From: Dipteris shenzhenensis
Taxonomy: Eukaryota
Reading direction: 5' to 3' (one strand)
DNA length: 64,000 nucleotides
Assembly: GCA_047967505.1 (NCBI GenBank)
Contig: CM106538.1
Shown: positions 1-64,000 of the stretch, one piece after another
Numbering within the stretch: position 1 is the first letter of the stretch
How the letters are laid out: each line of letters begins with the position of its first letter
Position numbers and translations under genes: made by a program
The notes under the pieces: model-generated
What the model was told of the DNA's origin: nothing
Seen by the model: the letters and a program-made list of their open reading frames with translations, nothing else
Database searches by the model: none

Positions 1-939
1 AGGACATAATGTAACAATAGTGAATGATGAGCTGTGCATCACTCATAAGATGTGAAGAGTTCTTAATGATTATTCAGACTGAGGAATTTCTATTCAAGAT
101 ACTATAAAGGATGTGGGTCCATGAAATTGTATCATGCACATTAGTCATTCTAGTTATCATTCCTAGATAAAAGCAAAATCATGTATCTATCAAACAAATC
201 CTTTAACATCAAGCCAAAGAAAACATTTTATTGGATCTACCATATGATCCCTTTGATTTGCTATTTCCAAATCAAAATAGCTAGAGGCGTATGCTTGTGG
301 TCTTTCAAGTGCTTCTTATGTACCCACCTCTCTAGGCCATGTTGTTGATGTCATGCTCCCTTTGTTGCTCTTTCTATTGTTTCTACCATTCTCTCATTTC
401 CCTATTACCGCTCTATCTATTATGCACTTAAACATGCCCACATCTATGTTTGTCTGATATTGGGAAGTGTAAATATTATCTATTCATTATGACACACCAC
501 TATTGGGAGGATGTCTTAAGGATATAAGGGAGAAAGTCTTTCATCTCATGGCCTAGGATATCCACCTTCACTAAGTGATAGGACTAGATGAAATTGCTAT
601 TGTAAATCCACTAACATACTTAGAAGATGGCCAAAAATGCTACAAATTAATGGAATACAACACTTATCTTTCAAAAGTATAGTGGGGTCAAAGAGAGGTA
701 ATCATAGTGACTTGTAAAGTTAAGAAGAGATTACTGGTACTTCATTTATTGAGCACTGTGAAGAGAGTGGGAGAGAGAGGTAAGGAGATAAGTAGCTTCA
801 CCATAACACTCTCGCCAAAACATGGCTGGACATTAGTTACACCTTGCGTGCAATTTGGTACCATAATAGAGCTACCACGAAGACTGTTGAGCATCATCAG
901 CGTTTGTACAAGGCTTGTCTCGCAGGTATGTTCTATATT

Positions 940-2775
940 AGACCATCCCTTCGATGTAGCCATAGCAATGACTGCTCTTACGGTTGCCATCCTTGCAACC
1001 GGACTGAATGTTTCTTCATAATCAATGCGTAATGTCTGTGCATACCCCTTGACAACTAATCTTGCCTTGTATGTGCTCACAGAACCATCTACATTGTGCT
1101 TCACCTTATAGACCCACTTGCAACCAATTACATTCTTGTCTTTAGGCAAAGGCACCAATTCCCATGTAGCATTTCCTTCCAAGGCATCCATTTCTTCATC
1201 CATGGCTTTCTCCCATTTTTCTTTTCCCATGACTTGCTCAAAAGAAGTGGGTTCTAGTTCATATATCACTTTGACCATGTAGGCATAGTGAATGGCTGTA
1301 AATCCATCATATTTCAACCTATCCACAGGATACTTAACTTTGGTAGACCTGCACAAAATAGGCTCACTACCAGGTACTCTCAAAACATCCCTTGTCTTCC
1401 TTACTCCAGGTGTAACAACAGAAGGAATACCCAACTCATCATTAAGGCTCTGTTCTGAGCCATTGGATTCACCATCCACATAAGAGTAACCTGCATTCAC
1501 ATTAACCATGGGTTGATCTACTTTCTCTTTTCCCTTTCGTGATACTTGCATACCACTATCTGCTGCATTGCTTTGAGAAGATTCTCCTGATCTCAATCTG
1601 CCTGTCCATGGCGAAGTATGTGAACCACTACTAGAGGACACTATAGGTCCACTAATATTTTGTGATTGCTGCTGTGAATTCTGTGCAGCATTACCATTTT
1701 GTGCATCTACATCATCAATCACATTTATTGGTTTATACCAGCTGCTCATCTCATAAAAAACATCTCTGCTTACTGTAAACTTACGAGTAGAAGGGTTATA
1801 GCATCTATACCCTTTCTGCTGTAGAGGATAACCAATAAAGATGCACTTCTCTGCTTTTGGATCCAACTTGGATCTCAACTCATCTGGCACATGAACATAG
1901 GCAATGCAACCAAAAATTTTCAAATGAGAAATATCTGGTTTCCTACTAGTATACCTCTCCTCTGGCGTCATGCCATGTATTGCTATAGTGGGAGTCCTGT
2001 TCATTATGTAGACTACTGTAGCAACTGCTTCAGCCCAATAATAATCTGGCAGGTCTTTTTCGTTGAGCATGGCACAAGATGCCTCTCCAATATTCCTATT
2101 TTTCCTTTCTGCAATTCCATTTTGATGTGGGGTATGATTGCAAGAATATTGTTGCTTTATACCATGCTCCTGCAGGAACCTTGCAAACTCATTCGAGAGG
2201 TACTCTCCCCCTTCATTTGACCTTAGGCATTTTATTTGCAGGCCTGTTTCTTTCTCAACCATGGCTTTAAAAGCTTTGAAATGCCCAAACACTTCACTTT
2301 TCTTTCTCATAAAATACACCCAAACTTTTCTATTGTAATCATCAATAAAAGTGACAAAATAATGACAGCCACCAATAGATGTAGCTTTAGTAGTCCACAC
2401 ATCAGAGTGGATTAATTCCAATGGCCTCTTACTCTCTTGAACATGTCTAGGAAATGGTTTCCTTGCCTGTTTTCCAAATTGACAGGCTTCACATACCTTA
2501 TGCATTTCTGCAACCTTGAACTTAGGCAATCCTGCAACAATATTTTGGGCCTGCATTAATTTAAGTCGCTGTAAATTAACATGACCAATGTGTTTATGCC
2601 AGATATCAATATCTGCAACTACACCGGTCCCATGTGCAAACATTGCTGCACTCAATTCAGGCATGTCCACATCCAACGTAAACATCCTGCCCTTCTTCTT
2701 CCCTTTTGCTATCAAGCGACCTTTATTTTTCATATCCTCAACAAAGCATCCATGAGGATCAAATCTGACCTGCAA
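940..2775 (-). pseudogene. Copia pol fragment (integrase plus N-terminal RT)
   Basis: ORF 742..2775. The Copia-like part ends at ...MATSKGWS; the rest is read-through into unrelated flank. Confidence 0.9.
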
Positions 2776-4555
2776 GCCCTACTCAACCATTTGACCAATA
2801 GAAACTAGGTTCTTGGTGATATTCGGGACATGAAATACATCAAACAGGTATTTCTTTTTCCCATCCTTCATAGACAAAGGAATTTTACCAATCTGCACAA
2901 TAGGATGTGCAGTATCATCACCAGTCTCCACAAATCCTAGTCTTTCCATTTTCCTTGCATCCTGCATCCATTCTGCGTGACCTGTCATGTGGTTTGACGC
3001 ACCTGAGTCAACATACCACACATCATTGCTTTCTTCTGCACTTGTCACAAAATTGGTCATGTGCTGCACCATAAACAAATGCTCATTTCTATCATTACAT
3101 TGTCTACTAGAGGATGCATAATTGCCTTGTTGCAATTTTCCATTCATGATGTCATTCTGCTTTTTGTAGCAGTCTTTAGCCATATGACCCATTTTACCAC
3201 AGTCATAACATTCAACATTGCTGTTTGCATTTCGGCCTCTCTGCCATCTACCATGACCTCTTTGGCTCCCCCTGCCTCTAAGGTTACCACGTCCTCCTCC
3301 ATAGGACTAGTTTTCTTGAATTTGCTGCATATTCTAATTTTTGCCATGGCCTCCAAATGGGCCTGCTCTACCTCTGCCTCTACCTCTTCTAGCATTTGAG
3401 TATAAGACAGCTTCTTTTGAAGTTCCTCCCTAAGAAGATGCACCACCATTTCTTTGCTCTTCAGAAATTAGAAGAGCAATCAACTCCCCAAAATCAGGAA
3501 AATTCTCAGGACGGCAATGGATGTTTGAAACTGTGCATAATCCCTTCCTAGACCATTCAAGGTCATAGAAACTAAATCATCATCTTCCACTGGCGACCCA
3601 ATGGAAGCAAGTGCATCTGCAATCTTCTTCACCTTCATGTGGTAGTCATTGATGCTCATATTTTCTCTCTGCACATTATGCAACTCCTGCTTGAGCTACA
3701 TTTTCCTGGCTTGCATATTTGTGCTATACATTTTTGTCAAGGTATCCCATGCCTCCTTCGACATGCTTGCATCGTGAATATGCACAATCATAAAATCTGA
3801 AATACTGATAGACAGCCAGTACATAACTTTCTTGGCTCTCTCATGCCAGCCTTTAAATGCTTGCAACTCCTATTGATTGGGAACATTAGGAATAATTGGT
3901 TCTTATTCAGCTCCAGTAATGAACTCCCAATAGCCTTTTCCCTTAAGGAAATTCGTCATTCTAAACTTCCATGTTGGGAAGTTGTTCTTGTCAAGCTTTT
4001 CGTGACTATCTGTGAAAGAGCATTAGATGCCATTACAGAACACTGCAAAAATATTCTGTCACTGCAAAAAACACAACTTTTGCCTCACAAGGGCAAATCT
4101 ACAAAAGTGACGAAAGTGGTATTTGACCACACAGTCACTTCCTAGGGACGATTTTGCATCAATGGGCAATAAGAATGATTTTGTCACTCCCAATATCTCT
4201 GCGCATAGGCATACGATGCAATTTCTATGGCAACTTTTCACCAAGCTATAGAAAAGTGGTCGTAGAGCAAAAACAACGCACCTTTCTGAGTGCTTGCGAA
4301 AAACTTCCGCCACCAAAATAGGCCCCGAAATGACCTCGAATCAAAAAAATAATGTCACCAACGGCTTTGCCCTATCCTGCAACATATACTACCCTCTCGC
4401 CACACCGCACATACTAATTAGAGTACATAAAGATAGCTGTCATCTAGCTATTATTCATGGGCGGCATACCAACCGCATCTGCAGCTAACAAGTCGGTGAC
4501 ATAAATGCACAACGGTCACCTTGGCATATCACGAGTGGAGCTCGATATCTCAACA
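940..4555 (-). mobile_element. Ty1/Copia LTR retrotransposon, family 1 copy A (truncated in RT; U5/PBS deleted)
   Basis: The minus strand begins TGTTGAGATATCGAGCTC at 4555, the same LTR start as 13161, 15825, 21015 and 30388. It carries gag fragments with a zinc knuckle, protease WYVDSGASNHM, GAG-pre-integrase WHKHIGH...CEACQFGKQ, integrase LIHSDVW/FIDD/QNGIAERKN, and RT start WELVPLP...KARLVVKGY. Homology to copies B and C stops near 940. A junction near 4409 joins U3 directly to the leader. Confidence 0.95.
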
Positions 4556-5061
4556 AGCACATACCTTTGAATAGTTCACACTAAATTTCAAATTGTAGGT
4601 GGAGAGAGTTACTGAGATTCATCAAAAGTTGGATATAGACAAATAATATTTTCATTTTTGATGCAAAATGGTTTAGAGTTATCTATAATGGTTTGAATGC
4701 TACAATGAGGAAATATGAAATTGAAATTTTGCGCCATAGGCTATACCCATAGGCCATAGGTTATCTATAATGGTTTGATATTTTGTTCTTTCTAAACAAT
4801 GCAAGTAGGTATGTGAAAATGGACTAAGTTGGTCATGACCTCGCTTTGAATCATACCTTGTACTTTTATTAATTATAATACTATTTTCATGTCAAACATA
4901 CCTTGTACTTTTACTATTTTCATGTCAAACATAGGTAGTTTTTCATGCTGATCATTATTTTCATGTCGAACATAGGTAATTTTTCATGCTAATCATCATG
5001 ATCTAAGATGGTGTGTCATCCAAGTTGCTACCCAAAGTAAATCATCTTTTTGAGATAGAGC

Positions 5062-5240
5062 TGTGGATATGGAGATTCTATGTTCCTTGTTGATCCACCA
5101 ACTACTAGAGAAGAAGTCTTATCAGATGATTCATCATATTCTAAAGGATGTATGGATACGGCGATGCCATGTTTCCCAGTGCTCCACCTACTATTGGAGA
5201 AGAAGTCTTAGAAGATGATTCATTATCTTCTAAAGGATAT
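5062..5240 (+). repeat. Diverged ~88-bp tandem duplication
   Basis: Two copies of TGGATA..GGxGAT...CCACCxACTAxTxGAGAAGAAGTCTTA...GATGATTCAT...TTCTAAAGGA. Confidence 0.75.
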
Positions 5241-7104
5241 ATGGATAGTACATCTTCTATTGCTTCTATTGCATCATTGTCACCAATAAAGGATCAAGAT
5301 TTAGCTACTATAGATCTTGATGATATAGGAGACTTTGAGATAGAACTAGAGATAGACTAATTTGGAATGTTGGACTTGGTTGGGGATGGAAATTTTGATG
5401 TAACTACCACATCTTGAATGATTTATCCTAGAAAAAGCTTGGTTGAGGATTAAAATATTGATATAAAGGGCCATATCTTGCATAATCTATCATGGAAAGA
5501 GCTTTGGTTGAAGATGAAATATTGATGTAAATACCCCATCTTGAATAATTTATCATGGACAGAGCTTTTCTTCCAAGTTTGCCAATTAACTCATATTTCC
5601 ATTATGTTAGTTCATTTTTGATTTCATCATGATTATGTTAAGGTATTAGAACCCAAGCTTGGTGTGAAACCTCTCAACATTTTAACCTTTTTTTAAATCT
5701 TTTTTTCAATCAAAAGTGCAAAGCGGTATTTTCATGGGAGGTATATACAACCGCAGTCTCAAAACATTTTAAATAGTTGTTAAATCGATATAGATGTTGA
5801 TATTACCATTGATATAGACACCATGTCTTATACCTTTGTAAATATCAAAGACTATGCCAATAATAATACTGATGAATATATATATATAAATATCATCGAT
5901 AACACCAATTGTTATTCTAATATATATATTGATGGAAATTTGGTTATTGATACTCTGCTATCATTTTTAAATGAAATGTCTTTTTTTAGTTGAAAATTTC
6001 TCCAAATACCTAAAATCATTGCAAATAGCTCTTGAAGGTGTAGTACTATTGGAAATCCTCTATGATGAACAACTACTAGTAATTAGTAAGAGAAATTTTG
6101 TAGCTATCATTTGTTTTGCCAAGTTTCCTTCAAAGCTAGAGTCATGAGAGTACTCCAAGAGGAGACAATCTCATTTGAGGCATGCATCTCCCTCTTTGCA
6201 TCCCTCACATTCTTGGTTAGCCTTTATTGCTAAGCCTTGAGGGCTAGTATAGACACTATTGCTCTAGAAGGAAACCTTTAATCTCCTATATATAGCAAAC
6301 AACATCCTTGGAGACGCCATAAAGCATTGGGTTATTGAAAGAAAGATACATGTGGAAATCAAAAAGATATTCTCCCATAGAAATTTTATTTGTATAACTT
6401 TGTTTGAATTGAGTGCAACTTAGCGTAGTATTTTTCTTTTATCACCAAGTGTGGTTGATTAGTTTCTTTTGTACCTATAGCATTGAGTGGAGATATTAAG
6501 CATACAAGGAAAAAGGTTCCCAAAGATTCGATATTGTGTCCCTCTCCACTAATTGATCTTCTCATTCCACAAGTATGCCTTAGTCAAGTGAGGCATCTCT
6601 CTCTAGAAAATCAAATTGCAAAATCCTATCTACACTTGTAACATAAATCTTTTGCTTGAATACTTTGGTATAACAGAGGAAATGCATCAAAAGAAAAAGC
6701 TTGCTGAGACCTTCAGCATTGTATTGAGGACAAGAATTGAGTACAGGGGAGGGTGCTTCCAAAGAGAAGGATGCAAAGAGAGTTAAGGAAAATTTGGTCA
6801 AGTTTTGGTGCTATGGAATGGGAAAGTGCTTAATAGTTCTTATTTTAGTTTGAAATTTGCAATTTGAGAGTGGTAATCAATACAGGGTTTGCCAAACTCA
6901 TTGCATGCTTCAACTCTTTTGACCCATCCTAAGCTTGGCATCTTGCTTAGAGATGGGAATGTTTAAATAGGCACATGCTCACGTGGATCATCGCATCTCC
7001 ATCTCGTAGCCTAGTTTCCTATGTTTAGGAGCAAAACGAATGACATCTTCACCATGCATCAAATGAATATTCAACTTGAAAATCTCCTCTTTATTATATT
7101 TCTT

Positions 7105-7225
7105 AAGTCCCCAAGGAGTACACTAAGCAATATATAAGATATCATGTCCCCAAGGAGTACACTAAGCAATATATAAGATATCAAGTCCCCAAGGAATACA
7201 CTAAGAAATATATAAGATATCATGT
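7105..7225 (+). repeat. 39-bp tandem repeat, 3 copies
   Basis: GTCCCCAAGGAGTACACTAAGCAATATATAAGATATCA repeated three times. Confidence 0.9.
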
Positions 7226-8277
7226 AGCATTCAACAAAAGAGGTTTAATTTTCATGTGGAGTTACAAAAATTCTACAAAAATATACATGTGCATTTTGAG
7301 AACACGTGCAAGATATATGGGTTTTTTTACATTGTGGGCAACTGTAATCATAGCTCTTGATTGGTCAACACTTTCAACACCTTTTTCCTATTATATCCTT
7401 ATATGTACAATTCTTGTCGTTCTTCTGTTTTTAGTCTTGCTTGGCATAGTTTTCTTTTCTATTTATTTCTTTCAATTTTTCATGCATAAGTGATATATGC
7501 CCATGCAATGATTAGGATAAAACTAAAATTCCTTTCTATGTCTACTGAATAATGATGGCATAGCACACCTTAGGTCAACACTATATATTATGTGTGTTCA
7601 AGGGGTGTTATTAAGATGCCTTATCTATACATTGTAAGGCTTTAAACTATCCCAAACCCTTCTCCCAAACCCACATGCTATATTACATATGAGGAGTTCC
7701 CAAGATTAGTTCATCCTAAAATTTGATGGTGCTTTTTAGGGACCTTAGATTGAGGATATTTAGGCACATTGTTGCTCACACAAATAATGGGAACATCATA
7801 GTTGGGTCCTACATAGGTCAAGGTTAAAAATATGTCCTCAGAATGGAAGGCACTCATAATAGGATTATGATTGGTACTCTAGATAGGAATCATGGGATTA
7901 AAGTTACTAAGAGATTCCATGCTAGTCATATGTCAGATTCAAAACGAATGTCAGATGATAAACCACATCATGACATACTACCTATTCAAGCTTCATAGCT
8001 CATTTACTACTTGCATCATGCACAAGTGGATCCCTAAAGTGTTAATAAAATATCATGGCCAATAATCTCACATCACAAGCCTATTTTAGCCTTGTTTTCA
8101 AGACTTAGCCAATGGTATTGTATAAATTTTGAGAAACTCATTGTCATGAAATGCATGTCTTGCCAAACCTCAAATACAAGTAGAAGCAAGCTTAAAAAGA
8201 GTTCCAAAAAGCTAACCATAGGAAGAAGGATGGGTGATTGATGGCTATATTTAGCAAATGTATTCCAACGACAAGGT

Positions 8278-11200
8278 TGTTGAGATATGGTGCCATGAGC
8301 ACATAAATCAGAGGCTAAGGTATGGCGTAGGAATGTATTAAAGTAGCCACCCTAGGATGTGGACTACATGATGTGAATATGTGGAGCAAGGACATCCACT
8401 AGGAGAGATGTGGATCAGAGGATCCCACAAGTGTTAACTATTCTAAAGTCTCTCTCTATATAAGAAGCCTTCTTGTATTGTTGAACATATATTGCAATAT
8501 ATTGAGTGTGCCTACTTGTGTCTCCTCTCATGTCTTGTTTAGTGTTCTTTGAGCCTCCTTAGTTCTTTGAACTCAAGCTCTAAGCTTAGTTTTTAGTAGT
8601 TCATTAGTGTTGCTCATATGTCTAGTTCCTATCCCATATGGTAGAGGGTGAAGAGGTTTTCTTTTTGGTGCTTGGTATCCTGTAGTGTGAGCTATTACAT
8701 CTTTGAAGTTGAGTATATTCTTATGAGAAGACTTGAGTGAGAGTGAGTGATTTCTTCAATAAAGCTGCTTGTTCCTTTCATAGTTGGATAGTTGAAAAGC
8801 TTGCATTTGAGCTATTGTCTTAGAGCAAATTAGGAAAAGAAAGCAAGAAGCACAACAAGAAAATCTATTGATAGAAGCTACAGCAAGTAGCGCTATGCTT
8901 CAAGCAACAAATAGAGAAGAGCAACCATGAAACCACTAAGACATGGAGCCATTGACTTGAAAAGAAAGACTAAGTTTAGCAAGTAGCAATGCTGTAGCAA
9001 ATAATCGCACTGCAAAAGGTTCAAAGCTGATCAACAGCATGGGATTCAATGCTCCAACACCGCCAACGATGGCACACTATCTCTTCAACAACCCAAAGCT
9101 CCATCCGCTCTATTTGAGCCTTACCTCAACTCCCATTGTTGGTCACCATAACTATTGCCCGAGGTCTTTTCTCTGTGTTTTTGCTGTTGAAGTCCTCCTT
9201 GTCTTCAAAGTGCATACGAGCTTCCTACCACGATAATGCAAGCCACAAGATGAGGCTACTAGGCCATAGAAGAAAGCCAACATGTAGGACGTCAATGCAA
9301 ATCACACTGCAAGGACCAGCAAAACTAACAAGCCAGAGGTGACTAATGCAAACAACCAACCAAGATGATTTGAGGATTTACGATGATGGATGCAGACTCC
9401 AATGCAATCGTGACACACAAATCACCAACAGATGTAGCAAAGGCTTTGAACACGGTAGAGACCAACCCCCTACAATGCAAGATATGATGAGGTAGAAGGG
9501 AGATGGACAAACCTTGTTCTCAGTAATGTTAAAAGTCTCCATCGCAAAAAATCTGTGCATCTTAGAGCTTTGGCCACATGGAAATAACACGTGGCACATA
9601 GGGTTAGCTAGTAGATAGGCTTAGATAGAAGTTGAGTAAAGGCTTGGTTTAGATTTGGCCACTTGGAAGTTTTTATCTATAGTGCTACATCAACATGCCG
9701 CGTAAGTAGTGCCAACTAAGTAGTCATCCCCTTACTAAGCACAATTTGTAAGCTCCTTGTGAACAATCTCTCCCACATCATCAATTGTCCCTCTTCTTGA
9801 TTATAACTTCGACAAGCCATAACTTTCAATCCAAAAAGAATTTGCAAGCACTCCAAAAAGAAAAAATAACCGGTTTTTTGAGTTCTACGTGCTTGTGAAG
9901 TCAATTGTGTTATATGCAATTAGACATTGCCAGATTTGAAAGTTTCTTAAACTGGCAAGATCTTTGCAATGGCAATTCGTAACCCAATGGTTGAGAAGTT
10001 TACTAGGGAAGGATTTCACACCTAGTCTACATGAATGAGGTATCTCTTGATGCATAAAAAGCTTTGGAAGACTATAAAAGAAGATATCCACTACACAAAA
10101 TGAAGCTTGGAAAGAAAAAGATGAAGCATCACCATCACTCATTGGCTTGCTTAGGTCCAAACACAATTCATCACATAGACTCTAAGGATCATGCCAAGAT
10201 GCACAAGATGAGTTGATGAACACAGTGTTTGGTGCAAAAGTAAAGCACTAAGAAATTCATCTTAAGATTGAATTCTATGGTTTGTACATGAGCCTCAATG
10301 AATCCATGGCACAATTTGTCAACAAGATCAAAAGCATTATGACCCATTTAGAAGGCATAAATGAAAAAGTAGGAGAAAAGGATGCACTTGCAATCCTTCT
10401 TAAAAGCATGCTTGAAGAGTACAATGCACTAACAACCACCTTGAAGAATCTTTCAGATCCAAAGTTTGAGAAATGTGTATCATCTCTTCTTGATAAAAAA
10501 AGAGATTTGAAGGCATCGACATCGACATCCACATCAACATGCAGCAACAATAATGAAGAACAAGCATTGTTCAGTAAAGCATCAATAAAGTGTTACCATT
10601 GCAAAAGGATAGGTCACTATCAAAGTGATTGCAGACTAAAGAACAAACCAAAGTGTCACCATTGCAAGAAGTTGGGACACAAAGAAGAAGACTTCAGGTT
10701 GAAGAACTAGTATGTCAACTACATGGAGTCATCATCAAGCCCTAAGTAGAATGACAAGAACAACATGTATTGAGAAGCACAAGCCTTTCCACATTTAGCC
10801 TCTGCTCTTGTGATCAAACTTGACCACCTGCAAGTAGCCATGTAAGCACTTAGGGGAGGTATTGACATGTAAAAACCACACTTGACCACCTTAAGTAGCA
10901 AGGTATGCATTAAAGGAAGTTGATTGATTTGTAACTCACATCTTTTCACCTTGCAATAGCCAATGGTTCATGGCACCAAGGGGAGGTGTTAAGATATAGT
11001 GCCATGAGCACATAAATCAGAGGCTAAGGTATGGTGTAGGATTGTATTAAAGTAGCCACCTTAGGATGTGGAAAACATGATGTGAAGATGTGGAGCAAGG
11101 ACATCCACTAGGAGAGATGTGGATCAAAGGATCCCACAAGTGTTGACTATTCTAGATGCTCTCTCTATGTAAGAAGCCTTATTGTATTGTTGAACATATA

Positions 11201-11329
11201 TTGCAATAGATTGATTGTGCCTACTTGTGTCTCCCTTTCATGTCTTGTTTAGTGTTCTTTGAGTGTGCCTACTTGTGTCTCCCTCTCATGTCTTGTTTAG
11301 TGTTCTTTGAGCCTCCTTAGTTCTTCGAA
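8278..11329 (+). mobile_element. Non-autonomous gag-only LTR element (TR-GAG-like)
   Basis: Direct LTRs start TGTTGAGATATGGTGCCATGAG (8278) and TGTTAAGATATAGTGCCATGAG (10987). PPT AGGGGAGG precedes the 3' LTR. The internal region holds Copia-type gag only. The 3' LTR has a ~47-bp internal duplication and loses homology near 11329. Confidence 0.85.
9985..10710 (+). pseudogene. Copia-type gag with two zinc knuckles
   Basis: Degenerate EKFT..GFHT and AWKEKDE N-terminal motifs. ORF 10282..10710 has a UBN2-like ESMAQFVNKIK...LLKSMLEEY segment and the knuckles CYHCKRIGHYQSDC and CHHCKKLGHKEEDF, then a stop. Confidence 0.85.
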
Positions 11330-11493
11330 TGATCTTTGTGCATTAGGCTTAGTGGTGATTCTTCCAGAGAAGCCTAAAGTGGCCTTTATAAATACCTAGC
11401 TCATTCATCATTATTAGAGCTCCATGAGCTAAATCTACCTTAACTTCATAGATCTAAAGGCAATATGATTTGGCAATGGCCAAAATCTAGTTG

Positions 11494-13860
11494 TTAGTTC
11501 AAGACTCTAATATCTATATTTGACACATGATGTGCTTTTTGATCTTCTTCTTTGGAATCAGGCTCTTGTGCATATGCATCTGCAAATCCAGCTGACCAAG
11601 GTTGTAGCCACCACTTCGAGTCCTCACCCTTTGGCTTCATATGCAAACGTTCACACATTTCATGAGCACTTTTCAGCCCTTTCTTCAAAGCTTCAATGAT
11701 TTTATCATCAGTTGAGACACAATTATAGTCTCCTAGATTAGCTTCCGGCATGTTCTCTTTGAGATTCAATTCCCTCTAGACGTGTTCTTGCTTCTTATGT
11801 GCCCTTGTAAATAAGGGACTACCCTCTTTACATTCAAAGTGTGCAAGCCTGTTCAGACTACCAGCACTATGTAGCATGTCCATCAAGTCATAAGCACGTT
11901 CATGTCCCATCATGCTTCCAATCTTACTAAAGAAGATTTCAACTGCATCTGATCCTGTAAGATTTAAAGGGCACCTAAGGCTTGGACAAAATTCTCTAAA
12001 GTACTTTATTAATAAGACCACAAAATGGCATGATATTTGTACATCTAAGAAATCCTCCTTAGTTATATGAAATTTCTATTCAATGTATAGTGTGTATGAT
12101 GAACACAATCCAAGACCTCCAATTCTGGAAGAAAAAGGAAACTTTGCCTGCAAGATGGACTTGGTCCACAAGGCTTAAGTGCGGAGACAAAAAGATGTCA
12201 ATGTAGTCTTTGGAAATTTCAAGGTAAGCTTGTGTTCCCAACATGCTCCTCTCTTTTCTATGCATTCCATTGTTTGCCAATTCCCCGAAACACCATTGCA
12301 CTTGTCTACTACATATCCTTTGAGCTCCAGCCCGGCTCCGGCTCCAGCTCCAGCCCAATTTTGGCAGTCATCTCGTCTAATATCTCCCTCCCTTAGCATA
12401 TGATTGTCGATGGAAAAAGCATCATACACAATAATAATATGATTTAAGGTGATCCAAACATTGCCAATAGCCAACTGACGCTTAGGCTTATCAAGAACAT
12501 TGACTAATTTTTTCCCATTATGTACAAAGTCTTGATCATGTGGTCCACAAACTTCATTTTCTAAAACTTTTGCTGAGAGTGTCCATCCATCCCATTTAAT
12601 CCTAAATCTACTATCTTTTTTGTCTACATAGTCAGACATCATTAATGTCCTTCGCCAACTATCACCATTAGATGCATGCCCAATAATTAGACCAAGTGTG
12701 GGCTTCAGCTTCTCATTCCATAAGTTGCCAATGGCATCCCATTGCTTGCTAACAAAGCTTGCATCAAATCGATTGCAAGTGCAATGAAGTGCCACAACCA
12801 AGCATGGGAGGGCATCATGTGATGGATTAGCAAGGAAAACTCTTGCATGTCCACCAATGACACAATTCTGAAAGGCATCAATTTTTTTCTCATATCCAAT
12901 TTGTCCTTCTCCCACTTTGATCATGCATGTAGTCATACACTCATGATCATCTGATTTATATCCATCAAAACCCACAAGTGTGTCATCTTTTGGATTTCAC
13001 CTACAAGTAGTAATGAGCATGAGTTAGTAAGTTCATTTGCAAATTCTCTTTAATTTAAAAGAAAATTTTAGATTAAGAAAATTACTGTCATAAAAAAGAG
13101 CATGATATGATTACCTTATTCTCTTCTTTATGGCAATTTCATCTTCCACTAAGCTGAAGGTGTTGAGATATCGAGCTCCACTCGTGATATGCCAAGATGA
13201 CCATTGTGCATTTATGTCACCGATTTGTTAGCTGCAGATGCGGTTGGTACATCGCCCATGAATAATAGCTGGATGATAGCTATCTTTATGTACTCTAGTT
13301 AGTGGCTCAATTAGTATGCCACGTTAGTTAGTTGAGTTTGGTTTGAGACCCACATATAGGGTTCACCTATTCTTTTGTACTTAGAGTTCTTTTGGCTTTC
13401 ACAACTAAGAAGAGGAAAACTGTTTTCAGCCTCCACCTTTGTGAATATTCCCCCATTGTGTATGTGAAAAAGCTGCAAGTGAGACTCCTTCCTTCTCTCC
13501 CACTCTCTTTATAGAAGGGAATCTTTGACATGATCCCATGCTTTTCTTTCTCCTTTCTATAAATTTCAGCAAGTGCATCAAATATATACTCATGTATACC
13601 TGGTACAAAGTGGGTTGCAAGTCTTTGCCCTCGCTTTGTTGTTGATAAAGAAGGTCCGTTGAGATTGGAACTCAAGAAGTCATGTAACCTTGGGCCTCCC
13701 CACATTTTTGCAACCTCAAATATTGCCTTTGTATTCTCACTATATCTTTGTCCTATCTATATTTGTAGAGCAACATCTTGTAGAAATTCCCATAAGGCAG
13801 CTTTACCACCAAAGTTTTCCAACCTATGGGCTTCAATTATGTTTGTGCAAAATCTATTAA
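11494..13860 (-). pseudogene. P-element-superfamily-like (THAP9-like) DDE transposase, disrupted and intron-containing
   Basis: Motifs in order: GPRLHDFLSSNLNGPSLST, SLVEDEIAIK, GHASNGDS, QDFVHNGKKLVN, DCQNW, TGSDAVEIFFSKIG. A GT-AG intron runs 13114..13001. The gene is interrupted by a solo LTR, frameshifts and stops. Confidence 0.7.
13161..13513 (+). mobile_element. Solo LTR of Copia family 1 with 5-bp TSD GAAGG
   Basis: Full-length match to the LTR at 15825-16177. GAAGG lies at 13156-13160 and 13514-13518. No PBS follows. Confidence 0.95.
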
Positions 13861-14034
13861 CACACTATTCAAAATTTTTGGACTTGTGTAAAGTCCAATT
13901 TGAGAAATGGACTAAAAAACAGTCCAAAATTTTTGAATATACTAGTAATGTTGTTTTTTGAACTAGATTTGACAACTCAAAACAAAAGATTTGATGATTA
14001 AGTACTAAGAACATCAATGCATAACCGAATCTCT

Positions 14035-14290
14035 TACAAAGGTGGTCTACATAAACATCTTCATAACTTCTTATGAATTGAGCTACTATCACCTAAGAAC
14101 ATCAATAGATGACCAATAATAGATGACCAATTCTCTGAGAAAGGTGGTGTAAATAAACACCTTTATGTATAAGTGGTGTGCACACACCTTTATGACCATT
14201 TCTTTTAGAAAGGTGGTGTACATAAACCCCTTAGAAAGGTAGTGTAGATAAATCCTTTTATGTGTAAGTGGTGTACATATACACCTCGGT
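14035..14290. repeat. Cluster of AAAGGTGGTGTA / ACACC motifs in both orientations (possible subterminal repeats)
   Basis: Several copies of (AA)AGGTGGTGTA and AAGTGGTGT alternate with ACACACC/AACACC. Confidence 0.55.
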
Positions 14291-14490
14291 ATTAAAAAAC
14301 ACCCTTAACTATAAAAATACATTTGACATAAAGTTTAAAATACACCATTAAGTATAAAATGGACCTCATAAATAATCTTTATACACAATAATGAGAGTAA
14401 AGAAATCAAAAAAGTAGTAAACTTTTTATTAGATATTCGCTTTACATAGAAGTTCAAAACTTGTGATTACAAAGCCGTCAGCCATTCATG

Positions 14491-15824
14491 TTACTCAGTA
14501 CCAATGTCCTCAATGCCAGGCCCTTGACTACCAGGGTCCTGACTAATAGGCTTCTCTAAGACTGGAGTCTCAATAGCAAGGTCCTCAGTAGTTTGCTCTT
14601 CAGTTCCAAGCACCTGACTAGTAGGCTGCTCTAGAGTCTCATGACCAAGTTCTTGGTGAGTAGGGACCTGGCTACTAGGTTCCTGACTAGTAGGCTGCTC
14701 TAGAGTCTGTAAGATCATGGTTGAAGAGCCATCTATGCCTCCTGGTAACTCCTCCTAGTCATGCTTTGCCTCGTCCATACCTTCTTTGAGTAAGGCTTCC
14801 TTGCTTGATCCACTTGCATGTCCTTCACCCAAGATCAAGGGCGCCTTCCTCACTTTTAATTTCAAGGGAAGTGCTTCCACCTCTTTAGCCTTACCTTTTC
14901 CTGTGACGTGCTGTACTACTACTTCTTGCTACCGCGAGCCTTCCTGTATGATGAGTGGAACATCCTTGACTCTAGTTGACAATTGATCACCCTTATTCTT
15001 TGTGCGGATTTTATCTTGGCGTATGTCATTGGATGTAGAGCTTTCATCCTCATCATCACCTGAGCTAGAATCATCACCCTCATACTCACTACCCTCGTCT
15101 TCGACATTTTTCTCACTACCCTCTTCTTTGACATTTTCCTCTTCAAAGAAGGTAGTGCAACTGTAATATGTGTCAAAGAACTCAATTTGATGGGGGGTAT
15201 CAATGACATTTACATTTCTACCTTGGCGTAGCAATTTCTCAGCAGCAAAACCCATTCGATACAATGCTACTTCCCACCCATCATTCACTAAATTCTTTGT
15301 CATCTGTAGTATCACATCAATTGATCCATCGGCTTTCTATAATCCACCATTGCTACATCAAGCTTAACCTTATTGTCCTCAAAGTAATGAAGCTCGAGAG
15401 TCCTTAAAGGAATTTTGATTAGATTGCCACCACCCCTGGATAAGAAGCACATCAAGAAAGGCTGCAAGACTTGAATGGTAGTGCCTTCCAAGACACAGTC
15501 ATATGATTGCATAGGACCATACCATGGTATACTTTTGAAAGTAAATACCCAAATGTAGATGTCAAACTCGCAACAAGGCATCCCTTTGTGATTTGTCACG
15601 AACAGGACCAACGTTGATCTTTTCTTATCTACCATAGGACTTCTACGATAAACTGCACAAGTTCAACTATCTGTGACACTGCAAGGTCTTGCAATTCATC
15701 TATGAAAAATACGCACGGCTTCTCCCAAGCATGACTGCTCATTATTATGAAATGCTCTATATCAATGCCATTGATGTGTGCAAATTTTGTATCATTCTCT
15801 GATAGCAAGATATCATAGGAGAAG
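14491..15824 (-). pseudogene. Frameshifted ORF of unknown function with an acidic, repetitive C-terminus; possible methyltransferase-like relic
   Basis: Consecutive minus-strand ORFs 15312..15635, 14929..15315 and 14491..14718 form one broken reading frame. The 5' part is cut by the Copia insertion at 15825. Confidence 0.45.
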
Positions 15825-18800
15825 TGTTGAGATATCGAGCTCCACTCGTGATATGCCAGGGTGACCGTTGTGCATTTATGTCACCGACTTGTTAGCTGCA
15901 GATGTGGTTGGTACACCACCCATGAATAATAGCTAGATGATAGCTATCCTTATGTACTCTAATTCGTGGATCATTTAGTATGCCACCTTAGTGAGCTGAG
16001 TTTGGTTTGAGACCCACATATAGGGTTCTTCTATTTCTTTGTACTAGAGTTCTTTTGGCTTTCACAACTAAGAAGAGGGAAAACTGTTTTCAGCCTCCAC
16101 CTTTGTGTGTATTCCCCCATTGTGTATGTGAGAAAGCCGCAAGTGAGACTCCTTCCTTCTCTCCCACTATCTTCACATGGTATTAGAGCCTGGTTCGTGG
16201 TAAGGAGCTCAAGAAAGCAAACCAAGTTCATGGTGTCCTGGTAAGAGGACCAGTGTTGCCTTCCTTTTTCGAGTTTGGGAGCAAATCTCTGTAGGTAGCA
16301 CAGTCAGAAACTGCAAGAGTGCATTGTCTCAGATTAAGACGCCCTTCGCGGTGTGGCGAGAGGGAAATATATGCTGCGAGAGGAGGCAAAGCCCTTGGTG
16401 ACTTTATTTTTTTGATTCGAGGCATTTCGGGGCCCGTTTTGGAGGCGGAAGTTCTCCGAATGCTGTGCGACCACTACTCTATAGGTCAATGAAAAGTTAC
16501 CATAGAAATTGCATCGTATGCTTGTGCGCAGAGATATTGGGAGTTACTGAATCATCCTTATTGCTTGTTGATGCAAAATCATCACTAGGAAGTGACACTT
16601 GGTCAAATACCACTTTCGTCAGTTTTGCAGATTTGCCCGTGTGAGGCAGAAGCTGTGTTTTTTTGCAGTGACAGAATATTTTATAGTGTTCTGTACTGGC
16701 GTCTGATTCTCCTTCACAGATTGTCACTGAAAAGCTTGACAAGAACAACTTCCAAGCATGGAAGTTTAGAATGACGAATTTCCTTATGGGAAAAGGCTAT
16801 TGGGAGTTCATTACAGGAAATGAAGAAGAACTAGTTCTTCCTAACGTTCCCAATCAACAAGAAATGCAGGCATTTAAAGGATGGCATGAGAGAGCAAGAA
16901 AAGTTATGTACTGGCTGTCTATCAGTATTTCAGATTCTATGATTGTGCATATTTAGGATGCAAGTACGCCAAAGGAGGCATGGGATACTTTGGCAAAAAT
17001 GTACAGCAGAAATACGCAAGCCAGGAAAATGCAGATCAAGCAGGAGTTGCACAATGTGCAGAGAGAAAATATGAGCATCAATGACTACCACATGAAGGTG
17101 AAGAAAATTACAGATGCACTTACTTCCATTGGGTCGCCAGTGGAAGATGATGATCTAGTTTCTGTGACCTTGAATGGTCTAGGAAAGGATTATGCACAGT
17201 TTTGGACATCCATTGCCGTCCTAAAAAATTTCTTGATTTTGAGGAGTTGTTTCTCTTCTAATTTCTGAAGAGCAGAGAAATGGTGGTGCATCTTCTTCAA
17301 GAGGAACTTCAAAAGAAATTGTCTTCTACTTAAATGCTCGAAGAGGTAGAGGCAGAGGTAGAGGAGGCCAATCTGGAGGCCGTGGTAGAAATTAGAATAT
17401 GCAGCAAACTCAAGAAAACCAGTCCTTTGGAGGAGGACGTGGTAACTCTAGAGGCAAGGGGAGCCAAAGAGGTCGTGGTGGATGGCAGAGAGGCCAAAAT
17501 GCAAACAGCAATGTCGAATGCTACTATTGTGGTAAAATGGGTCATATGGCTAAAGACTGCTACAAAAAGCAGAATGACATTATGAATGGAAAATTGCAGC
17601 AAGGCAATTATGCATCCTCTAGTAGACAGGGTGATATGAGCATTTGTTTATGGTGTAGCACATGACCCATTCTGTGACAAGTGCAGAAGAAAGTAATGAT
17701 GTGTGGTATGTTGACTCAGGTGCATCAAACCACATGACAGGTCATGCAGAATGGATGCAGGATGCAAGGAAAATGGAAAGACTAGGATTTGTGGAGATTG
17801 GTGATGATACTGCACATCCTATTGTGCAGATTGGTAAAATTCCTTTGTCTATGCAGGATGGGAAAAAGAAATACCTGTTTGATGTATTTCATGTCCCGAA
17901 TATCACCAAGAACCTGGTTTCTGTTGGTCAAATGGTTGAGTAGGGCTTGCAGGTCAGATTTAATCCTCATGGATGCTTTGTTGAGGATATGAAAAATAAC
18001 GGTCGCTTGATAGCAAAAGGAAAAAAGAAGGGCAGGATGTTTACATTGGATGCGGACATGCTTGAATTGAGTGCAGCAATGTTTGCACATGGGACCAGTG
18101 TAGTTGCAAATATTGATATCTGGCATGTCATGTTAATGTACAGTGACTTAAATCAATGCAGGCCCAAAATATTGTTGCAGGATTACCTAAATTCAAGGTT
18201 TCAGAAATGCATAAGATATGTGAAGCCTGTCAATTTGGAAAATAGGCAAGGAAACCATTTCCTAGACATGTTCAAGAGAGTAAGAAGCCATTGGAATTAA
18301 TCCACTCTGATGTGTGGACAACTAAAGCTGCATCTATTGGAGGCTGTCATTATTTTGTCACTTTTATTAATGACTACAGCAGAAAAGTTTGGGTGTATTT
18401 TATGAAAAAGAAAAGTGAAGTGTTTGGGCACTTCCAAGATTTTAAAGCTATGGTTGAAAAAGAAACAAGCCTGCAAATAAAATGCCTAAGGTTAGATGGA
18501 GGGGGAGAGTACCTCTTAAATGAGTTTGCAAGGTTCTTGCAGGAGCATGGCATAAAGCAGCAATATTCATGCAGTCATACCCCATAGCAAAATGGACTTG
18601 CAGAAAGGAAAAACTGGCATATTGGAGAGGTATCTCGGGCCATGCTAAATGAAAAAGACCTACCAGACTATTATTGGGTTGAAGCAGTTGCTACAGCGGT
18701 TTACATAATGAACAGGACTCCCACTGGCGCAATACATGGCATGACACCAAAGGAGATGTATACTGGTAGGAAACCAGATATTTCTCATTTGAAAATTTTT

Positions 18801-21135
18801 GGTTGCATTGCCTATGTTCATGTGCCAGATGAGTTGAGGTCCAAGTTGTATCCAAAAGCTGAGAAGTGCATCTTTATTGGTTATTCTCTGTAGCAGAAAG
18901 GGTATAGATGCTATAACCCTTCTACTCGTAAGTTTACAGTGAGCAAAGATGTTGTTTTTGATGAGATGAGTAGCTGGTATAAACCAGTAAATGTGATTGA
19001 TGATGCAGATGCACAAAATGGTAATGTTGCACAGAATTCACAGCAACAATCACAAAATATTAGTGGACGTGCAATGTCCTCTAGCAGTGGTTCACATACT
19101 TCACCATGGATAGGCAGATTGAGATCAGGAGAATCTCCTCAAAGCAATGCAGATAGTGGTATGCAGGTATCACACGAAAAGGAAAAGAGAAGGTAGATCA
19201 GCCCATGTTTGATGTGAATGCAGATCACTCTTATGTCAATGGTGAGTCCAGTGGCTCAGAACAGAGCATTGATGATGAGTTAAGTATTCCTTCTATTGTT
19301 ACACCTGGAGTAAGGAAGACCAGGGATGTTTTGAGAGCACCTGGAACTGAGCCTACTTTGTGCAGGTCTACCAGAGCTAGGTATCCTGTGGTATAGAGGA
19401 TAGGCTGGAATATGATGGATTTACAGCCACTCACTATGCCTATATGGTCAAAGTGATACTACAGGAACCAGAACCCACTTCTTTTGAGCAAGCCATGGGA
19501 AAAGAAAAATGGGAGAAAGCCATGGATGAAGAAATGGATGCCTTGGAAGCAAATGCTACATGGGAATTGGTGCCTTTGCCTAAAGACAAGAATGCAATTG
19601 GCTGTAAGTGGGTTTATAAGGTGAAGCACAATGCAGATGGTTCTGTGAATAGATACAAGGCAAGATTAGTTGTCAAGGAATATGCACAGACATATGGCAT
19701 TGATTATGAAGAAACATTAAGTCCGGTTGCAAGGATGGCAACCGTAAGAGCAGTCATTGCTATGGTTGCATCAAAGGGATGGTCTTTACATCAGATGGAT
19801 GTAAAGAATGCCTTCTTGCATGGTGATTTGCAAGAAGAGGTCTTTATGGAGCAGCCACCAGGTTATGTTCATGCTGTTCATCATGAATTTGTTTGTAGGT
19901 TGAAGAAAGCCTTGTATGGCTTAAAGCACGCACCTAGAGCATGGTCTGACAAGATAGGACAGTATCTTGTCACTATTGGCTTTCAGATTTCCAAGGCAGA
20001 TTTCTCACTTTATGTGAGAAAAAAAGAGAAAGGTATTATGCTGCTTGTCATTTATGTTGATGATTTGATCATCACAGGTGATAGTGATGAAGATATCCTT
20101 CATGTGAAAATGCTATTGAAGCAGAAGTTTGAGATGAAGGATTTGGGAGAGCTGCGTTATTTCTTGGGCATTGAGGTGATTAGATCACCAAGTGGGATAT
20201 GGCTCTTGCAGAGGCAATATGGATTGGACATGTTGTCCAAATATGGGATGACAGGGTGTAAGCCTATTTCAGTTCCTTTGGACCAAAATGTGAAGCTGAG
20301 CGCAGATGCAAGTGAGCTTCTGGAAGAGCCTACTATGTACAGACGCATAGTAGGAAGTTTGATTTATATGACTATTACCAGGCCAAATTTGAGCTATGCT
20401 GTTGGATTGGTAAGTTAGTTTATGCAGGCTCCAAGGAAACTGCATTTGGATGCGGCTAGATGCATACTCAGGTATGTGAAGTCCACATTGTAGTATGGAC
20501 TATTTTATGAGGCTGGGGTTTAGATACAGTTGCATCGATACACTGATGCTGATTGGGCTAGTAGTATTTCTGATAGACGATCTACCAATGGATATGTTTT
20601 CACTTTTGGGAGTGCTGCAGTCACTTGGAGCAGCAAGAAACAGCCTACAGTTGCCTTGTCGAGCATAGAGGCTGAGTACAAGGGTGTAGCAATGGCTGCA
20701 TGTGAGGTAGCTTGGTTGCATAAGCTACTTTATGATATGCATCAGTCTACAGATGGGCCAATTGTCATTTATTGTGACAACATGAGCAGTATACACTTGG
20801 CAAATAACCCAGTCTATCATGCTAGAACAAAGCACAAGGAGATGCATTATCACTATGTGCGGGAGAAGGTTTTACTAGGTCTTATTGATCTAGTTTATGT
20901 CAGCACAGAGGATCAGGTAGCTAACATATTCACAAAGGCATTGGGCATAGAGAAGCTGCGCAAGTTCAGAGACCTGCTTGGTATGTATGAATTGGGATTG
21001 AGCTCGAGGGGTAGTGTTGAGATATCGAGCTCCACTGGTGATATGCCAGGGTGACCGTTGTGCATTTATGTCACCGACTTGTTAGCTACAGATGCGGTTG
21101 TTACACTGCCCATGAATAATAGATGGATGACAGCT
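15825..21135 (+). mobile_element. Ty1/Copia family 1 copy B (complete internal region, 3' LTR truncated)
   Basis: 5' LTR 15825-16177 (TG...CA), PBS TGGTATTAGAGCC at 16178-16190. Then gag, protease, integrase, RT ([16 protein letters not shown]) and RNase H (TDADWA, ALSSIEAEY, HARTKH), with many stops. PPT at 21006-21014. The 3' LTR starts at 21015 and breaks near 21135. Confidence 0.97.
16178..16190 (+). promoter_or_regulatory. Primer-binding site (initiator tRNA-Met), one mismatch
   Basis: TGGTATTAGAGCC directly after the LTR end. Copy C has the perfect TGGTATCAGAGCC at 30028-30040 on the minus strand. Confidence 0.9.
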
Positions 21136-22330
21136 GGTTGGTACATGTATTATTAACCCCCCCCACCCCACTTGTTGCATGCGCAACAGGTGGGGGGGGA
21201 AATTCCCCCCCCCACATGCAACAGGTGGCATGGGGGGGTGAATAATACCCCCCAACCCCACCTGTAGCATGTGCAATAGATGGGGGGTTAACCCCCCCTC
21301 CCTCCTCTCCTCGTGCCCTCTCACCTCCCCTCCCCCTTCTCCACCTCCCCTCCCCCTCCCCCTTCCTTGCGCCTCCCCTCCCCCTTCCTCGCCTCCCCTC
21401 CCCCTCCCCCTTCCCCGCGCCCTCCCCTCCCCCTTCCCCGACAGGAGGGTGGGGGGGTATTATTAACCCCCGCTACCCCACCTGTTGCATGCGCAATAGG
21501 TGGGGGGGTTAACCCCCCCTCCCTCCTCTCCCCGTGCCCTCCCGCCTCCCCTCCCCCTCCCCCTTCCCTGCGCCTCCCCTCCCCCTTCCCCACCTCCCTT
21601 CCCCCTCCCCCTTCCCTGCACCCTCCCCGCCTCCCCTCCCCCTTCCCCGCCCTCCCGTCAGCCCCCTCCCTTTCCCCGCCTCCCCCTCGTGTCGGCCCCC
21701 TCCCCTCCCTCCCTCCGTCTCGCCTGTGACAGGGAGGGGAGGCAGAGGGGGAGGTGGGGAAGGGAGGGGCCGACGGGGAGGGGGAGGGGGAGGGGGAGGG
21801 GAAGGGAGGGACGGTAGGGAAGGGAAGGGAGGGACGGCGGGGAGGGAGGGGCCGGCGGGGAGGGACGATGGGGAAGGGAAGGGAGGGACGGCGGGGAGGG
21901 AGGGGCCAGCAGGGAGGGGGAGGGAGAGGAGGGGGAGGGAGAGGGAGGGGCCGGTGGGGGGGGGATGGGGAGGGAGAGAATGGGAAGGGAGGGGCCGAAG
22001 GGGAGGGGGAGGCGGGGAAGGGGAGGGGAAGGGAGAGCAGGGAGGAGAGGGGAAGGGGAAGGGGGAGGAGAGGGGAAGGGAGGGGGAGGGGAGGAGAGGA
22101 AGCGGGAGGAGGGAGGGGAGAAGCAGAAGGAGAGGGGAAGGGAGGGGGAGAGAGGAAGCAGGAGAAGAAGGGGGAGGAGAGGGGAAGGGAGGGGGAGGGG
22201 AGGGCAAGGGACGGGGGGAGGAGAGGGGAAGGGAGGGGAGAGAGGAAGCAGAAGGAGAGGGGATGGGAAGCAAGAGGGGAGGGACGAGAGGGAGGAAGGG
22301 AGTACCTGGGTGGAGAGGTGGTGGAGCTTT
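21136..22330. repeat. GC-rich foldback: polypyrimidine arm then polypurine arm, with CCTGTTGC-N4-GCAAYAGG palindromes
   Basis: C/T-dominated tract ~21290-21720 switches to a G/A-dominated tract ~21730-22320. Palindromes lie near 21171, 21262 and 21481. Confidence 0.85.
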
Positions 22331-22818
22331 AGGAAAGTTGTGAGAGAGAATGAGGAGAAGTAGAGTTTTATAGGAAATGGGTAGCTTTTATGTCAAGTCA
22401 CCTTTTTGTAGTTTTTAAGGGCTTTTTAGTTCTTTTAGGTTCACTATAGGTAGAACATTCTTCATTCTCTCTTTCATTCAAAGATCATTCTTTTACACTC
22501 CACGCTTCTCTCCTCTCATCAACCTATTGTAGGATTCTCAAAAATTTTCAAAATGTTGCAAGAGGTGAGTTCATTTCTAACCTATTGCGTACGCAAGAAC
22601 TTCTAAGAATCAAGTTTTTGTAAATTTGAATTTTTTTTCAAATCCGATTCTTTTCTCAAAAACTTGTGTGTATGCAACTACTTCAGAAAACCATTTTTGC
22701 ATTAAATCTTTTTTCCCACAAATTTTCCTTTTTACCTCAAACTCTCACAACCTATTTGCAAAAATTTCTCTCCTAGCCTATTGGGCACGCAACAATTTTT
22801 CACCAAAAAAAAAATTCT

Positions 22819-23300
22819 ATTATAAATTTCTCTCTCAACCTCAAAACCACTCAAACCTCCCTACCTATTGCGTACGCAACAACTTCAAAACAAAATTGAA
22901 TCATAAATCTCTCCAAAAAACTCCTCAACAAAAAAAAAAACAATCTATTACAAATTTCTCTCTCAACCTCAAAACCACTCAAACCCTACCTATTGCGTAT
23001 GCAACAACTTCAAAACAAAATTTAATCATAAATCTCTCCAAAAAACTCCTCAACAAAAAAAAACAATCTATTTCAAATTTCTCTCTCAACCTCAAAACCA
23101 CTCAAACCTCCCTACCTATTGCGTACGCGACAACTTTAAAACATAATTTAATTATAAATCTCTCCAAAAAACTCCAAAAAAAAAAACAATCTATTACATA
23201 TTTCTCTCTCAACCTCAAAACCACTCAAACCTCCCTACCTATTGTGTATGCAACAACTTCAAAACAAAATTTAATCATAAATCTTTCCAAAAAACTCTTC
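22819..23300 (+). repeat. ~124-bp tandem repeat, about 4 copies
   Basis: Units start near 22819, 22945, 23068 and 23191 (TTTCTCTCTCAACCTCAAAACCACTCAAACC...CCTATTGCGTAYGCAAC). Confidence 0.9.
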
Positions 23301-24082
23301 TCACGACACTTTATTAATATAAGAAATCCATTTATAATATTTTTACTCCATAATATAATAAATTTTTATTAACTAATGTTAAAATATAATTTTGCTAAAA
23401 ATATATATTATTAATCTATAAATTAATATAAATATTATATAATTATTATATAAATACATTAATTAAAAAAATATAACTTAAAAGGGAGGTCTTCTAGCAT
23501 ATGTGCTTTATATAATACTTATTCTTAAAACAATGAAGAATTAGTGAATATATTGCTATTCTATACATTATTAACTTAAAAACTAATGTAAATATAAATT
23601 AATTATTATATAAATTTAAATAAATATATAAATTATTAATATTATACATAAATAACATTTAAAATTATGTAGATTATATACTAATAACCTTTCAATTTTA
23701 AAAAGTAGTCAATCAAAGAATTGAATTAATTTAAAAAATAAGAAAATATTAAAATTTACACACTTACTTTTAGCATGCATGCTTTTCTTCCATGTGTATA
23801 ATACTTGTTAGTTAGTCGAAGAATGAAAAATTAGATAATGTATTTGTAAGGTAGGTATTTAAAACCATAGAATCTAGAAGAGGTTTAGCATACTTAGTTA
23901 TCTTTGTTACTATGTGTAATACTTTGCAAAAGCCTTAAACTTTGTTTAAGGCTTTGCACAAAACTACAGTATCATTGCATCCATATCATTTTTTTACTTT
24001 AGCAACCACGAGATATCCATGGTATCCATGATATGGAATACATATTTCTTCTAAATATTTCTTATCACATACTTTTTTATTT

Positions 24083-24368
24083 CTTCTGATACACCATGCA
24101 GCATGAATGTAAGAAAATATGAATCGGTGTGCTTTTAGCCTATGTACTTGTCCTTAATCAGTAGGATACTTTGACTAGGTAGACTTATAATTACTTAAAG
24201 TAAAGCCTTTGCAAAGGATCGTACCTTCTGATACACCATGCAACATGAATGTAAGAAAATATGAATCGGTGTGATTTTAGCCTATATGCTTGTCCCTAAT
24301 CAGTAGGATACTTTGACTAGGTAGACTTATACTTACCTAAAGTAAAGCCTCTACAAAGGATCGTACCT
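24083..24368 (+). repeat. ~143-bp tandem duplication
   Basis: TCTGATACACCATGCARCATGAATGTAAG...AAAGGATCGTACCT occurs twice. Confidence 0.9.
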
Positions 24369-24469
24369 ATAAACAAAACGCTTTGGAAAGCATATAACAT
24401 ATAGTCTATATATATCTAAACTAAATACTTTGGAATGCATATTTTATATAGTCTATATACCTTAAATCT

Positions 24470-24905
24470 TACACCCTAAATCTTAAATCCTAAAGTTCCC
24501 TAAATCTTAGGTTATACAATCCAAGCTCTTAAACTTATATAACAATTATAATCCCTAAACCCTAAACCTTAAGCCCTAACCCCTATAACTTATTCTAAAA
24601 CCTAATTTTCAATTCTAAACCCTAGATTCTAGACTCTAAGTTCATGATCTTATATACTAAACCCTAAACCCTAAAACCTAAAACCTAAATCCTAAATCCT
24701 AAACCCTGAAACAATAATCATAAACCCTAAATGCTAAATCCTAAACCCTAAACCCTAGATTCTAAACCCTAAACCCTAAACCCTAAATCCTAAACCCTAA
24801 ACCTTAAAAACATAATCATAAACCTGAAACCCTAAACACTAAATCTTAAATCCTAAGCCCTAAATCCTTAACCCTAAATACTAAACCTTAAACCCTAACC
24901 CTAAA
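24470..24905 (+). repeat. Degenerate interstitial telomere-type array (CCCTAAA)n
   Basis: Many AAACCCT/AAATCCT heptamers. Confidence 0.9.
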
Positions 24906-24928
24906 ATACAAGCAAATTTTAATGATTT

Positions 24929-25438
24929 GATATATATCCCCCAAACTGTTGCAAGTGGAATAGGTTAATGGTGCACTCTATTGCAAAAATCAAGGAATTT
25001 TCTTGATTTGTGCAACAGGTTAGATATACCCCCCCAACCTGTTGCTCAAGCAACAGGTTGGGGGGTATTTGAGCAACAGGTTGGGGGGGTATATCTAACC
25101 TGTTGCACAAATCGAGAATTTTCTTGATTTGTGCAACAGATTGGATATACCCCCCAACCTATTGCTCAACAGGTTGGGAGATATATCCAACAATAGGCCT
25201 CGGTTGGGGTGACCCCAACCTATTGCTCGAGCAACAGGTTGGGGGTATATCCAACCTTGCACAAATCAAGAAAATTCTTGAGTTGTGCAACAGGTTGGAT
25301 ATATTCCCCAATTGTATATCAAATTGTTGCACAAATAAGAAAAATTCTTGATTTGTGCAACAGGTTGGATATATTCCCCAACCTGTTGCTCGAGCAACAG
25401 GTTGGGGGATATATCCAACCTGTTGCACAAATTAAAAA
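24929..25438. repeat. Palindromic core array built from AACCTGTTGC half-sites
   Basis: Alternating CCTGTTGCTCGAGCAACAGG and TTGCACAAATCAAG...CTTGATTTGTGCAA hairpins with GGATATATCCCC-type linkers. Confidence 0.9.
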
Positions 25439-25462
25439 AATTCATTAAATTTTGGTTGTATT

Positions 25463-25663
25463 TTAGGGTTAGGGTTTAGGGTTTAGGATTTAAGATTTAG
25501 GGTTTAGGATTTAGAGTTTAGGGTTTACGGTTTAGGGTTTATTGTTTAGGAGTTTAGGATTTAGTGTTTAGGGTTTAGGAAGTAAATGTTTAAAGTTTAG
25601 GATTTACGGTGGTTAAGATGTTTTGGTATTAATTATTTAAAGTTTAGGATGTAGGGTTTAGGT
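25463..25663 (+). repeat. Degenerate telomere-type array (TTTAGGG)n
   Basis: TTTAGGG/TTTAGGA heptamers, inverted relative to 24470-24905. Confidence 0.9.
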
Positions 25664-26325
25664 TTAATGCCTTCTCGCCTTCTCTGCTAGTTTTGATATA
25701 GAAGTTATTAAGTAATAATAAGCTCAATGATTATTTATTATGTTCATTTTGAGTTGCTAATCTATTTTTGTACATAAAACAAGTATTCACCCTAATAGAG
25801 GGTATGGATGTGGTGTTATATAAGAAGAATGAAGTGGTGGCTTTTGGACAAATTCATAGTCTAAGACGAAATTGTTCCAAAGACATACTTTCAAGATATC
25901 AAGAAAACTTATTTTGAGGGGAAAAAAGTAGAGATGTTATCTTGCTCCGGATAAGTTTTAGCAATTGGCAACTTTAAGGGCTATGCTTAGAGTTTTCTCT
26001 GTATAGTGGAGATAATTAAGTTGACTAGTGCAGGTGTCATTCAAAATGCAATGGATAGTACTTCACATTTAGACGTCCATAATACTACGTCTCAACTACA
26101 AGTTCATAGTACTTGTAAATGGGGGTTAGCTTTCTTGCCCAAGACAGTTTCCTTCAATGTCATGGAAGACACAATAGAATATTATCATAAGAAAAAGACT
26201 ATAACACAAATGGGATCCAAATTGATAAGAAGCTATAGTAGTAATCAAGAGTATCATAGTGGCATGCTCACAGGTATTGAGGACATTATAGTGACAGATG
26301 TTGATGTAGAAAAGGTTTCTTGTGT

Positions 26326-29300
26326 TCTAGGTGCTTGTTTCAAGCCATACAAGGCTTTCTTCAACCTACAAACAAACTCAGGATGAACAGCATGAACATA
26401 ACCTGGTGGCTGCTCCATAAAGACCTCTTCTTGCAAATCACCATGCAAGAAGGCATTCTTTACATCCATCTGATGTAAAGACCGTCCCTTTGATGCAGCC
26501 ATAGCAATGACTGCTCTTATGGTTGCCATCCTTGCAACCAGACTGAATGTTTCTTTATAATCAATGCCATATGTTTGTGCATACCCCTTGACAACTAATC
26601 TTGCCTTGTATGTGCTCACAGAACCATCTGCATTGTGCTTCACCTTATAAACCTACTTACAGCCAATTGCATTCTTGTCTTTAGGCAAAGGCACTAATTC
26701 CCATGTAGCATTTGCTTCCAAGGCATCCATTTCTTCATCCATGGCTTTCTCCCATTTTTCTTTTCCCATGGCTTGCTCAAAAGAAGTGGGTTCTGGTTCC
26801 TGTATTTCTTTGACCATATAGGCATAGTGGGTGGTTGTAAATCCATCATATTTCAGCCTATCCACAGGATACCTAGCTCTGGTAGACCTACACAAAATAG
26901 GCTCACTTCCATGTGCTCTCAAAACATCCCTGGTCTTCCTTACTCCAGGTGTAACAACAGAAGGAATACCCAACTCATCATCAATGCTCTGTTTTGAGCC
27001 ATTGGATTCACCATCCACATAAGAGTGATGTGCATTCACATCAAACATGGGCTGATCTACCTTCTCTTTTCCTTTTCGTGATACCTGCATACCACTATAT
27101 GCATTGCTTTGAGGAGATTCTCCTGATCTCAATCTGCCTGTCCATGGTGAAGTATGTGGACCACTGCTAGAGGACACTGCAAGTCCACTAATATTTTGTG
27201 ATTGCTACTGTGAATTCTGTGCAGCATTACCATTTTGTGCATCTACATCATCAATCACATTTACTGGTTTATACCAGCTGCTCATCTCATCAAAAACAAC
27301 ATCTCTGCTCACTGTAAACTTACGAGTAGAAGGGTTATAGCATCTATACCCTTTCTATTGCAGAGAATAACCAATAAAGATACACTTCTCAGCTTTTGGA
27401 TCCAACTTGGACCTCAACTCATCTGGCACATGAAAATTTCAAATGAGAAATATCTGGTTTCCTACTAGTATACATCTCCTCTAGCGTCATGCCATGTATT
27501 GCTGCAGTGGGAGTCCTGTTTATTATGTAAACTGCTGTAGTAACTGCTTCAGCCCAATAATAATCTGGTAAGTCTTTTTCATTTAGCATGGCCCGAGATA
27601 CCTCTCCAATATGCCTGTTTTTCCTTTTTGCAAGTCCATTTTGCTATGGGGTATGACTGCATGAATATTGCTGCTTTATGCCATGCTCCTGCAGGAACCT
27701 TGCAAACTCATTTGAGAGGTACTCTCCCCCTCCATCTGACCTTAGGCATTTTATTTGCAAGCCTGTTTCTTTTTCAACCATAGCTTTAAAAGCTTTGAAA
27801 TGCCCAAACACTTCACTTTTCTTTTTCATAAAATACACCCAAACTTTTCTGCCGTAGTTGTCAATAAAAGTGACAAAATAATGACAGCCTCCAATAGATG
27901 CAGCTTTAGTAGTCCACACATTAGAGTGGATTAATTCCAATGGCTTCTTACTCTCTTGGACATGTCTAGGAAATGGTTTCCTTGCGTGTTTTCCAAATTG
28001 ACAGGCTTCACATCCCTTATGCATTTCTGCAACCTTGAATTTAGGCAATTCTGCAACAATATTTTGGGCCTGCATTGATTTAAGTCGCTGTACATTAACA
28101 TGACCAATGCGTTTATGCCAGATATAAATATCTGCAACTACACCGGTCCCATGTGCAAACATTGTTGCACTCAATTCAGGCATGTCCACATCAAACGTAA
28201 ACATCCTGCCCTTCTTCTTTCCTTTTGCTATCAAGCGACTGTTATTTTTCATATCCTCAACAAAGCATCCATGAGGATTAAATCTGACCTACAAGCCCTG
28301 CTCAACCATTTGACCAACAGAAACCAGGTTCTTGGTAATATTCGGGACATGAAATACATCAGACAGGTATTTCTTGTTCCCATCCTACATAGACAAAGGA
28401 ATTTTACCAATCTACACAATAGGATGTGCAGTATCATCACCAGTCTCCACAAATCTTGGTCTTTCCATTTTCCTTGCATCTTGCATCCATTCTGCATGAC
28501 CTGTCATGTGGTTTAATGCAACTGAGTCAACATACCACACATCATTGCTTTCTTCTGCACTTGTCAAAGAATTGGTCATGTGTTGCACCATAAAAAGATG
28601 CTCATTTCTGTCATCACCCTGTCTACTAGAAGATGCATAATTCCCTTGCTACAATTTTCCATTCATGATGTCATTCTGCTTTTTATAGTAGTCTTTAGCC
28701 ATATGACCCATTTTACCATAGTAGTAGCATTCTACATTGTTGTTTGCATTTTGACCTCTCTGCCATCCACCATGACCTCTTTGGCTCCCCCTGCCTCTAG
28801 AGTTACCACATCCTCCTTCATAGGACTGGTTTTTTGAGTTTGCTGCATATTCTGATTTCTACCACGGCCTCTAGATCGGCCTGCTCTACCTTTGCCTCTA
28901 CCTCTTCCAGCATTTGAGTAGAAGATAGTTTCTTTTGAAGTTCCTCTTGAAGAAGATGCACCACCATTTCTCTGCTCTTCAAATATTAGAAGAGCAAACA
29001 ACTCCTCAAAATCAGGAAATTTTTCACGAATGGCAATGGATGTCCAGAACTGTGCATAATCCTTTCCTAGACCATTCAAGGTCACAGAAACTAAATCATC
29101 ATCTTCCACTGGCTACCCAATGGAAGCAAGTGCATCTGCAATTTTCTTCACCTTCATGTGGTAGTCATTGATGCTCATATTTTCTCTGCACATTGTGCAA
29201 CTCCTGCTTGAGCTGCATTTTCCTGGCTTGCGTATTTGTGTTGTACATTTTTGCCAAAGTATCCCATGCCTCCTTTGGCGTACTTGCATCCTAAATATGC

Positions 29301-30388
29301 ACAATCATAGAATCTGAAATACTGATAGTCAGCCAGTAGATAACTTTTCTGGCTCTCTCATGCCATCCTTTAAATGCCTGGATTTCCTGTTGAGAACATT
29401 AGGAAGAACTGGTTCTTCTTCATTTCTTGTAATGAACTCCCAATAGCCTTTTCCCATAAGGAAATTCGTCATTCTAAACTTCCATGCTTGGAAGTTGTTC
29501 TTGTCAAGCTTTTCAGTGACAATCTGTGAAAGCCATTACAGAACACTGCAAAATATTCTGTCATTGCAAAAAAACACAGCTTCTGCCTCACAAGGGCAAA
29601 TCTGCAAAACTGACGAAAGTGGTATTTGACCACACAGTCACTCCCTAGTGACGATTTTGCATCAACAGGCAATAAGGATGATTCTGTAACTCCCAATATC
29701 TCTGTGCACAGGCATATGATGCAATTTTTACGGCAACTTTTCACCGACCTGCAGAGCAGTGGTCGCATAGCAAAAACAGGGCCTTTTTCTCAGTGCTTGC
29801 GCAGAACTTCTGCCTTCAAAACGGGCCCCGAAATGGCCTTGAATCATATACTGCCCTTTCGCCACACCACTAAGGGTGTCTCAATCTGAGACAATGCACT
29901 CTTGCACTTTTCGGCTATGCTACCTGCAGAGATTTACTCCCAAACTCGAAAAAGGAAAGCAACACTGGTCCTCTTACCAGGACACCGCAAACTTGGTTTG
30001 CTTTCTTGAGCTCCTTACCACGAACCAGGCTCTGATACCATGTGAAGATAGTGGGAGAGAAGGAGTGAGTCTCACTTGCGGCTTTCTCACATACACAATG
30101 GGGGAATACACACACAGGTGGAGGCTGAAAACAGTTTTCCTCTTCTTAGTTGTGAAAGCCAAAAGAACTCTAGTACAAAGAAATAGAAGAACCCTATATG
30201 TGGGTCTTAAACCAAACTCAACTAAGGTGGCATACTAACTGAGCCATGAACTAGAGTACATAAGAATAGCTATCATCCAGCTATTATTCATGGGTGGTGT
30301 ACCAATCGCATCTGCAGCTAATAAGTCAGTGACATAAATGCACAACGGTCACCCTGGCATATCACGAGTGGAGATCGATATCTCAACA
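26326..30388 (-). mobile_element. Ty1/Copia family 1 copy C (5' LTR to mid-RT, truncated)
   Basis: LTR 30041-30388, perfect PBS at 30028-30040, then gag, protease, integrase and RT up to LYGLKQAPR. There is a short deletion near 27433 relative to copy A. Confidence 0.95.
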
Positions 30389-31280
30389 AGGAAGTCATCC
30401 AAGGTTTCATTGGATACTGTGATCGTGACTATGCAAGATATTCCTAAGACTAGGAGATCCACACACAAATATGCATTTTTCTTTAGACAAGGTGCTATAT
30501 CATGGTTGTAAAACAAGAAGCCAACTGTTTCTTTATCTACAAATGAATGAGAATATAGGGAACTCGTGACAGGTGCATGTAAGGCTATATGGCTCAGAAG
30601 ACTATTGCCATAAACAAATTACTTTGATGAGTCAAAGCCAACAAGATAATCAATTAGCTCAACCATTAGCCAAGAAGCTAGTATATCACTCCAGGACAAA
30701 GCACATTCATGTCAGAGAGCACTTTTAGAGAAAGAGTGTTACTTGGTGACATCACATTACAACATTGTAGAGAGCAAAGAGGATGTTGCAACAGATATAT
30801 TTACCAAACCACTTGGGAAATAGCTTTTTAAGAAACACTGACAAGATCTTGATTTGACATAGAGGAAGGACATTCTCGAACGTTGTGAAAAATATCTTTA
30901 CCAAGCCACTTGGAAAAAAGATTCTCGGGAAACATCGACAAGCTCTTGGTTTGACACAGAGGAAGGACATTCCCATTAAAGGAGTGTGATGTTCAGTCCT
31001 TGTTCCTTTCCCCATAATCATCATATTGAGGGAAGGCCTACTTCATGATGTCGATCTTGAGGGAAGGTGTTGAGGAATTAATCTCAACATCATATGTGCA
31101 TAGCACTAACACAAAGAGTGTAAAAGGCACAAGGGTTGGAAACCCTAAGTTCCCTATAGGGGTTTGTATATATTCATTATTTTCAACCAATCTAGTGTAA
31201 AATTATTCATTTTTTGTGTGCTCTCTAGTTGTTCCCTCTCTCATCATCTCCACTTTTCTCCTCTCCTTATTTGTTCAACA
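30389..31280 (+). mobile_element. Copia relic: degenerate RNase H, PPT and 3' LTR (31068-31280)
   Basis: Remnants of GYCDxDYA, RRST, GAISW, PTVSLST, AIWLRRLL and TKHI. There is a ~95-bp internal duplication near 30800-30970. GAGGGAAGG is followed by TGTTGA...TCAACA. Confidence 0.8.
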
Positions 31281-31284
31281 TTGG

Positions 31285-32322
31285 CGGGCAACACAAGCTC
31301 TTGCTAGAATCAAGAGATTTTATTTATTTAAGCAAAAAGTTGAGTTTCACTCAAGATGTTCTTGCTAGAATCAAGAGATTTTATTGATGTAAATAACAAT
31401 TAGAGTTTCACTCAATGTGTTGCTCAAGAAATAGATTAGAGAAAGGAACAACATGTTGCTTGAGCAAGAAGTTGGTATGCAATGCAACCTCTTGCTAGAA
31501 TCAAAATATTTAGCTAATTTGGGCAAAAAGTTGTAACACGTTGCTTGAGAAACTAGTTGTCTAAAACACACTATACAAATAAGCTATTGCTTGGACAATA
31601 GGTAGGGGTACAACACAACCTCTTGCTAGAATCAAGAAATTTTATTGATTTAAGTAATGTCAATTTGAGTTTCACTTAAGGTGTTGCTTAAGCAACAAGT
31701 TTCATGATACATAACATAGAGACAACATGTTACTTGGACAATAGGTCGGGTTTTATCACTACATCAAGAGATTTTGTTAATTAAGAAACAAGTAATGTTT
31801 CACTCTAAGGTGCTACTTGAGTATGTTATTGCAATATAACCTAACCTTAAATGACTAAATTTCTTGATTTGAGCAAGAAGCTATTTTGCACCCCAACCTA
31901 GCAACAGGTTGGGGCTTTGCCCAACTTGTTGCTCAAGCAACATATTGGGTGGAACAAAACCTATTGCTCAAATCAAGATATTTTACAAATTATTGCTTAT
32001 TCTTTAGGGTTTAGCTAGGGTTTAGGGTTTAAAATCCTAGGGTTAGGGGTTTAGCATCTAGCATCTATGGTCTAGGTTCTAGGTTATAGGGCCTAGGGTC
32101 TAGGGTCTAGGGTCTAGGTCTAGGGTTTAAAGTTTAGGTAGGGTCTAAAATTTAGAGTCTAGGGTCAAGGTTTTGAAATCTAGGGTTTAACATCTAAGGT
32201 ATAGGGTCTAGGCTTTGGGGTTTAAGGTCCAAGATCTAGGGTTTAGGGTTTAGGGTTTAGGTTTTAGAATCTAGGTTCTAGAGTTCTGGGTCTAGGGTCT
32301 AGGGTTTATGGTTAGGGGCTAG
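31285..32322 (+). repeat. Second, older palindromic core followed by a TTTAGGG/TCTAGGG array
   Basis: TTGCTAGAATCAAGAGATTTTATT.ATT units, GCAACAGGTTGGGG and CTTGTTGCTCAAGCAACA, then GGGTTTA/GGGTCTA heptamers from ~32003. Confidence 0.8.
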
Positions 32323-33563
32323 AGTAATTTCATACATATGCCTTGTAATAAACTTGGTAAGAAAATGTATTCATACTTCTAAAAGATAAAGAACTTGGCC
32401 ATGCCCATGAATTATTACATAAATAAGAATAGAAATTTGACTATTATGAAATTCAAAATGATGCTTAGGGGATGAGATTAATAGATCTCCTTGAATAGAG
32501 TGAGAAACTCATATAGTCATGATAACTAGGGAATAAAATTAATACATGTTCTTGAATAGTGTAAGATGAATTCATAGAGTGTAATGATTTATTAACCATC
32601 GAAGCAAAACATAGGATAAACTTACGTTATCTACAAGTCAAGGCTCATAAATGATAAAAGTAATATGGATGAGTATAAAGATATTTAAGATCATAAAGGC
32701 AAACAACTTATCATACTTGTTTCTCCTGAGATGGTTCCATTAAAGGAAATTGTTAAGCGTTCTTATTCTTAGATTATATACCTTGGAATTACTCTATAGT
32801 AGGTTATGAGCGATAATCTTTTACATTAAGAATAAGTAGACTTAAAGAATGTCATATTTAATAAATATCCATTTGTGTTATTTTATCTAGTGAGACATAG
32901 GCCTACTTAAAACCTAATATGAATCTCTTTTTTTTTTAACATGTAATTATTTCAAAGATCCACAATTAGTTTATGATTTTATTGCATATTATTATTTCTA
33001 ATGTTTTTTAAATTACATCAATTTAGAATTTTTTTTAATTTATAAATTTTATTGGAATTTATTTATTCTTATTTGATATTATGAATAATACAATGTAAAA
33101 AATATTATAAGAGAAGAGTATTAGTGATTTGCATAATCGACTACTTTAATAGTATTCAGATTTATTTATTTTCACACTCACCCATCCATGGTCCACTACG
33201 AGAGGCAAATCTGACCAGGGCCTATAATGTTTTAGTTTTAAATCAATATTATATCTATATATTTTATATAAGTAATTTAATAAATTTTAAATATACTAAA
33301 TGTACCATTTTTTAATGAATATATTAATTATAATTTATCATTATATCAACACATTTTAAATTTGTAAAGATAATATTATTCACATATTTTGTATAAATGA
33401 TTTTATGTATTTGTTCTTATATTCTTATATAAACACTACATATTCATATAGATTACATGATATATTTTACATCAACTATATGTTGTGGATGGATACGAGA
33501 TGTATAATTTTAACAATAGATTTGGTGTGTACAATCAAGATTTGGTGGATCCTATAGATTGGG

Positions 33564-34141
33564 GGAAAATAGAATTTATCCTAGGATGGAGAGCCTTTGC
33601 TAGTAATGTCATGACATTTGTTTAAACTTCCTCCTATTCATGAGAGTATTATTGTATGGCTTTAGTGCCTTGGAAAATAGAATTTGTACTAGGATGGAGA
33701 GTCTTTGCTAGTAATGTCATGACATTTGTTTAAACTTCCTGCTATTCTAACTTCGTTCATATTCTATGGCTTTAGTGCCTTGGAAAATAGAATTTGTACT
33801 AGGATGGAGAGCCTTTGCTAGTAATGTCATGACGTTTGTTTAAACTTCTTCCTATTCTAACTTCGTTCATGAGAGCATTATTGTATGGCTTTAGTGCCTT
33901 GGAAAATAGAATTTGTACTAGGATGGAGAGCCTTTGCTAGTAATGTCATGACATTTGTTTAAACTTCCTCCTATTCTAACTTCATTCATGAGAGCATTAT
34001 CGTATGGATTTAGTGCCTTGGAAAATAGAATTTGTACTAGGATGGAGTCTTTGCTAGTAATGTCATGACATTTGTTTAAACTTCCTCCTATTCTAACTTC
34101 ATTCATGAGAGCATTATTGTATGGCTTTAGTGCCTTGGAAA
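33564..34141 (+). repeat. ~110-120-bp minisatellite, 5 copies
   Basis: GGAAAATAGAATTTGTACTAGGATGGAGAG...TTTAGTGCCTT units near 33564, 33672, 33781, 33901 and 34020. Confidence 0.95.
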
Positions 34142-35393
34142 AAGTAAAAGATATTCAAATGCACTTAAAACTTTGTTTCTTGAGGTTCCAAAGTGTGCAT
34201 TGCATAGAAATGGTGTCTTGCAGGTGAAATCATTTCATCCAAGGGAGGGGGATGTCAATCAAAAAGATGTAGAACCACCATGACGTGTCTGCCATTGCGG
34301 CTCCATTTGTTGGTATATCAGGGATGCTAGTTCAGCATTAAGGTTTCTTGGGTTGGATCATAGCCGTTGAGGCTATTGTTGTAAGCTCTTTAAGCATGGA
34401 CCAAAGCAAGCTAATGGCATTCATTCTTGGTTGCCCAGGTTCTCTCCTTGTACTCATCGTCGTGTAGTGTCATTAAGTACAAAACTGGGGGAGACGCTGG
34501 ACACGAAGAATTATTATCTAGCAGAGGGTTCCTAGGTTGCTTCTACTCCCCACCAAATCACGTAAAAAATGCTTGCTACCCTGCTATCGGAACTGGTCCA
34601 ATCATGGTTAGGAGGAGCCACTCAAGGTCCTTTGGCACATCAAAAAAGATCACACTAGTCCTTTTCATCACAGAATCACAAAGGGATCCCTTGTATGCAG
34701 TCTGGCATCTGCAGTTGGAGTTCCACTTACAAAATCTATCATGGCCTAATTGTGTGGCATGACATGATCTTGCTAGCAAGCATCGACATTCAAGACTTAA
34801 AACCTTTTATGGCTTGTTTCTTGCATGGGAGGTTGGTCCTCAGCAGCTGCTCGATTCGAATGCAAATCACCATTACCTGGGCTTGCTGCCTGAAAGGTTG
34901 GAGAAGTGGAAACAATAGAGAAATTAAAACCATGAGCTGCCGTATTTAAATCATATGCTCCATCAACTGCATCATCTGAAGATAGATTACGGGTATCCAC
35001 GTCTTCTTGTGGGAGATTCAACATAACATATGGTTTGAATAAGGCAGCCCATGAAGCAACTTCTCTACGATATTCTCAAAACTTCTTCCCACTTTCACTA
35101 CAAGCTTCTCAACACAGCCCTTCTCCCAAAGAAGGCTGTCTTCTTCCCCTTGTTTCATTCTAACAATTGCCTGCCTCCATGTAATCCTTCATGGAAAGCT
35201 GCCCTTGAGGTATGGATGACAACATCTTCAAACAGCCCTTTGACATAGGGTAATATGCACCAAATTTTTCATTGGACGATTTGTGCCCACATAACCCATC
35301 TTCTTTGCATCAGCAAATGTTCTAGTGAGGCAGATTTTGAAGGAAATATGATTTACCATCCCAACCACAAAGGTATGCATAATACCATAGGTT

Positions 35394-37853
35394 TCAGTAC
35401 TTCCATGCTTCTTGTTTCACTCTCATTGCCTCAATCTTCTTCTCATCTTCCAGCATGTGAGCATCTGCATAGATGTTAGACATCAAGACATAAACTGGAG
35501 CATCCTTTTCATCTAATCGCACTGCATGTTCAAAGGCTTGTCTTCCAAGCTCCACGTTACCCCACTTTCGACAAGCACCCAACACGGTATGCCACACCTC
35601 AAGATTAGGTTGGCAAGGCATCTTCTCCACCATAGCTACAGCCTCATTTAATCGGCCTGCACGCCCAAGGAGATCCACCATGCAAACATGGTGCTGGATA
35701 CTTGGAGTGATGCCATACTCTTTGCTCATGGCCTCAAAGTACTTCTGGCCCTTGTCCACAAGACCAGCATGATTGCAGACAGTAAGAATACTGAGGAATG
35801 TGACCCCATTGGGCTTTATACCTTCTCCTCTCATTCTCTCAAACATATGGAAAACAGTTTCAATTTCTCCTAACTGGGCATAGCCTGTAATTAATGCATT
35901 GCAAGAAACTACATCTTGAACTGGGAGCTGATCAAACACTTCACATGCTTTTGCTAGCAAGCCACATTTGGCATACATATCAACCAAGGTGTTGCCAACA
36001 TAAGGATCTCTTTCCATTTCCTGTCTGGATATCTCAGCATGCATTTCTTTGCCCTTGTCTATGGCTCCTACGCTGCCACAAGCTTTCAAACTGCAAAGAA
36101 ACGTGACAGCATCTGGAGAGACACCCTCCTGGTGCATCTGTTCAAAACAACTTAGTGCTTCCTCCCCAAGACCATACTCAGCATAACCTGTAATCAGAGC
36201 ATTCCACGAGACTACATCTCGAAGTGGAAGATTGTCAAACGTTTCTTGGGCTTTTGCAAGCAAGCCACATTTGGCATACATATCGACCAAGGTGTTGCCA
36301 ACGGAAGGGTCTCTCTCCAACTCCCGTTTGGCAATCTCAGCATGTATTTCTTGACCCTTGTCTACTGCTCCTATGCTACCACAAGCTTTTAAGCTGCAAA
36401 AAAAAGAGACAGCATCTGGAGATATACCCTCCCGTTGCATTTGGTCAAAACAATTCAACGCTTCCTTACCCAGCCCGTGTTCAATATATCCTGCCATTAA
36501 TGAATTCCAGGAGACTACATTTCGAACTGGAAGCTTGCCAAGCACATCCCGGGCTCTTGCAAGTGAGCCACATTTGGCATACATATCCACCAAAGTGTTG
36601 CCAAGAAAAATCTCTCTTTCCAGCCCCTTTCTGGTAATCTCAGCATGTATTTCCCGGCCCTTGTCTATGGCACCTATGCTGCCGCAAGCTTTCAAGCTGC
36701 AAATAAACGTAGCAGCATCTGGAGAGACACCTTCTGACTGCATCTGTTGGAAACAATTCAGTGCTTCCTGACCAAACCCCAGTTCAGCATATCCCGCAAT
36801 TAGTGCAGTCCACAGGACGACATCTCGAACTGGAAGCCTGTCAAACAATTCCTGTGCTTTTGTGAGCGAGCCACATTTGGCATACATATCAACCAAAGAA
36901 CCACATACAAAAGGATCTCTTTCCAATCCCTTTCTGGCAAGCTCTGCATGTATTTCACAGCCCTTGTCTATGGATCTTATGTTGCTACAAGCTTTCAAGC
37001 TGCAAACAAATGTGACAATATTTGGAGACACCCCCTCCACTTGCATTTGTTCGAAACAGTTCAGCGCTTCCTCACCGAGACCCTGTTCAGCATATCCTGC
37101 AATTAGTGCAGTCCATGAGACTACATCTCGCACTGAAAGCCTGTCAAACACTTCTTGTGCCTTTGCAAGTGAGCCACATTTGGCATACATATTGAGCAAA
37201 GTGCTGCCAACAAAAGGACCTGTTTCCAACCCGTTCCTGGCAATTTCAGTGTGTATTTGTCGGCCTCTTTCCACGTCTTTCAGCCGAGCACAAGCCTTCA
37301 GTACGGCCACAAACGTATACTTGCTAGGATGTACAAAATCCTCTTGCATTTTCTGGTAGAGGTTGAGGGCATGCTGTGACTCCCCACGTTCAATATAACC
37401 CATGATCAGTGAGGTCCAAGAATACTCATTTGGGTCGAGTAACCTGTTAAATACATGCAGGGCATCGCATATGCTTCCACATTCTACTAGTGTTACGACA
37501 AGGTAGCTCCCTAGAAATCTATGAGTTTCCAACCCGCTTTTGCACATGCAGGCATGCAAGTGCTTGGCATACGCTAGCTTTCTCTCTTTTCTGCACTTCT
37601 GCAAAAGTGGTATAAAATTCTCAACCGAAGGTAGCTGGGGCACCCGTTCCAAAGAAGTTCGTTCCTCAAAGCTCAGCATCTCCGAACCTGGCAGTCCTCG
37701 GACATGAGATGCGTTCACCTTTAGTCTAAACCTAAAGCTGGCCTTGCAATTGCCACCACTCTCCACTGAGCCACGGTCTTCAGAGTTTAACTGGGCCTGA
37801 ATAATGGATTCTCTGGCCCAGCTCATTCCGTCGCTTCTGGACTCCTTCTGCAT
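35394..37853 (-). CDS. PLS-class pentatricopeptide repeat protein, E subclass (putative organellar RNA-editing specificity factor)
   Basis: Uninterrupted 819-aa ORF with repeated LVDMYAKCG/DVVSW.ALI.GY/P..VTF...LKAC triplets, then P2-L2-S2, E1 (WHTVLGACRKWGN) and E2 (YVLMSNIYA). No DYW domain in frame. Confidence 0.95.
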   Translation of the reverse strand: MQKESRSDGMSWARESIIQAQLNSEDRGSVESGGNCKASFRFRLKVNASHVRGLPGSEMLSFEERTSLERVPQLPSVENFIPLLQKCRKERKLAYAKHLHACMCKSGLETHRFLGSYLVVTLVECGSICDALHVFNRLLDPNEYSWTSLIMGYIERGESQHALNLYQKMQEDFVHPSKYTFVAVLKACARLKDVERGRQIHTEIARNGLETGPFVGSTLLNMYAKCGSLAKAQEVFDRLSVRDVVSWTALIAGYAEQGLGEEALNCFEQMQVEGVSPNIVTFVCSLKACSNIRSIDKGCEIHAELARKGLERDPFVCGSLVDMYAKCGSLTKAQELFDRLPVRDVVLWTALIAGYAELGFGQEALNCFQQMQSEGVSPDAATFICSLKACGSIGAIDKGREIHAEITRKGLEREIFLGNTLVDMYAKCGSLARARDVLGKLPVRNVVSWNSLMAGYIEHGLGKEALNCFDQMQREGISPDAVSFFCSLKACGSIGAVDKGQEIHAEIAKRELERDPSVGNTLVDMYAKCGLLAKAQETFDNLPLRDVVSWNALITGYAEYGLGEEALSCFEQMHQEGVSPDAVTFLCSLKACGSVGAIDKGKEMHAEISRQEMERDPYVGNTLVDMYAKCGLLAKACEVFDQLPVQDVVSCNALITGYAQLGEIETVFHMFERMRGEGIKPNGVTFLSILTVCNHAGLVDKGQKYFEAMSKEYGITPSIQHHVCMVDLLGRAGRLNEAVAMVEKMPCQPNLEVWHTVLGACRKWGNVELGRQAFEHAVRLDEKDAPVYVLMSNIYADAHMLEDEKKIEAMRVKQEAWKY

Positions 37854-38399
37854 GTCTTTGCAACCTGGCAGCAGTCTAACAATAGCGACTGCTTGGCAAT
37901 GCTATGTGTAAATCTGTTAAACCGAATACAGGATTGTCAGACTAGCCAAATATACATTTCTACAGCTTTACCGGTTGCAAATGATTTTGCAGAACACTTA
38001 CAATGCTCTTTGGTTGTCCTACTGTGAGGGGTCCGTGGAATATTCATGCTATAAGTGCTCCGTCCTTAGATGGCAGGTACTGACTGAAATTCGAGGTCTG
38101 TCCTGCAGTACCTACACTCGAGCTTTCTAAGAAACTTCGAGTAGGGAGCTCCGGCACCGGTTTGAGGATCGTAAAACTCTGGTCCTGGCGGACAATCGCT
38201 CCACTGCCTCCCTGAGTCGCTTGCCATGGAGCCTCATGCGAAGCCTGGGAATGATTGTGAGTCACATACTCCATCTTTTTTTTGGCCTGGATTTTGTGAA
38301 AGCAGATATTGTGTCATTTTTATTGTGAGTTTTATTGGTTTTTTGTTGCCTGCCGCTTTGGTTGGAAATCTTACATTTTCCCACATTTGTATTGGTAGC

Positions 38400-39495
38400 A
38401 AGCAAACAACTTACTTGCAAAGAAGAGAATGATGAGGTGAATTCATACAAAGTATCTAAAGATGCTAAAAACTCTCTACCCTCACCATACAATGTTGCCA
38501 TTGCAAAAGCCATCATCCCATCAAAAGAGAATTTTATGGGGCGGGGGCAATTCAATGATCTCTTTAAGTATCACTCAATTATCCGATTGCGCACCTCATA
38601 GATTTGCTTTCAAGGGAAAATTACTTTGCAAGTATGGTACTTACCCAAAGTATCCCAATTTCTTGAAAGGAGACAGAGCTGCAGTAAGTTAATTTGACAA
38701 TCATTTGATATTTACTTCCTTGAGAACTATACAATTGCATTGTGTGCTCACTCAATTCATAATTTCTCTTCATTGCAGTTATCATTTGGGAATGAGAGAA
38801 CAGCCACTCTCACTCAACTTATTCAAGAGTTCTGATGAAGAATGTGTGGTTATGTACATCTTGAAGAATGTATCATTCTTGAAGGCAAAGGGGACCCTTT
38901 GTGTCTTTGACTTTACCATTTTAGCAAATGTTTCTGATGGGCCAACAAAGGATGATTTAAAGGCAGATTTTATGAGCCAAGTCTCACCATTGGGCTATGG
39001 AACGAAGATAATTGTATTAGAATACTCCGTTGATACTAATATATCACCACACATACTGACAACAACTACCTTTTGCAATTGCAGGTATTCAGTATTTTGC
39101 ACTTTAGAAATGTGAACGATGACTTCATCGACCACGTTTATGATGCTTGTGGAGGTGTTCATGTAAGCATGGACCCACTTTTCCCTTATTGCTATTCTTG
39201 CCAAAGCCCGCAAAGCATTGAGCAAGTTCCTTCTCTCACTAGCGACATTGTGCAACGTGGAGGTGAACAAGTGCCCGTCCACATCAGAGGGACATATGTT
39301 GACATTGTCCTTCGCTTACCTTTTCCCTTCCTCCAACTATACGAGGAAGACTTGATGATGGCTAGAAACAATCTTAACACTACTAAACCTAGTGGAAGCT
39401 TTACCATTAATAGCTTTGGGTTTGTTACTGCATTCGATGTGAATGCATTATGTACGTTGTATTTTTGTGAAATGTATGACATATTTTCTCTATGA
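38400..39495 (+). pseudogene. Possible Helitron accessory gene (RPA70-like OB fold with zinc ribbon), degenerate
   Basis: Broken ORFs with a candidate GT-AG intron at ~38684-38778. HVYDAC...YCYSCQ resembles the YxAC...CxxC ribbon of the RPA70 C-terminal domain. It lies upstream of RepHel in the same orientation. Confidence 0.35.
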
Positions 39496-42400
39496 TTGTA
39501 AGCTCCTTGCTACATGTTAAAATTCGAAAAGACTCCAAATGCTTTCACTTTCAATTCCATGAAATTAAAACTATTGGTGGATCAAATTCTTCTATAGAGT
39601 ATAAACATGGACATATGCCGACTTCTCCATTAAAAAGAATTAGTTTTTGAGAATTGTAAGACTATTCTTTTAAATCCAATGAACAAAAATGTTCTCATGT
39701 GCCTCCTCCATTTTTTCCCAACTCTTACATATGAACAACTACTTAAGACCATGTTTGACAACATTGCGAATGCATGGGAAACAAAAAACGCTCCATGGCA
39801 CATGTTCACTTCAATTCAGAAAGATTATTCCTTCACAATTGAAAGTGTCCAAAGTTGGTCTCTTAACTCACCAGCATCTCCTACATTAGTTGTGGACATT
39901 CTTCAATGCTTTCACTCAATGTTTGGATCATCTTTTGCTCTACTCATGTACGATGGAATTAAGCTTTCAAAGAAGCATACAATAGGGAAGCAAAAAGAAA
40001 GCAATATATGCACTTTGATAATAAATGAATCAAACAATATTTGCAGAATTACACCATTGATTCATTTGGATGCAAACCTTACTTACAATAAATGGTCTTT
40101 CGAAGACGATTTACTTCTAAAAGCACTTATCAAGCAAAATTCTTGCCTTCTTGCTAGAGAAATAGTTGCTTTATTCACAAGCAACTCTTCCTTGTTCGAA
40201 CACAAAACTCAAGCAATCATCAACAAAGTTTACAAGCTTCGCCCAATTGTTCTACAACCAATTTGCTCTCCTGCAATAACAACTCCAACAATACAAACTT
40301 CTACACTTCAAGTACAAGTTGTTGGGCAAAAGAGAAAAAGAAAACATGTTTCATATGAACAACAATACTTCACAAAAGTGTTGGACACTCCAACTTTTCC
40401 ATGTATATGTTGCGGTTCATTGAAATTTCGCAGCAAAATGAAGAAACTAAAGTCAAAATTGGCAATATTTCTCCAAGGCAATGAAATAGATGTAGCAACC
40501 ACACAATCATCAATTAAGATCTCATGTACACTTTGCCACAAAGATGTTAAGAATGAAAATATCCCTTTACTATCTTAAAAAAAAATGCAAATGGTTCAAA
40601 AACTAAATTCACAAGCAATCTATATGATATTGAAGCATGCTTAATATCAATCAGAATACCATTTGCTCAAATTCGAGAGCTAACATATGAAAGTCAATAT
40701 GGACTACATGGGAGCATTGTGAATGTATTTGCTGACGTTGATAGAGCACAACAAGTGCTGCCAAGGTTCTTAACTGACCATGATACAATTGGCGTAGCAC
40801 TCAAGTGTGATCTTTCATTCAAACATAATTACATCAGTGGTATTGTGCAGCCAACTTTTACTATGCTTGCATTGAAAGAGTTGTTGTCAACTCCCTTGTA
40901 TCAAGAAAACAACGTATGTATAAATCATCTTGGGAGAAACATGTACAAACCATACACGCAATAGACAAAGCACATGAAAATAATGAACAACACTTTGAAG
41001 AAACTATGGAAGAACAACTCCTCACCGATACTTTAGTTCATGGGATCTACACCAGTCAACAAGTTGTTGACTTTGAAGGTCAAACTATTGCAGTTGCACC
41101 CTCCGAAAGGATTTTCACCATTGGGCATTTTCAAAGGTAAATTTTGTGAAGAACTATCATTTCCCAAGCTTTTCTTTTGGAACCCACGAAAATACAACAT
41201 TCCAAATATCTCCTATCAAGACATCGCGAGGTGGGAGTTAACAAATGCGGACCGCCGCTTTGCTCTATGTATAGAGAACCTCTTCTTCAAAACAATGAAA
41301 ATTTTGGTAAGACAAGTTCTATCGTCATCTTGGGTTTGAATGAGAAAATCCCAAACAAAAGGAATAGCACTTCAAGCAAAGGATATCCTCTTATATACAA
41401 ACATTTAGAAGCTACTTCATTCAAGCATAGGGAATCAAGACTTCTCACACCTAAGAACTTTAGCTGACTACAAGCACTATCTATACAAAGCATTTTCTCA
41501 ATGTTGAGGCAACTAGGTCTCCCAACCTTCTTTGTCACGCTATTTGTAGCGGAAAAATATGGAAACCTTTGATCGAAGCAATTCAAAATTTGAATGGAAT
41601 CACCACAGACAAATGGCCGAAGACACAAGTGGAAATACGCCATCTTCTTCGTTCTGATCCTGTCATTTCAGCCCAATATTATGTGCATAGATTTCAAACC
41701 CTTAAAAAGCGTGTTAAGAAGAAACTATTCTAGGAAAGATAAATGATTTATACTTCTAACCGAGTTCCAAGATAGAGAGAGTCAACATGATGGCCTTCTA
41801 TGGATTGAAAATGCACCCACTTTTGGAATATCTTCGAATGACGACATTGAAGCTTTTGCTGTTGACAAATACATTTCAACAGACATCTCACAATTTCCTT
41901 GTGAGCAAAAAGACATCCAAGTACACAAGCATCGTAAAACGTGCTTCAAAAAAATAATAAATCTCAATTTGGTTACCCCTAACCACCCATGTCTTGCACA
42001 AAAGTCTTGCTTCTGTTGCAACATGACTCAAAAACCAATATTCTTAAAAACCAAATAAAAACCATTAATTCAACTTTGCTAAAGGAAGACACACAATCAT
42101 TAGACTACAATGGATACTTGGCCGCTATAAATCTAGTAGAAGAAGAATACATATTTGCTCTGTAAGCCACAACCAACACTTTTCTTGAAAAGACAACCCA
42201 AAGACATTTACACTAACAACTTCAATCCTAATTTGTCAAGGTTATGGGGTGCAAACACTAATGTGCAATTCATACTTAATACTCATGGTGATGCAGCTTA
42301 ATGTACATCTTACATGACAAAAGTAGACAAAGAAACCATTTTGCAATTAAAGAAGCTCTGTCACAAAGCATAAACTCGAATGCACCACCTAACGAACGTA

Positions 42401-43215
42401 TTAGAAGGCAATGCAATCTTTAATACTCAGTATATAAGTTCACAACAAGTAGTGTATCTAGCACTGTACTTGCCACTCTCTACTTCAACATGGAAATTCC
42501 AATACATTAACACAAATCCACCAGAGAAATGAACATTGTTGCCAAAATGCAGAGAGCAACTACAAAAACTAAACCCTCAAAGTAAAAACATTTTCTTTGA
42601 CGACATTATTACAAAGTATTTGCAACATCCAAATGATTTACACAATTTTTGTTTGGCCACTTTCGTTAGCAACTACACGATTAATGTGAACACAACCAAG
42701 AAAAGGAAAAAGGAAAAATCATACAGTTCAACAACTATAATCAGATAAAGGACCCTAAAAACTACAATAGGGAACTATGTCTTCTATTCCTCCCATATCA
42801 CCTCATCGAGCCAACTCTTGAAAACATAACTTCCACATGGCCCAATATGTACCACAACAACAAACATATCACAGATCTAAACAAAGCACAATTCAACAAA
42901 CTCATTCCAAAAATACCAACAAATTCATCAAATAGTTGCACTAACACCACATCATCAGCTGATCTTCACAAAAACACAAATGTAGAGGCATACGACATTG
43001 GAATTGACATGCCAAACCCTCCAAGAACAAGTCAATTTCTCAACAACTCTTTGTTGACATGTAAAATTGTGTCTAACAATGACTATTAAGTTAACTTTAG
43101 AAACCTGCACAATGACTAATTGTGGAAGACATAATGCCGGGGAAAAGAATTTATCCAACAAAAGCATTTCATCTTTCCTGGACAGGCAATGCAGGAAAAG
43201 GCAAAACATTCACAC

Positions 43216-46200
43216 TGTGGGGCTTAAAGGTCATTGTGTGCCCCGGTTATGTACAATACTCAAACACATATATAAATGAATGAAAAAGAAGATTAGGGTG
43301 GTTCTGCACCCACCAAAACTTGTGGCTCTCTGTCTCTCTCTCTCTCTCTCTCTCTTCTTCTTCCGTTCTTGCTTCCGTTGAGAGCACTCTCAACTAGTAT
43401 CAGAGCTCGGGTGATCTAGCTGAGCGTGCGTGAATGCTTGAAGCTCAGCAGCTCTATGGGAGGAAGGAGAAGCTCTGTGGGAAGCTTTGTGGGTGACTTT
43501 ACTTGCATCCGAGTGTGCAGAGACCTTGGAGGAACCTTTGAAAAAGTAACTTTGGTTTTGCGAAGTGGTTTTGAGAGCCTGTTAAGAGTTTTCAAAGAAA
43601 AAGTCGTTTTTTGAGCTTTTCTCTGTTCCGTTCGATGACAGAGACTCCATATTGACTTGTAGAGGCAACTATTGCTTGCTTTTGGTGTCCACTTCACTTC
43701 AGGAGCTTGGAAACCCCTTCATTCTTGAATCTGGAATCATTTCATTGGATTTCTGACTCACTGTGTCAGTTCCTGCGTTTTTTGCCCGGGTGTTGGAACT
43801 CAAGTTTGGAGCAACCATTTGCAGATCTGTCAGTTCCGGTGGACTCAGGAGGTCCTAAAACTTCTATGTTGCTCATCATTCGCACTCCGGTGGAGTTTAC
43901 AAATAGCTCTGTTTCCAAAAACGTTTTTCAGTCCGTGTGTTGGACCCAGTGATTGAGACCACGGTTTCCAAAACCGTCTGTCCCATTGCGTTCCGGACGC
44001 CCAAAAACCCCTACCTCTCAGTTCTTGCGCGATTCGGTGGAGGATTTTCAGAGTTATAGATCTCTGTGTATTCGATTTCGTCTCTCTGTTATGCATTTTT
44101 CATTCTAAGGTTTTGAAACCTTAGATTTATGCCACATGGCAGTGGATAAGTGTTGACTCCCATTTCTCACTCATCGGTTGGGATTTTGGAGTTTTGGCAG
44201 AAGAGAGATATTTGCAGATTTTCTTACTGAGTCCGATTATGCAATGGTGCCCATGTTTTGAGGCATTTCAGGTTCTATTTTCAGTAGCAGTCATTACCGT
44301 CGGACTATGATTTCTTGAGCATACCTTATGCAGATCACTCTAGTTGTAGTTTGAGCAGTGTGTGCGCTCATTTGTCGTATGCATTGGGTTGCAGTGGATG
44401 ATTTATAGGCCATTTAGATGCATTACGGTCCTTATTGGATGCGCTGATAGGCCCAAATTGCCTTGTGGGATGCTATTTTTATGGACGCTTTGCACATGGA
44501 TGCCATTTTATGCTAAGGGACAGCTTTGACACATTGCAGGTGATGCATTGATAGTGCTATGCTCTCTTGGATGAGATATTATTGATGCATATGCCAGTGG
44601 ATGGTGTTTATGCTTGAGTCATTTGGCACTTATTGGCATTTTCTTTTGGGCCAGGTTTGCTCATATGGATGCATAGTATATGCACATGAGTCAGATGCAT
44701 CTTTTGATGCTTTGAGCTTTGAGTTTTTGGTGATATTTCACTCTATTGTGGCATACACATTTGGGTGCACCTGGTATTTGGTGTGATTCTCTCTTGCAGG
44801 CACTAGCATTTGGGATTTTGTTTCATTTGCATCATGGCATCCTCTTCCATGTCTGAAAAGGAGTTTTTCAACATTAAAAAGTTTGATGGGACAAACTTTT
44901 CTTTGTGGAAAGAACAAATAAGGGATGTGCTTATTCAAAAGAAGCAAATTAAACCCTTGGCAGGGATTGAAGCTAAGCCTGCAAATATGTCTGAGGATGA
45001 TTGGAATGAGCTGGATGCATTGGCAAAGTCTACTATTAGACTTCATCTTGCAGAGTCAGTTTATTTCACAGTAGTAAATGAGCATACTACGGAAGATTTG
45101 TGGAAGAAACTGTGTGCCACTTATGAGAAGGAAATTGCCTCTAATAAAGTTTACCTCATGAAGAGGTTGTTTGAGCTGCAGATGAAGGAAGGGGTCTCCA
45201 TTGCTTCTCACTTGAATGAATTCAATATTATTTTCAGCCAGCTTCAGGCTCAAAAAATGAATTTTGATGCGGAGACTAAGGCAATATTTCTCTTATGTTC
45301 ATTGCCATCCTCATGGGATACCTTCTGTACAGCTGTCAGTAACTCTGCACCTGGTGGAGTACTGAAATTTGATGATGTTGTGGGCAGCTTGTTGGCCCAG
45401 GAGATTAGACGGAAGTCTATGGATGGCAACAAGCAGGATGCAGCCTTAAATGTGCAAAGGGGCAGATCACAGTTCAGGGGGAAGTCCCAAGAAAGAGGGA
45501 AGTCTCGTAGCAAATCCAGGGCACGGAACATTGAGTGTTACCATTGTGGCAAGAAGGGCCATATGAAAAAGGATTGCTACAAGCTAAAAAGAGAGCAAAA
45601 GGATAAGAAAAATAATGCAAATCGGGGTGCAAATCAAAAGGAAGAGAGTCCAAGGGAGGACAAAGGAAAAGTGAAGATCGAGGAGATCAATGCAGTCACA
45701 CATGATAGTGACAATGATGGTCTGTTCATGTCTAGTTTATCTGCAGAGTTGCTTATCACTTCAAATGATGCATATTCCCAGGATTGGATTTTGGATTCTG
45801 GTGCTTCATTCCATGTTACTCCCCATAGGGAATGGTTCTCCACTTATGACAGTGGAAAGACAGGTTGTGTGCATCTTGGAAATGACTATGCATGTGACAT
45901 AGTGGGAGCAGGTGACATAAAGTTTTCTTTTGCAAATGGGTCTACATTTGTTTTGAAACATGTGAGACATGTGCCTAAGCTGACCAAGAGTCTTATTTCA
46001 GTGGGTCAGCTAGATGATGCTGGTTTTCACACCACTTTTGGTTTTCAGAGTTGGAAAATTCAGAAGGGCTCTATGCTTTTGGCCAGGGGTGCCAAGTGTG
46101 GGACTTTGTATCCCTTACATGTATCAGGGGTATTTGATCATGTTGTTGCAATAACCGAGCAGCCAAGCACTTCTTTGTGGCATTGCAGGTTGGGGCACAT

Positions 46201-49138
46201 GAGCCAGAATGGAATGAAACTCTTATGCCGTTTGGGTTATGTACCGCATTTGAGTTTCTCTGATTTTGAATTTTGTGAGCATTGTCTCTATGGGAAGCAA
46301 ACTAAATCAGCCCATAAAAGAAGGGGAAAGAAAGAGTTTGAAATGCTTGATTTGGTGCATTCAGACGTATGTGGTCCCATGCCTACACGGTCATTAGGCG
46401 GGGCTGAATACTATGTGACATTCATTGATGATGCAACTAGGAAAGTGTGGGCTTATGCTATAGCTCGGAAGAGTGATGTGTTCCAGGTATTTCAGAAATG
46501 GCTGGCCTTGGTTGAGAATCAGTCAGGTAGAACGCTTAAATGCCTATGGATTGATAATGGTGGAGAGTATCTCTCTCATGACTTTCAGCATTTCTGTGAT
46601 ACACGTGGGATTAAGAGGGAGCTCACATCCCCTCGTACTCCAGAGCAAAATCCAGTTGCAGAAATAATGAACCGTACCATTCAAGAAAGGTTGCAATGCA
46701 TGCTTTCCAATGCAAGTCTTTCTGGTGGTTTTTGGGTTGAGGCAATGAAGACTGCAGTGCATGTGATCAATAGATCACCTAGTAAGAGTTTGGATGGTGG
46801 TATTCCTAAAGAGGCATGGAGTGGCAAGAAGCCCTCTTACTCTCATTTGCGTATATTTGGGTGTGAGGCATATGCACATGTGCCAAAAGAGCTTCGAAAG
46901 AAGCTAGATCCTAAGTCTAGGAAATGCATCTTTCTGGGTTATGGTGAAAGTGGAGAGATGGGCTATCGTCTCTGGGATCCAGAAGCAAAGAAGATCATAT
47001 GCAGCCATGATGTGGTCTTCAATGAGAAGAAGATGCATAAGGCACCCATGAGGGATGTGGAAATGAGGAGAATCACTTTTCAGGATGTGAATCCACCTGC
47101 ATATGTTGATAGACAGCAAGCTGTCCATGCACCAAATGTACAAGAAATGGTACCACCAAGTACTCCCACAGGTATACAATCAAGGGTAGATGATGGATCA
47201 TCTATTAGTGGAAATGATGAGCCAAATGTGGCTGATATGCAGGTGGGACAGCAAGCTGAAATGCCATTGAGAAGATCATCTAGAGTGTCTAGACCGCCTA
47301 ATAGGTTTGTTCCAGGGGTAGACTATGTGATGCTTACTGATTGCGCGGAGCCTTCTTGCTACAGAGAGGCTATGATGCGTGAGGATCAATGCAAGTGGGA
47401 GTATGCTATGCAATCAGAGATGAGTTCACTTATGAAGAATAAGACTTGGGACTTGGTTTCTTTGCCACATGGAAAGAAAGCATTGCCATGTAAATGGGTC
47501 TACAAAATGAAGGTCACAGGTGATGATGTGCCTAGGTACAAGGCCCGTTTGGTTGCTAAAGGGTTCAAGCAAGAGAAGGGTGTGGACTTTGATGAGATAT
47601 TATCTCCGGTTGTGAAGATGACCACACTTAGATGCATGCTTGGACTAGTGGTAGTAGAGGATATGGAGCTTATGCAAATGGATGTCAAGACAACTTTCTT
47701 GCATGGGGATTTGCATGAGGAAATTTACATGGTGCAGCCGGAAGGCTTTGAAGAAAAGGGCAAAGAGCATTTAGTTTGCAAGCTAAAGAAGAGTCTCTAT
47801 GGTCTTAAGCAAGCACCTAGAGAATGGTGTCAGAAGTTTGATGCTTTCATTCGGTCCCAGGGTTTTAGAAGGAGTGAAATTGATCACTGCCGAGTCTACA
47901 CTAAAAGGGCTAAGGATAATAGCCTGATAATCTTGGCACTATATGTGGATGATATGCTATTGGCTAGCAAGAATACTTATGAGCTAGATGCATTAAAGGC
48001 CAAGTTGCATGAGGCCTTTGATATGAAGGATTTGGGATTTGCACGTCATATTCTTGTATGCGCATCACGCGTGATCGGAGTAGGAAACTCCTTTGGCTTT
48101 CACAAAAAGAGTATGTTACAAAAGTATTGCAGCGTTTCAATATGGAGGGGGGGAAGGCAGTGAGTACTCCATTGCCTCCATATGTGAAACTGAGTCATAC
48201 AGATAGTCCCAAATCAGATGAGGAGAGGGCCATGATGGCCAAGGTTCCTTATGCATCAACGGTTGGGAGTCTTATGTATGCTATGATAGCTACTAGACCA
48301 AACGTTGCATTTGCAGTGGGAGTTGTTAGCCGGTATATGGCTAATCCAGGAAAGAGGCATTGGGAGGCAGTTAAGTGCATCATGAGGTACATGAAGGGTA
48401 CCAAGGAGATGTGCATCTGCTTTGGTAAAGGAGACATGCGTGTACTTGGGTACACAGATTCAGACTATGTAGGGCATGTGGATAGTAGGAGATCCACTTC
48501 TGGTTATGTGTTCACCTTTGCAGGTGGTGCAGTGTCGTGGATGTCTCGCGCACAGAAGTGCATTGCTTTGTCTACCACAGAGGCTGAGTATGTTGCAGCC
48601 ACAGAGGGTTGCAAGGAGGCTATATGGCTTGATCGGCTAGTGGGAGATTTGGGGATTCATACAGGTGTACCGACATTGCATAGTGATTCCATGAGTGCTA
48701 TCCAGCTAGCACGGAATCCGATCTTTCATGCAAAGACTAAACACATTGAGGTCAGGTACCATTTCATCAGGGAGGTACTTGAGGACAAGCACATAGAGCT
48801 TGTCAAGGTTCATACAGATGATAACCCTGCAGATATGCTGACGAAGAGTCTACCTAGTCAGCGGTTTGAGTATTGTCGTGTATTGATGGGCATTGGATAG
48901 TATGCTCACTGGTTGTTCTCCCTTAAAGGCACATTGTCCTTTAAGTGGGAGGTTGTGGGGGTTAAAGATCATTGTGCCTTTACCCCGGTTATGTACAATA
49001 CTCAAACACATATATAAATGAATGAAAAAGAAGATTAGGGTGGTTCTGCACCCACCAAAACTTGTGGCTCTCTGTCTCTCTGTCTCTCTGTCTCTCTCTC
49101 TCCTTCTTCCGTTCTTGCTTCCGTTGAGAGCACTCTCA
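43216..49138 (+). mobile_element. Full-length Ty1/Copia (Tork/Tnt1-like) element with TSD CACAC
   Basis: LTRs 43216-43392 and 48954-49138 (TG...CA). PBS TAGTATCAGAGC near 43395. PPT before 48954. CACAC at 43211-43215 and 49139-49143. Confidence 0.97.
44834..48900 (+). pseudogene. Copia gag-pol polyprotein with a single frameshift near 48056
   Basis: KFDGTNFSLWK, CYHCGKKGHMKKDC, WILDSGASFH, LVHSDVCGP, QMDVKTTFLHG, YVDDML, TDSDYV and HAKTKHI. ORFs 44810..48163 and 48058..48900 join if one G is restored in ATT CTT G(G)T ATG. Confidence 0.92.
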
Positions 49139-49589
49139 CACACTTCTAACTATCGTGCAAGAACTTCTGCGCAACTACTCGCACAAACAAACATGTGAAC
49201 TTCTCAAAAGTTCTCAAAATCCACTTTCAACATTGGTAAGACAACAATCCATTCAGCCCTACATCTACCACTAATGGCATCCCACTACACGAGCCTTTCA
49301 ACAGAGAAATTGCAAGAAATATCACAACTCTATCAAGATCTTCAACTTGTTGTCTTCAACGAGGTGTCCTTGATTGGTCATAGCACATTAGTTGCAATAC
49401 ATATGCGCCTACACGAAATCAAGCACAACCATCTCCAACCATTTGGAGGACTTTATGTTCTCTTATGTGGAGACTTATGCCAAGCTAGCCCAACAAAAGA
49501 TGCATGGATCTTCGTCCGAACAATCCACACAAACATCAATGCAAAAATCATTTTGGAAAGATAATGTCTTGCAATATGAACTCACAACT

Positions 49590-50030
49590 CTTTGCTACTG
49601 GAGCATAAGTCTCATCATAATCCTGACCATATTGCTGTGCAAATCCTTTTTCAACTAGTCTTGCTTTGTATTTTTGAATACTGCCATCTGGATTGTACTT
49701 CACTTTGTATACCCATTTGTTTTATATGGCCTTATATCTTGGTGGAAGGTCACATAATTTCCAAGTATTATTCTTATACAAAGCATCCATTTCTTCATTC
49801 ATAGCAATTTGCCGTTCTGGCTTGTCGACTGTATCTTCAAAGTACATTGGCTCTTCTATAGCCATGATGGTAGTCATAAGAGCATAGTTAAATTGCTTTG
49901 CCTTTCTGAGCATGATATGTCAATCTGGTTGGTGGTCTGCTTTCCATAGTAGACCGTTGAAGCTGCTATGGCTCTGCTTGGGGTGTTGCTAGCAATTCTT
50001 GCGCTTCTTCATCAACCTATTCTGTAGTTG
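49590..50030 (-). mobile_element. Copia RT N-terminal fragment
   Basis: EEPMYFED...AMNEEMDALYKNNTWKL, followed by a frameshifted KWVYKVK...YKARLV. Confidence 0.85.
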
Positions 50031-50045
50031 ACTATTGTGGGCGAG

Positions 50046-52530
50046 TGTAGCCTAAACATATTTAAGAACTATTTACCTTAATGGGAGTTCGTTATGCAAC
50101 CGCTGATGAGGTGTGTCTGCAAATTAGCAAGCAACTACCATATGTAGTTAGTTAGTGGTTTGACTCATGGATCTGTCACATAGTATTCTGAATGCGGATA
50201 TGGTGTTGTCGATTAGACTCTCTTTTGCCTAGTTCTATGCTTACTTTATATGCTGTTGTTACAAAAGCATTTGCAATATAAGAAATATGTAGTTGTTCAC
50301 TTCAATTGATCATCTCTATGGCACTCAATCTTGAGTTGGTGTATTCTGTTTCAGAAGCTCTGAATGTATTCATGAAGATACCGTATGTTTACTAATAGGT
50401 AGATTTGAGGATCTAATCTCTACCTATTACACTGGTGATCCTGCAAATAAATCGGGCATTTTGACCGAATGCAGCAAAGGAGTTGAAAGACGAAGTAGAT
50501 AGGCAACATGTCGAAGCCGTAGGTGTTCTACCCCCAAGGGGATGGACAATCAGAACAACTTAATCGAATCCTGAAACACTTGGTGATCAAAGAGATTAAG
50601 TCAACACAATCTGCACCTCAAGAAGGAACAATTGGCAACAACCTTGGTAGGCAATGCCATGAGTTGGTTCATTCAATATGATATAAATCACTTTCCGGAC
50701 TATGATGTTCTGAAACAAGCTTTTTTGTCAAGATTTTGACAAGAGAAAACGCCAGAAGCAATCCTCAAGAAACTTCGATAAATAAAACAAAAGGATCTGC
50801 TGGTAGAAGACTACGCTCAAAAGTTCGAAAATCTGAACCAGAGGCTAGTCACCACGCAGAGACCGATTGAGGGTTAAAAAAGGAATTGGGGGATTACTTT
50901 TGCAAAGGGTTAAAAAAGGAATTGAGAAGTGATGTGGTGGGAAGGGACATGTTGGCAAGAGCCAACGACTTTGACAACATGGTCGCAGCGGCACAATGTG
51001 TAGAACAGAGATTTGGTATGACAAAAGCAAATCAAAGAAGGGGAAAAAGAAGGAGGCAGAGGATTCAGATTTGGACACAGATTCGGACGAAGACTCTGAC
51101 ACCGAGAGTGAGGATGATGATATGGAATCCGAGTCTGAGGAAGATGAATCGGATGCTTCGGATGATGATGAGGACATGAAGTCCAAGAGAAAAAGGGAAA
51201 AGGAATCCAAGAAGGGAAAGTCCAAGGGGAGCTCCAAGTCAAAGAAAAAAAGAAAAAGGCAAAAGCTTCCTTAAGAAGCTAGAGGAAAAGATAAAAAGGC
51301 ATTTGAAAAGTATGGGGCTATCAAAAGCCGGTTCATTTGAGAAAGCTCATTGTGAGTTCTGCCTCAAACGAAATCATGATAGTGCTAATTGCTGGTACAA
51401 TCCGAATTATAGGGGGTAGTTGCCTCACATGCAAGCTGCTGTAGCAGTGGCACAACCACCTACAGCCAATCAAGTAGGGGTAAATGAGAAGACCAGCATA
51501 TCAAAATTGGGGAAACAATCCTCGACAAGCCAATACAAGTACTGATGCACATAATTGCACATATTGTGGAAAAGTTGGACATAGACAAGGTCCATGATGT
51601 GAACTCTGGTGTAAACATCGCAATGAGAGGGGCATCCCAATTGTTCAATACCATACACGATCACAAACGCAAAATGCACCTCATCCACCACAAGCCTAGG
51701 CCAATGCTGTGATAATACAACTTGAGCAGAATGGGGTAGGGGAAGGATCGAGAAAATTGAAGTAGATAAAAGCACAAAAGAAGAAGGGTATGGAGCTAGT
51801 ATTGGCTATTTTATGTGTTTGCTCAGGATGTCAGCAAGAAAGTAACATGTTAGAAGGACAAAATGATCCGACAGCACTGGCTGTAATAAGGTCTAAAGGA
51901 CCAATCCCAAAGGAGGAAAAAATACCAATGGCAGATAAATGTAAACACCCAATTGATTGGGATGAGCAAAAGAACGTTTGACATGAGGTTCTTAAAGCCT
52001 TGGATAAGGTGAATGCAGAGAAAAAGGTTAAGTGGGCATTGATGGACACCACACAATCTATACATGCCCAAGGCAAAATGGATGTATCAGTACAACTAGC
52101 AGAGAACAAGGTCCAACCTCAATGTGCAAATCCAGCAATGATTGAGGTGGAACCAAAGGAAGATCAGGCTGGCGGTAAAAGGAGCATAGTACAACCCGAG
52201 GTATCTAATAGGCCAGACGACAACCAGAAAGTAGACATTCTGAAAAAGAAAGGGGCTTGCAGAGAGGCTTAGCAGAGGATTGGCATGCTTAAGGAATCAG
52301 AAAAGGAGGTTACGAGGGAACAAGAAGAATTGTTTCACAGCCTGCTCAAGGCGAAGATTAATATCACACTGGATCAGCTTCTCAATCTAGTACCGGAATT
52401 CAAAATGCAGTTGTTGGCTAAGTTGTCAGTTAACATGGGGAGCCTAACGGATAAGGCAAAAAAGGAAGAGGGAGAGTCTTTTGAAGTTGAACCAACTGTG
52501 AATGCAGCACAAATAGCATCACTATGGATG
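50046..52530 (+). mobile_element. Ty3/Gypsy relic: 5' LTR (~50046-50431), PBS-like site and gag
   Basis: TGTAG...TTACA then TGGTGATCC. Retrotrans_gag-like GNAMSWF...LKQAFLSRF...VEDYAQKF...YFCKGLKKELR, an acidic tract, knuckles CEFC....H....C and CTYCGKVGH, and ITLDQLLNLVP. Confidence 0.7.
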
Positions 52531-52579
52531 AGAACCAAAACAATCCTACCAAAAGAATCAAGTCCATGCCTTTAACTAT

Positions 52580-54045
52580 CACCAAGGAATACAAGATACT
52601 TCACATTATTGCTCTATGCAAGGACCTACCACTGATTGGGCATCTTGCATGAATTGGAATGTGGATCATGTTTGACAAAGCTACCATCACTATTAGGTCC
52701 AAGGCCATAGGGGCCCCATAGGGATAGTTATTGTCTAAGGGGTAGAGGTAGAAGACCTCTAAATATTAGTTTCATATGCTAGTCCAAGATTGGAAAGAAG
52801 CTTCAAGCTATGGCATCAAATATTTGTCCACAATGGACACTTGATTCTTCATGTAATACATAGATAGAGAATGGTGGATATGATCCCACCTATCACAAGT
52901 ACCCTAGAAGCCTATTCAACCTATAGGCCAAGACACTGACCAAAATCAGGGGTTCACTCCAACATCTATGGGCCCATGCCCATGAAATCACTAACCAAAT
53001 TTGTGCACTTTTCTTTTACCTTCTCCAATGACTACACTTCAATAAGAGGATCTACACGCTATCAAAAAGTCTCAAGCCTTTAACAAGACTTTCATATGGG
53101 TGAAGGTAGAGATTTTATGTCAATGGAGTTTGTCACCTAGTGCAAGAATGGTCCAATATAATTGAGTAGCTAAATAGAAGAATTGAGTAATAGTCAACAT
53201 GGCACTAAGTGTATTGAAGCAAAAGGACATTCTTGGTCTTTAAAGGAAAATTTAGTCAGCAATACTATGCATATCCTCAACTAGAGTATAATCTTGGTAG
53301 ATGAGGAACTCACACCTTTGGAGGGATATTTTGAGAAGAAGCCAATTATCAAATTCATAGAAATCTTTGGTTTTTTAGATCCAAGGATTGTGGGTCCATG
53401 TTCATAGTGACACATGGAAGAAGATCGACCAACAAAGCTAGAAGTGCATCTTCATTGGCTACACTAAGGAGTCAAAGGCTTAATAGTTGTACCACACAAA
53501 ATAACAAAAGGTGGTGATTAGCTAGGACATGTTCCAATAGACCTACTTTGGATCAAATAGTAGAATATCCTTGAGATTGCACATTCTTATATACATGGGA
53601 CTAGACCCAAATCTAGGATCAAATGACAAGGGGTCCAATCTAGATTGGGACCTTGGAATAACAAGATTCTAACAAGGGAAAATAGCAAAAACTTTGGTAT
53701 GTCAAGAAGCTAGAAAACTCTTGGAATGCCAACATTTGGATGAATAGTTTTGAGGGGTGGTAGAGGGCTAGGAGGTGAATATGCCAATCATGATCTATGG
53801 TCTAATGGGGATGAGTTCAAATTGATCAAGTATCCAACATCCTTTGAAGAATCAGGCAAACCACATTGGCAATCCTAAATCCTAAACCCTAAACCCTAGC
53901 CCTAACCCAAAAAGCTTTGTATATATTCATTCTTTACAAGTAATCTAGTGTACTATTAGGCATTCTTGGTGTGATCTCTAGTTGTGACCTCTTTCCATTA
54001 TCACTCTCACCTCGACTCTTCCTACTTTGTAATGGTATTAGAGTA
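52580..54045 (+). mobile_element. Highly degenerate Copia integrase relic plus an LTR-like segment related to 31068-31280
   Basis: QNG/VA.RKN and KCIFIGY remnants near 53140-53460. TTTGTATATATTCATT...AATCTAGTGTA is shared with the 31068 LTR. TGGTATTAGAG is PBS-like at ~54033. Confidence 0.55.
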
Positions 54046-54203
54046 GATTCATGCCTTCCATTGAGGCTTTTCTACCTTCCATCTTGTGGATAGTGAGTAG
54101 ATTTTCATTCCAAATCACCATTTGGAGCAATATAGAAATAGATATGGTGTTTTGAGTATTCATGTGTTCCTTGGGATAAAACTTTGTGTGATTTTGAATC
54201 CTA

Positions 54204-54207
<4 letters not shown>

Positions 54208-54270
<63 letters not shown>
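54208..54270 (+). repeat. (GT)n(GA)n compound microsatellite
   Basis: Directly visible. Confidence 0.95.
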
Positions 54271-54272
<2 letters not shown>

Positions 54273-54429
54273 CAAGGCCCTATTGAAATTCTCAAGATAC
54301 TCTGACATTTTTTTGTATATTTCTAGAAATATTGTTCTAAAAATACAGAATGAAAACAATTTGTGTCTTGCAAGTTAGATAAGAATATGTAGATAGGCAA
54401 CTTGGGTGTCCATGATAGAAGCTAATGCC

Positions 54430-55030
54430 AAGGTGTTGGTAGGGTTGTTACTCTAGGAACTTTAGGGTGTAGGCTAAAGCTTGTGAAGACTCGATAATGG
54501 TATCTTTTGTTGGCTTTTGGAAACAATCCAATGAGCTAGAAGTGGGTCTATGATACTCAAGATTATAAAAAGTGTGATCGAAGTGGTAACTGATCTAACT
54601 GTTTACATGTGTGGAACTCATTGTTTCGAAATTGGCACTTCTAGTTCACTATCACTAATCATTTCAAAGGGAAGATTAGCGCCATTATTTATGTAAAAAT
54701 TGTGCGAGCTCTCATCAGCAGCCTTCAACAAGAATCACTTCTAGTTCACTAATCATTTCAAAGGGAAGATCGAGGGAAGATCAATTGATGAGGCTTCTTA
54801 GCTCTCTTATCTTGTAGCTTCTATGTGCTTCTCTTGCAAGGCATGGCAAGCTATATGTTGTCATTGACGCCATGGCCATGATTAGTACAGAATAGATCGA
54901 AAGAAGCTAGCTGGTGAGCCAAGCAAAGAATAGAAGACAACTTACCTAAAAGAAGACAATGCCAAACCAAAGTCTGTGCAAGGTCACGTTGAGGTGCATA
55001 GGGGTTGTAGGGCATTTGCAAGGCAGGGAA
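54430..55030. repeat. Internally deleted copy of 56420-57622
   Basis: 54430-54770 matches 56420-56755, and 54820-55027 matches 57410-57620. Confidence 0.85.
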
Positions 55031-55584
55031 ATGTCTAGACATATTTGCAAATACATGATTTAGAAAGAGGAATACTAGAATCAAAGAGAGAAATATGCTC
55101 ACTATGAGACCGAGGGAGCAAGCATTTTTTATCAAGACCTTATATTTCAAAGCTAGTTGTGTTTTGATGATAGAGATAAACGTAATAGGGTAAGCACATA
55201 AATACTAAAATCCTTGACATACTTTGTATATAGATGGAATATCCTTGCCATACACTATTCTAGAGAAAGAAATTCTAAAATCCTTGACATATACTTTGTG
55301 TAGAGATAGAATATACTTGAAAAACACTTTTCCTAAAGATAAAAGATACTTGATATACACTTTGTCTAGAGAGAGAAGATCCTTGTCATGCACTTTGTGT
55401 AGAAATTGAAACTCAAGAACATGTTTACTTATCTTACTAGAAAGAAGCTCCCACTCTTTAGGGATTAGTGTTCACTTCACTTTTCCCTTCATATGTTTGG
55501 TCTCCTTGTGTCCATGCTCCCTCAACAAATCAATGTGTGATATCATTATCTAACCTTGTAGTCTCCCATCCTTCCCCTCACTTC

Positions 55585-55608
55585 CTCCCCCCCCTCCCCC
55601 CCCCTCTT

Positions 55609-55650
<42 letters not shown>

Positions 55651-55655
55651 TCTCT
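55585..55655 (+). repeat. Poly-C plus (CT)n microsatellite
   Basis: Directly visible. Confidence 0.95.
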
Positions 55656-56200
55656 TAGATCGAGTATTTCTTTTTCCCCTAAAAGAGAAGGTTTAATTAT
55701 ATTACTTCTTGCATATACAACTTGTTCAACTAATAAAGATTAACAATGATTGAGAATAGGAGAAAAGAGATCATACATCAATTATACAGTGCGAGTCTTT
55801 GGACTTGGCTATGAAGCCTCCAATCAAAGCCTTGCCATCATGCAAGATAGCCCATTCGCCTTGTTCTTTAGGCTGCCTTTACCTTTGTTATCTCCAAGGT
55901 CTTAGTATTTAGTTGATTTACTTCAACCCTTGGTTCATAGGTTGCCACATGCCACCTTATTTGCCACCTCTGAATCAATTTCCATGTCAGCTGTTTGGTA
56001 GTGCCCAATCACCTGCCACATCCTCTACATAGTCAACCATGTGCCACCTCAGCACACAATGCCACATAGGCACACTCTTTTGTAAGCAGCATGTGACCCT
56101 CAGTCTGCCACCTCATCAATTTGGGACCCCCTCTAGGAAAAAGTTTGGCCCATCCTTCCAGGAGCCATAATTTTTTATCCAATTGGAATTTGGAGGTGAT

Positions 56201-57622
56201 CTAAAAACCAAAGTCAACTGTTGGAGCCATGTTGGTCCTTCTGATTGACAACATCTTTGACATTGTGTGCCCAAGTAGTTTCTTCTTTGTTTCAAGAGAC
56301 ACCAACATAGTTAATGTCACCCTCTTTGCAGCTAGTTGATCTAAGCTGTGCATCTCTTTCACTTTCTGTAGGCCATTTCTTAGACTAGAGAGCATCGCCT
56401 CTTGGGCATGCATCTCTCGAGGTGTTGGTAGGGTTGCTACTTTAGGAACTTTAGGGTGCAAGCTAAAGCTTGTGAAGACTTGATAATGGTAACTTTTTTT
56501 GGCCTTGGGAAACAATCCAATGAGCTAGAAGTGGGCATATGATACTCAATATTATAAAAAGGGTGATCGGAGTGGTAACTACTATGACTGTTTACATGTG
56601 TGGAATTCATCGTTTCAAAATTGGCACTTCTAGTTCACTATCACTAATCATTTCAAAGGGAAGTTTAGCACCATTATTCATGCAAAAATTGTGCGAGCTC
56701 TCATCAGCAGCCTTCAACAAGAATCACTTCTAGTTCACTCATCTTCTCAAAGGGAATATCCTTGGGGGGTTCACCTCACAAAATTTTAGTATACCATGTG
56801 CATTCAAAAGGAGAGGTATTTTAATGAAACTTTTGGAAACAATTTAATAGATTTACAATAATAGGAGGGGTTTTTTAATTCAACTTTAGAAAAAAATTAG
56901 TTAGTTCATAAGTAAAGAGGGGTACCTTTATTGGGGGGGAAATTTTAGTTGAGGGGTTTTTCAAATACACCTTGAATACATGTGATACCTAGGGTTGACT
57001 AGTAGTGCACCCCCTGAGGGAAGATCAATGCCCTTATTTACACAAAAATTGTGCGAGATATCATCAGCAACCTTCAGCAAGAAATCAACATGTGAGAGGA
57101 GCTCTTCGACAAGTAGTTGAAGAATTGGTGGATAGAGAATAGGCCATAAGTAGCCTGATGTTGCTGCCTCAAATGCTCCTACCAATCGTGACACCACAGC
57201 TCGTGTTCTTCGCTCCAATGGCAATGATCAAATACGTGCATTTGTAAACAACCGCTTCTTATTGTGCTACTCTGTAAGGAGTCTTATTTCTTCTTCTTGT
57301 TTCTCTCTTTGCAAATGTTGCATAAGTGTCTTCCATTTTCTTTTCAATACCATGCCATTGCTTTCCTTGACTCACAATTTGTTCCTTGTGCCTAGCTTTC
57401 TTGTCTTGCAGCGTCTATCTGCTTCTCTTGTAAGGCATGGCGAGCTGCATGTTGCCATTGATGCCATGGCCACGATTAGTCTAGAATAGATCTAGAGAAG
57501 CTAGCTGGTGAGGCAAGCAAAGAATAGAAGATAACTTACCTGAAAGAAGACAATTCCAAACCAAACTTTGTGCAAGGTCACGTTGAAGTGCATGGGAGTT
57601 GTAGGGCATTTGCAAGGCAGGG
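56201..57622 (-). pseudogene. Fragmented, probably spliced coding relic of unknown TE origin
   Basis: ORF 56201..56515 and other short minus-strand ORFs separated by AT-rich, intron-like segments. The region is duplicated at 54430-55030. Confidence 0.3.
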
Positions 57623-60600
57623 GCGTTTCCTTGAACCTCACCAAAAATGGCTACACCCAAGCAAAAAGAAGCACAACCTGAACACTTAGTATAATTGCAT
57701 ACTCCTCTTAGCTTCCAAGAAAAGATGGTGCAATTTCAAGGACAAATTTTGGGATCCAACACTAGAAGCTCATGAGAGTCACTAAACGTAAATATTATAT
57801 ATCCCATCTACCCAAGGCCTATTTTTCAAACACCCTATTTGTGAATATTTTATGTTTAAAAGACACCCTTGCTATATACAAGTTCGTAACTTTTTTAATA
57901 CCACTTTGTAAATATATATCTATCAAAAACATAATTTTAAAATGCCTATCTATAAAATGCGCATGATAGTCACATTTATTTATACATGAACCTCGAGAGT
58001 AGAAAAAAAGAGTGGCCATTAAAAAACAAAAGAAGACTAACTTAAACCACCCTAAAAGAAAGTGAAGATTAACTTAAACCATCCTAAACCATAAAAGCTA
58101 TAAGGTTGAGATTAACCTAAATCATCCTTATTAAGGACAAATGACATGTTGTTAGCTGGAGGAGAATGAGAAAATTCATTTTTTCTCTTCGCATTTTGTT
58201 TTGTCAACATTAGAGAAAGAGGGACAAAGTCTAAGCATTTGTTGGAAGTAGGGTCCCCTTTCAAACTACAAAACCCACATCTGGACCCCTCTGAAAGTGC
58301 CTCTACCATAAATGTTCTTGCTGGAGGGAAGGAGTCCACCTACCCTCCTAATAATATAAGAGAAGGATTCTTCTTTTTCACAACCATGGTCCAAAATTTT
58401 CTTCCTTGTCTCAACTTGTCAAGATCACCAACCTAATGTCCTCTATTTCTACCAATTAGACCTTCCCACGAGTTGGGCAAAAAATGCATACAAATATTAT
58501 TTGAAATCCTAAGAGGAGGCCTTAGTGTACCCTTCTCAAGAGGAGGCCTTAGTGTACCCTTCCCCACACACTTCCTGCCAAAAATGACAGAGAGAAGAAA
58601 GAGATTTCATGGCTATTTTGAATAGAAGGTGCAAAAAAGTGCCATGGAGGGCCAACACAGAGTTTTTCCACGTAGAGTCAAATAGTAGGAGGATGTGGTG
58701 AAAATCGCGTGGCACTAATAAAGAGTGGCTTTATTAGAAAAAGTTTGCAAAATTCTATTGAGCAATGCATAAGTTATGGGTGATGCTACAAACCTATATA
58801 CAGAAAATTCCCTGAACCTCACCAAAGATGGCTACACCCAAGCAAACGATGACCCGTTAAACAATTAAACTATCCCATAACTAGCATTTGACCTAAACTA
58901 GCACAGTGATATATTGCATTATGTTCCAAGCACCGGGCTGGTTTAGGACAATCACATTAAGTTCAAGCCAGCCTAGTTTAGAAATTAAGTTAAACAATTC
59001 AACTATTCCAAAACTCATTCATAGACAACCATCGCGTTGGTTTAGGAAACCACTCACTTGAGTTGTATCAAGCATGTGTTTGATGTGCTTCTCCCACTTC
59101 TTGCATCTTGTCCAATGTTTGTCGATGTCCTTTCTATTTGAATTTTGGAGAAGCTCTCGTATTCTCATGCCACAACATTGTTGCTCAACTATTAATGTTT
59201 TAAGACCACCATGCAGTAGTGCCACTAGTTTGGATTCCAAATTTTTAATTTGTTTTGGTTTTCAACAAATTAATACATGAAATGTTTCATCAAAGAATAT
59301 TTTCCTATCAGCAAACACAAGGAATGTTGCGCAAAGGATGAAGAATTTATCAAGAAAAAGTTATGGAGTGTTGCATCGAATAGGTGTGGAAAAATTTAGC
59401 ACAACATTGGAGGCCCCTTAAAGTATACCTAAGATTCTCAATTAGGCATGTTCTTGGGTTGAGGAGAAGCTCACATAGTGTGGCTTCGAATGACTACTTG
59501 GTTGCATGTATGTGCATAATAAAATTTTGATGTTTTTGAATTAATTGTTATATCCTATACTCTTCACTATTCAAGATACATGCCTTACCTACAAAATAGC
59601 ACTTGTAATGCTTTAACAATCTTGGTCCAGATCTTTATTCCATATTTCTTTAGTCTCATGTTCAAGATTGGAATGTGTACTACTACTTGAAGAAAAAATT
59701 TGACGAATTCCGTTGAGCTATGCATAAGTTATGGCTTCAAGAAAGATACCTATATACAAAACATGGCCTGAAACTCACCAAAAATGGGTACGCCCAAGAA
59801 AACAATGACCAAAGCCATTTGTCTTATAGTAAGCTACCGGGACTGTTAGCAGAAGCAACAAACAGGAGGCTCAAAACTTGCAAGATTACAATACCTTACA
59901 AAGTGGCACTACCATGTACAACAGACCACAAGAAATGTATGAAAGAACCTAATGTCAAGTGTGCTCCATGAATCTTCCTGCTTCATGTAACATGGAGTCG
60001 TTACTATCGATGCATGTACAAGCCTTGGCTACTTGTCTCCATCACAAGCAAACACAAGCCTCTACCGAAGCAAGAAACAAAGAGGTCGAGGGAAAAAGAC
60101 AGGGTGAGGGTGAGAGAGAGTGAGCAGGCCCTAAGGCTAGATATATCTATGCACAAAACTAGTCATGCCACAATTCAAATTTGACTTTTGAGTAGTTTTT
60201 AGGATAGAATGAACTTGTAACAACCTCAAAACTCAGTAGTAGGTAGGGTACCTGGCTAATACTCCCGTATTTTGTCTGTGCATTTCTGAAGCCCTCTATT
60301 CTAGTATGCAGCATGATAAATTGCCTCTAACACTCATGTTCACCTTATGAACGATCCAGCAATGTGTCTGCTGTGGATGATCCCCACAATCAAAAATAAT
60401 TGATCATGTTCATGATTTTGAATATAGCAAAGGCTTGCCATCAAATTGTTGACTGCTACGACTGTACACGAGACCTTTGTAAATGTAAACTGGTTCTGGA
60501 AAATGGTATTTGTTCTTCAAGGCTTGCGACATTTCAGCATATACGTTCTATCCTTCCTCTCATTGGCTTCCCAAAATCTGCTCGTAATTGTTTGCCTCCC

Positions 60601-60929
60601 ATTGTTCGCCCCTCAAAATTTCACATGATCGAACATTGGTTTTGTCAAGTCTAAGAATTTTCGACTCAAAGTCACTCTTGCTTGTGGTCTTGCATCCTTC
60701 TTAGTGATATCACGAAGTCATCTTGCTTGTTGCAAGTAGTAGAAAGCTTGTATAAAAGACAGCTTTGATCACCATTAATGTGAAAAAGTCTATAGAACTT
60801 GGTAAGATTGTTTCTTTAACACAACAACACAAAACAACTATAGACGCACTTGATAGATGTGCAAAATGACCGACATGTCTATAGGCATTGCTAGAATAGC
60901 AAAAATACGAGTGCATCTAATAGCGCATG

Positions 60930-63900
60930 CGCTATCCACATCAACAAGAAACTCAAAAATATATACAAGTGACTCTTGTACCAACCAACCCTCGGCCATG
61001 CTACCTTTGGGTCTTGCATTTTGTCTCACGAAACCCTTCAAGGTCTTCATGAAGCGCTTGAGGAAGAACAACCATCATGCATGTACAGTACCGCATATAG
61101 CAATCTCATCCACCAAATGGACTATGAGATGTAGTTGGCTTGTGAGAATAGAACGTGGAAATGTCTCCTCTACTAAACAAACCACCTCCACTGACATAAC
61201 TCGAGCATTCTCAAGCATGGTGGGATCTATTTCCTTTGAGCTCACATACCTAGAAAGGAAAAAGTATGCAATATTAGCAATATGAACACCTTGCATCTTG
61301 TAAAGTACCTCACAAGCTCACCCATCTTGTAAATACAATATTCAGATTTTGTATCTTGTAAAGTACCTAACAAGCTCACCCATCTTGTAAATACAATCCT
61401 TCACGTCCTTCGATGCACTCTGAGAAATGCTAGTAGGTAGTATGAACTAAACACATGAGGAATGATTAAATAGTTGCTTCTAATTCAGTCACAAATTTGG
61501 AAGGAAAAAGATTTTATGCACATAAAATACTTACTTGGAGCATCTTGTGCCAATCATGAGATTTCAAGCCATATAATTTCTCTACACCTCTTTTCTTGCT
61601 CTTTGTGAAGGCCCCCTTCAAGCACCTCATGTATCCAGTGGGAGTATGATAGCTCGCTTCACTGCCACCATCTCTAACTTTGATAACCTCCACGGTGCAC
61701 AAGGTAAAAAGACACGTCCATTTGGCCTCTCTTGTGGGCCAAGCTTCATGCATCCTCCCTATGGTACGTAGATCCTTTCTTATGCCTGCGAAATCTCATG
61801 TCCCATTTAAATGTTCCCAAATGGTAGACGCCACATTCTTGAAGATATGCATGGGATCAAGCAGGTGATTATGGGACCAATATGGTAAACGATAAAAGAT
61901 GGAGTATCTAAACAAAAGCTGGTGTTAGCAGTCAATCTTTATTTCCAGCCAATATAGCACACAATAGCTACAAACCCTTACCAGTTCATGCCAAGTGGTG
62001 GAGTTGTGGATCCGTCCCAAATTCTCATCCAATCTCCCGCAGTGAGTGACTATGGGGTGACTGCATTCCAAGGGGCGACATCTAAGATGATCAGGTGGGA
62101 GAAATCAATGGTGGTTCTCATAGATGACCTTATTCAATGCATCTGCCTATGAGGCAACTAGTGAAGGACCACAAACAGGACATCCATGGTAACCTGATGT
62201 AGTGAGACTTGAACAATAGATGCAATTAAGAGTTCAAGGTGGGTTTAGGGTGCCACATCGATCGCCTACTCATAATTAAAAGTGCAATGCTTACTTGAAC
62301 ACTCGCCATAGCCTGGGAAGTCATGCATCATCCACATCAAGACTGCTTTGTAGTTGATGTCTCGTGAGATGAGGGAGGCCTGCTCACATCATGCACCTCG
62401 ATACCTCTCCAAAGTATCTCTAGCTCGTCGTCAATCAAAGGCTCCAAATAAACATCAGGATTTTTGGCTTTATGTTTCCCTGGAATTAGAAGGGATAACA
62501 TAACATGTCCTTTCTTAATCGCCATAGAGGGTGGAAGATTATAATTCACCAATATCATTAGCCATACACTGTAAGAGGTGCTTTTGAGACCAAATGGGTT
62601 CACAACATCCATACCCAATCCAAGTCTCAAGCTCCTAGGTTCTTTCTTGAAGCTTGGCCATGTGTCTTCAATATGCTTCCACACAGGAGTGTCTACAGGA
62701 GTTCTCCACTTGCCATCGGTTGATCGATGGGAGGAATGCCATGACATGAGCTCTACAATGGATTTGCACTTGGACATATGTTGGATGTGAGGGATTATGG
62801 GAAAATGTCGCAGAACCTTACAAGGCACATCCAAAGTTTTGAGATTTGCTCTATATCTTGCCTCTCCACAAGTAGGACACTCTCTTTATCCTTATGTTGT
62901 CCACAAAACAGAACGCAATCGTTGACGCATGCATGGATGCGCTTGTAATCTAATCCTCCAAGAGGTCACATGTTGCCTTGCTATATCTCTTGAGGTCGGT
63001 AATTTATTCTCCCTTGGAAGCATTTTACGCAATAGCCTGCACGTGAAGACCATAAATTAGAAAAAGCATTCGAGTAATTGACCCACTATCATAATTCACC
63101 ATGTTTGCAAAATAGACTTTAAAGCTTACTTGAGTAATGCATTCACGAGGGATTCACTAGTAGTAATAAGGAGATGTCACCTGCGTGCAATAAATATATG
63201 AAAATTCCTCTTATCTATCCCCTATTTATGGGACCTTACCTTATAAAATGTACCTTCCTTCCCTTATATAACCCCCCTCCCTTACACTCACATGGTACCG
63301 TGTGGTACCGTACGATAAACCCTAGTGGACCCCCCGGGAATGTATTCAAACTTGCATTGCTCCATCCATAGATGGTCTGCAAGTTTAGTTACTCAAGGGA
63401 GGCACGTAGAACATAGAATATGCACCCCTCAAACAGTGGAGTCGGTGCTGCGGTAAAAAGATCATCTTGCTCCATGCTATCATCCCTACCTAAGGATTGA
63501 TGGACATATAAATCCCGCCTCATATCATCAAACACCCCCTCCTCCACGGCCTCATGAGGTAATGGCAGAGGGCTACTATCACCATCACTCCATGCATTCG
63601 TAATGGTCCCTCTTGAAGATCCCACCTCATATTGCCGACGCTTCGCCTCCTCATGACGACGAGCATAGGGCAACATATGTGGGTGTCATCCTGTACCAAA
63701 TTAAAATGGGATCATAACTCAAGCACATGAACAACCATATGTATCTCAATCAATCTTAACTCTTTAACACTTACCATGTTTATGGTTGCATCCCATTCTC
63801 CATACTTTGAGACGTGATTGAGTGTAATTCTACATGCACGATACATGTTTCCTCGACATCGATCACACATACATTTGATTTTTTGCTCCAACCACATTTT

Positions 63901-63975
63901 GCGATGGTGGATACGGAGGGATTCATCCTCACTGGAGCTACATATTGAAGATGAAGACATCCTACATATAAACAA
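60930..63975 (-). pseudogene. CACTA (En/Spm) TnpD-like transposase (Transposase_21 plus DUF4218-like), degenerate and intron-containing
   Basis: CMCDRC N-terminal motif; VPCKVLRHFP; W...EPRSLRLGLGMD..NPF; NYNLPP; DVYLEPLID; LDPMHIFKNV; GLKSHDWHKMLQ; HLIVHLVDEIAICG; WMF...RFMKTLKGFVRQNARPKGSMAEG. Confidence 0.92.
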
Positions 63976-64000
63976 CCCAAAATTTGTTCTTGGATGAGTT

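Follow-up and report, generated by a model that had tools for sequence, protein, structure and literature searches.

A decayed transposase gene in a fern-like genome encodes a probable remote, structure-level relative of the P element and THAP9 transposases

The minus strand of a 64,000-nucleotide stretch of DNA from Dipteris shenzhenensis (hereafter the window) carries a decayed transposase gene at positions 11494-13861. This relic is probably an internal remnant, now dead, of a transposon of the cut-and-paste kind, whose transposase is related to the P element and THAP9 enzymes remotely and at the level of structure. A preliminary description of this DNA had proposed a divergent transposase of the P superfamily. 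The proposal is supported by the P transposase being the best fold match, by the residues of the RNase H-like active site, by the multi-copy nature of the family and by the element ends of one relative (locus L008); membership at the level of sequence was not reached.

The relic is interrupted twice, by a 354-bp Copia solo LTR and by a 114-nt GT-AG intron. Its earlier reading as one protein broken by an LTR with its target duplication and by an intron was confirmed, and every peptide string quoted in that reading is present. The most 5' surviving coding piece (13515..13861, minus strand), located by tblastn and alignment, represents the helical region ahead of the catalytic domain and aligns with residues 266-384 of P0006, a relative of 1122 amino acids. 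It is followed on the same strand by a short exon, SLVEDEIAIKKRI(R), at 13115..13155, in which alignment places the first catalytic Asp codon at 13141-13143 (D389 of P0006), and by an open stretch of 273 amino acids (12178..12996), which comprises most of the RNase H-like core, retains the D(2)H motif intact as DFVH (12520-12531) and contains the start of the helical insertion domain. A piece of the insertion domain in a shifted frame (AQRICSRQVQ...FFFQNWRSWI) occupies 12083..12331, and the third catalytic residue lies within GSDAVEIFFSKIG in the piece at 11779..12075, with the Glu codon at 11938-11940 and an Asp three residues earlier, both pieces again being on the minus strand. The last surviving coding piece, also found by tblastn and alignment, is at 11497..11775 (minus strand). 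Homology to the relatives stops at about 13861 on the upstream side and at about 11512 on the downstream side, and no further pieces of the gene were found elsewhere in the window. The relic is surrounded by nested retrotransposons.

The solo LTR (13161..13514, plus strand) is inserted in the transposase gene between the two copies of a 5-bp target duplication, GAAGG (13156-13160 and 13515-13519). It shares approximately 90% identity with the 5' LTR belonging to a Copia element in the same window (about 15825-16178); after that 5' LTR comes a primer-binding site of the tRNA-Met type, TGGTATTAGAGC. Removal of the LTR with one copy of GAAGG joins the residues ...KIPF to SLVEDEIAIKKRIR, in agreement with the relatives, which have KIPFILVEDETAIKKRIRW at this place. 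The LTR match within the window, the GAAGG flanks and the agreement of the join with the relatives establish that the solo LTR and its target duplication, as reported previously, are real.

The intron (13001..13114, minus strand, phase 2) was predicted by comparison. It splits an Arg codon between its second and third bases, directly ahead of a conserved Trp, and has an A+T content of 75%, compared with 60% in the next exon. In L019, a distant relative, an intron of about 116 nt, likewise bounded by GT and AG, is present in the identical place and phase, and on this comparison the predicted intron is real. The further suggestion that it indicates long residence in a nucleus fares less well, since the intron is missing in 44 of 49 relatives examined and consequently tells us little about the length of residence.

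The window copy is dead and has no function. It carries three in-frame stops and three frameshifts, and has an Asn in place of the second catalytic Asp. Alignment shows that a TGA at 12997-12999 (minus strand) replaces the conserved Trp found in the relatives as R-W-N, and that two TAG codons are present on the same strand, one at 13757-13759 with a small deletion beside it, inside the most 5' coding piece, and the other at 11776-11778 in place of the Trp of EHVWSELN in the relatives. The first frameshift results from the insertion of a short repeat of the GCTCCR type into the coding region (12324..12356, minus strand), and the second and third fall between about 12063 and about 12110. The substitution of the catalytic residue is in codon 12667-12669, where the relic reads SNGDS and the family SDGDS. 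By comparison with P0006, some 265 N-terminal and some 260 C-terminal residues are missing, the latter corresponding to a beta-rich domain in the relatives, and the relic lacks element termini. The preliminary description had marked the TGA correctly, but missed both TAG stops, the three frameshifts, the Asp to Asn change and the lost ends. Given the loss of both protein ends and of the termini, together with the stops, the frameshifts, the altered catalytic residue and the LTR insertion, this copy cannot work.

Better preserved members of the family are found in other genomes. The 273-residue open stretch matches proteins of Adiantum nelumboides with an E-value of 4e-93 and 66% identity; a wider search added Riccia sorocarpa, and a profile search added Calypogeia fissa. 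A profile built from 20 relatives retrieved 3913 cluster representatives at a threshold of E<=1e-3, of which 602 remained at E<=1e-30. The family is large, and is present in ferns, liverworts and other eukaryotes. Intact relatives are 1100-1500 residues in length, and in some of the family a chromatin-reader domain, either Tudor-like or a PHD finger, is fused to the protein. The relatives from Adiantum, Riccia and Calypogeia are annotated as “hypothetical proteins” and many others are unnamed. At least 10 distinct proteins are encoded in Adiantum on separate contigs, and many of them are fragments or chimeras.

Alignment of the family reveals the D, D, D(2)H, E signature of an RNase H-like enzyme, the relic itself having Asn at the second position. 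In the numbering of P0006, D389, D509, D556, H559 and E746 are each conserved in 33/33 relatives, and D743, three residues before E746, in 29/33. The motif around the second Asp, previously given as xDG, is more precisely S-D-G-D in the family and S-N-G-D in the relic. In the AlphaFold model of P0006, D389 is located in a strand (residues 384-392), D509 at the end of a strand (503-508) and E746 in a helix (743-752), and the catalytic positions are thus on or beside the strands and helix expected for an RNase H fold. The D(2)H motif (D556/H559) follows directly after beta-5, and helices extend from residue 557 to about 730. The distance from D-x-x-H to the catalytic Glu is 190 residues, and the counterpart span in the fly P enzyme is 192, as calculated from D339 and E531 in excerpts of PMC8230255. 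In contrast, 120 residues separate the first and second catalytic Asp in the family, whereas the fly enzyme, by the same excerpts of PMC8230255, has 73. D743 occupies a position similar to that of fly P D528, which also precedes the catalytic Glu (E531) by three residues according to PMC7776569 and PMC8230255. Among the GTP-binding residues of the fly enzyme (D528, K385, K400, V401, S409, F443, D444 and N447), a counterpart was placed for D528 alone, namely D743.

A likeness to P is seen in structural comparison. The P0006 model has a mean pLDDT of 77, rising above 90 for most of residues 340-860, and its best PDB matches are two structures of the Drosophila P element transposase, 6p5a_A (E 1.0e-10) and 6pe2_A (E 1.6e-10), each with a TM-score of 0.68 over chains of 442 and 456 residues. 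The next matches are RAG1 (2e-4, TM 0.37), Hermes (1.7e-3, TM 0.23) and Transib (2.4e-3, TM 0.42). The model of a Riccia protein, P0010 (pLDDT 82, pTM 0.80), behaves similarly, matching 6p5a_A at 9.5e-9 with TM 0.68, Transib at 2.8e-3 with TM 0.44 and Hermes at 0.1 with TM 0.23. The superposition extends beyond the RNase H core to the whole resolved P chain, including the helix-turn-helix, RNase H, insertion and C-terminal parts. For both models the nearest solved enzyme is accordingly the Drosophila P transposase, and not a hAT or Transib enzyme. No Kolobok, Dada or MuDR transposase was present among the PDB structure matches of either model, so that the fold match to P does not by itself set those relatives aside. 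The preliminary description had allowed that the gene might fall in another DDE family, lack the RNase H fold or derive from single-copy host genes; structure search, active-site residues and copy number gave none of these outcomes.

Intact family proteins begin with Cys/His-rich segments, probably DNA-binding, followed by a helical region that resembles the helix-turn-helix domain of P. The RNase H-like catalytic domain carries an Asp on beta-1, an Asp after beta-4, the D-x-x-H motif after beta-5 and the Glu on alpha-4, and between D-x-x-H and Glu lies an all-helical insertion of about 190 residues, comparable with the insertion domain through which the P transposase binds GTP. The protein is completed at its C-terminus by a beta-rich domain.

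Sequence-based searches place the family much less securely. None of the P/THAP9 Pfam models, among them PF12017, PF21787, PF21788 and PF21789, reached its curated cut-off in any protein tested, with matches in 0/5 window pieces, 0/9 long relatives and neither of the full-length proteins of L008 and L010. Sub-threshold matches were nevertheless obtained to two models. PF21787, the P-like RNase H N-terminal domain, matched in 4/5 Adiantum proteins (best E 2.6e-4, 21.7 bits, the cut-off being 24.6 bits), and PF12017 matched in 2/33 and 1/43 relatives when these were scanned as alignments. The THAP domain was undetected in all Pfam scans, including those of 33 and 43 aligned relatives. Single-protein and profile searches of PDB sequences found no transposase, and profiles of 20 and of 33 relatives failed to retrieve the P transposase even at E<=10. 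Repbase, as described in excerpts of PMC4455052, defines a superfamily by convergence in searches of the PSI-BLAST type, and because the family profiles miss the P transposase in the PDB sequences, convergence with P in this sense was not reached. According to PMC7776569, THAP domains occur in animals only, and if so their absence may not be a defining feature outside animals. By contrast with the profile searches, a language model places both P0006 and the open stretch of the window next to clusters with P/THAP9 Pfam domains (scores of 0.92-0.95), and the ten best named neighbours all possess such domains.

These results bear on the possibility that the family constitutes a superfamily of its own, sharing a distant common ancestor with P, in which case the relic would be P-like in fold and duplication length alone. 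The failure of the profiles to find the fly protein and the sub-threshold Pfam scores argue in this direction, as do the lack of a THAP domain, the Cys/His-rich N-terminal segments, the beta-rich C-terminal domain and the wider spacing of the first two Asp residues. The family also differs from P in the greater size of its proteins, which carry extra N- and C-terminal domains, and in element ends that begin C-Y-C-G-G-G-G. We nevertheless consider a separate superfamily rather unlikely, as some members show weak matches to two different P-specific Pfam models, the named language-model neighbours point uniformly to P/THAP9, the whole resolved P chain is superimposed at TM 0.68, and the duplication is 8 bp, as it is in P according to excerpts of PMC7776569. 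A remote relationship to the P/THAP9 transposases at the level of structure, whether inside the P superfamily or beside it, remains the reading that we favour.

The ends of the element were sought at loci encoding relatives. L008 contains an intact reading frame of 1520 amino acids between perfect 26-bp inverted ends (CT...AG), and is flanked by an 8-bp direct repeat, GTTTTCAT. Among 41 loci scanned at duplication lengths of 6-10 bp, a range that lies above TTAA and shorter duplications, it is the sole match with perfect ends at any of these lengths. The inverted ends and 7-8-bp duplications that the preliminary description proposed looking for are present at this locus. L010 has ends similar to those of L008, with no matching duplication. 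The right end of L001-L003 also resembles the L008-type ends, and these three contigs are more than 99% identical across the element and then diverge at the common right end. On the left, L001-L004 finish in ACACA-type repeats, and comparison of the copies gave no left end. An AT-rich group (L017, L022, L024, L025 and L037-L044) is similar in the flanks too, and displays no clear element ends. Inverted repeats at L024/L025 were rejected as being AT-rich and without a duplication, that at L057 as a palindromic hairpin, and those at L022, L029 and L034 as short and without a duplication.

A separate non-coding element of 195 bp, for which no strand is assigned, is located in the window at 63144..63338. 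Its inverted ends, CACGAGGGATTCACTAG and CCCGGGGGGTCCACTAG (13/17 match), resemble those of L008, L010 and L001, and it lies between the 8-bp repeats AATGCATT (63136-63143) and AATGTATT (63339-63346), which match at 7/8 positions. The element is presumably tied to the transposase family of the relic. We also considered the motif at 63321-63338 as the end of a neighbouring CACTA element, and dropped this reading because the left arm and the 8-bp repeat lie 195 bp away, inside the CACTA gene. Inverted ends and an 8-bp duplication occur together in two cases, L008 and, with its 7/8 match, the 195-bp element.

It is most improbable that the relatives are host genes forming a domesticated transposase family, of which the window copy would be a pseudogene. 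Most relatives are indeed annotated as hypothetical, the AT-rich loci are similar beyond the gene and lack clear ends, and some members carry a Tudor-like domain or a PHD finger, all of which would suit this explanation. Against it stand the dispersal of the Adiantum proteins over different contigs, many as fragments or chimeras, the inverted ends of L008 and L010 with the target duplication of L008, the near-identity of L001-L003 up to a common right end, and the heavy decay of the window copy amid nested retrotransposons.

Other transposases with comparable architecture were also weighed. Transib and RAG1, the second-best structural matches, have an RNase H core with an insertion domain, but their TM-scores are 0.3-0.44 and their E-values are 5-6 orders of magnitude poorer than those of P; Transib generates a 5-bp duplication. 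The hAT transposase Hermes resembles the family in its RNase H fold, its insertion domain and a C/D-x-x-H motif, and hAT elements likewise produce 8-bp duplications. Hermes, however, gave a TM-score of 0.23, and neither the hAT dimerisation domain (PF05699) nor a MULE Pfam domain was found in 76 relatives scanned as alignments. Kolobok, a DDE transposase with C/D-x-x-H, is described in excerpts of PMC9587614 as related to P, hAT and MuDR, and its range as reported there takes in animals, fungi, green and red algae and protists, not land plants. The TTAA duplication and RR/YY termini that those excerpts attribute to Kolobok, and the zinc finger that follows the motif in nearly all of its lineages, were not found here: L008 is instead flanked by its 8-bp repeat and ends CT...AG, and family alignments show no conserved Cys/His cluster between D556 and E746. 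Dada is also a DDE transposase with a D-x-x-H motif, but according to excerpts of PMC3706591 it is devoid of terminal inverted repeats, duplicates 6-7 bp of target and inserts into genes for small RNAs, unlike L008 with its 26-bp ends and 8-bp duplication. Assignment of the family to hAT, Kolobok, MuDR or Dada might be entertained, since a C/D-x-x-H between the second Asp and the Glu is common to all five superfamilies, P included, according to PMC9587614 and PMC3706591. It is very unlikely in view of the poor Hermes superposition, the missing hAT and MULE domains and the contrasting ends and duplications of Kolobok and Dada. A position closest to P, with which the family shares its best structural match, the D, D, D(2)H, E signature, the all-helical insertion of similar length and the 8-bp duplication, is in our opinion the probable one.

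If the family enzymes act in the manner of P, they would bind inverted ends beginning C-Y-C-G-G-G-G, excise the element and reinsert it at cuts lying 8 bp apart on the two strands, which would generate the 8-bp duplication. Catalysis would presumably proceed at the conserved acidic residues, and the enzymes might make use of GTP.

A review from 2022, in excerpts (PMC9033089), lists six superfamilies of TIR transposons in land plants, P not being included, and to this extent one review bears out the earlier remark that land plants are not among the groups from which the superfamily is described. Our search of the literature, mostly of titles and the openings of abstracts, turned up no report of P-like transposons in land plants. 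It is possible, and we suggest it tentatively, that the family branches deeply as an as yet unclassified sister group to P, and that it is widespread both among land plants without seeds (ferns, liverworts and perhaps mosses) and in other eukaryotes. Its members would be THAP-less proteins of 1100-1500 amino acids with a chromatin-reader-like C-terminal domain, and its elements would have C-Y-C-G-G-G-G ends, 8-bp duplications and short non-coding derivatives in the same genome.

A fern-like genome, Adiantum and two liverworts are thus now seen to contain a P-like transposase family, whose members had stood under hypothetical-protein labels. As the family is invisible to Pfam, annotation pipelines for plants and metagenomes will leave such proteins unnamed or call them host genes. 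The family offers a distant point of comparison by which to judge whether P/THAP9 traits such as the helical insertion, the Asp that precedes the Glu of the active site and the stagger of 8 bp are ancient. Some copies may be intact enough for activity, to judge from the full reading frame, perfect ends and perfect duplication of L008, and apparently intact copies of this kind could serve as candidate new transposon tools.

The copy of the P-like transposase gene in the window (11494-13861, minus strand) is dead: an internal fragment that lacks the ends of the element. Comparison with P0006, a relative of 1122 residues whose numbering is used below, shows that only the portion from residues ~266 to ~860 is retained, and relaxed tblastn with eight relatives as queries recovered no additional pieces across the whole 64 kb. 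Three in-frame stops are present (TAG at 13757-13759, TGA at 12997-12999 and TAG at 11776-11778), the latter two each replacing a conserved Trp codon, as expected under G-to-A decay, together with three frameshifts, one at a GCTCCR repeat (~12324-12356) and two within ~12063-12110. Codon 12667-12669 encodes Asn at the position of the second catalytic Asp, which is found in 33/33 relatives; Asn also occupies this position in the relative P0001 and two others among the 20 sequences of alignment A2. The relic is truncated at ~11494-11512, and a 48-nt unit is tandemly duplicated (96% identical) at 11211-11306, directly downstream of the end of homology.

All peptide strings quoted in the preliminary description are encoded on the minus strand of this interval, and the solo LTR that it recognised (13161-13514) is a ~90% match to the 5' LTR (~15825-16178) of a plus-strand Copia element, in which the LTR is followed by a primer-binding site (TGGTATTAGAGC) and by gag-like frames from ~16690. 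The solo LTR has GAAGG on each side, and excision of the LTR with one GAAGG joins KIPF to SLVEDE, in agreement with KIPFILVEDE in the relatives. In the stretch separating the relic from the Copia element, a 41-nt direct repeat occurs four times at 14021-14258 (66-100% identity to the reference copy), and a separate Copia-type gag fragment carrying a CCHC zinc knuckle is located at 10255-10710.

The 114-nt segment previously proposed as an intron (13001-13114) does begin with GT and end with AG, and has an A+T content of 75% versus 60% in the next exon. Among 49 metagenome loci encoding relatives that match around the junction, 37 were scored as spanning the junction and seven further loci are continuous through it, so that 44/49 are uninterrupted in all; four others have a 1-nt frameshift close to the junction. 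Locus L019 contains a GT-AG intron of ~116 nt (L019:600-717) at the identical codon and phase (AG|gt...ag|A TGG), which must be spliced for the reading frame to hold, and the intron is precisely missing from L026, a relative of L019 from the same sample series. L019 is not the closest relative of the window copy (43% identity, compared with 52% for L001), and the shared site would therefore reflect either an old intron that has frequently been lost or two separate gains at an AG|G site.

The 273-residue open stretch of the relic matched five proteins of Adiantum nelumboides (best E 4e-93, 66% identity). A broader search returned 38 proteins, one of them from the liverwort Riccia sorocarpa, and a profile search added Calypogeia fissa; the named relatives are all labelled "hypothetical" or "unnamed". 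With a profile built from 20 relatives, 3913, 2169 and 602 cluster representatives were matched at E<=1e-3, 1e-10 and 1e-30 respectively, and none of the ten clusters looked up had an informative name. The metagenome scan yielded 62 loci, of which L008 and L010 have reading frames that stay open over 1520 and 1517 residues.

The preliminary description assigned the relic to the P superfamily. No Pfam family reached its curated cut-off for the transposase in any scan. Five pieces of the window copy gave no transposase match (at E<=1 they matched Bac_globin alone, at chance level, E 0.12), nine long relatives gave no P-related match and the L008 and L010 proteins gave none at all. Below the cut-off, PF21787 matched 4/5 Adiantum proteins (best E 2.6e-4, with 21.7 bits where the cut-off is 24.6), and PF12017 matched 2/33 relatives (best 6.4e-5) and 1/43 in the other set. 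When PDB sequences were queried with a single protein, and with profiles built from 20 and from 33 relatives, no transposase was recovered even at E<=10; in view of these Pfam and PDB results, sequence matching does not place the family within P. The language-model neighbours of the P0006 core score up to 0.95 (204-209 shared features), a value that according to the tool is attained by ~1 in 100 shuffled proteins; rank 1 lacks a common Pfam family, and from rank 2 onwards the named neighbours are clusters with P/THAP9 Pfam domains. Those of the 273-residue stretch are rotifer clusters (0.92-0.95) with PF21787 in 17-25% of their members. The neighbours point in the same direction as the weak P-specific Pfam matches.

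Structural comparison supports the assignment. The AlphaFold model of P0006 (33-sequence input) has a mean pLDDT of 77, with most of the core (~340-860) above 90, and its top Foldseek matches in the PDB are two entries of the Drosophila P element transposase, 6p5a_A (E 1.0e-10) and 6pe2_A (1.6e-10), each with a TM of 0.68 normalised to chains of 442 and 456 residues. RAG1 (2e-4, TM 0.37), Hermes (1.7e-3, TM 0.23) and Transib (2.4e-3, TM 0.42) follow. The model of the Riccia protein P0010 (43-sequence input, pLDDT 82, pTM 0.80) likewise matches 6p5a_A best (9.5e-9, TM 0.68), followed by Transib (2.8e-3, TM 0.44) and Hermes (0.1, TM 0.23). Both models rest on shallow alignments, although core confidence is high, and they are not independent, since the alignments are mostly shared. 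The resolved P chain is described as comprising helix-turn-helix, RNase H, insertion and C-terminal domains (PMC7776569), and a TM of 0.68 across this whole chain indicates that the superposition extends beyond the RNase H core.

The catalytic signature is similarly arranged. Residues D389, D509, D556, H559 and E746 are invariant in 33/33 relatives, and D743 is present in 29/33. In the P0006 model the acidic residues are placed in a strand (384-392), directly after a strand (503-508), directly before a helix (557-569) and in a helix (743-752), which is the beta-1, beta-4, after-beta-5 and alpha-4 pattern reported for D230, D303, D339 and E531 of the Drosophila enzyme; the span from the D(2)H motif to the Glu is helical and comprises 190 residues, compared with 192 in the latter (PMC8230255). 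The Asp three residues ahead of the Glu resembles D528, described as a GTP-contacting residue (PMC7776569). The motif list initially drawn up for the relic was largely right, except that the element given as xDG is S-D-G-D in the family and has mutated to S-N-G-D in the relic.

L008 also retains DNA ends, perfect 26-bp inverted repeats (192-217 and 6262-6287) that begin CTCGGGGGGGTCAC and are directly flanked by an 8-bp direct repeat, GTTTTCAT. When 41 loci were scanned for 6-10-bp direct repeats adjoining 14-bp inverted ends with <=3 mismatches, this was the only perfect case, the remaining matches being AT-rich with 2-3 mismatches. L010 has similar ends (CCCGGGGGGAGCACT) and no matching duplication beside them, and the contigs L001-L003 are >99% identical through the element and diverge past a right end that they share, ...GTGGAGTCCCCGGG. 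An end of this kind occurs at window position 63338 (CCCGGGGGGTCCACTAG), with a partner 195 bp away that matches at 13/17 positions. These delimit a non-coding element of 195 bp (63144-63338; 63136-63346 with its 8-bp duplications AATGCATT and AATGTATT), inserted within a decayed CACTA (En/Spm-type) transposase gene (62337-63685, minus strand) that is also interrupted by stops and whose residues encoded by 62340-62885 match Pfam Transposase_21 (E 1.1e-34). Because its ends resemble those of L008, L010 and L001, the 195-bp element may derive from the P-like family; no metagenome locus matches its interior. The combined evidence of ends and duplications comprises one full element (L008) and this short one.

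Other superfamilies fit less well. Kolobok elements are described as having TTAA duplications, RR/YY termini and usually a zinc finger past the C/D-x-x-H motif (PMC9587614), none of which was seen in this family, and Dada elements, as described, lack inverted ends and have duplications of 6-7 bp (PMC3706591). No hAT or MULE Pfam domain was found among the relatives scanned, and the hAT transposase Hermes superposes poorly on the family models. On these grounds P is the closest known kind. Repbase is stated to define a superfamily by convergence in iterated sequence searches (PMC4455052); our sequence searches did not converge with P, and the family may accordingly lie inside P or be sister to it.

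One review lists six TIR superfamilies in land plants, P not among them (PMC9033089). Fungal P has, in the cited account, been reported solely from Pucciniales and Allomyces (PMC5751038), and distant homologues are mentioned from Amoebozoa and a stramenopile (PMC3985635). Searches of the available literature text gave no description of P-like elements in ferns or bryophytes; an entry may already exist in Repbase or in supplements.

Full-length relatives possess a beta-rich C-terminal domain (P0006 residues ~920-1090) that is missing from the window copy. The P0006 model gave a weak Foldseek match to mouse DNMT1 fragment 731-1602 (3pt9, E 2e-2, 223 columns), and chromatin-reader domains are found in other relatives, a PTM/DIR17-like Tudor domain in one and a PHD finger in another. 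The beta-rich domain with its DNMT1-fragment match and the Tudor and PHD fusions hint at chromatin-guided targeting in this family.
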